DNA of 45,751 nucleotides from a virus. Its lineage: Duplodnaviria > Heunggongvirae > Uroviricota > Caudoviricetes. The stretch is from the IMG/VR virus record IMGVR_UViG_2537561830_000004; one strand, 5' to 3'. The notes below the pieces were generated by a model. It had not been told where the DNA came from, searched no databases, and saw only the letters and a program-made list of their open reading frames with translations. The position numbers and the translations under genes are program-made. The stretch's first letter is position 1. Each line of letters begins with the position of its first letter. This document shows, in pieces, positions 1-45,751 of this stretch.

Positions 1-468
1 ATGCCAGATCAAAAAGAAAGTGAGAACACCAAACTCACTTGTGAAGAACAAAAGGATAATGAACTGGTTTCTCGAGTAATCGAAAATCCAGAGGTCTTAA
101 ACAGGGTTTTGGATAGTCCGCAGGTGCGGGCTATTGTTTGCCAGCATTTTCAGGGGCCTGTTCCGCCACCTTCAATGCTTAAAAAGTATGATCAACTGGT
201 GCCTGGGCTTGCAAATCGACTTGTTGAGTTGACCGAAAAAGAGCAGGCTCATCGCCATAAAACAGTGGCTGATAGCATTGATATTGCCAGAGATGGTCAA
301 ACAAAGGCTTTTTGGTTGGCAATATTGATCATCTTAGCTGCCACTGTCTTTGGCGTCATGGGGGAGACAGTTCTTGCCGGAACTCTCGTTTCAATAGATC
401 TTGTTGCATTGGTTACGGCATTTATTGTTGGAAAACATTATTCTAAGCAGGAACCTGATCAAGATTAG
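1..468 (+). CDS. hypothetical protein with hydrophobic C-terminal segment; lies outside int, may be host or cargo
   Basis: ORF from ATG at 1 to TAG at 466-468; C-terminal stretch AFWLAILIILAATVFGVMGETVLAGTLVSIDLVALVTAFIVG is hydrophobic; followed by hairpin plus T-run. Confidence 0.4.
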   Translation: MPDQKESENTKLTCEEQKDNELVSRVIENPEVLNRVLDSPQVRAIVCQHFQGPVPPPSMLKKYDQLVPGLANRLVELTEKEQAHRHKTVADSIDIARDGQTKAFWLAILIILAATVFGVMGETVLAGTLVSIDLVALVTAFIVGKHYSKQEPDQD

Positions 469-473
469 TCTCT

Positions 474-500
474 GAACCCCGGTTGATGCCGGGGTTTTTA
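474..500 (+). terminator. intrinsic terminator (hairpin CCCCGG-N6-CCGGGG plus TTTTT)
   Basis: perfect 6 bp GC stem at 477-494 followed by T-run 495-499, directly after stop of ORF 1..468. Confidence 0.5.
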
Positions 501-544
501 CACTAGCAAAGCAATATCAACATTTTTCAGCTGTATTTATTTCG

Positions 545-1663
545 TCAAACAACCAATTTAACCCATTCCTGACCACGAGTATCGTTATAACGATCGGTGG
601 TTGCCTGGACTTTATGTCCCAGTAATGTTTTTGTATCAATACCCTGCGCGCGGTACAGTCGTTCTGACAGGGAGCGTTGTTCATGAAATGTTGGCGGAGT
701 TTTTCCTGCTGGTGGAGTTATCCCAGCCAGATCCCGTGCTTTGGCAAAGTAGTCGCTCAGGTTGTCTTTACTCATCGGCTTTGGTTGTTTCTGGTGCCGA
801 CTATGGATTAGATATGGACTTAATATTCTGTCTCGGCACCCATCAATAACTTCTTTTAACGTTATCCCAATGGCATCACAGCGTAGTGTAAGCGGTAACG
901 CCAGACGCATTCCGGTTTTCCCTTGGGTGATATGCAGGTGTTCGTTCCATACATCTGAAAAACGCATGTGGCAAATGTCATCTCGGCGCTGACCAGTAAC
1001 AATCGCAAGAAGCATTGCGTTACGGATAAAGTGTTTTTCAGGCGTTGCGTTGTAAATTTTTTGCCAGTCTTCCAGGGTGAGCCTGGCTCTGGTTACTTTA
1101 GGGATCGGTTTACGGGTAGCCTCCGGAGGATTCCATCCAGGAGGAACTTCCCCTGCATGCTGTGCTTCTTTATAAATATCAACCCATAATCCACGATTTA
1201 CTCTCGCTGTGCTGACCATGTCTTTATCCAGCCACTCATCCAGTATTAATGCAAAGTCTCTTACTTCCAGTTCTTTCAATGGGTGGTTTCCCAGACGGGA
1301 AACCAGGTATGCAGCCATTCGGGCTTTTTCTTTGTGAGTTGTAGTTGCAATATCCCCATTTTTCAGTCGCGTGTCCTGTATTTTCAGATATCGATCAACC
1401 CATGCCTTTAATCTGATACCCCGACGTTTTGTTGCTGACGGACTTTCATCAATTTTGCGCATGAAATATTCAGCTTCTGCTGCAGCTATTCGCTGATTGG
1501 CTGTGGAAGCGATTTTTTCTGCTTTGCCTTTGTCTGTTCCGAGACCGTGAAATTTTCCAGTCACAGGGTTTTTATACTGGTAGTAAACCCTGCCAGTTCT
1601 GCGATCAAACTTTTCGTAAAGACCGGTTACGTCAGTGCTGTTTTTTCGTGGCCTCGGTGACAT
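545..1663 (-). CDS. int: tyrosine site-specific integrase (lambda Int family)
   Basis: 372 aa; C-terminal catalytic signature (TGQRRDD ... HEQRS ... LLGHK ... TDRY); position at prophage end next to xis. Confidence 0.9.
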   Translation of the reverse strand: MSPRPRKNSTDVTGLYEKFDRRTGRVYYQYKNPVTGKFHGLGTDKGKAEKIASTANQRIAAAEAEYFMRKIDESPSATKRRGIRLKAWVDRYLKIQDTRLKNGDIATTTHKEKARMAAYLVSRLGNHPLKELEVRDFALILDEWLDKDMVSTARVNRGLWVDIYKEAQHAGEVPPGWNPPEATRKPIPKVTRARLTLEDWQKIYNATPEKHFIRNAMLLAIVTGQRRDDICHMRFSDVWNEHLHITQGKTGMRLALPLTLRCDAIGITLKEVIDGCRDRILSPYLIHSRHQKQPKPMSKDNLSDYFAKARDLAGITPPAGKTPPTFHEQRSLSERLYRAQGIDTKTLLGHKVQATTDRYNDTRGQEWVKLVV

Positions 1664-1910
1664 GAGTTAAAATCTCCTTCAGTGCATCATCATCGCCAGT
1701 ATGAATTTCCGGCGCAATTCCCGTTTCACCAGGTCCAACAAATACTGCCCGGCGATCTATCAGCCAACGCCCACGAATTTTTTGTGGTCTTGGAACGATG
1801 TATCCTAGTTTTCCGTATTTCACCAGGGTAGTGTTTGTTATTGGGAGACTGAACCGTTTTGGTTTCCACTCATCGAGCGTTATCAGGTACTGTTCGCTCA
1901 TGGCTATCAC
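1632..1910 (-). CDS. xis: excisionase-like small DNA-binding protein
   Basis: 92 aa ORF overlapping int start; LTLDEW...RGRWLIDRRAV resembles lambda Xis winged-helix; true start may be the ATG at 1901. Confidence 0.55.
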   Translation of the reverse strand: MIAMSEQYLITLDEWKPKRFSLPITNTTLVKYGKLGYIVPRPQKIRGRWLIDRRAVFVGPGETGIAPEIHTGDDDALKEILTHVTEATKKQH

Positions 1911-1962
1911 TCCGGAACGCGCCAGTTGCAGAATACCAACGACAACTGGCGACGGTTGAACA

Positions 1963-4434
1963 TTAAAAATCAGCCTGATTCGGAATCAGTTTTTGCCAGA
2001 TAGCTGAAACGTATTTTGCCTGGTAACGGGCGTCATCAAGTGCATTATGGCGCTCACCTTCGAATGGAATAGCCGTTCTGGCATCGAAGTCTATGGCTTT
2101 CCCCAGCTCAACGATTGTGCGTACATCGCGATCGTTGTAGTAACGCCACGGGCAGGGGATCCCCTGCCGTTCGTATGAACGGCGCAAAATCGTGTTGTCG
2201 AAGTTGGCTCCATTTCCCCAAACCTGAACAAAAAATTCACCGGAGTTTTCGTCGATAAATTCCCGCAATTGTAACAGTGCATCATCTAACGGGATTTCAT
2301 CGGTCATAATGGCAGATTGCGCTTCGCGTGATTGCTTAAGCCACCATTTAATGGTGTCCCGATCAATGACTCCGCCAGCAGTTTCCAGATCGATAGTCTT
2401 ACTAAATTCCGGTCCCATATCTCCGGTTTGCGGATCGAAAAATATTGCACCTATTGAGATAATCGGGGCATCAGGATTTTTTCCCATGGTTTCAAGGTCG
2501 ATCATTAGATGGTCACACGTCCTACTGGCGGATGTGATTTCGTGATGACTGTTCACCTTAATTGAGTGATCTGCCGTCTCGCCAGTTTCATTATCGCTAT
2601 TGTGATGCTGATTGCCGCCAGTGTTCTTCTTGTTTGGATGTTCAGCGCCTTCCATTTCCTCCGGATCATCTTCCTGAACTTCAACCTGATACTCTTCATC
2701 GAATGTTTCCTGGTATGTTGCGTCGCCCATCACCGCGCCACAATCAGGGCAGTTGCCGCCGCCGGTCTGACCGCAGGCGGTGCAGATCTTTTCCGGTTCC
2801 TGTTGCACTACTGGTTCAGGTTGTTTCGTTTCTGGCTCGTTTTGTAACGCATTTGGGCTGTTTTGTTCCGCTTTCTGGCCGTTCTGTTCCGTTTCTTGCT
2901 GGTTCTGGTTCACAGTATCGCGGGTCTGGATCCCCTTAACCCATTTCGGATCATTCGGGTCGCTAATCCCTTCAATAAATTCACCACGTGATGCAGCAAG
3001 CAACTTATCGGCGTCAGGCTGGCTGATATTGGCTGCCTGCATAATTTTGTTTACTTCGTCAGCGGTAACTTTTACCGGTTCTGGCTGTGCGGTCGTGTCA
3101 GATGCACCAGTATTTTGTTGTGAACCTGAGTATGTACTGTTTTTGCGGGCGAAATATTCTTCTTTCGTGATTTCAGTAGCCCCGGCAGCCAGCGCCTTAT
3201 CCAGACCAGAAAGTTTGTTTGCGCGACCGTATTTTTCGCCATCCTTGTCGGTGAAGAGGAAGTAGAACGGCCCCTCACGCTCTACAGATGGTTCGACTTC
3301 CACTTTGCATTCGGTTTTTTCGTTGTCCGGAATTGCCGTTTCCACTGCATCAGTTTCTGGTACTGGCGACGAGAGAGTATCAGTTGCGCTCTGATTTGTT
3401 CCTTCATCTTCAAACACGCCCTTTGTAGTCAGGTATTCAGTAATGTATTTGTTCAGTGCCACAGGATCTTTGTGAATGTCGATCGGACGTTCACGGACAA
3501 GGCCAAAAATAGTCTGGCGGTCGTAGCGAAGGGCATCAGGCTGTTTGCGCATCGATGCCGAGATACGCTTCCAGTCTTCGCGGTCGTTGTCGATAACTTC
3601 ATTTTTTGCCCAGCGATGGATGCTGCCGTCAATGTTTCCGGCATCCACATCACCAGGCCAGAGAGCGTAGGCCAGTTCGTCATCCAGTGTTTTCCATGTC
3701 TGCTTGTATTCGCGATGAGTGGCAGCAATGACCGGGTTGATTTTTCCTGTTGAATTTTCAGTGTTCTGTTGATTGGCTCTGGCGCGGGCGAGATCAACAA
3801 CAGACGTGTATTTTCCGGTTTCCTTGCGCTCACCTTCGCGACGTTTTTTCCAGATGCGCATCTCTGCCTGAATTTCGGGCCATTTGGCACCAGGCTTACA
3901 TTTATGCTTAACCCACCCGATGGCATGCAGCTTAAGCTCCGGATACATGGCGTTAACTTCTGGCATTTTCATCAACGCTTCAACGATATGTCCGTCGAAT
4001 GCTGCCATGTCTTCCTGCAACAATTCCTGCGCGCTAATCACCATATCAACGGTGATGTTTTCACATGTGTCGAACTTAACCATGACAGCGTTCTGTACTT
4101 CAGGGGCCAGCTTGTCAAAAGTGACGTTCATCGGATCTGATTCAGTCTCAACCGGGACAAAGGAAGCTGACTCCTCATCCCAGCGGTTTTCCTGCATATA
4201 TTCAGCATCCCAGGAATCGAGGGCAGGGCGGGGTATACCGGGTTTATCCTCGCAAACAAGAAATTTATAAGCGCAGTCCTGAGCAGCCGGATAATGCTCC
4301 AGGAATTGCCAGGTAAATTTGGCACGGGCGCGGCGTTCGTCGCCAGCTTCAATGGCAGTGGCTACAGCGACTGCACCTTCTTCCTTTATTGCCTGTTCGT
4401 CCGGAATAGCGGCGCAAATAAAGACTTTACTCAT
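1963..4434 (-). CDS. large early protein with C-terminal DnaQ-like (DEDDh) 3'-5' exonuclease domain, central CxxC-CxxC zinc ribbon and acidic/Gln-rich linker
   Basis: 823 aa; C-terminus has MIDLETMG and HNALDDARYQ exonuclease motifs; CTACGQTGGGNCPDCG zinc ribbon; sits in the exo/recombination position of the leftward operon. Confidence 0.7.
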   Translation of the reverse strand: MSKVFICAAIPDEQAIKEEGAVAVATAIEAGDERRARAKFTWQFLEHYPAAQDCAYKFLVCEDKPGIPRPALDSWDAEYMQENRWDEESASFVPVETESDPMNVTFDKLAPEVQNAVMVKFDTCENITVDMVISAQELLQEDMAAFDGHIVEALMKMPEVNAMYPELKLHAIGWVKHKCKPGAKWPEIQAEMRIWKKRREGERKETGKYTSVVDLARARANQQNTENSTGKINPVIAATHREYKQTWKTLDDELAYALWPGDVDAGNIDGSIHRWAKNEVIDNDREDWKRISASMRKQPDALRYDRQTIFGLVRERPIDIHKDPVALNKYITEYLTTKGVFEDEGTNQSATDTLSSPVPETDAVETAIPDNEKTECKVEVEPSVEREGPFYFLFTDKDGEKYGRANKLSGLDKALAAGATEITKEEYFARKNSTYSGSQQNTGASDTTAQPEPVKVTADEVNKIMQAANISQPDADKLLAASRGEFIEGISDPNDPKWVKGIQTRDTVNQNQQETEQNGQKAEQNSPNALQNEPETKQPEPVVQQEPEKICTACGQTGGGNCPDCGAVMGDATYQETFDEEYQVEVQEDDPEEMEGAEHPNKKNTGGNQHHNSDNETGETADHSIKVNSHHEITSASRTCDHLMIDLETMGKNPDAPIISIGAIFFDPQTGDMGPEFSKTIDLETAGGVIDRDTIKWWLKQSREAQSAIMTDEIPLDDALLQLREFIDENSGEFFVQVWGNGANFDNTILRRSYERQGIPCPWRYYNDRDVRTIVELGKAIDFDARTAIPFEGERHNALDDARYQAKYVSAIWQKLIPNQADF

Positions 4435-4514
4435 GTTGTTTTAACCTCATTACAGATTTAAGGGTGAACAAATCCCTGCCATTGCTGGCATATAAAAATG
4501 AAACCGGATATTAA

Positions 4515-4772
4515 TTACGGTGCTGTTTTAAGTCCTGCCGGGATTTCGTTATTATCCATGTGAATAACTTTATCGACCGGATAACAGTTACCGGGAATTT
4601 TCTGTTCCGCTGCGGCAGCCATGCATTCTTTCATTGAACCGTAAATGTCAATAACCATGTCAACAGGCTCACCAGTATTAAGAAAAACAGTCAGAGTGAG
4701 GGCAATAGTAGTATTCATTGCCAGTATCCTTTTTGCATCGGGCGTAAACGTGCCAGCATTGAAAGAATGCAT
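4515..4772 (-). CDS. small hypothetical early protein
   Basis: 85 aa ORF; GGGAG RBS 4 nt upstream of the ATG at 4772; hydrophobic N-proximal stretch TIALTLTVFL. Confidence 0.3.
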   Translation of the reverse strand: MHSFNAGTFTPDAKRILAMNTTIALTLTVFLNTGEPVDMVIDIYGSMKECMAAAAEQKIPGNCYPVDKVIHMDNNEIPAGLKTAP

Positions 4773-4903
4773 ATTTTATTTAATAGCTCCCGTTCGTATT
4801 TTCTCTTATTAATGGCATCTTCAGTAAATACAGGGTTACTGATTCTGACACCAATTTCAAAACAACCTTCAGACGTATTGACGTTTGGTAATAACGTTTC
4901 CAT
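4715..4903 (-). CDS. small hypothetical early protein (start chosen at internal ATG with RBS)
   Basis: ORF 4715..4999 in track; GAGGA RBS precedes the ATG at 4903 (METLLPNV...). Confidence 0.25.
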   Translation of the reverse strand: METLLPNVNTSEGCFEIGVRISNPVFTEDAINKRKYERELLNKICILSMLARLRPMQKGYWQ

Positions 4904-5092
4904 TATCGCGTCCTCAACAATGAATTTTGTGATGCGGTGCCTGGTGCCTCCAGGTGACGTTAACCAGTTAATAATTAACGCCGGATACAGAGAACCCACC
5001 CATAAGAACCAATACGGAAGTCAACTGGTCTTTTTAACTGTTCCGCGTGCGCTGAGCCGCATTCACCGCATCACAAAATTCACTTTAAAAGG

Positions 5093-5129
5093 GGCGGGTA
5101 TCATGGGAAAAACAAAACGGATACCCGCC
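5093..5129 (-). terminator. candidate leftward intrinsic terminator (10 bp perfect stem, 17 nt loop, U-rich tail on minus strand)
   Basis: GGCGGGTATC (5093-5102) pairs with GATACCCGCC (5120-5129); minus-strand downstream sequence CCUUUUAAAG. Confidence 0.3.
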
Positions 5130-5470
5130 AAAAGGTAATCAACATGGGTTGTTGCAGCGGGGTTGTCACTCAGGCGTATGGTCAACCTGACAACCCGGTG
5201 GACATTTGCGAGGAACGGAGAACCCCCGCCATACTTACCGCCGCGCCATTTCGCGGAGTGCCACAACCGGAAGCGCACGGTCGACGAAAATTTAACGACA
5301 GGCTATCTATGAACCAACAACTTCGCCGTGCGCTTTCGCGTTATGCCCTGACTTTTCAGGGAGATATCCTTTCAGTAAACTGTCAGTGCCGGATGCTCAC
5401 CCGTGTCCGGCGCACGCACTCCACCTCACCCGTGGAGAACTCCTTAATTACTAACCCTCAGGAGGATGAA

Positions 5471-5746
5471 ATGGGGTTTGATGTCAATGAAACTCTTAAC
5501 TCTCTTATACGGAAAATTAATGATTTTGATAAAACACTACAGCATGCTGCGGCGCGTAGTGATATAACATTGTTAGCAATTTCATACCTTGCATCTGCCA
5601 TGAATAAAGATGAAACGGTACGAAAGAATCTCGTTGATTATATCGACTCGCTTCAGCCGGGCACTTTCAACCCTGAGAGCTTCAATCATGAGAAAGAGCA
5701 TGTTAAATCTGTAATTAATTCTCTTGTTTTGAATCAAAAGAATTGA
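5471..5746 (+). CDS. hypothetical protein (low-GC gene convergent with leftward operon)
   Basis: AGGAGG RBS then ATG at 5471; 91 aa; about 38% GC versus about 50% backbone. Confidence 0.4.
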   Translation: MGFDVNETLNSLIRKINDFDKTLQHAAARSDITLLAISYLASAMNKDETVRKNLVDYIDSLQPGTFNPESFNHEKEHVKSVINSLVLNQKN

Positions 5747-6056
5747 TGCTTCTTGTTACGAAGCAATTTTCAAGGGGTTCTATCCGAATCCCTTTCTTTT
5801 CCATTAACAAGCCAAACCCCTTATTAATGATGTCCATTAATTCCAGGAAGTATTTTTTATGTAAATCCTGGTTATCAGAGAGTTGCTTCTCTTCGTACAG
5901 ACCGATAAAGGCACGACGCACGTTACCGGATATATTATCGATGGTTTCTTTTTCTACGGTACTCAGGTCAAGAGTCGCCAATTGAGAATGAACTATATTC
6001 GCTGCCATTTCCTGGAATGGCATTGGTAAATCTTTAAATTCCATCGTCAACCTCAT
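5715..6056 (-). CDS. hypothetical protein, second gene of leftward (PL-like) operon
   Basis: 113 aa; start ATG overlaps stop of upstream gene (TGATG coupling on minus strand); low GC. Confidence 0.4.
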   Translation of the reverse strand: MRLTMEFKDLPMPFQEMAANIVHSQLATLDLSTVEKETIDNISGNVRRAFIGLYEEKQLSDNQDLHKKYFLELMDIINKGFGLLMEKKGIRIEPLENCFVTRSINSFDSKQEN

Positions 6057-6286
6057 CAGTCAGTATTTCTGGCTAACCAGCGACGCGCGCCAGCTTCGGT
6101 TTTAAACGTTTTGCTTTTGGTATACGTCATCGCCGTGAACGTGCCGTCTTGGTTTGGAAACACGCCGTATACCAGAGACTCGTTGTTGCCAAGATCGATA
6201 GTATCCATGTTGACCTCATTTCCCCTTAACGCCGGGGTAGCGGAACAAAAACCTGCTGCATAGTTAAAGTTGAACCCTGCCGTCAT
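6056..6286 (-). CDS. hypothetical protein, first gene downstream of candidate PL promoter
   Basis: 76 aa; GAGG RBS; lies about 90 nt downstream of a predicted -35/-10 overlapped by an operator-like inverted repeat. Confidence 0.45.
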   Translation of the reverse strand: MTAGFNFNYAAGFCSATPALRGNEVNMDTIDLGNNESLVYGVFPNQDGTFTAMTYTKSKTFKTEAGARRWLARNTD

Positions 6287-6384
6287 GTTCTTACGCCTCG
6301 GGCTGGCTACTTAACCCCTGACCACTGCCTGGTAACTCGAAGTATTGCCCTGCATTCTGTAGGATGGGGTGAGGGAATGAATGA

Positions 6385-6433
6385 AGTTTAGAAAAACGAA
6401 CTTTTCAGGTCAATGTTTTTTTATCAAAACATT
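6385..6433 (-). promoter_or_regulatory. candidate PL promoter with OL operator (inverted repeat AATGTTTT-N6-AAAACATT)
   Basis: minus strand -35 TTGACC (6408-6413), 17 bp spacer, -10 TAAACT (6385-6390); perfect 8 bp-arm inverted repeat at 6412-6433 shares the GTTTT-N6-AAAAC core with repeats in the cI-cro intergenic region. Confidence 0.4.
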
Positions 6434-6497
6434 TTAAGCAGGCAGCTGTTAAGCCATCACCACGATGGCATACAGTTAATCAAATAGATGAGGTTGG

Positions 6498-7136
6498 TTA
6501 AATATCTTGTTGAATTTTAAAGCATACGCCCAATATGCAAGATAGATCATCCAGCATAATTGAAGGGTAGCGAGGATTCGTGGGGACTAAAAGAATATCC
6601 GGCCCTTCTATCTCCAGTTTACGAATGACAGGTGTTGTGGTCCCTTTGGGTAAGGCAAGGACAATATTTCCTGGTTGTACGGTTCGATCGGGATCAACAA
6701 AAACTGTTGAACCATTTGGGATGGAAACTCCCCCACCAGATGTTGACATACTGTCACTCTCTAGAACAACTGCAAAGGTATTGACCGGGATTTCTCCGAC
6801 AAGCTGCACACAAGAGGTTATTGAGGAATTTTTCATATAATCACTCCAGCTTGCTGCCTGCTGAAGTGATAGTAGCGGAACCGTTTTTATCGGCGGTAAA
6901 GATAGATCAAGCGAATCACCTGTATTTAACTCTCCTCCATTAAGAAGCCAATTTTCGTTTACTTTCAATATTTTTGCCAGTGAACTTATGTAACGCGAGG
7001 ACGGCGCTCCTCCACCGTTCATCCATTGACTTACGGAGCCTTTTGATGCGCCAGTGCCATTGACAAGGTCTTTGCCTTTCAGGTTTAGCGCATGCATACG
7101 TTGGGTTATGCGTTCAGATATAGTTTGCTTGCTCAT
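6498..7136 (-). CDS. cI: CI-like prophage repressor (N-terminal HTH, C-terminal S24 LexA-like autopeptidase)
   Basis: 212 aa; HTH GASKGSVSQWMNG; C-terminal LESDSM (Ser nucleophile) and VIRKL (Lys); divergent from cro-like gene. Confidence 0.85.
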   Translation of the reverse strand: MSKQTISERITQRMHALNLKGKDLVNGTGASKGSVSQWMNGGGAPSSRYISSLAKILKVNENWLLNGGELNTGDSLDLSLPPIKTVPLLSLQQAASWSDYMKNSSITSCVQLVGEIPVNTFAVVLESDSMSTSGGGVSIPNGSTVFVDPDRTVQPGNIVLALPKGTTTPVIRKLEIEGPDILLVPTNPRYPSIMLDDLSCILGVCFKIQQDI

Positions 7137-7198
7137 GTTTTGATTTTAAAACACAGATGGTTTTGTTTCTTGACTTTCTTTGGTTTTGATTATTAAAC
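7137..7198. promoter_or_regulatory. OR-like operator/promoter region (GTTTT-N6/7-AAAAC inverted repeats, PR -35 TTGACT)
   Basis: GTTTTGATTTTAAAAC at 7137-7152 and GTTTTGATTATTAAAC at 7183-7198; TTGACT at 7170-7175; between divergent cI and cro. Confidence 0.4.
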
Positions 7199-7227
7199 TT
7201 TTGACGTTCAGTTTTATGGAGCGACTC

Positions 7228-7458
7228 ATGAAAAAATCAGAAGTATTAGGCTATTTTGGCGGAGTTGTTAAAACAGCCGCAGCTCTTGGAACGTCAAAAA
7301 CCACAGTCAGCATGTGGGGGGAAGAGGTTCCGTGGAAATGGGCGTTGCTAATTCAGGCAGTCACTGCCGGGGCGCTCAAATATGAGTTACACATACCGAC
7401 GGTTGTCATTCCCGGTTCTGATCATAATCCGCCTTCTAACCAAGGGGGGGATTCATGA
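7228..7458 (+). CDS. cro: Cro-like HTH regulator (YdaS-like)
   Basis: GGAG RBS, ATG at 7228; 76 aa; HTH GGVVKTAAALGTSKTTVSMW; divergent from cI. Confidence 0.75.
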   Translation: MKKSEVLGYFGGVVKTAAALGTSKTTVSMWGEEVPWKWALLIQAVTAGALKYELHIPTVVIPGSDHNPPSNQGGDS

Positions 7459-7880
7459 AAATCAAGCATGAACACATCCGCATGGCGATGAATGCCTGGG
7501 CGCATCCGGACGGCGAAAAAGTACCGGCTGCGAAAATTACCAAAGCGTATTTCGAGCTGGGAATGACGTTCCCGGAACTGTATGACGACAGCCATCCGGA
7601 AGCCCTGGCTCGCAATACCCAGAAAATTTTCCGCTGGGTAGAGAAAGACACCCCTGATGCAGTTGAAAAAATTCAGGCGTTGTTACCAGCGATCGAAAAG
7701 GCAATGCCACCTTTGCTGGTGGCCAGAATGCGCAGCCACAGTTCAGCTTATTTTCGGGAGCTGGTGGAGACGCGGGAGCGACTGGTGAGAGACGCTGATG
7801 ATTTTGTCGCAGTGGCAATCGCCGGTTTCAATCAGATGAACCGTGGTGGCCCGGCAGGAAATGCTGTGGCAGTACATTGA
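7455..7880 (+). CDS. CII-analog regulator (YdaT-like, Rac/Qin-type immunity region)
   Basis: 141 aa starting MKIKHEHI, immediately after cro with start/stop overlap; family assignment from recalled similarity to E. coli YdaT. Confidence 0.6.
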   Translation: MKIKHEHIRMAMNAWAHPDGEKVPAAKITKAYFELGMTFPELYDDSHPEALARNTQKIFRWVEKDTPDAVEKIQALLPAIEKAMPPLLVARMRSHSSAYFRELVETRERLVRDADDFVAVAIAGFNQMNRGGPAGNAVAVH

Positions 7881-7951
7881 CTGACAATAGCCATATCGAA
7901 TCGCTTCCGGCAACTCGTGAGTAAAAAGATTCGGTATCAGAAGAGGTGAGT

Positions 7952-9022
7952 ATGGCTAACGCCTGGCTCAGATTATGGCATGACATGCCAAATGACCCTA
8001 AGTGGCGAACAATTGCCAGGGTGTCAGGGCAGCCAATTGCAACAGTGATGGCAGTGTATATCCACCTCCTGGTGAGCGCGTCACGAAATGTCACGCGAGG
8101 TCACATTGATGTCACGACAGAAGATTTGGCAAGTGCGCTCGACGTGACAGAAGAGGTAATTGATTCAATTTTGCAGACGATGCAGGGGCGGGTACTTGAT
8201 GGTGATTTAATCACTGGATGGGAAAAACGCCAGGTGCTGAAAGAGGACAACGGCAATATTTCGCAAACCGCAAAATCTCCGGCAGAGCGCAAGAGGGCGC
8301 AGCGAGAGAGGGAAAGAAAGCGGGAACAAAATGGCGATTGTCACGGCGAGTCACGAAATGTCACGCACATGTCACGACGAGTCACGACAGATAAAGATAC
8401 AGATAAAGATACAGATCAAGAAGATCAAAACACTATGGTCCATGGCGTAAAAAACGCCACGAACCAGGCAGGGGATGTTCAGACCGTCACTCCTGGCCAG
8501 CCCGCAGGCACGACACCGGAAGCCGATTCAGCGTATGCGCTGAAAGCCGATTCGGGCGCTGTGCAGCAGGTGATGACCGCAAGGCAGGAGCAATCACACC
8601 AACTTCAGCAGCCTGAAGCCGATTCCGCCATTCAGCGGGAAGCCGATCGGGTAGTCCCGGAAAACACCGGGCAGCCTGTGGGACGAGTGGATTATCCTGA
8701 TGTGTTCGAACAGATCTGGCGGGAATACCCGTTGCGTGCTGGGGCAAACCCGAAGAAATCCGCTTTCAGTGCCTGGAAGGCCAGATTACGCGAGGGGGTG
8801 TCACCAGAGGCCATGCTGGATGGCGTGAGGCGTTACGCAAGATACCTTGCGGCTACCGGGAAAACGGGAACGGAATTTGTTCAGCGAGCGACGACGTTTT
8901 TTGGACCGGACCGGAATTTTGAAAACCCCTGGCTGCTCCCGGTAAGCGGCACGAACAACCAGCGTTGTGTGAATCATATTTCTGAACCGGATACCGAAAT
9001 TCCACCGGGCTTCAGGGGGTAA
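7952..9022 (+). CDS. replication initiator (O-like) containing internal iteron arrays
   Basis: about 357 aa; AGAGG RBS then ATG at 7952; two clusters of GTCACG repeats at about 10 bp spacing inside the coding sequence; lambda O position. Confidence 0.6.
   Translation: MANAWLRLWHDMPNDPKWRTIARVSGQPIATVMAVYIHLLVSASRNVTRGHIDVTTEDLASALDVTEEVIDSILQTMQGRVLDGDLITGWEKRQVLKEDNGNISQTAKSPAERKRAQRERERKREQNGDCHGESRNVTHMSRRVTTDKDTDKDTDQEDQNTMVHGVKNATNQAGDVQTVTPGQPAGTTPEADSAYALKADSGAVQQVMTARQEQSHQLQQPEADSAIQREADRVVPENTGQPVGRVDYPDVFEQIWREYPLRAGANPKKSAFSAWKARLREGVSPEAMLDGVRRYARYLAATGKTGTEFVQRATTFFGPDRNFENPWLLPVSGTNNQRCVNHISEPDTEIPPGFRG
8080..8116. repeat. iteron cluster 1 (4 x GTCAC[G/A], 10-11 bp spacing)
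   Basis: GTCACG at 8080, 8090, 8111 and GTCACA at 8100. Confidence 0.5.
8340..8412. repeat. iteron cluster 2 (5 x GTCACG, 10-11 bp spacing) plus tandem GATAAAGATACA repeat; candidate origin
   Basis: GTCACG at 8340, 8350, 8360, 8371, 8381, followed by ACAGATAAAGATACAGATAAAGATACAGAT A-rich tract. Confidence 0.5.
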
Positions 9023-9062
9023 GTGTTGATTTCTGGTCATGAGGTAATTTTCAGGAGGACTT

Positions 9063-9485
9063 GTGGCAAAAGTTTTTACACAAGAAGAGCGAGAAAAAAT
9101 TAAAGGGCAGGTTGTTGAACTCGTACGCCAGAGTGGGCGTGAGACGTTACGGCAACTGCAAGTCAAGACAGGTGCGACAAGATATCTGATGAGCGTTCTC
9201 GCAAGAGAGCTGGTTGCCAGCGGCGATGTATACAACTCTGGTTACGGGTTATTCCCGTCTGAACAGGCGCGTAAGGACTGGCAAAATGCCCGTAAAAAGC
9301 TCTCAAGGGCAAAGCTGAAGAAACCATCTGCGGTTGATCCGGACCTTATCTGGTCATTACCTGACGGAGAAATACGTCGCTACGACAGGCGTCAGAACAT
9401 AATCTGTCGCGAGTGCCGGAAGAGTGAGGTTATGCAGCGAGTGCTGGCGTTTTATCAGGGTAATTTTCAGGAGGTGATGGCGTGA
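9063..9485 (+). CDS. hypothetical protein, possible winged-helix DNA-binding
   Basis: 140 aa ORF after the replication gene; AGGAGGA-like RBS. Confidence 0.45.
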   Translation: MAKVFTQEEREKIKGQVVELVRQSGRETLRQLQVKTGATRYLMSVLARELVASGDVYNSGYGLFPSEQARKDWQNARKKLSRAKLKKPSAVDPDLIWSLPDGEIRRYDRRQNIICRECRKSEVMQRVLAFYQGNFQEVMA

Positions 9486-9778
9486 GAGTGAGAGTCTATA
9501 TCGCCGGTCCAATGACCGGGTATAAAAATTTCAACCGTGAGGCGTTTCACAATGCGGAAGAGGAACTGAAACGGGAAGGGCATACCGTTTTAAATCCGGC
9601 TGTGCTTCCGGATGGGCTGACACAGCCGCACTACATGGATATTTGCATGGCAATGATTCGTTGTGTGGATGCGATTTACATGCTGAAAGGCTGGCAGCGG
9701 TCAGCAGGTGCTAAGGCAGAACTGGCGCTGGCGGAGAAACTGGGGCATGCAGTTATTTTCCAGGAGGAGGTACAGTGA
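9482..9778 (+). CDS. DUF4406-like protein (nucleoside 2-deoxyribosyltransferase-like fold), common in nin regions
   Basis: 98 aa; start overlaps upstream stop; motif VYIAGPMTG...LNP...WQRSAGAKAELALAEKLG. Confidence 0.55.
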   Translation: MRVRVYIAGPMTGYKNFNREAFHNAEEELKREGHTVLNPAVLPDGLTQPHYMDICMAMIRCVDAIYMLKGWQRSAGAKAELALAEKLGHAVIFQEEVQ

Positions 9779-10050
9779 ATATCGACGCAACAATGACGAT
9801 TGGTACGGCCCTCAATACGGGGCTGGCGCTTCTTGGTTGGTGCTACATCATGTTCTGCTCATGGCGGTGGCTGTCACTGATGTTACTGAAAGAATGGAAT
9901 AAACGCTGTAAACAGACGCAGCGGCAGAAGGCAATGAATGCGTTTTTTGAGACCTTCGATATTGACAGTATAGAACCAGGAGAGCCAGCTCGCGTGATTA
10001 GCAGAGGTGACGTTGTAATTCTTGTATACCGGAGTGAAGAGAAAGCATAA
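9775..10050 (+). CDS. small hypothetical membrane protein
   Basis: 91 aa; hydrophobic segment LALLGWCYIMFCSWRWLSLMLL; translationally coupled to upstream gene. Confidence 0.4.
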   Translation: MNIDATMTIGTALNTGLALLGWCYIMFCSWRWLSLMLLKEWNKRCKQTQRQKAMNAFFETFDIDSIEPGEPARVISRGDVVILVYRSEEKA

Positions 10051-10164
10051 TCCAAATCTGAATAATTAAATCCAGCACTGTAAATAAAATTTAATCCTTA
10101 ACCGGAGGGATTTCTGCACCCTCAGAACATCAGGAGGCCGCCCGAAAGGGCGGTGGAGATAATA

Positions 10165-10401
10165 ATGGAAATAACTAAAGAACGATTATTGGAAATAGCA
10201 AATCTTAGTGAAAGGGCATTAAGTGATGGGAGGATTATTTCTCCTGATGCTTATGAATCAGTTACAAGTATAGAAATAATAACGATGGCCAGGATGCTTC
10301 TTGGTTGCCTCAAAAAAGAATATAAAAAAAAGGTGGATAGCAATGCTAATATATATGATATTTTGGACAGTTGGGGGGGCTTGGGCTGCAGCTGGAAATA
10401 G
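10165..10401 (+). CDS. small hypothetical protein (low GC)
   Basis: GGTGGAG RBS then ATG at 10165; overlaps 5' end of the next gene in another frame; may be spurious. Confidence 0.2.
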   Translation: MEITKERLLEIANLSERALSDGRIISPDAYESVTSIEIITMARMLLGCLKKEYKKKVDSNANIYDILDSWGGLGCSWK

Positions 10402-10690
10402 TTCTATCAACTGGCGGCAAGTGGCTGATAAATATAAAGATGTAGTACCTCATGGTAAGAAATTACGCCGTCAGTGTGGCAACGATGAAGGTCGTATGAT
10501 TGATACCTGCATGTTGAAGCTTAAACAATATAGAATAGATGACTATGAGTTAATTATCGCTCATTTTGTTATAGGTATATCTTTGCGTACAATAGCACGA
10601 AGGTACAAATGTTCAGATGGAACAATAAGAAAGAATATACAACTTACAATGGGAGTATTGTTAGGATTGTCTTTTTATGTGCAATTATAG
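10343..10690 (+). CDS. Q-family late antiterminator-like protein (phage 21 Q / QuuD-like), low GC
   Basis: about 115 aa from the ATG at 10343; WTVGGAWAAAG ... RRQCGNDEGRMIDTCML ... VIGISLRTIARRYKCSDGTIRKNIQ pattern matches recalled Q21/QuuD; ORF track gives 10301..10690. Confidence 0.5.
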   Translation: MLIYMIFWTVGGAWAAAGNSSINWRQVADKYKDVVPHGKKLRRQCGNDEGRMIDTCMLKLKQYRIDDYELIIAHFVIGISLRTIARRYKCSDGTIRKNIQLTMGVLLGLSFYVQL

Positions 10691-10695
10691 ATATA

Positions 10696-11175
10696 TCACA
10701 TGAGCCTTGTTATGTCTTTTAGACGCGACCAGGTAGTATAAAATTTTTTAAATGTAATAAGCAGGAAAAAAATTCCCACTTGGAGTAATAGTTGGGCATA
10801 TGTGTGCTCGTCGGCATCTTTTACTAGTGGGAATTTAAACTTTAGTGTATCAGGGAAAAATAATAAAATGATAAAAATAATACAAACTGATAGTAACCAT
10901 CCCATAGTGGAGTGCATTTCTTCGGTCAGTTTTTTCAAATAACCAGTTTTTCCTATATTTCTAATTAGCGTATTATCTCTAGCTGAAGCAATCAAGGTAA
11001 GCGAACCTAAAACAAAGCCAAATAATATCCCAGAAAATGTAGAAACGGCCGAAGCGATTGGCTGAATTTGTGCAAAATTTAGCTTTGCAGAAAGAGGCCA
11101 TGCGATGATACAAAAAACAGCAGAGGCTAAATTATAACCATAACTGTACAAAGTTATCAATTTCCCCTTTTTCAT
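10696..11175 (-). CDS. small inner-membrane protein with four predicted TM helices, RexB-like
   Basis: 159 aa; four hydrophobic helices; GGAG RBS; 15 bp downstream of the 304 aa gene; about 33-35% GC; STFSGILFGFVLGSLTLIASARDNTLIRNIGKTGYL resembles recalled lambda RexB. Confidence 0.55.
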   Translation of the reverse strand: MKKGKLITLYSYGYNLASAVFCIIAWPLSAKLNFAQIQPIASAVSTFSGILFGFVLGSLTLIASARDNTLIRNIGKTGYLKKLTEEMHSTMGWLLSVCIIFIILLFFPDTLKFKFPLVKDADEHTYAQLLLQVGIFFLLITFKKFYTTWSRLKDITRLM

Positions 11176-11190
11176 ACCATCGCTCCAAAA

Positions 11191-12105
11191 TTAATCAACT
11201 CTTTGATTGGCTACTCCAAAGTATGCCTTCAATTCATCATCTTTACTATCTTTTGCAAGAGTTAAGGCGCTCCAAATGCTGCCAACTAATGGATACCTAC
11301 CTCCAAGTTCAACATCTGTGTAGTAGACTAATTTGTCTGCTACAAGATCGATAGGATGCTGTACACCGGTCTCAATGTCTTGGGTTTCTAGTTTAAGTTT
11401 TTCAACCTCAAAAGTCTCTAGTGTTTCTTTAAAGGCTCTTTTTAGTTGAGAACCTAGATAGCGAGATTCAGGATCTTCAGAACGACTATCCCCACGTAAT
11501 GTAAGATTTACTTTGGCAGAATTAGTACCATTTAGAGTGGCTATCAATGCATTGTTGAAGTTATGTTCAACATCCTCATATAGTTGCACATTCTTTGGCC
11601 GAGCGATACCGATTTCTAGAGTTTTGATTCGAACTTCATTACGCATCAACCACTTTAAACTACTGGTCTGAATGATGGGATTAACAGTTGTATTTTGTGA
11701 ACTGTTGGAAAGATATTTACTTAATAGCAACCAGCCATAACAGAGTCTGTTTCGTTGAATTATTAAAACTGAGTCTTGGGTATAAAAATGAAAATAAGCT
11801 TTTTCTAATAAGTTTTCATTGATTTCAAGTTTAATTTCTCTTTCTTCACCTCCGGCTACAGCAACATGAGGGAGATTATTGGTTCTGTGTTTTCCTATAA
11901 CTCCCCTGAAACCATAGTCGGTTCTTTCCATGAAGCGCATTTCAACTAGTTTATTTCCTATTTTACGTACAGTTTTGTCTCGGCCTTCGCTGTATGACTC
12001 AAAAATTTTTGAAAAAACAGCTTCAGGTGAATTAACTCCTGCATTTGTATCAGTGCTTATAGTGTGACATTGATAAAAATCGAAGAAAAAGCGCTTGCTA
12101 GCCAT
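11191..12105 (-). CDS. soluble 304 aa protein, candidate RexA-like sensor partner
   Basis: 304 aa, no TM segments, no recognisable NTPase or nuclease motif; co-oriented with and immediately upstream of the 4-TM gene; low GC. Confidence 0.5.
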   Translation of the reverse strand: MASKRFFFDFYQCHTISTDTNAGVNSPEAVFSKIFESYSEGRDKTVRKIGNKLVEMRFMERTDYGFRGVIGKHRTNNLPHVAVAGGEEREIKLEINENLLEKAYFHFYTQDSVLIIQRNRLCYGWLLLSKYLSNSSQNTTVNPIIQTSSLKWLMRNEVRIKTLEIGIARPKNVQLYEDVEHNFNNALIATLNGTNSAKVNLTLRGDSRSEDPESRYLGSQLKRAFKETLETFEVEKLKLETQDIETGVQHPIDLVADKLVYYTDVELGGRYPLVGSIWSALTLAKDSKDDELKAYFGVANQRVD

Positions 12106-12496
12106 TGCAAAAATTTCCTGTAAAAAATAATTACATACTTAAGATACTACAAAGAATAATGCGTACGCAAAATTTTTTGTTGAGTAGAATATGTTCGCGG
12201 GGTATTTTTCGTTAAGATATAATTACCATGGTAACTTTTGCGTTGGTAATGCATTATGTGGTGGAGAAAAAGAGAGAGTCTTATCTTTAAATTATCGCCA
12301 GCCTATATGACTATATGAGTAGTATTTAGATGGGAAATTGTTGAGTTATTGAAAGGAACCATAACCTTTATGTAAAATTACTGCGGGTGCTTGAGGTTAT
12401 CTGTCTCAGGCATGCCACCAAAAGGCAGATAGAGAAAAGCCCCAGTTAACGTTACGCGTCCTGCAAGACGTTTAACATTAATCTGAGGCTCAATCT

Positions 12497-12709
12497 ATGA
12501 ACGGCAAATCTAGGTTAGCCTCTTACGTGCCGAAAGGCAAGGAGAAGCAGGCTATGAAGCAACAAAAGGCGATGTTAATCGCCCTGATCGTCATCTGTTT
12601 AACCGTCATAGTGACGGCACTGGTAACGAGGAAAGACCTCTGCGAGGTACGAATCCGAACCGGCCAGACGGAGGTCGCTGTCTTCACAGCTTACGAACCT
12701 GAGGAGTAA
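12497..12709 (+). CDS. mok-like upstream reading frame of hok-family toxin locus
   Basis: 70 codon ORF running in frame into the hok coding sequence. Confidence 0.4.
   Translation: MNGKSRLASYVPKGKEKQAMKQQKAMLIALIVICLTVIVTALVTRKDLCEVRIRTGQTEVAVFTAYEPEE
12554..12709 (+). CDS. hok: Hok/Gef family type I toxin (small membrane-depolarising peptide)
   Basis: 51 aa MKQQKAMLIALIVICLTVIVTALVTRKDLCEVRIRTGQTEVAVFTAYEPEE, close to recalled Hok; AGGAG RBS. Confidence 0.8.
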   Translation: MKQQKAMLIALIVICLTVIVTALVTRKDLCEVRIRTGQTEVAVFTAYEPEE

Positions 12710-12777
12710 GAGACCAGGTGAGGGAGAAATCCCTCGCCACCTCTGATGAGTCAGGCATCCTCAACGCACCCGCACTT

Positions 12778-12805
12778 AACCCGCTTCGGCGGGTTTTGTT
12801 TTTTC
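12778..12805 (+). terminator. intrinsic terminator of hok mRNA (UUCG tetraloop hairpin plus U-tract)
   Basis: ACCCGC-TTCG-GCGGGT followed by TTTGTTTTTT. Confidence 0.55.
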
Positions 12806-12876
12806 CTGGCATTCTGGTTTACAATTCGCACGCCAGCCTGAACAACTGGCACCTGCTGCGCCAGCAGAGACAACCG

Positions 12877-13149
12877 ATGGCGCACAAAACCAAATTTCAC
12901 AATTCTGATACCGCCCTTGCCATCCGGCATGGGCGGCGTTCACACGCATTTAAAACCGACTGGTACCAACACCCACCATGTACTGAAGAACAGGCCGAAT
13001 GGCTAATTCATAACTACCGCAGACGCGGATACGAGATTAAGAAAGCCCTCAGCCTCGATTATCGTCACTGGATAATCTATGTCAGGCTCCCTTATTCCGA
13101 ACGCCCACCGCGTCCGTCCCGCACATTCCAGCAACGCATCTGGAGGTAA
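12877..13149 (+). CDS. hypothetical nin-region protein
   Basis: about 90 aa from the ATG at 12877, downstream of the hok terminator; stop coupled to the next gene; ORF track gives 12718..13149. Confidence 0.35.
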   Translation: MAHKTKFHNSDTALAIRHGRRSHAFKTDWYQHPPCTEEQAEWLIHNYRRRGYEIKKALSLDYRHWIIYVRLPYSERPPRPSRTFQQRIWR

Positions 13150-13150
13150 C

Positions 13151-14206
13151 GTGCGGGTATTACTTCGACCTGTTCCGGTACCGGAACTTGGGCTGGTGGT
13201 GCTAAAACCGGGCCGTGAATCCATGCAGGTATTTCATAACCCTCGAGTTCTGGTGGAGCCGGAACCGAAAAGCATGCGCGGTCTGCCGTCCGGAGTCGTT
13301 CCTGCTGTTCGCCAGCCGCTGGCGGAGGATAAATCATTACTGCCATTTTTCAGCGATGAGCGGGTGATTCGTGCTGCTGGTGGTGCTGGTGCATTGTCTG
13401 ACTGGCTGTTACGCCACGTTAAATCCTGCCAGTGGCCTCATGGTGACTACCATCACAGTGAAACCGTCATACATCGTTACGGTACCGGCGCGATGGTGTT
13501 GTGCTGGCACTGCGACAACCAGCTGCGTAACCAGACTTCCGAATCACTCGGGCAGCTTGCTCACCAAAACCTGTCAGCATGGATGATTGATGTCATCCGC
13601 CACGCAATGAATGGCACGCAGGAGCGGGAATTATCGCTGGCTGAATTATCCTGGTGGGCAACCATAAATAACGTAGCGGACGCACTACCGGAGACGGTGT
13701 TACGTCGTTCACTGGGATTACGCGCGGAAAAAATTCGCTCAGTATACCGCGAGAGCGACATCGTGCCGGGAGAGCAGACCGCCACCAGCATGCTGAAGCA
13801 GCGCACAAAAAATATTGCGCTACTGCCTCACGCCCACCAGCAAAACCCGCCACAGGAAAAGACGGTGGTAAGCATTGCCGTTGATCCGGAGTCACCGGCT
13901 CAGTATCTCCAGCGCCAGAAACCACGACGGGAAGAGATGCCTGTATACACGCGTTGGGTAAAAACGCAGAAATGCATGACGTGTGGTAATCAGGCAGATG
14001 ATCCGCATCACATCATTGGTCATGGACTGGGAGGGATGGGAACAAAGGCTGATGATTTGTTTGTTATTCCGCTGTGCCGTAAATGCCATAGCGAACTACA
14101 CGCCGGGGTAAAAGATTTTGAAGAAAAACACGGCAGCCAGCTGTTGTTGCTGATTCGTTTTTTAATGCACGCGAGAAATTCGGGTGTCCTGAAGTGGAAA
14201 GCATGA
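13151..14206 (+). CDS. DUF968-like protein with C-terminal HNH-type zinc/nuclease motif (YdfU-like)
   Basis: about 351 aa from GTG at 13151 (GGAGG RBS); C-terminus CMTCGN...HHIIGHG...PLCRKCHSELH; ORF track gives 13079..14206. Confidence 0.65.
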   Translation: MRVLLRPVPVPELGLVVLKPGRESMQVFHNPRVLVEPEPKSMRGLPSGVVPAVRQPLAEDKSLLPFFSDERVIRAAGGAGALSDWLLRHVKSCQWPHGDYHHSETVIHRYGTGAMVLCWHCDNQLRNQTSESLGQLAHQNLSAWMIDVIRHAMNGTQERELSLAELSWWATINNVADALPETVLRRSLGLRAEKIRSVYRESDIVPGEQTATSMLKQRTKNIALLPHAHQQNPPQEKTVVSIAVDPESPAQYLQRQKPRREEMPVYTRWVKTQKCMTCGNQADDPHHIIGHGLGGMGTKADDLFVIPLCRKCHSELHAGVKDFEEKHGSQLLLLIRFLMHARNSGVLKWKA

Positions 14207-14563
14207 ATGACTGAACGCATAGAATTTGTTTTGCCTTACCCGCCAACGGTGAACACTTACTGGCGACGTCGTGGCAGCACATATTTTGTATCAAAAGCCG
14301 GTGAGCGTTATCGCCGTGATGTGGCGCTTATTGTTCGCCAGCAGCGGCTGAAATTAAACCTGTCCGGAAGGCTGGCGATAAAGATTATTGCAGAGCCACC
14401 GGATAAACGTCGTCGTGACCTGGACAATATCCTGAAAGCACCACTGGATGCGCTGACGCATGCCGGACTTCTCATAGACGACGAGCAGTTTGATGAAATC
14501 AATATTGTGCGCGGTCAGCGCGTTCCTGGGGGGGCGGCTGGGCGTGAAGATTTACAAAATTGA
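14207..14563 (+). CDS. rusA: RusA-family Holliday junction resolvase
   Basis: 118 aa; YPPTVNTYW ... RRRDLDNILKAPLDALT matches recalled RusA; ATGA overlap with upstream gene. Confidence 0.85.
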   Translation: MTERIEFVLPYPPTVNTYWRRRGSTYFVSKAGERYRRDVALIVRQQRLKLNLSGRLAIKIIAEPPDKRRRDLDNILKAPLDALTHAGLLIDDEQFDEINIVRGQRVPGGAAGREDLQN

Positions 14564-14569
14564 GAGTGA

Positions 14570-15124
14570 GTGATCGTAAATATGATATACCCGGAAATTA
14601 CAGGCAAAAGCGGCGAGCATTTACGTCTAAAAACGCTGGAAGCCGTCTGGATCCAGGGGAAATTACGGATGTGGGGGCGTTGGTCGTATATAGGTGGTGG
14701 CAAACCAGGAAATATGTTCAATCAGTTGCTGGCATCCAAAAAACTGACAAAAACCGCAATCAATGAAGCCCTGCGTAGAATCAGGGAGTCAGGGATTGAT
14801 AAACCAGAGCTGGAAGCATTCTTGCGAGAGATGATCGCTGGCAGACAGAAGAGCTGGTTGTCTCACTGTACTGATGCAGAGGCGTTACGCATTGATGGGG
14901 TGATAAGTAAAGCGCTTGCACGTTATCCTGGATTGATTGATATCCTGCGGCAAAGGTACGAAGGGCGGGGGATGAGTAAACGCAAAATGGCTGAATTGTT
15001 GAATGAGGTTCACCCTGAGTGGTGCTATGCAACATGCCGCAATCGTATAGATATGTGGCTGAGAATAGCTGAGTTTATTCTGTATCCACTGATGCGAGAT
15101 GCATTTTCTTTTACTGACGCTTAG
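14570..15124 (+). CDS. Q-family late antiterminator-like protein (canonical position upstream of late region)
   Basis: 184 aa; MWGRWS and CTDAEALRIDG ... RIDMWLRIAEFIL share pattern with the 10343..10690 protein; followed by promoter-like sequence and a terminator. Confidence 0.5.
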   Translation: MIVNMIYPEITGKSGEHLRLKTLEAVWIQGKLRMWGRWSYIGGGKPGNMFNQLLASKKLTKTAINEALRRIRESGIDKPELEAFLREMIAGRQKSWLSHCTDAEALRIDGVISKALARYPGLIDILRQRYEGRGMSKRKMAELLNEVHPEWCYATCRNRIDMWLRIAEFILYPLMRDAFSFTDA

Positions 15125-15290
15125 AATCTGGAGGGCGTTTGTTGTTGCACGAAGAGGATTTTTGGCTGGTAGTAAGGTTTGTGCAGTTTTAGAAAAAAAG
15201 CTTGTATTTTTAGCCATAAACTGTTTCAATCCAGCTACGCTTCGCAAAGCTGTACCGCGAGGCGAATAGCAGACATGGACACCTGAAAGA

Positions 15291-15314
15291 ACCCGCTTTA
15301 TGCGGGTTTTTTTA
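15291..15314 (+). terminator. tR'-like intrinsic terminator downstream of Q
   Basis: ACCCGC-TTTAT-GCGGGT followed by TTTTTTT, about 165 nt after the Q-like stop. Confidence 0.55.
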
Positions 15315-15436
15315 TGCCTGAAAAACGGCACAGAACATTAAACGCGCTGGTAGTTGTGAATACTGGTCTTTCAGCTTGCTGGCTTTTTCGACAAGAGGTA
15401 TTGGTATGTCACGTTAACCAGAAAAGGGAAAAAGGC

Positions 15437-15634
15437 ATGCTAAAACAGCAGGATATGACCGAAACCGCCAGAGTGGTGTTTAATGAATTAAGCGTCACCG
15501 AACCGGCGACCGTCGGGGAAATTGCGCAGAATACTTACCTTTCACGCGAACGCTGCCAGTTAATACTGACTCAGCTTGTTATGGCGGGTCTGGCAGATTA
15601 TCAGTTCGGTTGTTACAGACGCCTTCCGCAGTGA
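15437..15634 (+). CDS. small hypothetical protein, possible HTH
   Basis: about 65 aa from the ATG at 15437; ORF track gives 15314..15634 starting inside the terminator. Confidence 0.3.
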   Translation: MLKQQDMTETARVVFNELSVTEPATVGEIAQNTYLSRERCQLILTQLVMAGLADYQFGCYRRLPQ

Positions 15635-15784
15635 AGGCTTTTTAATTTGTGGTAATGGGCGGCTGGTGGGTGTTAGCGGCACCTGCCAGCCATCTGCTCA
15701 TGCGTTGGGGTCACAAGCAAACCTCAGGCCCATCTGCTTTGCGCAAAAGCGGTATGAGCCTATCAGAGAAGTGCTTATTGATCT

Positions 15785-16834
15785 ATGATTAATACTGTAA
15801 AAATATCCAGTTGTGAGTTAATCAACGCTGATTGCCTGGAGTTTATCCAGACCTTACCGGAAAACTCTGTCGATCTGATAGTCACAGACCCGCCATACTT
15901 TAAAGTGAAGCCCGAGGGCTGGGATAACCAGTGGGAGGGCGACGATGATTACCTGAAATGGCTGGACCAGTGTCTGGCGCAGTTCTGGCGGGTACTGAAG
16001 CCTGCCGGAAGTCTTTACCTGTTCTGTGGTCATCGCCTGGCATCTGACACCGAAATCATGATGCGTGAGCGCTTTAATGTGCTGAACCACATTATCTGGG
16101 CGAAGCCGTCCGGACGCTGGAACGGGTGCAATAAGGAAAGTCTGCGGGCGTATTTTCCGGCAACAGAGCGCATTCTGTTTGCAGAACATTATCAGGGACC
16201 GTATCGCCCGAAAGATGATGGCTATGTGGAGCAGGGGCGCGAGCTAAAACAGCACGTCATGGCCCCGCTGATTTCTTACTTTCGTGATGCGCGTAAATCA
16301 CTGGGAATAACGTCAAAACAGATAGCGGAAGCCACCGGAAAGAAAAACATGGCTTCGCACTGGTTTGGTGCCAGTCAGTGGCAGTTACCGAACGAGGGTG
16401 ATTACAATAAATTGCAGGCGTTGTTTGCGCGTGTTGCGGCAGAAAAACATCAGCGCGGGGAACTGGAAAAGCCACACCACCAGCTGGTCAGCACATACAG
16501 TGAGCTGAACCGGCAGTATACGGAACTGCTGAGTGAATATAAAAATTTGCGGCGGTATTTCGGTGTGACGGCGCAGGTTCCGTACACCGATGTCTGGACG
16601 CATAAACCGATGCAGTACTATCCAGGGAAACATCCGTGCGAAAAACCGGCAGAAATGCTGCAGCAGATAATCAACGCGAGCAGTCGTCCGGGAGACCTGG
16701 TTGCAGATTTTTTTATGGGTTCAGGTTCAACGGTAAAAGCGGCGATGGCACTGGGGCGTTGTGCGATTGGTGTTGAGCTGGAGACCGGACGTTTTGAACA
16801 GACAGTCAGGGAAGTTCAGGATTTAATCGTTTGA
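15785..16834 (+). CDS. orphan DNA N6-adenine/N4-cytosine methyltransferase (DPPY motif)
   Basis: 349 aa; VTDPPYF near N-terminus and FMGSGST AdoMet motif near C-terminus. Confidence 0.85.
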   Translation: MINTVKISSCELINADCLEFIQTLPENSVDLIVTDPPYFKVKPEGWDNQWEGDDDYLKWLDQCLAQFWRVLKPAGSLYLFCGHRLASDTEIMMRERFNVLNHIIWAKPSGRWNGCNKESLRAYFPATERILFAEHYQGPYRPKDDGYVEQGRELKQHVMAPLISYFRDARKSLGITSKQIAEATGKKNMASHWFGASQWQLPNEGDYNKLQALFARVAAEKHQRGELEKPHHQLVSTYSELNRQYTELLSEYKNLRRYFGVTAQVPYTDVWTHKPMQYYPGKHPCEKPAEMLQQIINASSRPGDLVADFFMGSGSTVKAAMALGRCAIGVELETGRFEQTVREVQDLIV

Positions 16835-16883
16835 AACGGATGAGATTGCAGAATTAATTACGCACCATTATTATTCTGCTCCC

Positions 16884-16959
16884 GGCCCTTTAGCTCAGTG
16901 GTGAGAGCGAGCGACTCATAATCGCCAGGTCGCTGGTTCAAATCCAGCAAGGGCCACCA
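16884..16959 (+). tRNA. ileZ: tRNA-Ile2 (anticodon CAT), ileX/ileZ-like
   Basis: cloverleaf: acceptor GGCCCTT/AAGGGCC, loop CTCATAA, T-loop GGTTCAAATCC, 3' CCA; near-identical to recalled E. coli ileX. Confidence 0.85.
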
Positions 16960-16966
16960 TCACATA

Positions 16967-17043
16967 CCGCCATTAGCTCATCAGGATAGAGCGCCAGCCT
17001 TCGAAGCTGGTTGCGCGGGGTTCGAGTCCTCGATGGCGGTCCA
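16967..17043 (+). tRNA. tRNA-Arg (anticodon TCG)
   Basis: acceptor CCGCCAT/ATGGCGG, anticodon loop CTTCGAA, T-loop GGTTCGAGTCC, CCA encoded. Confidence 0.8.
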
Positions 17044-17056
17044 TTATCTGTACCCT

Positions 17057-17133
17057 GCGTTGTTAGCTCAGCCGGACAGAGCAATTGCCTTCTAAGCAAT
17101 CGGTCACTGGTTCGAATCCAGTACAACGCGCCA
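17057..17133 (+). tRNA. tRNA-Arg (anticodon TCT), reads AGA/AGG
   Basis: acceptor GCGTTGT/ACAACGC, anticodon loop CTTCTAA, T-loop GGTTCGAATCC, CCA encoded. Confidence 0.85.
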
Positions 17134-17325
17134 CGCTTATTTTTCCAGGCTCGCTACGGCGGGTCTTTTTCATATCCGCGTCACGTCAGGCGCACATCAA
17201 ACAAACACAGAATCTTTCAGGGGGCGGGATAGTCAGTGTGACGTTCTCTGGGGGCCTGTCACTTCCGGGGATAGGTGTTTTTACGGGCTGCTGGTGGCCC
17301 TTTTTTATTTACAGGAGAAAGAAGT

Positions 17326-17718
17326 ATGTCTGAACCCTTATCCGGTTCCGGTACGGCTGCGGCGCTCGGCGGGGCGACGGTATTCGGGCTGTTTACCGGA
17401 ATGGATTTCGGGATTGTGTTTGGCGCGTTCGCCGGGGCGTTATTTGTGGCAACGATGCCACAGTCACTTTCAGTCTGGCGCGTGGTGGCACATTTTCTGG
17501 TGTCGTTTATTGTCGGCGTGCTGGGAGCGCGTGTGCTGTCAGCCTGGATTGCATCAAAAACAGGGTATGACGGTACATCAGCAGATGCGCTTTGCGCGGT
17601 GCTGGTCTCGGTGGTGTCGGTGAAGATTCTCTCGTTCATCCACCAGCAGGATATTGCATCGCTGGTGTCCGGTGTGTTCTCCCGCCTGCGGGGTGGAGGA
17701 GGCGGCAATGTTAAGTAA
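17326..17718 (+). CDS. putative holin (multi-TM, Gly/Ala-rich)
   Basis: AGGAG RBS then ATG at 17326; about 130 aa with 3 hydrophobic helices and charged Gly-rich C-terminus; first gene of lysis cluster. Confidence 0.55.
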   Translation: MSEPLSGSGTAAALGGATVFGLFTGMDFGIVFGAFAGALFVATMPQSLSVWRVVAHFLVSFIVGVLGARVLSAWIASKTGYDGTSADALCAVLVSVVSVKILSFIHQQDIASLVSGVFSRLRGGGGGNVK

Positions 17719-17983
17719 CCTTCCCGGATTGCTGAATGTGGCGTTATGCACGGTTATCGTGCTGACGCTCTTTTTTTATCGTCGCCGTGATTCCAGACAT
17801 AAACCGCTGGTGTCATGGCTGGCCTGGCTGCTGATGCTGCTGTATGCCTTTGCGCCCCTCAGCTATCTGTGTGGTCGCCCGTTAGCAACGGGCTGGCTGG
17901 AAGTGTTTTTTAATCTGCTGTTCTGCGTGCTGGTGATACGCGCACGCGGGAACGTCACAAAAATCTTTCCATTGTTGAGGTGA
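17708..17983 (+). CDS. second small membrane lysis protein (holin/antiholin-like)
   Basis: about 91 aa from the ATG at 17708 (GGAGG RBS); 2-3 TM helices; overlaps holin stop and endolysin start. Confidence 0.45.
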   Translation: MLSNLPGLLNVALCTVIVLTLFFYRRRDSRHKPLVSWLAWLLMLLYAFAPLSYLCGRPLATGWLEVFFNLLFCVLVIRARGNVTKIFPLLR

Positions 17984-18363
17984 ATATGCCGGGTAAATTC
18001 AGATTCAGCCGTCGCAGTGAAAAAAATCTGGAGGGTGTCAAACCTCAGCTGGTTGCTGTAGTTCGCCGTGCGCTGGAGCTGACGGAGGTTGATTTCGGTA
18101 TTACGGAAGGCCTGCGCAGTAAGTATCGCCAGAAACAGCTGGTTGCGGAAGGGAAAAGCCAGACCATGAACAGCCGCCACCTGACCGGTGATGCGGTGGA
18201 TGTTGTGGCCTACATCGGCAGCCAGGTGTCATGGGAGTGGCCTCTGTACGAGAAAATCGCACAGGCATTTAAGCAGGCTGCCGCAGAGCTGGGGATCGCT
18301 ATCGAATGGGGCGGGGACTGGAAAACGCTGAAAGACGGACCTCACTTTCAGCTGAAGCGATAA
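17980..18363 (+). CDS. endolysin, peptidase M15 family (L-alanyl-D-glutamate / D-Ala-D-Ala peptidase type)
   Basis: 127 aa; motifs SRHLTGDAVD and WGGDWKTLKDGPHFQL typical of VanY/M15 endolysins. Confidence 0.8.
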   Translation: MNMPGKFRFSRRSEKNLEGVKPQLVAVVRRALELTEVDFGITEGLRSKYRQKQLVAEGKSQTMNSRHLTGDAVDVVAYIGSQVSWEWPLYEKIAQAFKQAAAELGIAIEWGGDWKTLKDGPHFQLKR

Positions 18364-18372
18364 GTAAAACAA

Positions 18373-18405
18373 AACCCCGGCTGGGGGAACAGTCCGGGGT
18401 TTTTA
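18373..18405 (+). terminator. intrinsic terminator after endolysin
   Basis: ACCCCGG ... CCGGGGT hairpin followed by TTTT. Confidence 0.5.
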
Positions 18406-18495
18406 GTTTTCACGTCAAAGGGGAAATTGTGATTAGTGAGTACGGAGAAAATCCTCGTGGGAAAGTATAAAAGATTCTTTTTGAGGTTGTCCATT

Positions 18496-18609
18496 ATGAA
18501 AGGTATTGAAATGGAAACTCCCGCGAGCCTTGATTTGACAAGGGCTGCGGCCTTTGCAATTCGCCTTGTGGCGGTCGCTGTTCTGATTTGGGCTGTGCGT
18601 TGGTGGTGA
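18496..18609 (+). CDS. very small single-TM protein (37 aa)
   Basis: ATG at 18496; MKGIEMETPASLDLTRAAAFAIRLVAVAVLIWAVRWW; abuts the lipoprotein gene; below the ORF-track size cutoff. Confidence 0.3.
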   Translation: MKGIEMETPASLDLTRAAAFAIRLVAVAVLIWAVRWW

Positions 18610-18610
18610 T

Positions 18611-18793
18611 ATGGCGCGAAAACACTGGACACACAGAATGCCGCGAACGGCGGTGAAACGGGCACTGGTAGCGATACTGGTGCCTTTTTTATTGGTGGGG
18701 TGCGTCAGCCTGGATAAGGCGCGCCAGCTTTTCGATACCGCGTCTCAGGTCTGTGAAATTGTCGACGGTGTTCGGCAGTGTCTGCAGAACTGA
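18611..18793 (+). CDS. small lipoprotein (lipobox LLVGC), candidate o-spanin-like or exclusion lipoprotein
   Basis: 60 aa; signal peptide ALVAILVPFLLVGC then about 30 aa mature part with two Cys. Confidence 0.5.
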   Translation: MARKHWTHRMPRTAVKRALVAILVPFLLVGCVSLDKARQLFDTASQVCEIVDGVRQCLQN

Positions 18794-18964
18794 TCGCCTG
18801 TAAGAGCAGAATATTTTGCTGAAAAATGAAGGATGCGCCAGCGTCCGGTAAGCATGAAATTCTGTGTTTGTGGCTACTCAATAAAATAAATTCTTTCTGT
18901 CGCCGCGAATACTCAAATGTTGATCAGTGCCCGGTGCGGCGACGGGCTTCGATATCAGGAGACG

Positions 18965-19360
18965 ATGATGGAAAAAACAGAAAACAAACCGATTGTAATT
19001 GGTGCTGATGCTGCTCCGTTTAAGTTTGAGTTGTCTCAACTGGTGGAGATGCGTATCAGTGATGAATGGGGTGAGGTTAAAGCCCGCGCGCAGTATGCGG
19101 ATGGCGAAAACCAGTACTTGATCCACTACAAAGCAGCTGATGGTCGCGCCACGACGGAGTGGTTTGGTGAGTCAATGCTGGAAGCAACAGAAGATGATCG
19201 TCATCCGGGTTGTCCGGTATTTGCCGGTATGAAATTACCGGAAGGTGCAGTTGAACTGCAGCCGGGTGAGGTGTTCGTAATGACAGACATCATTGATGGT
19301 AAACCGCAGTATTCGCGTATTGAAATGAATAGTAAGAGTGCTCGCCTGATTCGTGAGTAA
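18965..19360 (+). CDS. hypothetical protein
   Basis: AGGAG RBS then ATG at 18965; 131 aa; ORF track gives 18917..19360. Confidence 0.45.
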   Translation: MMEKTENKPIVIGADAAPFKFELSQLVEMRISDEWGEVKARAQYADGENQYLIHYKAADGRATTEWFGESMLEATEDDRHPGCPVFAGMKLPEGAVELQPGEVFVMTDIIDGKPQYSRIEMNSKSARLIRE

Positions 19361-19789
19361 CAGGCATTACAGCAGCCCTTCACTCTAAGGGGTTGCTGTA
19401 ATGTGAGAAATAAAAAACCGGTCACAGGGAGCAGCTACACAGAAGCGGCCGGCGAAGACCGCCAATACCACCCATGCATTGATGCAACATACTAATGACA
19501 ATAGCCGCTATTGATGTAAATGCAATGTTATGCATCGACGAAAATAAAAAACCGGCAGGGGAAATCCATTGAAGATTTGCCGGTGGCAAAAGAGGGCCAT
19601 GTTTTTAACCTTAGTCGCAGAGTTACGGAGTGCAACTACGAATGCTGCCGGTATATGGCTGAATGGCGTTTCAATGATGTACGTCATCTTATCTGTAAAT
19701 GTTAATGACAAACGCTCTCATTTGTGCGGGTCCTTCCGGTGGGGTGGCCTGCCACGGGGCGGGAGCGTCGCGGAAAAAGGCTAGTTTTT

Positions 19790-19835
19790 GCATTTCCATG
19801 GCGGCGGCAGCATGTTTGGTAATTTATTGATAATT
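19790..19835. other. candidate cos region (GC-rich CGGCGGC element plus IHF-consensus site) upstream of terminase small subunit
   Basis: CCATGGCGGCGGCAGCATG at 19796-19813; reverse complement of the adjacent AT-rich stretch reads TATCAATAAATTA, fitting WATCAANNNNTTR. Confidence 0.3.
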
Positions 19836-19952
19836 AAAAGTTATTTCTCTTTTCACCTGTACAATATTTTTTTCTCCCTGTCATTAGACCAGTTTGCAAT
19901 TAATTGAAATATATAAATAAACCTGATTTTCACCTGCCAGATGGAGTTGCTT

Positions 19953-20480
19953 ATGTCAAATGTGAGCGGGATCGGTGATGCTTATTACTGGAGTGTTTTT
20001 AAAATCGCCGAGGCCTTTGGGCTTCACCGGGACACAGTAAAAAAACGGCTCCTCGCGGCCAACACTCCTGTGGCTGCGACTGTCAGGGGGAACCCCGTTT
20101 ACGCCCTGCAGCATGTCGGGCCTGCCCTGTTTAGTGTGAAGCATGAGGCAGCAGACTCTGTTCATGATCCATCCCGTATGGAGCCGAAAGAGAGAAAGGA
20201 CTGGTACCAGTCTGAAAATGAAAGGATCAAGCTGGAAAAGGAGCAGCGAAAACTCATCCCCGTTGATGAAGTAGTCATCGTCTATTCGTCCATGAGAAAG
20301 GCTGTCGTCCAGGTTCTGGAGACAATTCCGGATGTTCTTGAACGCGATTGCGCCCTGACTCCTCAGGCCGTCGGCGTTGTACAGCAGGCCATTGATGACC
20401 TGCGATACACTCTTCAGGAAAAATCCTACGAGGCTTGTGCTGCTGAAATAATTCCTGATGAGGAAGGAGAGAGTCTCTAG
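19953..20480 (+). CDS. terminase small subunit
   Basis: GGAG RBS then ATG at 19953; about 175 aa immediately upstream of the large terminase; N-terminal HTH-like segment. Confidence 0.6.
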   Translation: MSNVSGIGDAYYWSVFKIAEAFGLHRDTVKKRLLAANTPVAATVRGNPVYALQHVGPALFSVKHEAADSVHDPSRMEPKERKDWYQSENERIKLEKEQRKLIPVDEVVIVYSSMRKAVVQVLETIPDVLERDCALTPQAVGVVQQAIDDLRYTLQEKSYEACAAEIIPDEEGESL

Positions 20481-20488
20481 GAGGAATA

Positions 20489-22588
20489 ATGGGTTTTTCA
20501 TCAGCCCGAAATTTGGGAAGGGACATATCGGCAGGATTTTCCCCACCACGTCGCATGCCGATTTCGGAGGCTGTTAAAAAATTCATGCGTGTTCCCAAGG
20601 GGGCTGGTAACTCGGTGCCATGGGATCCTGAACTGACACCCTACATCATTGAGCCCATGAACTGCCTGGCATCGCGTGAATACGATGCGGTGATTTTTGT
20701 TGGTCCTGCGCGAACAGGGAAGACCATTGGTCTGATCGATGGATGGATTGTCTATACCATCGTTTGCGATCCTTCGGACATGCTCGTTGTGCAGATGACC
20801 GAAGATAAGGCCCGCGAGCATTCTAAAAAGCGCCTCGACAGAACGTTCAGAAGCAGTGCGGCGGTAAAGAAAAGAATGAGTCCACGTCGTAACGACAATA
20901 ATGTCCATGATAAGACGTTCAGGGATGGCTCGTTCCTTAAAATTGGTTGGCCCTCGGTCAACATTATGTCGTCGTCGGATTACCGGTTTGTCGCCTTAAC
21001 CGATTACGACCGTTTTCCGGAGAATATCGACAGCGAGGGTGATGGTTTCTCCCTGGCCTCAAAACGTACCACCACATTTATGTCCGCCGGGATGACTCTG
21101 GTGGAGAGCTCGCCGGGACGTGACATCTGCGACAGCAAATGGCGACGTAAGTCGCCTCATGAAGCGCCACCGACGACTGGTATTCTTTCCCTTTACAATC
21201 GTGGTGACCGCCGCCGCTGGTACTGGCCATGTCCGCACTGCGGTGAATATTTTCAGCCAGCCATGGATGCCATGACCGGCTACCGTAATGAACCGGATCC
21301 CTTTAAAGCCAGTGAGGCGGCGTATCTACTTTGCCCGCACTGCAGCGGCATTATCACTGCGGAGAAAAAGCGTGAGCTCAATAGTGCAGGAGTCTGGTTG
21401 CGTGAAGGGCAGGTCATTGATCGTAACGGCAACGTTTCCGGTGAACCGCGCCGCTCCCGTATCGCCAGTTTCTGGATGGAAGGGCCAGCTGCTGCGTATC
21501 AGACCTGGGCGCAACTGGTTTACAAATTACTGACTGCAGAACAGGAGTATGAAGCGACAGGAAGCGAAGAAACACTCAGGGCGGTTATCAACACCGACTG
21601 GGGATTGCCTTATCTTCCTCGTGCCAGCATGGAGCAACGAAAAAGTGAATTGCTTGAGCAGCGGGCAGAGCCAGTTCCTTCCCGCAGTGTGCCGGATGGC
21701 GTTAATTTCCTTGTGGCGACAGTGGATGTGCAGGCGGGACGTCATCGCCGTTTTGTGGTTCAGGTAACGGGCTATGGCAGCCGTGGCGAACGCTGGATTA
21801 TTGATCGTTACAACATCACGCAGTCATTGCGCGGTGACAGCGACGGGGAGAGCCAGCGAATTGATCCGGCCAGCTATCCGGAAGACTGGGATGTCCTGCT
21901 GACGGATGTTTTTCATAAAAGCTGGCCGCTGGCCTCCGACCCTTCTCAACAAATGCGACTGATGGCAATGGCGGTGGACTCCGGCGGTGAAGACGGGGTC
22001 ACTGATAATGCCTATAAATTCTGGCGTCGTTGCCGTCGTGATGGCCTTGGTAAACGTATTTACCTGTTTAAGGGCGACAGCATCCGGCGCGCAAAACTGA
22101 TCACCCGTACATTCCCTGATAACACCGGACGAACGGGCCGACGGGCGCAGGCCGCAGGTGATGTGCCGCTCTGGCTTCTTCAGACGGATGCCCTGAAAGA
22201 CCGGGTGAATAACGCGTTATGGCGTGACTCGCCAGGTCCCGGCTATGTGCATTTCCCTGACTGGCTGGGGAGCTGGTTTTACGACGAACTGACGTATGAA
22301 GAGCGGAGCAGTGACGGGAAATGGAGTAAGCCGGGTCGCGGTGCCAACGAAGCTTTTGACCTGATGGTGTATGCCGAGGCTCTGGTCATTCTGCATGGAT
22401 ACGAAAAGATCCGCTGGCCGGATGCACCGGAGTGGGCGAGCCGGGAAACCTGGCTGGAGTGTGTCCCGGACAGTACCGAACCGTCACCCTCACCGGAACC
22501 GGTATCCACGCCTGTTAAAAAACAAAAACGGAAGAAAACAGTAACTGACGATGTTAACCCCTGGCTGACTTCCGGAGGATGGTTATGA
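20489..22588 (+). CDS. A: terminase large subunit (lambda gpA family)
   Basis: 699 aa; Walker A GPARTGKT; size and position as lambda A. Confidence 0.9.
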   Translation: MGFSSARNLGRDISAGFSPPRRMPISEAVKKFMRVPKGAGNSVPWDPELTPYIIEPMNCLASREYDAVIFVGPARTGKTIGLIDGWIVYTIVCDPSDMLVVQMTEDKAREHSKKRLDRTFRSSAAVKKRMSPRRNDNNVHDKTFRDGSFLKIGWPSVNIMSSSDYRFVALTDYDRFPENIDSEGDGFSLASKRTTTFMSAGMTLVESSPGRDICDSKWRRKSPHEAPPTTGILSLYNRGDRRRWYWPCPHCGEYFQPAMDAMTGYRNEPDPFKASEAAYLLCPHCSGIITAEKKRELNSAGVWLREGQVIDRNGNVSGEPRRSRIASFWMEGPAAAYQTWAQLVYKLLTAEQEYEATGSEETLRAVINTDWGLPYLPRASMEQRKSELLEQRAEPVPSRSVPDGVNFLVATVDVQAGRHRRFVVQVTGYGSRGERWIIDRYNITQSLRGDSDGESQRIDPASYPEDWDVLLTDVFHKSWPLASDPSQQMRLMAMAVDSGGEDGVTDNAYKFWRRCRRDGLGKRIYLFKGDSIRRAKLITRTFPDNTGRTGRRAQAAGDVPLWLLQTDALKDRVNNALWRDSPGPGYVHFPDWLGSWFYDELTYEERSSDGKWSKPGRGANEAFDLMVYAEALVILHGYEKIRWPDAPEWASRETWLECVPDSTEPSPSPEPVSTPVKKQKRKKTVTDDVNPWLTSGGWL

Positions 22589-22797
22589 ATCAGAATGATA
22601 TTGAAGCCATGATTCAGCGTTATACGGAAGCTGAAATGGCGGTGCTGGACGGAAAATCCGTCACTTTTAATGGTCAGCAGATGACCATGGAAAACTTATC
22701 TGAGATCCGGCAGGGGCGGCAGGAGTGGGAGCGCCGCCTTGCGGCTCTGATTACACGACGACGTGGGCATCCCGGGTACCGGCTGGCGAGGTTCTGA
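22585..22797 (+). CDS. W: head-tail joining protein gpW-like
   Basis: about 70 aa; overlaps terminase stop and portal start; C-terminal RRRGHPGY resembles lambda W. Confidence 0.65.
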   Translation: MNQNDIEAMIQRYTEAEMAVLDGKSVTFNGQQMTMENLSEIRQGRQEWERRLAALITRRRGHPGYRLARF

Positions 22798-24272
22798 TGG
22801 CAATTCTTGATGATGTGATTGGCGTTTTTTCACCAGGATGGAAAGCGGCAAGGCTGCGTTCCCGTGCGGTGATCCAGGCTTATGAGGCCGTAAAAACGAC
22901 GCGGACACACAAAGCCCGACGGGAGAACCGAACTGCCGACCAGTTAAGCCAGTACGGGGCCGTGTCGTTACGTGAGCAGGCCCGTTACCTTGATAACAAC
23001 CACGATCTGGTTATTGGTGTATTTGACAAGCTGGAAGAACGGGTGGTGGGGAAAAACGGGATTATTGTCGAGCCACATCCGGTATTACGCAATGGGGCCA
23101 TTGCCCGTGATCTGGCAGCGGAGATACGTACCCGATGGAGTGAATGGTCTGTCAGTCCGGAGGTCACCGGGCAGTTTACCCGTCCGATGCTGGAACGTCT
23201 GATGCTGCGTACCTGGCTGCGCGATGGTGAGGTGTTTGCCCAGATGGTTTCCGGGCGCATAAACAGCCTGACGCCTTCTGCCGGTGTTCATTTCTGGCTG
23301 GAGGCGCTCGAGCCGGACTTTATTCCCATGACCAGTGATGAGAGCAACAGGCTGAATCAGGGCGTGTTTGTTGATGACTGGGGGCGTCCCGAAAAATATC
23401 TGGTGTATAAAAGTCGTCCTGTATCCGGACGGCAGATGGAAACCAAAGAAGTGGATGCAGAGCGAATGCTGCATCTTAAATTTGTTCGCCGTCTGCACCA
23501 GATGCGCGGGACGTCTTTATTGTCCGGTGTGCTGATCCGCCTCAGCGCCCTGAAAGAGTATGAAGATTCTGAGCTGACTGCAGCAAGGGTCGCCGCTGCT
23601 CTGGGGATGTACATCCGCAAAGGCGACGGACAGAGCTATGAAACGGATGGTAATTACAGCAAGGAGAATGAACGCGAGCTTACCATTCAGCCAGGCATTA
23701 TTTACGACGATCTGAAACCCGGCGAAGAAATCGGAATGGTGAAGTCGGATCGCCCAAATCCTAACCTTGAAACTTTTCGTAATGCTCAGTTGCGTGCCGT
23801 GGCGGCGGGCAGTCGTCTGAGTTTTTCCAGTACAGCGCGCAACTATAACGGCACTTACAGCGCCCAGCGTCAGGAGCTGGTTGAATCCACTGATGGCTAC
23901 CTGATCCTGCAGGACTGGTTTATTGGTGCCGTCACCCGCCCGATGTATCGTGCCTGGCTGAAACAGGCTGTGGCATCCGGTGTTATCAGGCTACCCCGCG
24001 ATCTTGACCGTTCTTCACTGTATACCGCGGTGTATTCCGGACCGGTGATGCCGTGGATTGATCCTGTTAAGGAGGCTGAGGCCTGGAAAATCCAGATTCG
24101 TGGTGGAGCGGCGACAGAATCAGACTGGGTACGTGCAGGTGGTCGTAATCCGGATGATGTCAAACGTCGGCGCAAGGCCGAAATTGATGAAAACCGCAAG
24201 CTGGATCTGGTATTTGATACCGATCCGGCCAGTGATAAAGGAGGCAGCAGTGCCGCAACGAAACGACAGTAG
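22797..24272 (+). CDS. B: portal protein (lambda gpB family)
   Basis: about 491 aa from the ATG at 22797; position after terminase and W. Confidence 0.85.
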   Translation: MAILDDVIGVFSPGWKAARLRSRAVIQAYEAVKTTRTHKARRENRTADQLSQYGAVSLREQARYLDNNHDLVIGVFDKLEERVVGKNGIIVEPHPVLRNGAIARDLAAEIRTRWSEWSVSPEVTGQFTRPMLERLMLRTWLRDGEVFAQMVSGRINSLTPSAGVHFWLEALEPDFIPMTSDESNRLNQGVFVDDWGRPEKYLVYKSRPVSGRQMETKEVDAERMLHLKFVRRLHQMRGTSLLSGVLIRLSALKEYEDSELTAARVAAALGMYIRKGDGQSYETDGNYSKENERELTIQPGIIYDDLKPGEEIGMVKSDRPNPNLETFRNAQLRAVAAGSRLSFSSTARNYNGTYSAQRQELVESTDGYLILQDWFIGAVTRPMYRAWLKQAVASGVIRLPRDLDRSSLYTAVYSGPVMPWIDPVKEAEAWKIQIRGGAATESDWVRAGGRNPDDVKRRRKAEIDENRKLDLVFDTDPASDKGGSSAATKRQ

Positions 24273-26277
24273 CCGCAGTACACCGACGACCAGTCCGAAG
24301 AATAATTCCTGGTTCAGGATGCAGGCTGGTCACCAGAGTGACGCGGATATTTATATTTATGACGAGATTGGTTTCTGGGGGGTTACAGCGAAGCAGTTTA
24401 TCAGTGATCTGAATGCACTGGGCGATATCACCCACATTAATCTCCATATCAATTCACCGGGTGGCGATGTCTTTGAAGGCATCGCCATTTTTAATGCGCT
24501 GAAAACACATGGTGCGTCCATTACCGTTTATGTCGACGGTGTGGCGGCATCAATGGCGTCGGTCATTGCGATGGTGGGAAACCCGGTCATTATGCCGGAA
24601 AACACCTTCATGATGATTCATAAACCATTTGGCTTTACGGGCGGTGATGCGGAGGACATGCGCACCTATGCCGACCTGCTCGATAAAGTTGAGGCGGTTC
24701 TGTTACCCGCTTATGCACAGAAAACCGGGAAAACCACCGATGAAATTGCTGCCATGCTGGCGGATGAGACCTGGATGTCCGGTGCCGAATGTCTGGCACA
24801 TGGATTTGCTGATCAGGTGACGCCAGCCGTTAAGGCAATGGCATGTATTCAGTCAAAACGTACAGAGGAATTTAAAAAGATGCCGGAATCCATTCGAAAC
24901 ATGATTACTCCGCCACGCAACAGTGCTCCACGCGTACAGGATAATGAACCTGCAGCTTCCCGGACGCCAGTGCAGGCAGCAGCACCCGTGGTGGATGAAA
25001 ACAGTATCCGTGCGCAGGTACTGGCAGAGCAAAAAGCGCGTGTAAACGGTATTAATGATCTGTTTGCCATGTTTGGCGGGCGTTATCAGACGCTGCAGGC
25101 TCAGTGTCTTGCCGATCCTGAATGTTCGCTGGAGCAGGCCCGCGAAAAGCTGTTGAACGAGATGGGGCGCGAGTCCACGCCATCCAATAAAAATACCCCG
25201 GCTCATATTTATGCCGGTAACGGTAATTTTGTGGGGGACGGGATCCGCCAGGCGCTGATGGCGCGTGCCGGATTTGAAAAAACCGAACGTGATAATGTCT
25301 ACAACGGGATGACCCTGCGTGAATATGCCCGTATGTCACTGACTGAACGGGGTATTGGGGTTTCCAGTTATAACCCGATGCAGATGGTCGGTGCGGCGTT
25401 CACACACAGTACGTCTGACTTCGGTAATATTCTGCTGGATGTTGCGAACAAAGCCATTCTGCAGGGCTGGGAAGATGCCCCTGAAACCTATGAACAGTGG
25501 ACGCGGAAAGGTCAGTTGTCTGATTTTAAAATTGCCCATCGTGTGGGTATGGGGGGCTTCAGTGCTCTGCGTCAGGTGCGTGAAGGGGCGGAATATAAAT
25601 ACGTCACCACCGGAGATAAACAGGCCACTATTGCACTGGCGACCTATGGCGAGCTGTTCAGTATCACCCGTCAGGCCATTATCAATGATGATCTGAATAT
25701 GCTGACCGATGTCCCGATGAAACTGGGCCGTGCGGCGAAATCCACTATTGCCGATCTGGTTTATGCCATTCTGACGTCTAACCCGAAAATCTCCACAGAT
25801 AATGTAAGTCTGTTCGATAAAGCGAAACATGCAAACGTACTGGAGAGCGCTGCAATGGACGTGGCATCGCTGGATAAAGCCCGCCAGTTGATGCGCGTTC
25901 AGAAAGAGGGGGAGCGTCATCTGAATATTCGTCCTGCGTTCGTACTGGTACCGACGGCGATGGAGTCTGTTGCTAACCAGGTCATTCGCTCCTCAAGTGT
26001 CAAGGGGGCTGACATTAACGCCGGTATTATTAACCCGGTGAAAGATTTTGCGACCGTTATTGCAGAGCCTCGTCTTGATGATAACAGCCTGACCACCTTC
26101 TACCTGGCTGCGTCAAAAGGCTCCGATACGATTGAAGTGGCTTATCTCAACGGTGTGGATACGCCATATATTGATCAGATGGAGGGCTTCAGTGTGGATG
26201 GCGTGACAACGAAAGTGCGTATTGACGCCGGTGTCGCGCCAGTTGATCACCGCGGTCTGGTGAAATGTACGGCGTAA
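24250..26277 (+). CDS. prohead protease (ClpP/S14-like) fused to major capsid protein
   Basis: about 675 aa from GTG at 24250 (AAAGGAGG RBS); N-terminal INSPGGDV...ASMAS ClpP-like motifs, capsid-like C-terminal region. Confidence 0.75.
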   Translation: MPQRNDSSRSTPTTSPKNNSWFRMQAGHQSDADIYIYDEIGFWGVTAKQFISDLNALGDITHINLHINSPGGDVFEGIAIFNALKTHGASITVYVDGVAASMASVIAMVGNPVIMPENTFMMIHKPFGFTGGDAEDMRTYADLLDKVEAVLLPAYAQKTGKTTDEIAAMLADETWMSGAECLAHGFADQVTPAVKAMACIQSKRTEEFKKMPESIRNMITPPRNSAPRVQDNEPAASRTPVQAAAPVVDENSIRAQVLAEQKARVNGINDLFAMFGGRYQTLQAQCLADPECSLEQAREKLLNEMGRESTPSNKNTPAHIYAGNGNFVGDGIRQALMARAGFEKTERDNVYNGMTLREYARMSLTERGIGVSSYNPMQMVGAAFTHSTSDFGNILLDVANKAILQGWEDAPETYEQWTRKGQLSDFKIAHRVGMGGFSALRQVREGAEYKYVTTGDKQATIALATYGELFSITRQAIINDDLNMLTDVPMKLGRAAKSTIADLVYAILTSNPKISTDNVSLFDKAKHANVLESAAMDVASLDKARQLMRVQKEGERHLNIRPAFVLVPTAMESVANQVIRSSSVKGADINAGIINPVKDFATVIAEPRLDDNSLTTFYLAASKGSDTIEVAYLNGVDTPYIDQMEGFSVDGVTTKVRIDAGVAPVDHRGLVKCTA

Positions 26278-26299
26278 ACGTCGCAGACAACAACTCTGA

Positions 26300-26320
26300 T
26301 GGCCCGTAAGGGCTTTTTTT
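26300..26320 (+). terminator. weak intrinsic terminator after capsid gene
   Basis: GGCCC-GTAA-GGGCT hairpin followed by TTTTTTT. Confidence 0.35.
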
Positions 26321-26363
26321 GTACCTGAAATCAGCCCCTGAACGGGGCTGTGCGGAGACAGTT

Positions 26364-26687
26364 ATGGCAAAGAATTTTGTAGAAGAAGGAAAAACGGTGG
26401 CGATTGTTGCCAGTGCAGCCATCAGCAGTGGAGATCTGGTGCAGGTGGGTGATGTTTTTGCGGTAGCGCTGACCGATATTCCACAGGGTGAAACAGGCGA
26501 CGGCCTGACCGAAGGTGTGTTTATGCTGCCTAAGCTGAAAACGGATGACATGAAAACGGGTAAGAAGGTTTATCTGAAGTCCGGAAAAGTTCAGTTGACT
26601 AACAGCGGCTCTGATCCGCTGGTCGGGGTTGTCTGGGCAGATGCCGGAACCAGTGCAGAAGAAGTGCCGGTAAAACTCAATGTCTGA
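26364..26687 (+). CDS. putative head decoration/cement protein (DUF2190-like)
   Basis: about 107 aa from the ATG at 26364; position between capsid and connector genes. Confidence 0.45.
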   Translation: MAKNFVEEGKTVAIVASAAISSGDLVQVGDVFAVALTDIPQGETGDGLTEGVFMLPKLKTDDMKTGKKVYLKSGKVQLTNSGSDPLVGVVWADAGTSAEEVPVKLNV

Positions 26688-26955
26688 TCCCTTTTCCCGG
26701 CTGGCAGCGCGTATGGATGCGATCACGGTCAGAAAGATGGGAAAGACAGCCTCGATTAATGATGTCGATATGACTGTGATCCCGGGAGAAACACTGGCAG
26801 AGCTGAATGCTCTGTCCGGACCTGCGGTCTCTCTGGTGGTGTTTTCTTCGGGATACCGCCCACGGCGCGGGGATCGCGTTGTTTATGACGGACAACAATG
26901 GACGGTCACACGGCATGAACGCTTTAACGGTAAGCCAATGATCTTTATTGAGTAA
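26680..26955 (+). CDS. head-tail connector protein (gpFII-like)
   Basis: 91 aa; position and size as lambda FII. Confidence 0.55.
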   Translation: MSDPFSRLAARMDAITVRKMGKTASINDVDMTVIPGETLAELNALSGPAVSLVVFSSGYRPRRGDRVVYDGQQWTVTRHERFNGKPMIFIE

Positions 26956-26966
26956 AGAGGTGTGGG

Positions 26967-27557
26967 ATGAAGGGGCTTGAGAATGCTATCCGCAATCTGA
27001 ACAGCCTTGATACCCGTATGGTGCCACAGGCCAGCGCATGGGCGATAAACCGTGTGGCACAGAAAGCGGTCTCGGTTGCCACCCGGCAGGTTGCCGGGAA
27101 TACCGTTGCGGGAGATAACCAGGTGAAAGGGATCCCCCTGAAACTGGTACGTCAGCGTGTCCGGGTGTTTAAAGCCAGTCCGTCAGGAAAAATGACGGCC
27201 AGGATCCGCGTTAACCGGGGCAATCTGCCCACCATCAAGCTGAACACAACACGGCGGCGTGCTGGTGAAGGATTGAGAGTGGGAAAATACTTTTTCCGGG
27301 GGGCATTTATTCAGCAACTGGCGAATGGCCGCTGGCATGTTCTGAGGCGTCTTCCTGAAGCGCGTTTTGCAACAGGGCATGACCATCAGGGCAGGCCAAG
27401 AAAAAATCGTCTTCCTGTGGAGGTAGTGAAAATCCCGCTGTCCGGACCGCTGACACAGGCATTTGAAGATGCCCGCGACCGCATCATTGCTGCGGAAATG
27501 CCGAAACAGCTGGGGTATGCACTGAAACAACAACTGAGGTTATGGCTGACCCGATGA
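26967..27557 (+). CDS. tail completion protein (gpZ-like)
   Basis: 196 aa; position immediately upstream of U. Confidence 0.55.
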   Translation: MKGLENAIRNLNSLDTRMVPQASAWAINRVAQKAVSVATRQVAGNTVAGDNQVKGIPLKLVRQRVRVFKASPSGKMTARIRVNRGNLPTIKLNTTRRRAGEGLRVGKYFFRGAFIQQLANGRWHVLRRLPEARFATGHDHQGRPRKNRLPVEVVKIPLSGPLTQAFEDARDRIIAAEMPKQLGYALKQQLRLWLTR

Positions 27558-27955
27558 ACCGACATACACAAATCCGCCAGGTCGTACTGGCACGCCTTCG
27601 GAAACAGTGTGGAGACAGCGCCACGTTTTTTGACGGGCTTCCGGCATTTGTTGATGCGCAGGAACTGCCTGCCGTGGCGGTGTGGCTGAGTGATGCTCAG
27701 TACACCGGAAAAATGACGGATGAAGATGACTGGCAGGCTGTTCTGCATATTGCTGTCTTCATCCGGGCACAGGCACCGGATTCAGAGCTGGATATGTGGA
27801 TGGAGAGCACCATTTTCCCGGCCCTGAATGATATACCGGCACTTTCCGGACTCATCGACACCCTGATCCCACTCGGTTTTAACTATCAACGTGATAATGA
27901 GATGGCCACCTGGGCGATGGCGGAAATCACGTACCAGATCACGTACACGAATTAA
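27542..27955 (+). CDS. U: tail terminator protein U
   Basis: 137 aa; ATFFDGLPAF...PAVAVWLSDAQYTG...PDSELDMWMES...IPALSGLI closely matches recalled lambda gpU. Confidence 0.85.
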   Translation: MADPMNRHTQIRQVVLARLRKQCGDSATFFDGLPAFVDAQELPAVAVWLSDAQYTGKMTDEDDWQAVLHIAVFIRAQAPDSELDMWMESTIFPALNDIPALSGLIDTLIPLGFNYQRDNEMATWAMAEITYQITYTN

Positions 27956-27965
27956 GGAGGTGGTA

Positions 27966-28709
27966 ATGACCACACCAAATCCACTGGCAAAAACGAAAGG
28001 TGCGGGAACGACGTTCTGGATGTATACCGGCAACGGCGATGCGTTTGCGAACCCTTTGTCGGACACTGACTGGTTGCGTCTTGCGATGGTGAAGGATCTG
28101 CAACCTGGCGAAATGACCGCTGATGCAGAAGATGACACTTATCTCGATGATGAAGATGCAGACTGGAAAACGACAACCCAGGGGCAGAAATCCGTCGGTG
28201 ATACTTCGGCGACGCTGGCCTGGCGTCCGGGGGACAGCGGGCAGAAAAAACTGGTTCAGTTGTTCGACTCCGGTGAAGTCTGCGCGTTTCGTATCAAATA
28301 TCCCAACGGTACTGTTGATGTTTTCCGTGGCTGGCTGAGTTCACTGGGTAAAACCATTGCCTCAAAAGACGTGATGACCCGCACCGTGAAAATCAGCGGT
28401 GTGGGGCGTCCGTATCTGGCAGAGGAAGGCACTGAAACCGTGGGCGTTACCGGGCTGACGGTGGCACCGGCATCTGCCAGTGTAAAAGTGGGAGCAACCA
28501 CCACGCTGACCTTTACAGTAAAACCTGACGGAGCCAGTGACAAAGCGATCAGTGTGCATTCGACAGATCCACAGACTGCCACGGTGACCCTGAACGGGCT
28601 TGTGGCCACGGTGAAAGGCGTGAAGCAGGGCAGTGTCAGCATTGTGGGCATGACTTCTGACGGCGATTTTGTGGCAGTGGCTACGGTGGCTGTCAGCGCC
28701 GCAGGTTAA
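27966..28709 (+). CDS. V: major tail protein V
   Basis: about 247 aa; KGAGTTFWMY...ANPLSDTDW...YLDDEDADW...TVDVFRGWLSS matches recalled lambda gpV, with C-terminal Ig-like domain. Confidence 0.9.
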   Translation: MTTPNPLAKTKGAGTTFWMYTGNGDAFANPLSDTDWLRLAMVKDLQPGEMTADAEDDTYLDDEDADWKTTTQGQKSVGDTSATLAWRPGDSGQKKLVQLFDSGEVCAFRIKYPNGTVDVFRGWLSSLGKTIASKDVMTRTVKISGVGRPYLAEEGTETVGVTGLTVAPASASVKVGATTTLTFTVKPDGASDKAISVHSTDPQTATVTLNGLVATVKGVKQGSVSIVGMTSDGDFVAVATVAVSAAG

Positions 28710-28729
28710 CAGGACGATACTCATCATTT

Positions 28730-28754
28730 GCCCCGGTTATCCGGGGCTTTTTTG
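28730..28754 (+). terminator. intrinsic terminator/attenuator between V and G
   Basis: GCCCCGG-TTAT-CCGGGGC followed by TTTTTT. Confidence 0.55.
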
Positions 28755-28766
28755 CAGGTGGAGAAC

Positions 28767-29156
28767 ATGATGTTTCTGAAACAGGGCACGTTTAATTATG
28801 AAAAACAGTCCGTGGTGCTCAGTGAGCTGTCCGGGCTGCAGAGAATTGAATATCTGGCGTTTGTTCAGCAGCGAACGGCAAAGTTTGATGCCGGGGAGGG
28901 AGAACTGCCGGAGGCTGAACGACAGATTGCTTTTCTGCGGATGGGGATGGATATCAATGCCTGGCTGGTTTCCCGCTCACTGTGGAATGCGGATCAGTCT
29001 AAGGATGTAGAGACGCTTTGCGCATCCGTTATTACAACATGGTCGTATGATGCCCTGGGTGCGGGGGCGGAGATGGTTCTGTCGCTGAGCGGTATGGGGG
29101 CCATTGATAATGCCGGGGATGATGAGCATGAGGCGCTGACGCCGGAAAAGTCCTGA
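28767..29156 (+). CDS. G: tail assembly chaperone G
   Basis: GGTGGAG RBS then ATG at 28767; about 129 aa; MFLKQGTFNYEKQSVVLSELSGLQRIE resembles lambda gpG N-terminus. Confidence 0.8.
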   Translation: MMFLKQGTFNYEKQSVVLSELSGLQRIEYLAFVQQRTAKFDAGEGELPEAERQIAFLRMGMDINAWLVSRSLWNADQSKDVETLCASVITTWSYDALGAGAEMVLSLSGMGAIDNAGDDEHEALTPEKS

Positions 29157-29494
29157 CGCGGGAAATGCAGTTTGTCATGCGGCTTGCCCGGGAGTTCCGG
29201 CGGGCAGACTGGCGGCGGATGCTGTCGGAAATGTCGGCCACTGAGCTTGGTGAGTGGGGCGATTATTTCCGGATGCAGAGCTTCAGTGATGTGTGGATGG
29301 ATGCGCAGTTTGCCTCGCTGAAGGCATTGATCGTGAGAATGGTGTCCGGCAGCAGTGATGCTGCGGTGGCTGATTTCAGCCTTTTACCGGAAGAGAACGG
29401 GATACCGGAGCGAACGGACGAAGAACTGATGCATCTTGGAGAAGGTATTTCCGGAGGTGTGCGTTATGGACCAGATAGCCAACCTGGTCATTGA
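29132..29494 (+). CDS. T: T portion of G-T tail assembly chaperone, expressed by -1 frameshift from G
   Basis: the -1 frame is open from 29132 and overlaps the last 8 codons of G; ORF continues to 29494. Confidence 0.7.
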   Translation, partial: GADAGKVLTREMQFVMRLAREFRRADWRRMLSEMSATELGEWGDYFRMQSFSDVWMDAQFASLKALIVRMVSGSSDAAVADFSLLPEENGIPERTDEELMHLGEGISGGVRYGPDSQPGH

Positions 29495-32400
29495 TTTGGG
29501 GATTGATGCGGCAGAGTTTAAAAATGAAATTCCCCGTATCAAAAACCTTCTGAATGGTGCCGCCAGCGATGCAGAACGGTCTTCTGCCCGTATGCAGCGT
29601 TTTATGGAGCGTCAGACTCAGGCCGCCCGGCAGACAACGCAGGCGGCTTCTTCGGCTGCAACAGCCGCCTCCGTCCATGCGCAGACGGTGGAGAAGAACG
29701 CACAGGCTCATGAACGCATGGCCCGCGAGGTGGAGAAAACCCGCCAGCGCATGGAGGCGCTGAGCCAGAAAATGCGCGATGAACAGGCGCAGGCCATGGC
29801 TCTGGCGGAGGCTCAGGATAAAGCGGCTGCTGCGTTTTATCGTCAGATTGACAGTGTGAAACAGGCCAGTGCGGGGCTGCAGGAATTACAGCGTATTCAG
29901 CAGCAGATCCGACAGGCCAGAAACAGTGGCGGGATTGGTCAGCAGGATTATCTGGCGCTGATTTCTGAGGTTACGGCGAAAACCCGTGTTCTTACACAGG
30001 CTGAGGAAGAGGCTACCCGACAGAAAGTGGCGTTTATCCGTCAGCTTAAAGAGCAGGCAACCCGCCAGAATCTTTCTTCTTCTGAGTTGCTTCGTGCTAA
30101 GGCTGCCCAGCTGGGGGTAAGCAGTGCTGCAGAAGTGTATATCCGCAAAATGGAGCAGGCAGGAAAAGCCACGCATTCGCTGGGTCTGAAAAGTGCAGCG
30201 GCCCGCCAGGAGATAGGCGTTCTGATAGGTGAACTGGCTCGCGGCAATTTAGGTGCGCTGAGGGGATCCGGGATAACGCTGGCTAACCGTGCCGGATGGA
30301 TAGACACACTGATGTCACCGAAAGGCATGATGCTGGGCGGGGTTATTGGCGGTATTGCCGCGGCCGTCTATGGTCTGGGTAAAGCCTGGTATGACGGTCA
30401 GAAGGAGGGGGAAGAATTTAACCGCCAGTTGTCGCTGACGGGGCATTATGCCGGAGTCACTGCCGGGCAGCTGTGGACGCTCAGTCGTGCTATTTCCGGG
30501 AATGGTATCACGCAACATGCTGCAGCCGGTGCGCTGGCTCAGGTGGTGGGGAGTGGTGCATTTCGTGGAAACGATATCGGTATGGTGGCGAGAGCTGCCG
30601 CACAGATGGAGCGATCGGTTGGCCAGTCGGTCAGCGATACCATAAGTCAGTTTAAGCGGCTGAAGGATGATCCTGTAAATGCCGCGAAGGCTCTGGACAA
30701 TGAGCTGCATTTTCTTACTGCCACTCAGCTTGAGCAGATACGCGTCCTTGGGGAACAGGGGCGGTCCAGTGATGCGGCACGGATAGCCATGTCTGCACTG
30801 GCAGAGGAAACCGGTCGGCGTACTGCGGATATTGATAATAACCTCAATGCGCTGGGCAGTACGCTGAAGTATCTGTCTGATTTATGGAGTCGTTTCTGGG
30901 ATGCGGCCATGAATATTGGTCGTGAAGACTCGCTGGATGAACAGATTTCCGCTTTACAGGAGAAAGTGTCGCGGGCGAAAAGACTCCCCTGGACGGCATC
31001 ATCTTCTCAGGTTGAGTACGATCAGCAGCGTCTTAACGAGCTTCAGGAGAAAAAACGCCAGAAGGATTTGCAGGATGCAAAAGAGCAGGCAGAGCGGAAT
31101 TATCAGGAGCAACAGAAACGCCGTAATGCTGAAAATGCTGCACTGAACCGGATGAATGAAACGGAAGCAGCACGACATCAGCGTGAAATTGCGCGTATTA
31201 ATGCCATGCAGTACGCCGATCAGGCTGTCAGGGATGCGGCGATACAACGTGAAAATGAACGTTACGAGAAAGCCCTGGCATCCGGTAAGAAAAAAACACG
31301 CGAAACCCGTAATGATGAGGCCACCCGGTTATTGCTGCAGTACAGTCAGCAACAGGCACAGGTGGAAGGACAGATTGCTGCTGCAAGACAGTCAGCAGGC
31401 ATTGCCACTGACAGGATGACAGAAGCGCATAAACAGCTTCTGGCTCTGCAGCAGCGCATCAGCGATCTGGACGGGAAAAAACTGACGGCAGATGAAAAGA
31501 GTGTGCTGGCCCGTAAAGATGAACTGATTCAGGCACTGACGCTGCTGGATGTAAAACAGCAGGAGCTTCAGAAACAGACGGCACTCAACGATCTGAAGAA
31601 AAAAACAATTCAGCTGACCAGTCAACTGGCTGAAGAAGAGCGCGCTCAGCGCCAGCAACATGACCTGGATATCGCCACGGTGGGTATGGGTGATCAGCAG
31701 CGGCAGCGATATCAGGTACAACTGAGTCTTCGCCAGAAATACCAGCAACAGCTGGAGCAGTTGAGGCGGGATAGTGAGCAGAAAGGAACATATAACACGG
31801 ATGACTACAGAAAGGCCGAGCAGGCGCTGACGGAGAGCCTGAACCGACAACTGAATGAGAATCGCCGTTATTGGCAACAGCTTGAAATTGCTCAGGGTGA
31901 CTGGAAAAACGGAGTCCTGCGTGCACTCCAGAATGTCACTGAGAAAGCGGATAACACAGCCGGGACAGTGGAACAGTTGTTCACGTCTGCGTTCAGTAGC
32001 ATGAGTGACTGGCTGGCGACATTCTGTACTACAGGCAAACTCAATTTCAAATCCTTCACCTCTTCTGTGCTGTCAGATATGTCCAGAATCATGGCTCAGA
32101 TAGCTTTAATGAAAGCGGTAAAAGGTATTGCTTCCGCGCTGCCTTTTGATTTTGTAGCCAATGCTGATGGCGGTGTTTATCAGTCGGCTGATTTGAGTCG
32201 CTACAGTGGCACGGTGGTTAACCGTCCGACGTTTTTTGCTTTTGCAAAAGGCGCGGGTGTGATGGGGGAAGCTGGACCTGAAGCCATTCTGCCACTGCGT
32301 CGTGGTGCTGACGGTAAGCTGGGGGTTGTGGCGGATATTGGTGGTTCAGGTATGGCGATGTTTGCCCCGCAGTACAACATCGAGATCAATAACGATGGCA

Positions 32401-32522
32401 CGAACGGGCAGATAGGTCCGGCTGCCCTGAAGGTGGTTTATGACCTTGGGAAAAAAGCGGCAGCGGACTTTATGCAACAGCAGGCCCGTGATGGTGGTCG
32501 GTTAAGTGGAGCATATCGGTAA
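29466..32522 (+). CDS. H: tail tape measure protein H
   Basis: about 1018 aa, coiled-coil rich with Q/A/E/R repeats; position after G-T. Confidence 0.9.
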   Translation: MDQIANLVIDLGIDAAEFKNEIPRIKNLLNGAASDAERSSARMQRFMERQTQAARQTTQAASSAATAASVHAQTVEKNAQAHERMAREVEKTRQRMEALSQKMRDEQAQAMALAEAQDKAAAAFYRQIDSVKQASAGLQELQRIQQQIRQARNSGGIGQQDYLALISEVTAKTRVLTQAEEEATRQKVAFIRQLKEQATRQNLSSSELLRAKAAQLGVSSAAEVYIRKMEQAGKATHSLGLKSAAARQEIGVLIGELARGNLGALRGSGITLANRAGWIDTLMSPKGMMLGGVIGGIAAAVYGLGKAWYDGQKEGEEFNRQLSLTGHYAGVTAGQLWTLSRAISGNGITQHAAAGALAQVVGSGAFRGNDIGMVARAAAQMERSVGQSVSDTISQFKRLKDDPVNAAKALDNELHFLTATQLEQIRVLGEQGRSSDAARIAMSALAEETGRRTADIDNNLNALGSTLKYLSDLWSRFWDAAMNIGREDSLDEQISALQEKVSRAKRLPWTASSSQVEYDQQRLNELQEKKRQKDLQDAKEQAERNYQEQQKRRNAENAALNRMNETEAARHQREIARINAMQYADQAVRDAAIQRENERYEKALASGKKKTRETRNDEATRLLLQYSQQQAQVEGQIAAARQSAGIATDRMTEAHKQLLALQQRISDLDGKKLTADEKSVLARKDELIQALTLLDVKQQELQKQTALNDLKKKTIQLTSQLAEEERAQRQQHDLDIATVGMGDQQRQRYQVQLSLRQKYQQQLEQLRRDSEQKGTYNTDDYRKAEQALTESLNRQLNENRRYWQQLEIAQGDWKNGVLRALQNVTEKADNTAGTVEQLFTSAFSSMSDWLATFCTTGKLNFKSFTSSVLSDMSRIMAQIALMKAVKGIASALPFDFVANADGGVYQSADLSRYSGTVVNRPTFFAFAKGAGVMGEAGPEAILPLRRGADGKLGVVADIGGSGMAMFAPQYNIEINNDGTNGQIGPAALKVVYDLGKKAAADFMQQQARDGGRLSGAYR

Positions 32523-32851
32523 TGGAGACGTTTCACTGGAAAGTGCGCCCGGATATGAATGTGGTATCAGAGCCGAAAGTGGTGACAGTGAAGCTGGGCG
32601 ATGGTTATGAACAGCGTCGTGCGGCGGGACTGAATAACCAGTTGTCGACTTACAGCGTGACGATACGTGTTCGTAAATGTGAACACCCATCTTTGAAAGC
32701 CTTTCTGGAACGGCACGGTGGCGTCCGCGCATTTCAGTGGACGCCACCTTATGACTGGAAGCCGATCAGGGTGGTTTGTCGTAAATGGTCGGCAAGCGTG
32801 GGGGCGCTGTGGGTAACCATAACGGCAGATTTTGAACAGGTCGTGGCATAG
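32522..32851 (+). CDS. M: minor tail protein M
   Basis: 109 aa; size and order as lambda M. Confidence 0.85.
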   Translation: METFHWKVRPDMNVVSEPKVVTVKLGDGYEQRRAAGLNNQLSTYSVTIRVRKCEHPSLKAFLERHGGVRAFQWTPPYDWKPIRVVCRKWSASVGALWVTITADFEQVVA

Positions 32852-32860
32852 GAGGCTCTG

Positions 32861-33559
32861 ATGCAGGATATTCCACAGGAAACACATCATGAGACGACAC
32901 GCCTCACTCAGTCAGCCCAGGTGGTGCTCTGGGAAATCGATCTGACAGAGGTCGGTGGTGAACGTTATTTTTTCTGTAATGAGCAGAACGAAAAAGGTGA
33001 GCCGGTTACCTGGCAGGGGCGGCAGTATCAGGCATACCCCATTCAGGGGACAGGATTTGAACTGAACGGCAAGGGCAGTGCTGCCCGTCCGACACTGACG
33101 GTTTCTAACCTGCACGGTATGGTCACCGGGATGGCGGAAGATCTGCAGAGTCTGGTCGGCGGAACGGTGGTCCGGCGTAAGGTTTACGCCCGTTTTCTGG
33201 ATGCGGTGAACTTCGTCAACGGAAACAGCGACGCCGATCCGGAGCAGGAGGTGATTAGCCGCTGGCGCATCGAGCAGTGCAGCGAACTGAGCGCGGTCAG
33301 TGCCTCCTTTGTACTGTCCACGCCGACTGAAACGGATGGTGCCGTTTTTCCGGGGCGCATCATGCTGGCTAATACCTGCACCTGGACCTATCGCGGTGAT
33401 GAGTGCGGTTATAACGGTCCGGCGGTCGCGGATGAATATGACCAGCCGACGTCCGATATCACGAAGGATAAATGCAGCAAATGCCTGAGTGGCTGTAAGT
33501 TTCGCAATAATGTCGGCAACTTTGGCGGCTTCCTTTCCATTAACAAACTTTCGCAGTAA
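32861..33559 (+). CDS. L: minor tail protein L
   Basis: 232 aa; size and order as lambda L. Confidence 0.85.
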   Translation: MQDIPQETHHETTRLTQSAQVVLWEIDLTEVGGERYFFCNEQNEKGEPVTWQGRQYQAYPIQGTGFELNGKGSAARPTLTVSNLHGMVTGMAEDLQSLVGGTVVRRKVYARFLDAVNFVNGNSDADPEQEVISRWRIEQCSELSAVSASFVLSTPTETDGAVFPGRIMLANTCTWTYRGDECGYNGPAVADEYDQPTSDITKDKCSKCLSGCKFRNNVGNFGGFLSINKLSQ

Positions 33560-33564
33560 ATCCC

Positions 33565-34308
33565 ATGACACAGACAGAATCAGCGATTCTGGCGCACGCC
33601 CGGCGATGTGCGCCAGCGGAGTCGTGCGGCTTCGTGGTAAGCACGCCGGAGGGGGAAAGATATTTCCCCTGCGTGAATATCTCCGGTGAGCCGGAGGCGT
33701 ATTTCCGTATGTCGCCGGAAGACTGGCTGCGGGCAGAAATGCAGGGTGAGATTGTGGCGCTGGTCCACAGCCACCCCGGTGGTCTGCCCTGGCTGAGTGA
33801 GGCTGACCGGCGGCTGCAGGTGCAGAGTGATTTGCCGTGGTGGCTGGTCTGCCGGGGTGAGATTCATAAATTCCGCTGTGTGCCGCATCTCACCGGGCGG
33901 CGCTTTGAGCACGGGGTGACGGACTGTTACACGCTGTTCCGGGATGCTTACCATCTGGCGGGGATTGAGATGCCGGATTTTCATCGCGGGGATGACTGGT
34001 GGCGTAACGGTCAGAATCTCTATCTGGATAATCTGGAGGCCACAGGGCTGTATCAGGTGCCGTTGTCAGCGGCGCAGCCGGGCGATGTGCTGCTGTGCTG
34101 TTTTGGTTCATCGGTGCCGAATCATGCCGCTATTTACTGCGGCGACGGCGAGCTGCTGCACCATATTCCTGAACAACTGAGCAAACGAGAGAGGTATACC
34201 GACAAATGGCAGCGACGCACACACTCCCTCTGGCGTCACCGGGCATGGCACGCATCTGCCTTTACGGGGATTTGCAACGATTTGGCCGCCGCATCGACCT
34301 TCGTGTGA
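33565..34308 (+). CDS. K: tail assembly protein K (MPN/JAB plus NlpC/P60-like)
   Basis: 247 aa; HSHP JAB-type motif and Cys-containing C-terminal domain. Confidence 0.8.
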   Translation: MTQTESAILAHARRCAPAESCGFVVSTPEGERYFPCVNISGEPEAYFRMSPEDWLRAEMQGEIVALVHSHPGGLPWLSEADRRLQVQSDLPWWLVCRGEIHKFRCVPHLTGRRFEHGVTDCYTLFRDAYHLAGIEMPDFHRGDDWWRNGQNLYLDNLEATGLYQVPLSAAQPGDVLLCCFGSSVPNHAAIYCGDGELLHHIPEQLSKRERYTDKWQRRTHSLWRHRAWHASAFTGICNDLAAASTFV

Positions 34309-34853
34309 AAACGGGGGCCGAAGCCATCCGGGCGCTGGCCACACAGCTCCCGGCGTTTCGTCAGAAACTGAATGACGGCTGGTATCAGGTGCGCATTGCC
34401 GGGCGTGATGCAGGTGAAACCGAATTATCTGCCCGTCTTAATGAGCCGCTGGCAAATGGTGCCGTGATCCATATCGTGCCGCGTCTGGCGGGAGCTAAAA
34501 GTGGCGGTGTGTTTCAGGTGGTGCTGGGGGCGGCGTTGATTGCGGTGGCATGGTGGAACCCTGTGGGCTGGCTGGGTGCCGCGGCTGTATCGGGCATGTA
34601 TGCGGCAGGGGCCAGTATGATCCTGGGCGGTGTGGCGCAGATGCTGGCACCGAAAGCCAGGACGTCCACGGCAGCCAGTACAGATAACGGCAAACAGAAC
34701 ACCTATTTTTCCTCACTGGATAACATGGTTGCTCAGGGCAATGTTTTGCCTGTTCTGTACGGTGAAATGCGTGTGGGGTCGCGGGTGGTTTCTCAGGAGA
34801 TCAGCACGGCAGACGAAGGGGACGGTGGTCAGGTTGTGGTGATTGGTCGCTGA
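34206..34853 (+). CDS. I: tail assembly protein I
   Basis: 215 aa; overlaps K 3' end; Gly/Ala-rich hydrophobic C-terminal half; start may be the ATG at 34245. Confidence 0.7.
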   Translation: MAATHTLPLASPGMARICLYGDLQRFGRRIDLRVKTGAEAIRALATQLPAFRQKLNDGWYQVRIAGRDAGETELSARLNEPLANGAVIHIVPRLAGAKSGGVFQVVLGAALIAVAWWNPVGWLGAAAVSGMYAAGASMILGGVAQMLAPKARTSTAASTDNGKQNTYFSSLDNMVAQGNVLPVLYGEMRVGSRVVSQEISTADEGDGGQVVVIGR

Positions 34854-34913
34854 TGCAAAATGTTTTATGTGAAACCGCCTCCGGGCGGTTTTGTCGTTTA
34901 TGGAGCATGACGA

Positions 34914-37900
34914 ATGGGTAAAGGCAGCAGTAAGGGGCATACCCCGCGCGAAGCGAAGGATAACCTGAAATCCACGCAGCTGCTGAGTGTGATCGATGCC
35001 ATCAGCGAAGGGCCGATTGAAGGTCCGGTGGATGGATTAAAAAGCGTGCTGCTGAACAGTACACCGGTGCTGGACAGTGAGGGGAATACCAACATCTCCG
35101 GTGTCACGGTGGTGTTCCGGGCAGGTGAGCAGGAGCAGACACCGCCGGAGGGATTTGAATCCTCCGGTTCCGAGACGGTGCTGGGTACGGAAGTGAAATA
35201 CGACACGCCGATCACCCGGACCATCACGTCTGCAAACATCGACCGTCTGCGCTTTACCTTCGGTGTGCAGGCACTGGTGGAAACCACCTCAAAGGGGGAC
35301 CGGAATCCGTCGGAAGTCCGCCTGCTGGTTCAGATCCAGCGTAATGGTGGCTGGGTGACGGAAAAAGACATCACCATTAAGGGCAAAACCACCTCGCAGT
35401 ATCTGGCCTCGGTGGTGGTGGGTAACCTGCCGCCGCGCCCGTTCAATATACGGATGCGCAGGATGACGCCGGACAGCACCACAGACCAGCTGCAGAACAA
35501 AACGCTCTGGTCGTCATACACCGAAATCATCGATGTGAAACAGTGCTACCCGAACACGGCACTGGTCGGCGTGCAGGTGGATTCGGAGCAGTTCGGCAGC
35601 CAGCAGGTGAGCCGTAATTATCATCTGCGCGGGCGCATTCTGCAGGTGCCGTCGAACTATAACCCGCAGACGCGGCAATACAGCGGTATCTGGGACGGAA
35701 CGTTTAAGCCAGCATACAGCAACAACATGGCCTGGTGTCTGTGGGATATGCTGACCCATCCGCGCTACGGCATGGGGAAACGTCTTGGTGCGGCGGATGT
35801 GGACAAATGGGCGCTGTATGTCATCGGCCAGCATTGCGATCAGTCGGTGCCGGACGGTTTTGGCGGCACGGAGCCGCGCATCACCTGTAATGCGTACCTG
35901 ACCACACAGCGCAAGGCGTGGGATGTGCTCAGTGATTTCTGCTCTGCGATGCGCTGTATGCCGGTATGGAACGGGCAGACGCTGACGTTCGTGCAGGACC
36001 GACCGTCGGATAAGGTGTGGACCTATAACCGCAGTAATGTGGTGATGCCGGATGATGGCGCGCCGTTCCGCTACAGCTTCAGCGCCCTGAAGGACCGCCA
36101 TAATGCCGTTGAGGTGAACTGGATTGACCCGAATAACGGCTGGGAGACGGCGACAGAGCTTGTGGAGGACACGCAGGCCATTGCCCGTTACGGTCGTAAC
36201 GTCACGAAGATGGATGCTTTTGGCTGTACCAGCCGGGGGCAGGCACACCGCGCCGGGCTGTGGCTGATTAAAACAGAACTGCTGGAAACGCAGACCGTGG
36301 ACTTCAGCGTGGGTGCCGAAGGGCTTCGCCATGTACCGGGCGATGTCATTGAAATCTGCGATGATGACTATGCCGGTATCCGCACCGGCGGGCGCGTGCT
36401 GGCGGTAAACAGCCAGACCCGGACGCTGACGCTCGACCGTGAAATCACGCTGCCATCTTCCGGCACCACGCTGATAAGCCTGGTTGACGGGCAGGGGAGT
36501 CCGGTCAGCGTGGAGGTCCAGTCCATCACCGACGGCGTGAAGGTGAAAGTGAGCCGGGTTCCTGACGGCGTTGCCGAGTACAGCGTGTGGGGGCTGAAGC
36601 TGCCGACGCTGCGCCAGCGCCTGTTCCGCTGTGTGAGTATCCGTGAGAACGACGACGGTACGTATGCCATCACTGCAGTGCAGCATGTACCGGAGAAAGA
36701 AGCCATCGTGGATAACGGGGCGCACTTTGACGGTAACCAGAGCGGCACGGTGAATGGTGTCACGCCGCCAGCAGTGCAGCATCTGACCGCCGAAGTCACC
36801 GCAGACAGCGGGGAATACCAGGTGCTGGTCCGCTGGGACACGCCGAAGGTGGTGAAGGGGGTGAGCTTTATGCTTCGCCTGACCGTGGCAGCGGATGACG
36901 GCAGTGAGCGGCTGGTCAGCACGGCCCGGACGACGGAAACCACTTACCGCTTCACACAACTGGCTCTGGGGAACTACAGGCTGACAGTCCGGGCAGTAAA
37001 TGCATGGGGACAGCAGGGCGATCCGGCGTCGGTATCGTTCCGGATTGCCGCACCGGCAGCGCCGTCGCGGATTGAGCTGACGCCGGGCTATTTTCAGATA
37101 ACCGCCACGCCGCATCTTGCGGTTTATGATCCGACGGTACAGTTTGAGTTCTGGTTCTCGGAAAAGCGGATTGCGGATATCAGGCAGGTTGAAACCACAG
37201 CCCGCTATCTTGGTACGGCGCTGTACTGGATAGCCGCCAGTATCAATATCAAACCGGGCCATGATTATTATTTTTACGTTCGCAGTGTGAACACCGTTGG
37301 CAAATCGGCATTCGTGGAGGCTGTCGGTCGGGCGAGCGATGATGCGGAAGGTTACCTGGATTTTTTCAAAGGAGAAATCGGGAAAACACATCTGGCCCAG
37401 GAGTTGTGGACGCAGATTGATAACGGTCAGCTTGCGCCTGACCTGGCTGAAATCAGGACATCCATTACGGATGTCAGCAATGAAATCACGCAGACCGTCA
37501 ATAAGAAACTGGAAGACCAGAGTGCGGCAATTCAGCAGATACAGAAGGTTCAGGTTGATACAAATAATAACCTGAACAGCATGTGGGCTGTGAAGCTGCA
37601 GCAGATGCAGGACGGACGCCTTTATATCGCGGGTATTGGTGCCGGTATTGAGAACACCCCTGACGGCATGCAGAGTCAGGTGCTGCTGGCGGCAGACAGG
37701 ATTGCGATGATTAATCCTGCGAATGGCAACACAAAGCCGATGTTTGTTGGGCAGGGCGATCAGATATTCATGAACGACGTGTTCCTGAAACGCCTGACGG
37801 CTCCCACCATTACCAGCGGCGGTAATCCTCCGGTATTTTCCCTGACACCGAACGGGCGGCTGACGGCGAAAAATGCCGATATCAGCGGTAACGTGAATGC

Positions 37901-38393
37901 GAACTCCGGGACGCTCAACAACGTCACGATTAACGAGAACTGTCGGGTTCTGGGAAAACTGTCCGCCAACCAGATTGAAGGCGATCTCGTTAAAACAGTG
38001 GGCAAAGCTTTCCCCCGGGACTCCCGTGCACCGGAACGGTGGCCATCAGGGACCATCACCGTCAGGGTTTATGACGATCAGCCGTTTGACCGGCAGATTG
38101 TTATTCCGGCGGTGGCATTCAGCGGCGCTAAACATGAGAGGGAGAATAACGATATTTACTCCTCATGCCGCCTGATAGTGAAGAAAAATGGTGCTGAAAT
38201 TTATAACCGTACCGCGCTGGATAATACGCTGATTTACAGTGGTGTTATTGATATGCCAGCTGGTCACGGCCACATGACGCTGGAGTTTTCGGTGTCAGCA
38301 TGGCTGGTAAATGACTGGTATCCCACAGCAAGTATCAGCGATTTGCTGGTTGTGGTGATGAAGAAAGCCACCGCAGGCATCAGTATCAGCTGA
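34914..38393 (+). CDS. J: host specificity / central tail fibre protein J
   Basis: 1159 aa; GGAG RBS; size and order as lambda J. Confidence 0.9.
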
Positions 38394-38412
38394 ATTTTAT
38401 AACCCATATACG

Positions 38413-38437
38413 GGCGCCAGAAATGGCGCCTTTTTTA
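38413..38437 (+). terminator. intrinsic terminator after J
   Basis: GGCGCC-AGAAAT-GGCGCC followed by TTTTTT. Confidence 0.55.
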
Positions 38438-38460
38438 TTGCAGAAAAGCGAGAGGTAATT

Positions 38461-39060
38461 ATGCGTAAAGTTTGTGCAGCCATTTTGTCCGCAGCCATCT
38501 GTCTGGCCGTATCCGGTGCGCCTGCATGGGCGTCTGAGCAGCAGGCCACACTGAGCGCAGGGTATCTTCATGCCCGTACGAACGCTCCCGGCAGCGATAA
38601 TCTGAACGGGATTAACGTGAAATACCGTTATGAGTTTACGGACGCGCTGGGGCTGATTACGTCCTTCAGTTATGCCAATGCTGAGGATGAGCAAAAAACG
38701 CGCTACAGCGATACCCGCTGGCATGAAGATTCCGTGCGTAACCGCTGGTTCAGCGTGATGGCGGGGCCGTCTGTACGCGTGAATGAATGGTTCAGCGCGT
38801 ATGCGATGGTGGGTGTGGCTTACAGCCGTGTGTCGACTTTCTCCGGGGATTATCTCCGCGTAACTGACAACAAGGGGAAAACGCACGATGTGCTGACCGG
38901 AAGTGATGACGGTCGCCACAGCAACATGTCTCTGGCGTGGGGGGCTGGCGTGCAGTTTAACCCGACCGAATCCGTGGCCATTGATGTCGCTTATGAAGGC
39001 TCCGGCAGTGGCGACTGGCGCACTGACGGTTTCATCGTGGGTGTCGGTTATAAGTTCTGA
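38461..39060 (+). CDS. lom: Lom/Ail-family outer membrane beta-barrel protein
   Basis: 199 aa; signal peptide ending AWA; C-terminal Phe; position after J as in lambda. Confidence 0.85.
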   Translation: MRKVCAAILSAAICLAVSGAPAWASEQQATLSAGYLHARTNAPGSDNLNGINVKYRYEFTDALGLITSFSYANAEDEQKTRYSDTRWHEDSVRNRWFSVMAGPSVRVNEWFSAYAMVGVAYSRVSTFSGDYLRVTDNKGKTHDVLTGSDDGRHSNMSLAWGAGVQFNPTESVAIDVAYEGSGSGDWRTDGFIVGVGYKF

Positions 39061-39086
39061 TTAGCCAGGTAACACAGTGTTATGAC

Positions 39087-39114
39087 AGCCCGCCGGTTCT
39101 GGCGGGCTTTTTTG
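39087..39114 (+). terminator. intrinsic terminator after lom
   Basis: GCCCGCC-GGTTCT-GGCGGGC followed by TTTTT. Confidence 0.55.
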
Positions 39115-39118
39115 TGGG

Positions 39119-41602
39119 GTGAATATGGCAGTAAAGATTTCAGGTGTACTGAAAGACGGTGCAGGTAAACCGGTACAGAACTGTACAATCCAGCTGAAAG
39201 CAAAACGTAACAGCACCACGGTGGTGGCGAACACGGTGGCCTCAGAAAATCCGGATGAAGCCGGGCGTTACAGCATGGACGTTGAGTACGGTCAGTACAG
39301 CGTTATTCTGTTGGTGGAAGGCTTCCCGCCATCGCATGCCGGGACCATCACCGTGTATGAAGACTCACAACCGGGTACGCTGAATGATTTTCTCGGTGCC
39401 ATGACGGAGGATGATGTCCGTCCGGAGGCACTGCGCCGCTTTGAACTGATGGTGGAAGAGGTGGCGCGTAACGCGTCCGCAGTGGCACAGAACACGGCAG
39501 CCGCGAAGAAGTCAGCCAGCGATGCCGGCACATCAGCCCGTGAGGCGGCAACCCGTGCAACTGATGCTGCAGGCTCAGCACGTGCAGCCAGCACGTCAGC
39601 CGGACAGGCCGCGTCGTCGGCTCAGTCAGCGTCTTCCAGCGCAGGAACAGCATCAACAAAGGCCACTGAAGCATCAAAAAGTGCTGCCGCCGCAGAGTCC
39701 TCAAAAAGCGCGGCAGCTACCAGTGCCAGTGCCGCGAAAACGTCAGAAACGAATGCGGCAGCGTCACAAAAATCTGCAGCCACTTCTGCATCCGCCGCGA
39801 CCACAAAGGCGTCAGAAGCTGCCACCTCGGCACGGGGTGCGGCGGCCTCAAAAGAGGCAGCGAAATCATCAGAAACGAATGCATCATCAAGTGCCAGTAA
39901 TGCAGCTTCCTCGGCAACGGCGGCAGGAAATTCCGCGAAGGCGGCAAAAACGTCCGAGACGAACGCTAAGTCTTCTGAAACAGCAGCGGGACAGAGCGCC
40001 TCAGCTGCGGCAGGTTCAAAAACAGCGGCTGCGTCGTCTGCCAGTGCCGCGTCAACAAGTGCCGGGCAGGCCTCAGCCAGTGCCACCGCCGCCGGAAAAT
40101 CGGCAGAAAGCGCCGCATCATCCGCTTCAACAGCCACAACGAAGGCGGGCAAAGCCACTGAGCAAGCCACTGCAGCAGCGAGGTCTTCTTCTGCAGCAAA
40201 AACCTCTGAAACAAATGCAAAGACTTCAGCAGACAATGCTGCTTCCTCTAAGGCGGCAGCCGCATCGTCAGCCAGTTCTGCGGCGTCATCGGCATCATCT
40301 GCGTCTGCTTCAAAAGATGAGGCGACCAGACAGGCGTCAGCAGCGAAGGGCAGCGCCACGACGGCATCCACGAAAGCAACAGAGGCGGCAGGCAGTGCGA
40401 CGGCAGCATCTCAGAGCAAAACTGCTGCTGAATCCGCTGCGACCCGTGCGGAAGCTGCTGCTGATCGTGCTGAAGAGATTGCCGGTGCAGTTGCGATGGA
40501 AGACGCAAGCCTTACAACTAAAGGTGTTGTGAAACTTAGCAGTGCTGTTGATAGCACCAGTGAATCGCTGGCCGCAACGCCAAAAGCAGTTAAAGCAGCC
40601 AATGACAATGCGAATAGCAGGGTGCCATCTAACCGAAAAGTTAACGGTAAAGCACTGACTGCGGATATCACTTTAACCGCCGCGCATGTGGCTGCTTTTG
40701 CCAGAAGGGCAACGGATACGTATGCCGATGCGGATGGTGGCGTTCCCTGGAATGCCGAATCAGGCGCTTACAATGTCACCCGCTCTGGCGACAGCTATAT
40801 TCTGGTTAACTTCTATACCGGAGTCGGAAGTTGCCGGACCCTGCAGATGAAGGCGCATTACAGAAATGGTGGTCTGTTCTACCGTTCTTCAAGAGACGGT
40901 TATGGTTTTGAAAGTGGTTGGGAGCAGGTTTACACGACTGGATTTAGACCTCAGCCGGCTGATATAAACGCACCAACCGCTGCCGCCGGATGGTTAAATA
41001 GTGGTAACGGAACAGCATTTACGACTGCTCAGTTTATAACGTGGCTAAATAATCAGGGTGCATTTTCAAACAAATATTGGATTGCACGGTGCTCATGGGT
41101 TTACGCCAACAATAATTATATAGACGACACTGGTTGCGGTAGGATCGATCTATCTGGTTCCGTGATTGAGGTGTTTAGTAATAAGGCAACAAGCAATTAC
41201 ACTATTCGTGTTACAACGACAACAACATCGGGTCATGGTGGTGTTAATAATGCGGAATTTATTTATGTGTACAATGGAAGTGGTTATGCGCCAGGCTGGC
41301 GTCGTTCTTATAACACCAGAAACAAACCAACAGCTTCTGATGTAGGAGCATTACCGCTTTCAGGTGGCACATTATCTGGGGGGGTAACGTCTTCTGGTGA
41401 GATCGTTTCAAAATATGCAAATGGTTTCCGCATTGCTTACGGTAACTATGGGTTCTTTATCCGTAATGACGGCGGCAGCACATATTTCATGCTAACAGCA
41501 TCAGGAGATACGTTAGGTTCATGGAACAGTTTGCGACCGATTACAATTAATAATACCAGCGGTGTTGTGTCCATTGGTAATGAACTGCGCCCCAAAGGTT
41601 AG
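39119..41602 (+). CDS. stf: side tail fibre (Stf) N-terminal portion, ORF interrupted by an IS insertion
   Basis: 827 aa ORF with Ala/Ser-rich repeat region (KTSETNA units); reading frame runs into the IS left inverted repeat and stops at 41602. Confidence 0.75.
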   Translation: MNMAVKISGVLKDGAGKPVQNCTIQLKAKRNSTTVVANTVASENPDEAGRYSMDVEYGQYSVILLVEGFPPSHAGTITVYEDSQPGTLNDFLGAMTEDDVRPEALRRFELMVEEVARNASAVAQNTAAAKKSASDAGTSAREAATRATDAAGSARAASTSAGQAASSAQSASSSAGTASTKATEASKSAAAAESSKSAAATSASAAKTSETNAAASQKSAATSASAATTKASEAATSARGAAASKEAAKSSETNASSSASNAASSATAAGNSAKAAKTSETNAKSSETAAGQSASAAAGSKTAAASSASAASTSAGQASASATAAGKSAESAASSASTATTKAGKATEQATAAARSSSAAKTSETNAKTSADNAASSKAAAASSASSAASSASSASASKDEATRQASAAKGSATTASTKATEAAGSATAASQSKTAAESAATRAEAAADRAEEIAGAVAMEDASLTTKGVVKLSSAVDSTSESLAATPKAVKAANDNANSRVPSNRKVNGKALTADITLTAAHVAAFARRATDTYADADGGVPWNAESGAYNVTRSGDSYILVNFYTGVGSCRTLQMKAHYRNGGLFYRSSRDGYGFESGWEQVYTTGFRPQPADINAPTAAAGWLNSGNGTAFTTAQFITWLNNQGAFSNKYWIARCSWVYANNNYIDDTGCGRIDLSGSVIEVFSNKATSNYTIRVTTTTTSGHGGVNNAEFIYVYNGSGYAPGWRRSYNTRNKPTASDVGALPLSGGTLSGGVTSSGEIVSKYANGFRIAYGNYGFFIRNDGGSTYFMLTASGDTLGSWNSLRPITINNTSGVVSIGNELRPKG
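39700..40270. repeat. imperfect tandem coding repeats within stf
   Basis: recurring GC(G/A)(G/A)C(G/A)AAA(A/T)C(G/A)TC(A/C)GA(A/G)AC(G/A)AA(T/C)GC units at about 39733, 39862, 39937, 40195. Confidence 0.45.
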
Positions 41603-41627
41603 ACACCAGACCAAAAACTGAGGATGC

Positions 41628-42134
41628 ATGGAAAAGTTTTCATTGGAGTTCAAAAAGGTAGTATCAGAAAAGTACCTGGAGGGAGAGTTGAGTCTGAAAT
41701 CTGTAGCAAGGATGTACGGTATCAGTCCCTGCACAGTAAGAAAATGGGCTTATGCCTATCGGGAACATGGGATAAGCATACTTACGGGTAAAAAAGGACG
41801 CTATTCTGCTGAGTTAAAACTCACAGTAGTAAAAGAAGTCGTGGATGACTGTTTTTCTGTTCGTGAAGTAGCGGTAAAACACGGAATACCAGCCTTTGGT
41901 ACTGTATGCAACTGGCTTGAAAAATATAGAAAATATGGCGAAGATGCTTTCATTCGAAAAAATAAAAAGAGTATTCCTGTGCCGGATAAAAGCGCCATTT
42001 CAGCACCACCACTACCAACATTAACCAAAGATGAGAGAGAAGAACTTGAACAACTCAGGGTCGAGAATGCCTACTTAAAAAAGCTGAAAGCCTTGGTTCA
42101 GCAGAAAACATGCTCAACGTTCAGGAAAAAGTGA
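41628..42134 (+). CDS. IS3-family transposase OrfA (HTH)
   Basis: 168 aa with HTH segments; ends with LKKLKAL leucine-zipper region containing the A AAA AAG slippery site. Confidence 0.8.
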   Translation: MEKFSLEFKKVVSEKYLEGELSLKSVARMYGISPCTVRKWAYAYREHGISILTGKKGRYSAELKLTVVKEVVDDCFSVREVAVKHGIPAFGTVCNWLEKYRKYGEDAFIRKNKKSIPVPDKSAISAPPLPTLTKDEREELEQLRVENAYLKKLKALVQQKTCSTFRKK

Positions 42135-42973
42135 GCATTGTGAATGAACTAAGGCAGGAATGGCCATTGTCCCGATTGTTAATTGTTTCCGGGCTGCCCC
42201 GGAGTACATTTTACTATCATGTCAGACGGCTTGCTGCTCCTGACCGGTATCAGTCTGCCAGAGCGCTTGTGCTGAAAATTTATCACCAGCACAAAGGCCG
42301 CTATGGTTACAGACGCATCAGGCTGGCATGTCGTAACGAGGGGGTTTTACTTAATGGTAAAACCGTCAGAAAACTGATGAAGGAACTGGGTATTAGCAGC
42401 CTGATCCGCGTTAAAAAATACCGTTCATATAAAGGAGAACAAGGACGAATTTGCGATAATCTCCTGAAACGCAATTTTGATGCAAAACGCCCCAACGAGA
42501 AGTGGGTTACAGATGTCACTGAATTTAAAGTGAATGGCAAGAAGCTGTATTTGTCGCCCGTCATGGATCTTTATAATGGAGAAATAATTTCCTATAACCT
42601 CGCCACTCGCCCTCAACCTTCAATGGTGCAGACTATGCTTACGGATGCGCTGAAACAGCTGTCGAAAGATGAACACCCCATACTGCACAGCGATCAAGGT
42701 TGGCAATATCAGATGTCCCGGTGGCAACGATGGTTAAAGGATAGCGGTATAGTCCAGAGTATGTCTCGCCGGGGAAATTGTCTTGATAATGCAGTTATAG
42801 AGAGCTTTTTTGGAACATTGAAATCAGAATGTTATTACCTCAATGAATATAAAAATGTGGAGGACTTAAAGCGAGACATCATTGATTACATAAACTATTA
42901 TAATCAATTGAGGATAAAGGAAAAACTTGGCGGTCTTAGCCCGGTACAATATCGATTGAGTCAGGCTGCATAA
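42110..42973 (+). CDS. IS3-family transposase OrfB (DDE catalytic domain), in -1 frame relative to OrfA
   Basis: 287 aa in the -1 frame, overlapping OrfA by about 25 nt; DDE-type integrase-like sequence. Confidence 0.8.
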
Positions 42974-43002
42974 GTTGTCCAAGATCTGGGGCGCAGTTCA
43001 GT

Positions 43003-44121
43003 AATGGACTAAATGTTACTGGTGGCGTTAATGGTAGTTTGAACGGTAATGCTTCAACAGCTACGAAGTTGCAAACAGCGAGAAACATCAATGGTGTTAA
43101 GTTTGATGGCTCAGGCGATATCAACATTAATACATTGGTATCTCGTGGCCGAGTTACGGCGTTAAGCGGCTCTACTCAAGGCACTGCTGGCATTCAAATG
43201 TACGAGGCGTACAACAATAGCTACCCGACCATGTATGGCAACGTATTGCACATGAAAGGTGCGAGTGCTGCTGGTGAGGGCGAGTTGCTTATTGGCTGGA
43301 GTGGTACGAGCGGTGCACATGCGCCAGTTTTCATTCGCTCACGAAGAGATAACACAGATGCGGCATGGTCGCCGTGGGCGCAGCTTTACACCTCGGCTCA
43401 TCCTCCTGCAGAGTTTTATCCAGTCGGTGCACCAATCCCGTGGCCATCAGATACCGTTCCGTTTGGTTATGCCCTGATGCATGGGCAGACTTTTGACAAA
43501 TCTGCATACCCGAAACTTGCAGCCGCTTATCCGTCAGGCGTGATCCCTGATATGCGTGGCTGGACGATTAAGGGCAAACCTGCCAGTGGTCGCGCCGTAT
43601 TGTCTCAGGAACAGGACGGCATTAAATCGCACACCCACAGCGCCAGCGCATCCAGTACGGATTTGGGGACGAAAACCACATCGTCGTTTGATTACGGCAC
43701 TAAATCCACGAATAACACCGGGGCGCATACGCACAGTCTGAGTGGCTCTACGGGGTCTGCCGGTGTTCATACTCATGGTAATGGTATTCGTTGGCCAGGA
43801 GGCGGCGGTTCTGCGTTAGCATTTTATGATGGCGGTGGGTTCACTTATGTCCAGAATTCACAGTATCAAGTAAGCCCGGAGACTTCTTCCTATAGATCGT
43901 ATTATCAACGTATTCAGACACAGTCAGCAGGTGCTCATACCCACTCGCTGTCTGGTACTGCAGCAAGTTCTGGCGCACATGCACATACTGTAGGTATTGG
44001 TGCGCATACGCACTCCGTTGCGATTGGTTCACATGGACACACCATCACCGTTAACGCTGCGGGTAACGCGGAAAACACCGTCAAAAACATCGCATTTAAC
44101 TATATTGTGAGGCTTGCATAA
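43003..44121 (+). CDS. stf: side tail fibre (Stf) C-terminal portion, separated from the N-terminal part by the IS
   Basis: in frame with the stf N-terminal part once the IS and one GTAA copy are removed; His-rich HTHS/HxH repeats typical of Stf/gp37 C-termini; internal ATG at 43039. Confidence 0.7.
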
Positions 44122-44705
44122 TGGCATTCAGAATGAGTGAACAAGCACGGACCATAAAAATTTATAATCTGCTGGCCGGAACTAATGAATTTATTGGTGA
44201 AGGTGACGCATATATTCCGCCTCATACAGGTCTGCCAGCAAACAGTACCGATATTGCACCACCAGATATTCCTGCTGGCTTTGTGGCTGTTTTCAACAGT
44301 GATGAGGCATCGTGGCATCTCGTTGAAGACCATCGGGGTAAAACGGTTTATGACGTAGCTTCCGGCGACGCGTTATTTATTTCTGAACTCGGCTTATTAC
44401 CGGAAAATGTTACCTGGTTATCGCCGGAAGGGGAGTTTCAGAAGTGGAACGGCACAGCCTGGGTGAAGGATACGGAAGCAGAAAAACTGTTCCGGATCCG
44501 GGAGGCGGAAGAAACAAAAAACAACCTGATGCAGGTAGCCAGTGAGCATATTGCGCCGCTTCAGGATGCTGCAGATCTGGAAATTGCAACGGAGGAAGAA
44601 ACCTCATTGCTGGAAGCCTGGAAAAAGTATCGGGTGTTGCTGAACCGTGTTGATACATCAACTGCACCTGATATTGAGTGGCCTACGAACCCTGTCAGGG
44701 AGTAA
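44121..44705 (+). CDS. tfa: tail fibre assembly protein Tfa
   Basis: 194 aa; ATGGCATTC start overlapping stf stop; conserved C-terminal region repeated again at 45592-45751. Confidence 0.8.
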
Positions 44706-44719
44706 TCATTGGGATTATG

Positions 44720-44768
44720 CCGCAGCACGTCTTAAGCAAGAACGTGCTGCGGTTGGATGCTATTTTTT
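44720..44768 (+). terminator. hairpin terminator between convergent tfa and methyltransferase genes
   Basis: CCGCAGCACG (44720-44729) pairs perfectly with CGTGCTGCGG (44743-44752); T-rich tract follows. Confidence 0.45.
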
Positions 44769-45428
44769 CCCTGAAGCGGAAAACATTACTACAGTACCTT
44801 GAACCTTGGTTTTAACATTCTCGAAATGCTCTGAGAGTATATGTGTTAAGCCTTCTTCGGAATCTTTTGTGTTTGAAAAGATGCCTTTCTGATTGTAAAT
44901 GCGCATCAGTTTTTGACCGAAGCTATTGTGCACAACTCCATCGCCAAGAATTGTGGCTCCGTATAGAGTTCCATCGTCAGTTAAGGCCTGCGCCGCATTG
45001 CGTATTACACAGCTTTTTGTAGATATATTTCCAGGCAGGCAGTGAAGAAGGTAAAACATGGAAATGGAATCAAATTGACCATGTAACGCCGCGGGATAAG
45101 GTTCAAAAACATCATGGCTAATTTTATGTTTAATTTTTGATTCCCCAGCCCTTGTAGATGCCGCGTTCAGGCTAGCTTCGTTCAAATCCATTAAAGATAT
45201 CAGACTACTCTCAGGTACGTGAGTAAGGTAAAACCCAGTTCCAACACCAATATCCAGATGGTTGTTACCTAAATGTTCCAGAAAGTGTGGAAGAAGGTGT
45301 TCCTTTGTAGGACATCCCCATGCAAGCCGATTTGATACTCCCAAAACCCACCAGTCATAAAGCTTTAGGGTAAGTGGTGTGTAAATTTTAGCCCCATCAT
45401 CTGTGTTTTTTTTCATTGATTTCACCAT
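44760..45428 (-). CDS. class I SAM-dependent methyltransferase (cargo gene between tfa repeats)
   Basis: 222 aa; motif I LDIGVGTG; about 40% GC; opposite strand to the tail genes. Confidence 0.65.
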   Translation of the reverse strand: MVKSMKKNTDDGAKIYTPLTLKLYDWWVLGVSNRLAWGCPTKEHLLPHFLEHLGNNHLDIGVGTGFYLTHVPESSLISLMDLNEASLNAASTRAGESKIKHKISHDVFEPYPAALHGQFDSISMFYLLHCLPGNISTKSCVIRNAAQALTDDGTLYGATILGDGVVHNSFGQKLMRIYNQKGIFSNTKDSEEGLTHILSEHFENVKTKVQGTVVMFSASGKK

Positions 45429-45484
45429 GTTATAGTTTTATTTGTGAATTAAATCAATTATGGCGATGAATTACAAGGGGTTAA

Positions 45485-45751
45485 ATGCTGCCGCAGCATA
45501 GCGATATTGAAATAGCCTGGTATGCTTCGATACAGCAGGAGCCGAATGGCTGGAAGACCGTCACCACACAGTTCTACATCCAGGAATTCAGTGAGTATAT
45601 TGCGCCACTGCAGGATGCTGTAGATCTGGAAATCGCAACGGAGGAAGAAAGATCGTTGCTGGAGGCATGGAATAAATATCGGGTATTGTTGAATCGTGTT
45701 GATACATCAACTGCACCTGATATTGAGTGGCCGACTTCACCTGCAGAGTAA
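45485..45751 (+). CDS. small protein carrying a Tfa C-terminal domain (tfa fragment or variant)
   Basis: 88 aa; C-terminal 55 aa about 90% identical to the Tfa C-terminus ([43 protein letters not shown]). Confidence 0.5.

Follow-up and report, generated by a model that had tools for sequence, protein, structure and literature searches.

The right end of the stretch of DNA analysed here (the window, 45,751 nt in full) carries a methyltransferase gene that is flanked on both sides by tfa sequence, and the best explanation overall, to which we assign a probability of roughly 0.75, is an orfX-methyltransferase moron that underwent one orfX-tfa join and later exchange of its tfa ends. According to this model, the original partner of the methyltransferase would have been orfX, a small divergently transcribed gene, and one non-homologous join would have linked orfX codon ~36 to codon ~140 of the tfa of another phage, making the 88-aa chimeric ORF that is called tfaX in K-12. 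With a complete lambda-type tfa just upstream, the locus would then look like a gene "between two tfa 3' ends", and both tfa copies would later have been used as homologous crossover points. Alternative orders of events, i.e., with the orfX-tfa join first, or with a right-side replacement in the phage Ayreon and in Citrobacter first, cannot be proved from the extant sequences. Here, we document the anatomy of the locus, the chimera and the decay of this fragment in relatives, as well as the dispensability and wide distribution of the methyltransferase.

The last 1.7 kb of the window consist of tfa, a GC-rich hairpin, a minus-strand methyltransferase ORF and an 88-aa plus-strand ORF, with the following features.

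44121–44705, plus strand: tfa, complete, lambda type, 194 aa, directly after stf (Caudo_TAP, PF02413, 3.8e-44)
44529–44686, plus strand: left repeat copy, tfa codons ~137–189, conserved C-terminal domain
44719–44753, no strand assigned: GC-rich hairpin between the convergent tfa and methyltransferase genes (RNAfold)
44760–45428, minus strand: class I SAM-dependent methyltransferase, YbcY family, phrog_2132, 222 aa as annotated
45429–45484, minus strand: divergent promoter spacer, AT-rich, 56 nt, 26.8% GC, with promoter hexamers from a consensus scan
45485–45590, plus strand: 5' part of the 88-aa ORF, apparently from orfX (phrog_3893 family; complete orfX 79–80 aa)
45578–45751, plus strand: right repeat copy (repeat 45578–45735) with its own stop codon, Tfa C-terminal domain of another tfa allele fused to orfX, a putative tfaX-type scar

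Prophage context

A prophage nearly identical to the window occurs between potB and potC in E. coli NCCP 13717. Its gene order starts with int and xis, continues with early, lysis, head and tail genes, and closes with J, lom, stf and tfa. In the annotation of a 100%-identical genome, tfa is named tail fiber assembly protein, the final phage feature is a tfa fragment, and potB begins 233 bp beyond it. No invertase was found among the ORFs of the window, and no recombinase was found beyond the tfa fragment in the 100%-identical genome, where potB is the next gene. Therefore, with potB only 233 bp past the fragment and no invertase, the block represents the right-hand terminus of a lambdoid prophage that has integrated between potB and potC. 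A 14-nt repeat present at both prophage ends is a candidate att core. The first-pass annotation, made from the sequence of this stretch, had described the methyltransferase as accessory cargo, which agrees with its position at the att-proximal end of the prophage; the region is an accessory, b-region-like right end.

The lambda b region and the lambdoid morons (lom, bor, ea47/ea31/ea59) served as the basis for comparison. Like these, the methyltransferase is an accessory gene with a predicted promoter of its own, a hairpin at its end and a lower GC content (41.0%, versus 50.6% for the window), and it has been deleted in Ayreon, so that both its base composition and its dispensability are those of a moron. 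As in the lambda b region, its place in the circular genome is between the tail fibre genes and attP, and its orientation is the same, i.e., against the late tail operon and in line with int and the pL operon. Unlike the products of lambdoid morons and b-region genes, its product is an enzyme and not an outer-membrane or exclusion protein.

Direct repeats of the tfa 3' end

A repeat search of the window returned a direct pair of 158 nt at 44529–44686 and 45578–45735, and blastn aligned the two copies over these 158 nt at 87.3% identity, with 20 mismatches and no gaps (E = 1.9e-54). The direct repeat of ~160 bp and ~90% identity that had been described previously was thus confirmed by alignment, with 89% identity over the narrower core given at the time; its coordinates were placed ~13 nt to the right of the real start of homology and extended over the final ~19 nt ahead of each stop codon, where the two copies share no homology. 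Beyond the coding 3' ends the copies are not homologous, and the similarity breaks off about 10–19 nt ahead of each stop codon. Translated in frame, each copy gives the conserved C-terminal portion of Caudo_TAP (PF02413). Within the Tfa family, the C-terminal domain is conserved and the N-terminal fibre-binding domain is variable, a pattern that agrees with the Pfam matches of the full tfa and of the fragment.

Comparison of the right copy with the left gave a dS of 0.43 and a dN/dS of 0.17. The differences are mainly synonymous, and the two copies are therefore likely to represent two old, long-separated functional alleles and not a recent local duplication. The allele that donated the right copy was sought among the tfa genes of the phage collection and not found, the best full-length tfa being 92% identical. 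A search of 5426 genomes for the "pop-out" product (the full tfa with the 3' end of the right copy) yielded no full-length match above 93.3%, a weak negative, with crossovers further right being hard to see.

Both tfa ends also match the Rfam family RF02111 "IS009", at 44464–44662 with 225 bits and at 45508–45711 with 112.5 bits, the latter just below the gathering score of 117. Both matches fall within protein-coding tfa sequence, and nothing here suggests an RNA function for these ends. IS009 has previously been left out of an ncRNA set and placed in the group of RNAs expected to have ribosome footprints, e.g., those located within genes (PMC5331693).

Composition and decay of the 88-aa ORF

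Our analysis indicates that the right-hand "tfa" ORF (45485–45751, plus strand) is a chimera of an orfX start and a Tfa C-terminal domain. Residues 31–87 match Caudo_TAP positions 75–131 of 131 (E = 3.9e-25) and residues 3–37 match phrog_3893 (E = 3.2e-07); in BLASTP, the N-terminus is 53% identical over 36 aa (E = 3e-12) to a 79-aa ORF of Klebsiella phage Kp4882-3, which is followed there by a UmuD-like gene. The N-terminal fibre-binding domain is missing, and just 30 residues of the phrog_3893/orfX type precede the C-terminal domain, compared with a length of ~175–200 aa for a complete Tfa. In the NCBI annotation, too, the ORF is a tail fiber assembly protein that is incomplete and has no N-terminus.

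In Citrobacter freundii, a full 80-aa orfX homologue stands beside a 90%-identical methyltransferase in divergent orientation. Citrobacter L025 shares 92% nucleotide identity with window positions 44748–45571 and contains neither tfa repeat, the homology ending just where each repeat would start. Ayreon (recorded host E. coli K12) has lost the segment corresponding to window positions 44797–45457, and what it keeps is the left tfa remnant together with the hairpin and 12 codons at the 3' end of the methyltransferase gene. Its orfX continues as in Citrobacter, but with CAG changed to TAG, and no right-hand tfa sequence is present.

Among related loci, the fragment carries a variety of lesions. 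A change of TGG to TGA in the DLP12, Kati and PhiR68_2 fragments yields the 61-aa TfaX, and Kati has an additional TAG stop. The 2G7b fragment contains a 7-bp deletion that shifts the frame, and in ev243 and PhiR26_1 the 3' end has been replaced by foreign sequence. Because related loci carry such stops, a frameshift or replaced ends, the fragment appears not to be maintained as a protein and is best read as a recombination scar.

It could nevertheless be argued that the 88-aa OrfX-TfaC product is a functional protein, e.g., a free Tfa C-terminal domain that helps or poisons the fibre assembly of its own or of a superinfecting phage. The ORF is intact in the window, it encodes the complete conserved C-terminal domain, it belongs to a PHROG of its own with a length of exactly 88 residues (phrog_2341, matched over 88/88; like phrog_2132, a family without functional annotation), and TfaX is annotated as a protein in K-12. 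However, five of the six relatives examined for this ORF carry independent inactivating changes, the fragment is without the domain that binds the fibre, and the sole promoter that has been proposed for tfaX has its -10 element over the ATG. We consider a functional OrfX-TfaC very unlikely and retain the interpretation as a scar.

These observations alter the picture of a gene "inserted between" two tfa ends, as drawn in the first-pass annotation: the left one is simply where the complete resident tfa ends, and the right one is an orfX fusion. The fusion itself, the tfa-free gene pair in Citrobacter, the occurrence of a left remnant only in Ayreon, and the decay in relatives together argue that the right copy is the scar of a non-homologous join. 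The recognition of the tfaX-type ORF as a probable orfX-Tfa chimera, and of a methyltransferase-orfX pair that occurs without tfa flanks, is modestly new.

A constant core with variable flanks

We compared seven loci, including the window, DLP12, ev243, 2G7b, PhiR26_1, Kati and PhiR68_2. A core at ~44720–45709, which extends from the hairpin through the methyltransferase and the spacer into the 88-aa ORF and takes in the first two thirds of the latter, is common to ev243, 2G7b, PhiR26_1, Kati and PhiR68_2 at 97–99% identity. On the left, the core directly follows a lambda-type stf-tfa in the window, PhiR26_1 and DLP12; it follows unrelated fibre genes and a ~120-nt tfa 3' remnant, beginning at window position 44585, in ev243 and 2G7b; and in Kati and PhiR68_2 it is preceded by stf-tfa, a Pin-type invertase and ynaE, with homology restarting within the hairpin at 44720. 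On the right, the shared sequence breaks off within the fragment, at 45709 or 45731, and the flanks consist of potB, of a hydrolase gene and ompT, or of appY and ompT. DLP12-type copies additionally show an allele switch near 45660. That one core is joined to at least three left and at least three right contexts is likewise modestly new.

On either side of the core, points at which the neighbours change are located within conserved tfa 3' sequence; these ends therefore appear to serve as homologous crossover points for module exchange, and crossovers in both tfa copies would explain how a single core came to be linked to varied left fibre genes and right cargo. The locus would thus offer a small and clean case of lambdoid mosaic formation, in which one non-homologous join was followed by repeated homologous exchange at the Tfa C-terminal domain.

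Such junctions also lend some support to the proposal of the first-pass annotation that recombination between tfa genes acquired the cargo, i.e., that the methyltransferase cassette was captured and moved by a double crossover in the flanking tfa 3' ends. Foreign sequence meets conserved tfa at 44585 on the left (ev243, 2G7b) and at 45709 or 45731 on the right, and the repeats are long and alike enough for RecA or Red recombination. However, the right repeat is attached to a truncated orfX that moves together with the methyltransferase, the core has no tfa flank in Citrobacter and only a left remnant in Ayreon, and the left boundary in Kati and PhiR68_2 lies in the hairpin after pin-ynaE, outside tfa. 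Homologous tfa exchange accounts for the later reshuffling and not for the origin. The part of the proposal that concerns tfa 3' ends as crossover points can be kept, and the part that derives the locus from insertion between tfa ends is not supported; we regard capture by double crossover as unlikely and prefer the non-homologous orfX-tfa join followed by exchange.

The invertase in Kati and PhiR68_2 raises a different scenario, namely that the block was once an invertible tail-fibre segment of the Mu G/P1 C/e14 P type and has degenerated, with the second tfa piece as an alternative U'. The enzyme, of the PinQ/PinR-type serine invertases, lies between tfa and the methyltransferase in these two phages, and an invertase is found at the corresponding genome position in HK225. 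The locus thus resembles the Mu G/Gin, P1 C/Cin and e14 P/Pin systems in having duplicated tfa-type sequence beside a fibre gene and, in relatives, a Pin-type invertase at that place. It differs from them in that the tfa repeats are direct and not inverted (the repeat search found no relevant inverted pair bounding the segment), a second stf variable end is absent, the prophage has no invertase and potB comes next, and the right copy is joined to orfX and not to an inverted fibre gene. The locus is not a member of these systems, and on the grounds of repeat orientation and of the absence of an invertase, both in the window and beyond it, we rejected the scenario as extremely improbable, in agreement with the earlier statement that this is not an invertible fibre segment.

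The YbcY-type methyltransferase

The methyltransferase ORF scores above the cut-offs for four Pfam families (Methyltransf_12, Methyltransf_23, Methyltransf_25 and Methyltransf_11), which, together with its low GC content, substantiates the previous description of a minus-strand class I methyltransferase gene of lower GC. It matches phrog_2132 over its full length (E = 7.9e-157, residues 5–222 on profile positions 1–218). Homologues and PHROG 2132 begin at Met5 of the window ORF, and the -10 element of the predicted ybcY-type promoter abuts the annotated ATG; for these two reasons, the true protein is probably 218 aa long and starts with Met5 at 45416.

The protein has a Rossmann-like alpha/beta fold with a seven-stranded sheet. 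In an alignment of 27 sequences with 56–90% identity, LDIGVGTG (residues 58–65) and D81 are invariant in all homologues and represent motif I and the acidic residue that ends strand 2, and D106, in an invariant H105-D106 pair, is among the SAM-binding motifs. The same alignment revealed an invariant set specific to the family, consisting of YDWWVL, N33, W37, C39, YLxHCLxG and YNxKGIFxN. The Rossmann-type fold, the GxGxG motif I, the acidic post-I residue and the single domain of about 220 aa are shared with UbiG, UbiE/Coq5, juvenile hormone acid methyltransferase, DhpI, BelI and PsmD, and the N-terminal YDxW helix with UbiE/Coq5-like enzymes; the protein differs from those small-molecule methyltransferases in its identity of just 11–21% and in its own invariant set. 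Sequence searches reach only juvenile-hormone-acid methyltransferase and UbiG (E = 1e-3 to 1e-5). In NCBIfam, RquA and CpaM matches lie far under the cut-offs and no curated equivalog was matched. Structural matches form a flat plateau at 11–18% identity, with the tRNA-modifying CmoA, Trm9 and METTL6 only slightly lower.

Homologues with 72–90% identity occur in Citrobacter, Salmonella and one further assembly, and those with 56–68% identity are solitary chromosomal genes in Salmonella, Enterobacter, Klebsiella and Yersinia. The homologues in Aeromonas and Citrobacter are solitary as well, and across all these genera the neighbourhoods are unrelated, with some of the genes beside IS elements. 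No conserved partner gene was found in the neighbourhoods of nine homologues (56–90% identity), hence no operon clue. Because the related chromosomal homologues are solitary and without conserved neighbours, the methyltransferase is best explained as a host-derived, AT-rich, solitary "moron" gene.

A core phage function would be an alternative role for the gene, i.e., DNA modification against restriction, or methylation of a virion or host macromolecule that is needed for growth. Methyltransferases are common in phages, and the gene order, in which this one is co-oriented with pL and int, would permit read-through from pL after excision. On the other hand, the sequence does not contain the motif IV (D/N/S)PP(Y/F/W) of N6-adenine/N4-cytosine DNA methyltransferases, no DNA methyltransferase is among the top structural matches, and the sole match to the defence-system models of PADLOC, mad2, is insignificant (E = 0.003). 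Moreover, a DNA methyltransferase is already encoded by another gene of the prophage, and the nearest non-phage relatives are solitary chromosomal genes. Finally, the deletion in Ayreon indicates that the methyltransferase is dispensable for phage growth, and other related phages without the gene exist. A core function therefore seems highly improbable, and the gene is better regarded as accessory cargo.

No substrate could be assigned from the sequence, NCBIfam or structural matches or from the gene neighbourhoods, in keeping with the first-pass annotation, which named none, and in the literature ybcY occurs only in lists. From the features above, we infer that the enzyme methylates a small molecule (a metabolite, a lipid head group or a toxic compound) in the lysogen and that it is kept as fitness cargo and not for phage growth. 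With ~70% of E. coli genomes carrying the gene, the target of the enzyme is the one aspect of the locus that is of wider interest. A bolder and quite unlikely idea is that the YbcY enzyme is a true lysogenic-conversion enzyme that alters host fitness by methylating one particular small compound (a toxin, an antibiotic, a signal or a lipid head group of the envelope) or, less likely still, that OrfX-TfaC, as a free Tfa C-terminal domain, interferes with the tail-fibre assembly of competing lambdoid phages.

Predicted promoter and hairpin

The divergent spacer contains TTGATT-17-TATAAC on the minus strand (45457 to 45429) and a second candidate promoter, TTAACC-16-CATAAT, on the same strand (45484 to 45457). 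A genomic SELEX study of constitutive RpoD promoters found an RpoD-holoenzyme site, flagged for H-NS, in the ybcY/tfaX spacer of K-12 and proposed TTGATT-17-TATAAC for ybcY (PMC3946193). The exact hexamers of this K-12 promoter occur in the window spacer, and a sigma-70 promoter belonging to the methyltransferase itself is the best explanation of the predicted elements.

For the hairpin between the convergent genes, RNAfold of the 75-nt segment 44701–44775 gave -28.6 kcal/mol on the plus strand and -25.4 kcal/mol on the minus strand. A plus-strand T-run does not adjoin the stem, and the methyltransferase strand has none; a consensus terminator scan did not report the hairpin, which was missed through the loop-size limit of the scan. 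The hairpin probably forms the transcript end for both tfa and the methyltransferase.

Comparison with K-12 and distribution

The arrangement is already known as the annotated tfaD-ybcY-tfaX of the K-12 prophage DLP12 and is an ordinary prophage cargo locus. With tfaD (+), ybcY (-) and tfaX (+) (b0561–b0563), DLP12 has the same elements as the window in the same order and orientation, it is 96.7% identical in nucleotide sequence to window positions 44267–45731, and it has the same promoter hexamers. In K-12, the loss of 2 nt at the Met5/A8 tract has made ybcY a pseudogene, and the change of TGG to TGA leaves a tfaX product of just 61 aa, whereas both ORFs are intact in the window. The blocks also differ in what follows them, i.e., appY-ompT in K-12 and the att site at potB in the window. 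For annotation purposes, the block is best labelled a "ybcY-type methyltransferase moron plus tfaX-type scar", and labels that suggest a novel element or a system for fibre switching should be avoided.

Of 5426 complete E. coli genomes, 3832 (~70%) carry the methyltransferase gene at ≥95% identity, with up to four copies each, and the entire block of stf end, tfa, methyltransferase and fragment was found in 1495 genomes. Isolated lambdoid phages with the gene are ev243 and 2G7b (both of the genus Nesevirus), PhiR26_1, PhiR29, PhiR30, PhiR49, PhiR68_2, Kati and Turner, and the annotators of the PhiR phages labelled its product "putative uncharacterized protein YbcY".

Insertion sequences in the two prophage copies

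In the window, the side tail fibre gene, stf, is split by an IS3-family insertion sequence at 41587-43000.

Features of the IS3-family element and its surroundings in stf
39119-41602 and 43039-44121, parts of stf on either side of the element
41578-41605 and 42976-43003, terminal inverted repeats
41628-42134, orfA (HTH_Tnp_1/HTH_28)
42110-42973, orfB (rve)

The E. coli NCCP 13717 prophage, otherwise identical, lacks this element in stf. Because stf is interrupted, the window's copy of the phage probably does not make side fibres. The terminase large subunit gene of the NCCP 13717 prophage holds an IS66-family element (tnpA, tnpB and an ISCro1-like transposase), which is absent from the window at the corresponding site (~22512-22520), a position marked by a 9-nt overlap between the alignments of the two sequences.

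Annotation of the tfa 3' ends and the adjacent hairpin

The 3' ends of both the complete tail fibre assembly gene, tfa, and the second, C-terminal tfa piece match Rfam RF02111 'IS009' (44464-44662, 225 bits; 45508-45711, 112.5 bits; gathering score 117). This 'RNA family' falls on the protein-coding, conserved Tfa C-terminal region; therefore, its matches in prophages probably represent coding sequence, not sRNA genes. The hairpin region between tfa and the methyltransferase gene (44689-44751) gave a weak, sub-threshold match to CssrB (RF02799; 32.6 bits, E 3e-4, gathering score 76). The NCBI annotation also places here a 45-aa 'hypothetical protein' (WP_001309429.1, 44678-44815), which covers the hairpin together with the stop codon of tfa on one side and the 3' end of the methyltransferase gene on the other, and is likely a spurious ORF call.

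The methyltransferase gene and its neighbours in relatives

An A8 tract immediately follows Met5, the probable start codon of the methyltransferase (45403-45416, minus strand: ATGAAAAAAAACACA), and the K-12 ybcY pseudogene lacks 2 nt precisely at this tract. The tract may be a slippage-prone site that turns the gene off.

In phages Kati (L005, 7767-8357) and PhiR68_2 (L008, 5002-5592), a PinQ/PinR-type serine invertase lies between tfa and the methyltransferase gene, as does a ynaE-family gene, a placement resembling that in the Rac prophage. The divergent neighbour of the methyltransferase gene, orfX, encodes 79-80 aa assigned to phrog_3893, with no Pfam match. In Klebsiella phage Kp4882-3 (L017, 3004-3571) the next ORF after orfX is UmuD-like (S24 peptidase), and in Citrobacter freundii (L025, 4307-4941) orfX precedes UmuD-like fragments. 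Phage HK225 carries a gene weakly similar to orfX between dinI and an invertase. Taken together, these neighbourhoods may represent a small SOS-related accessory module.
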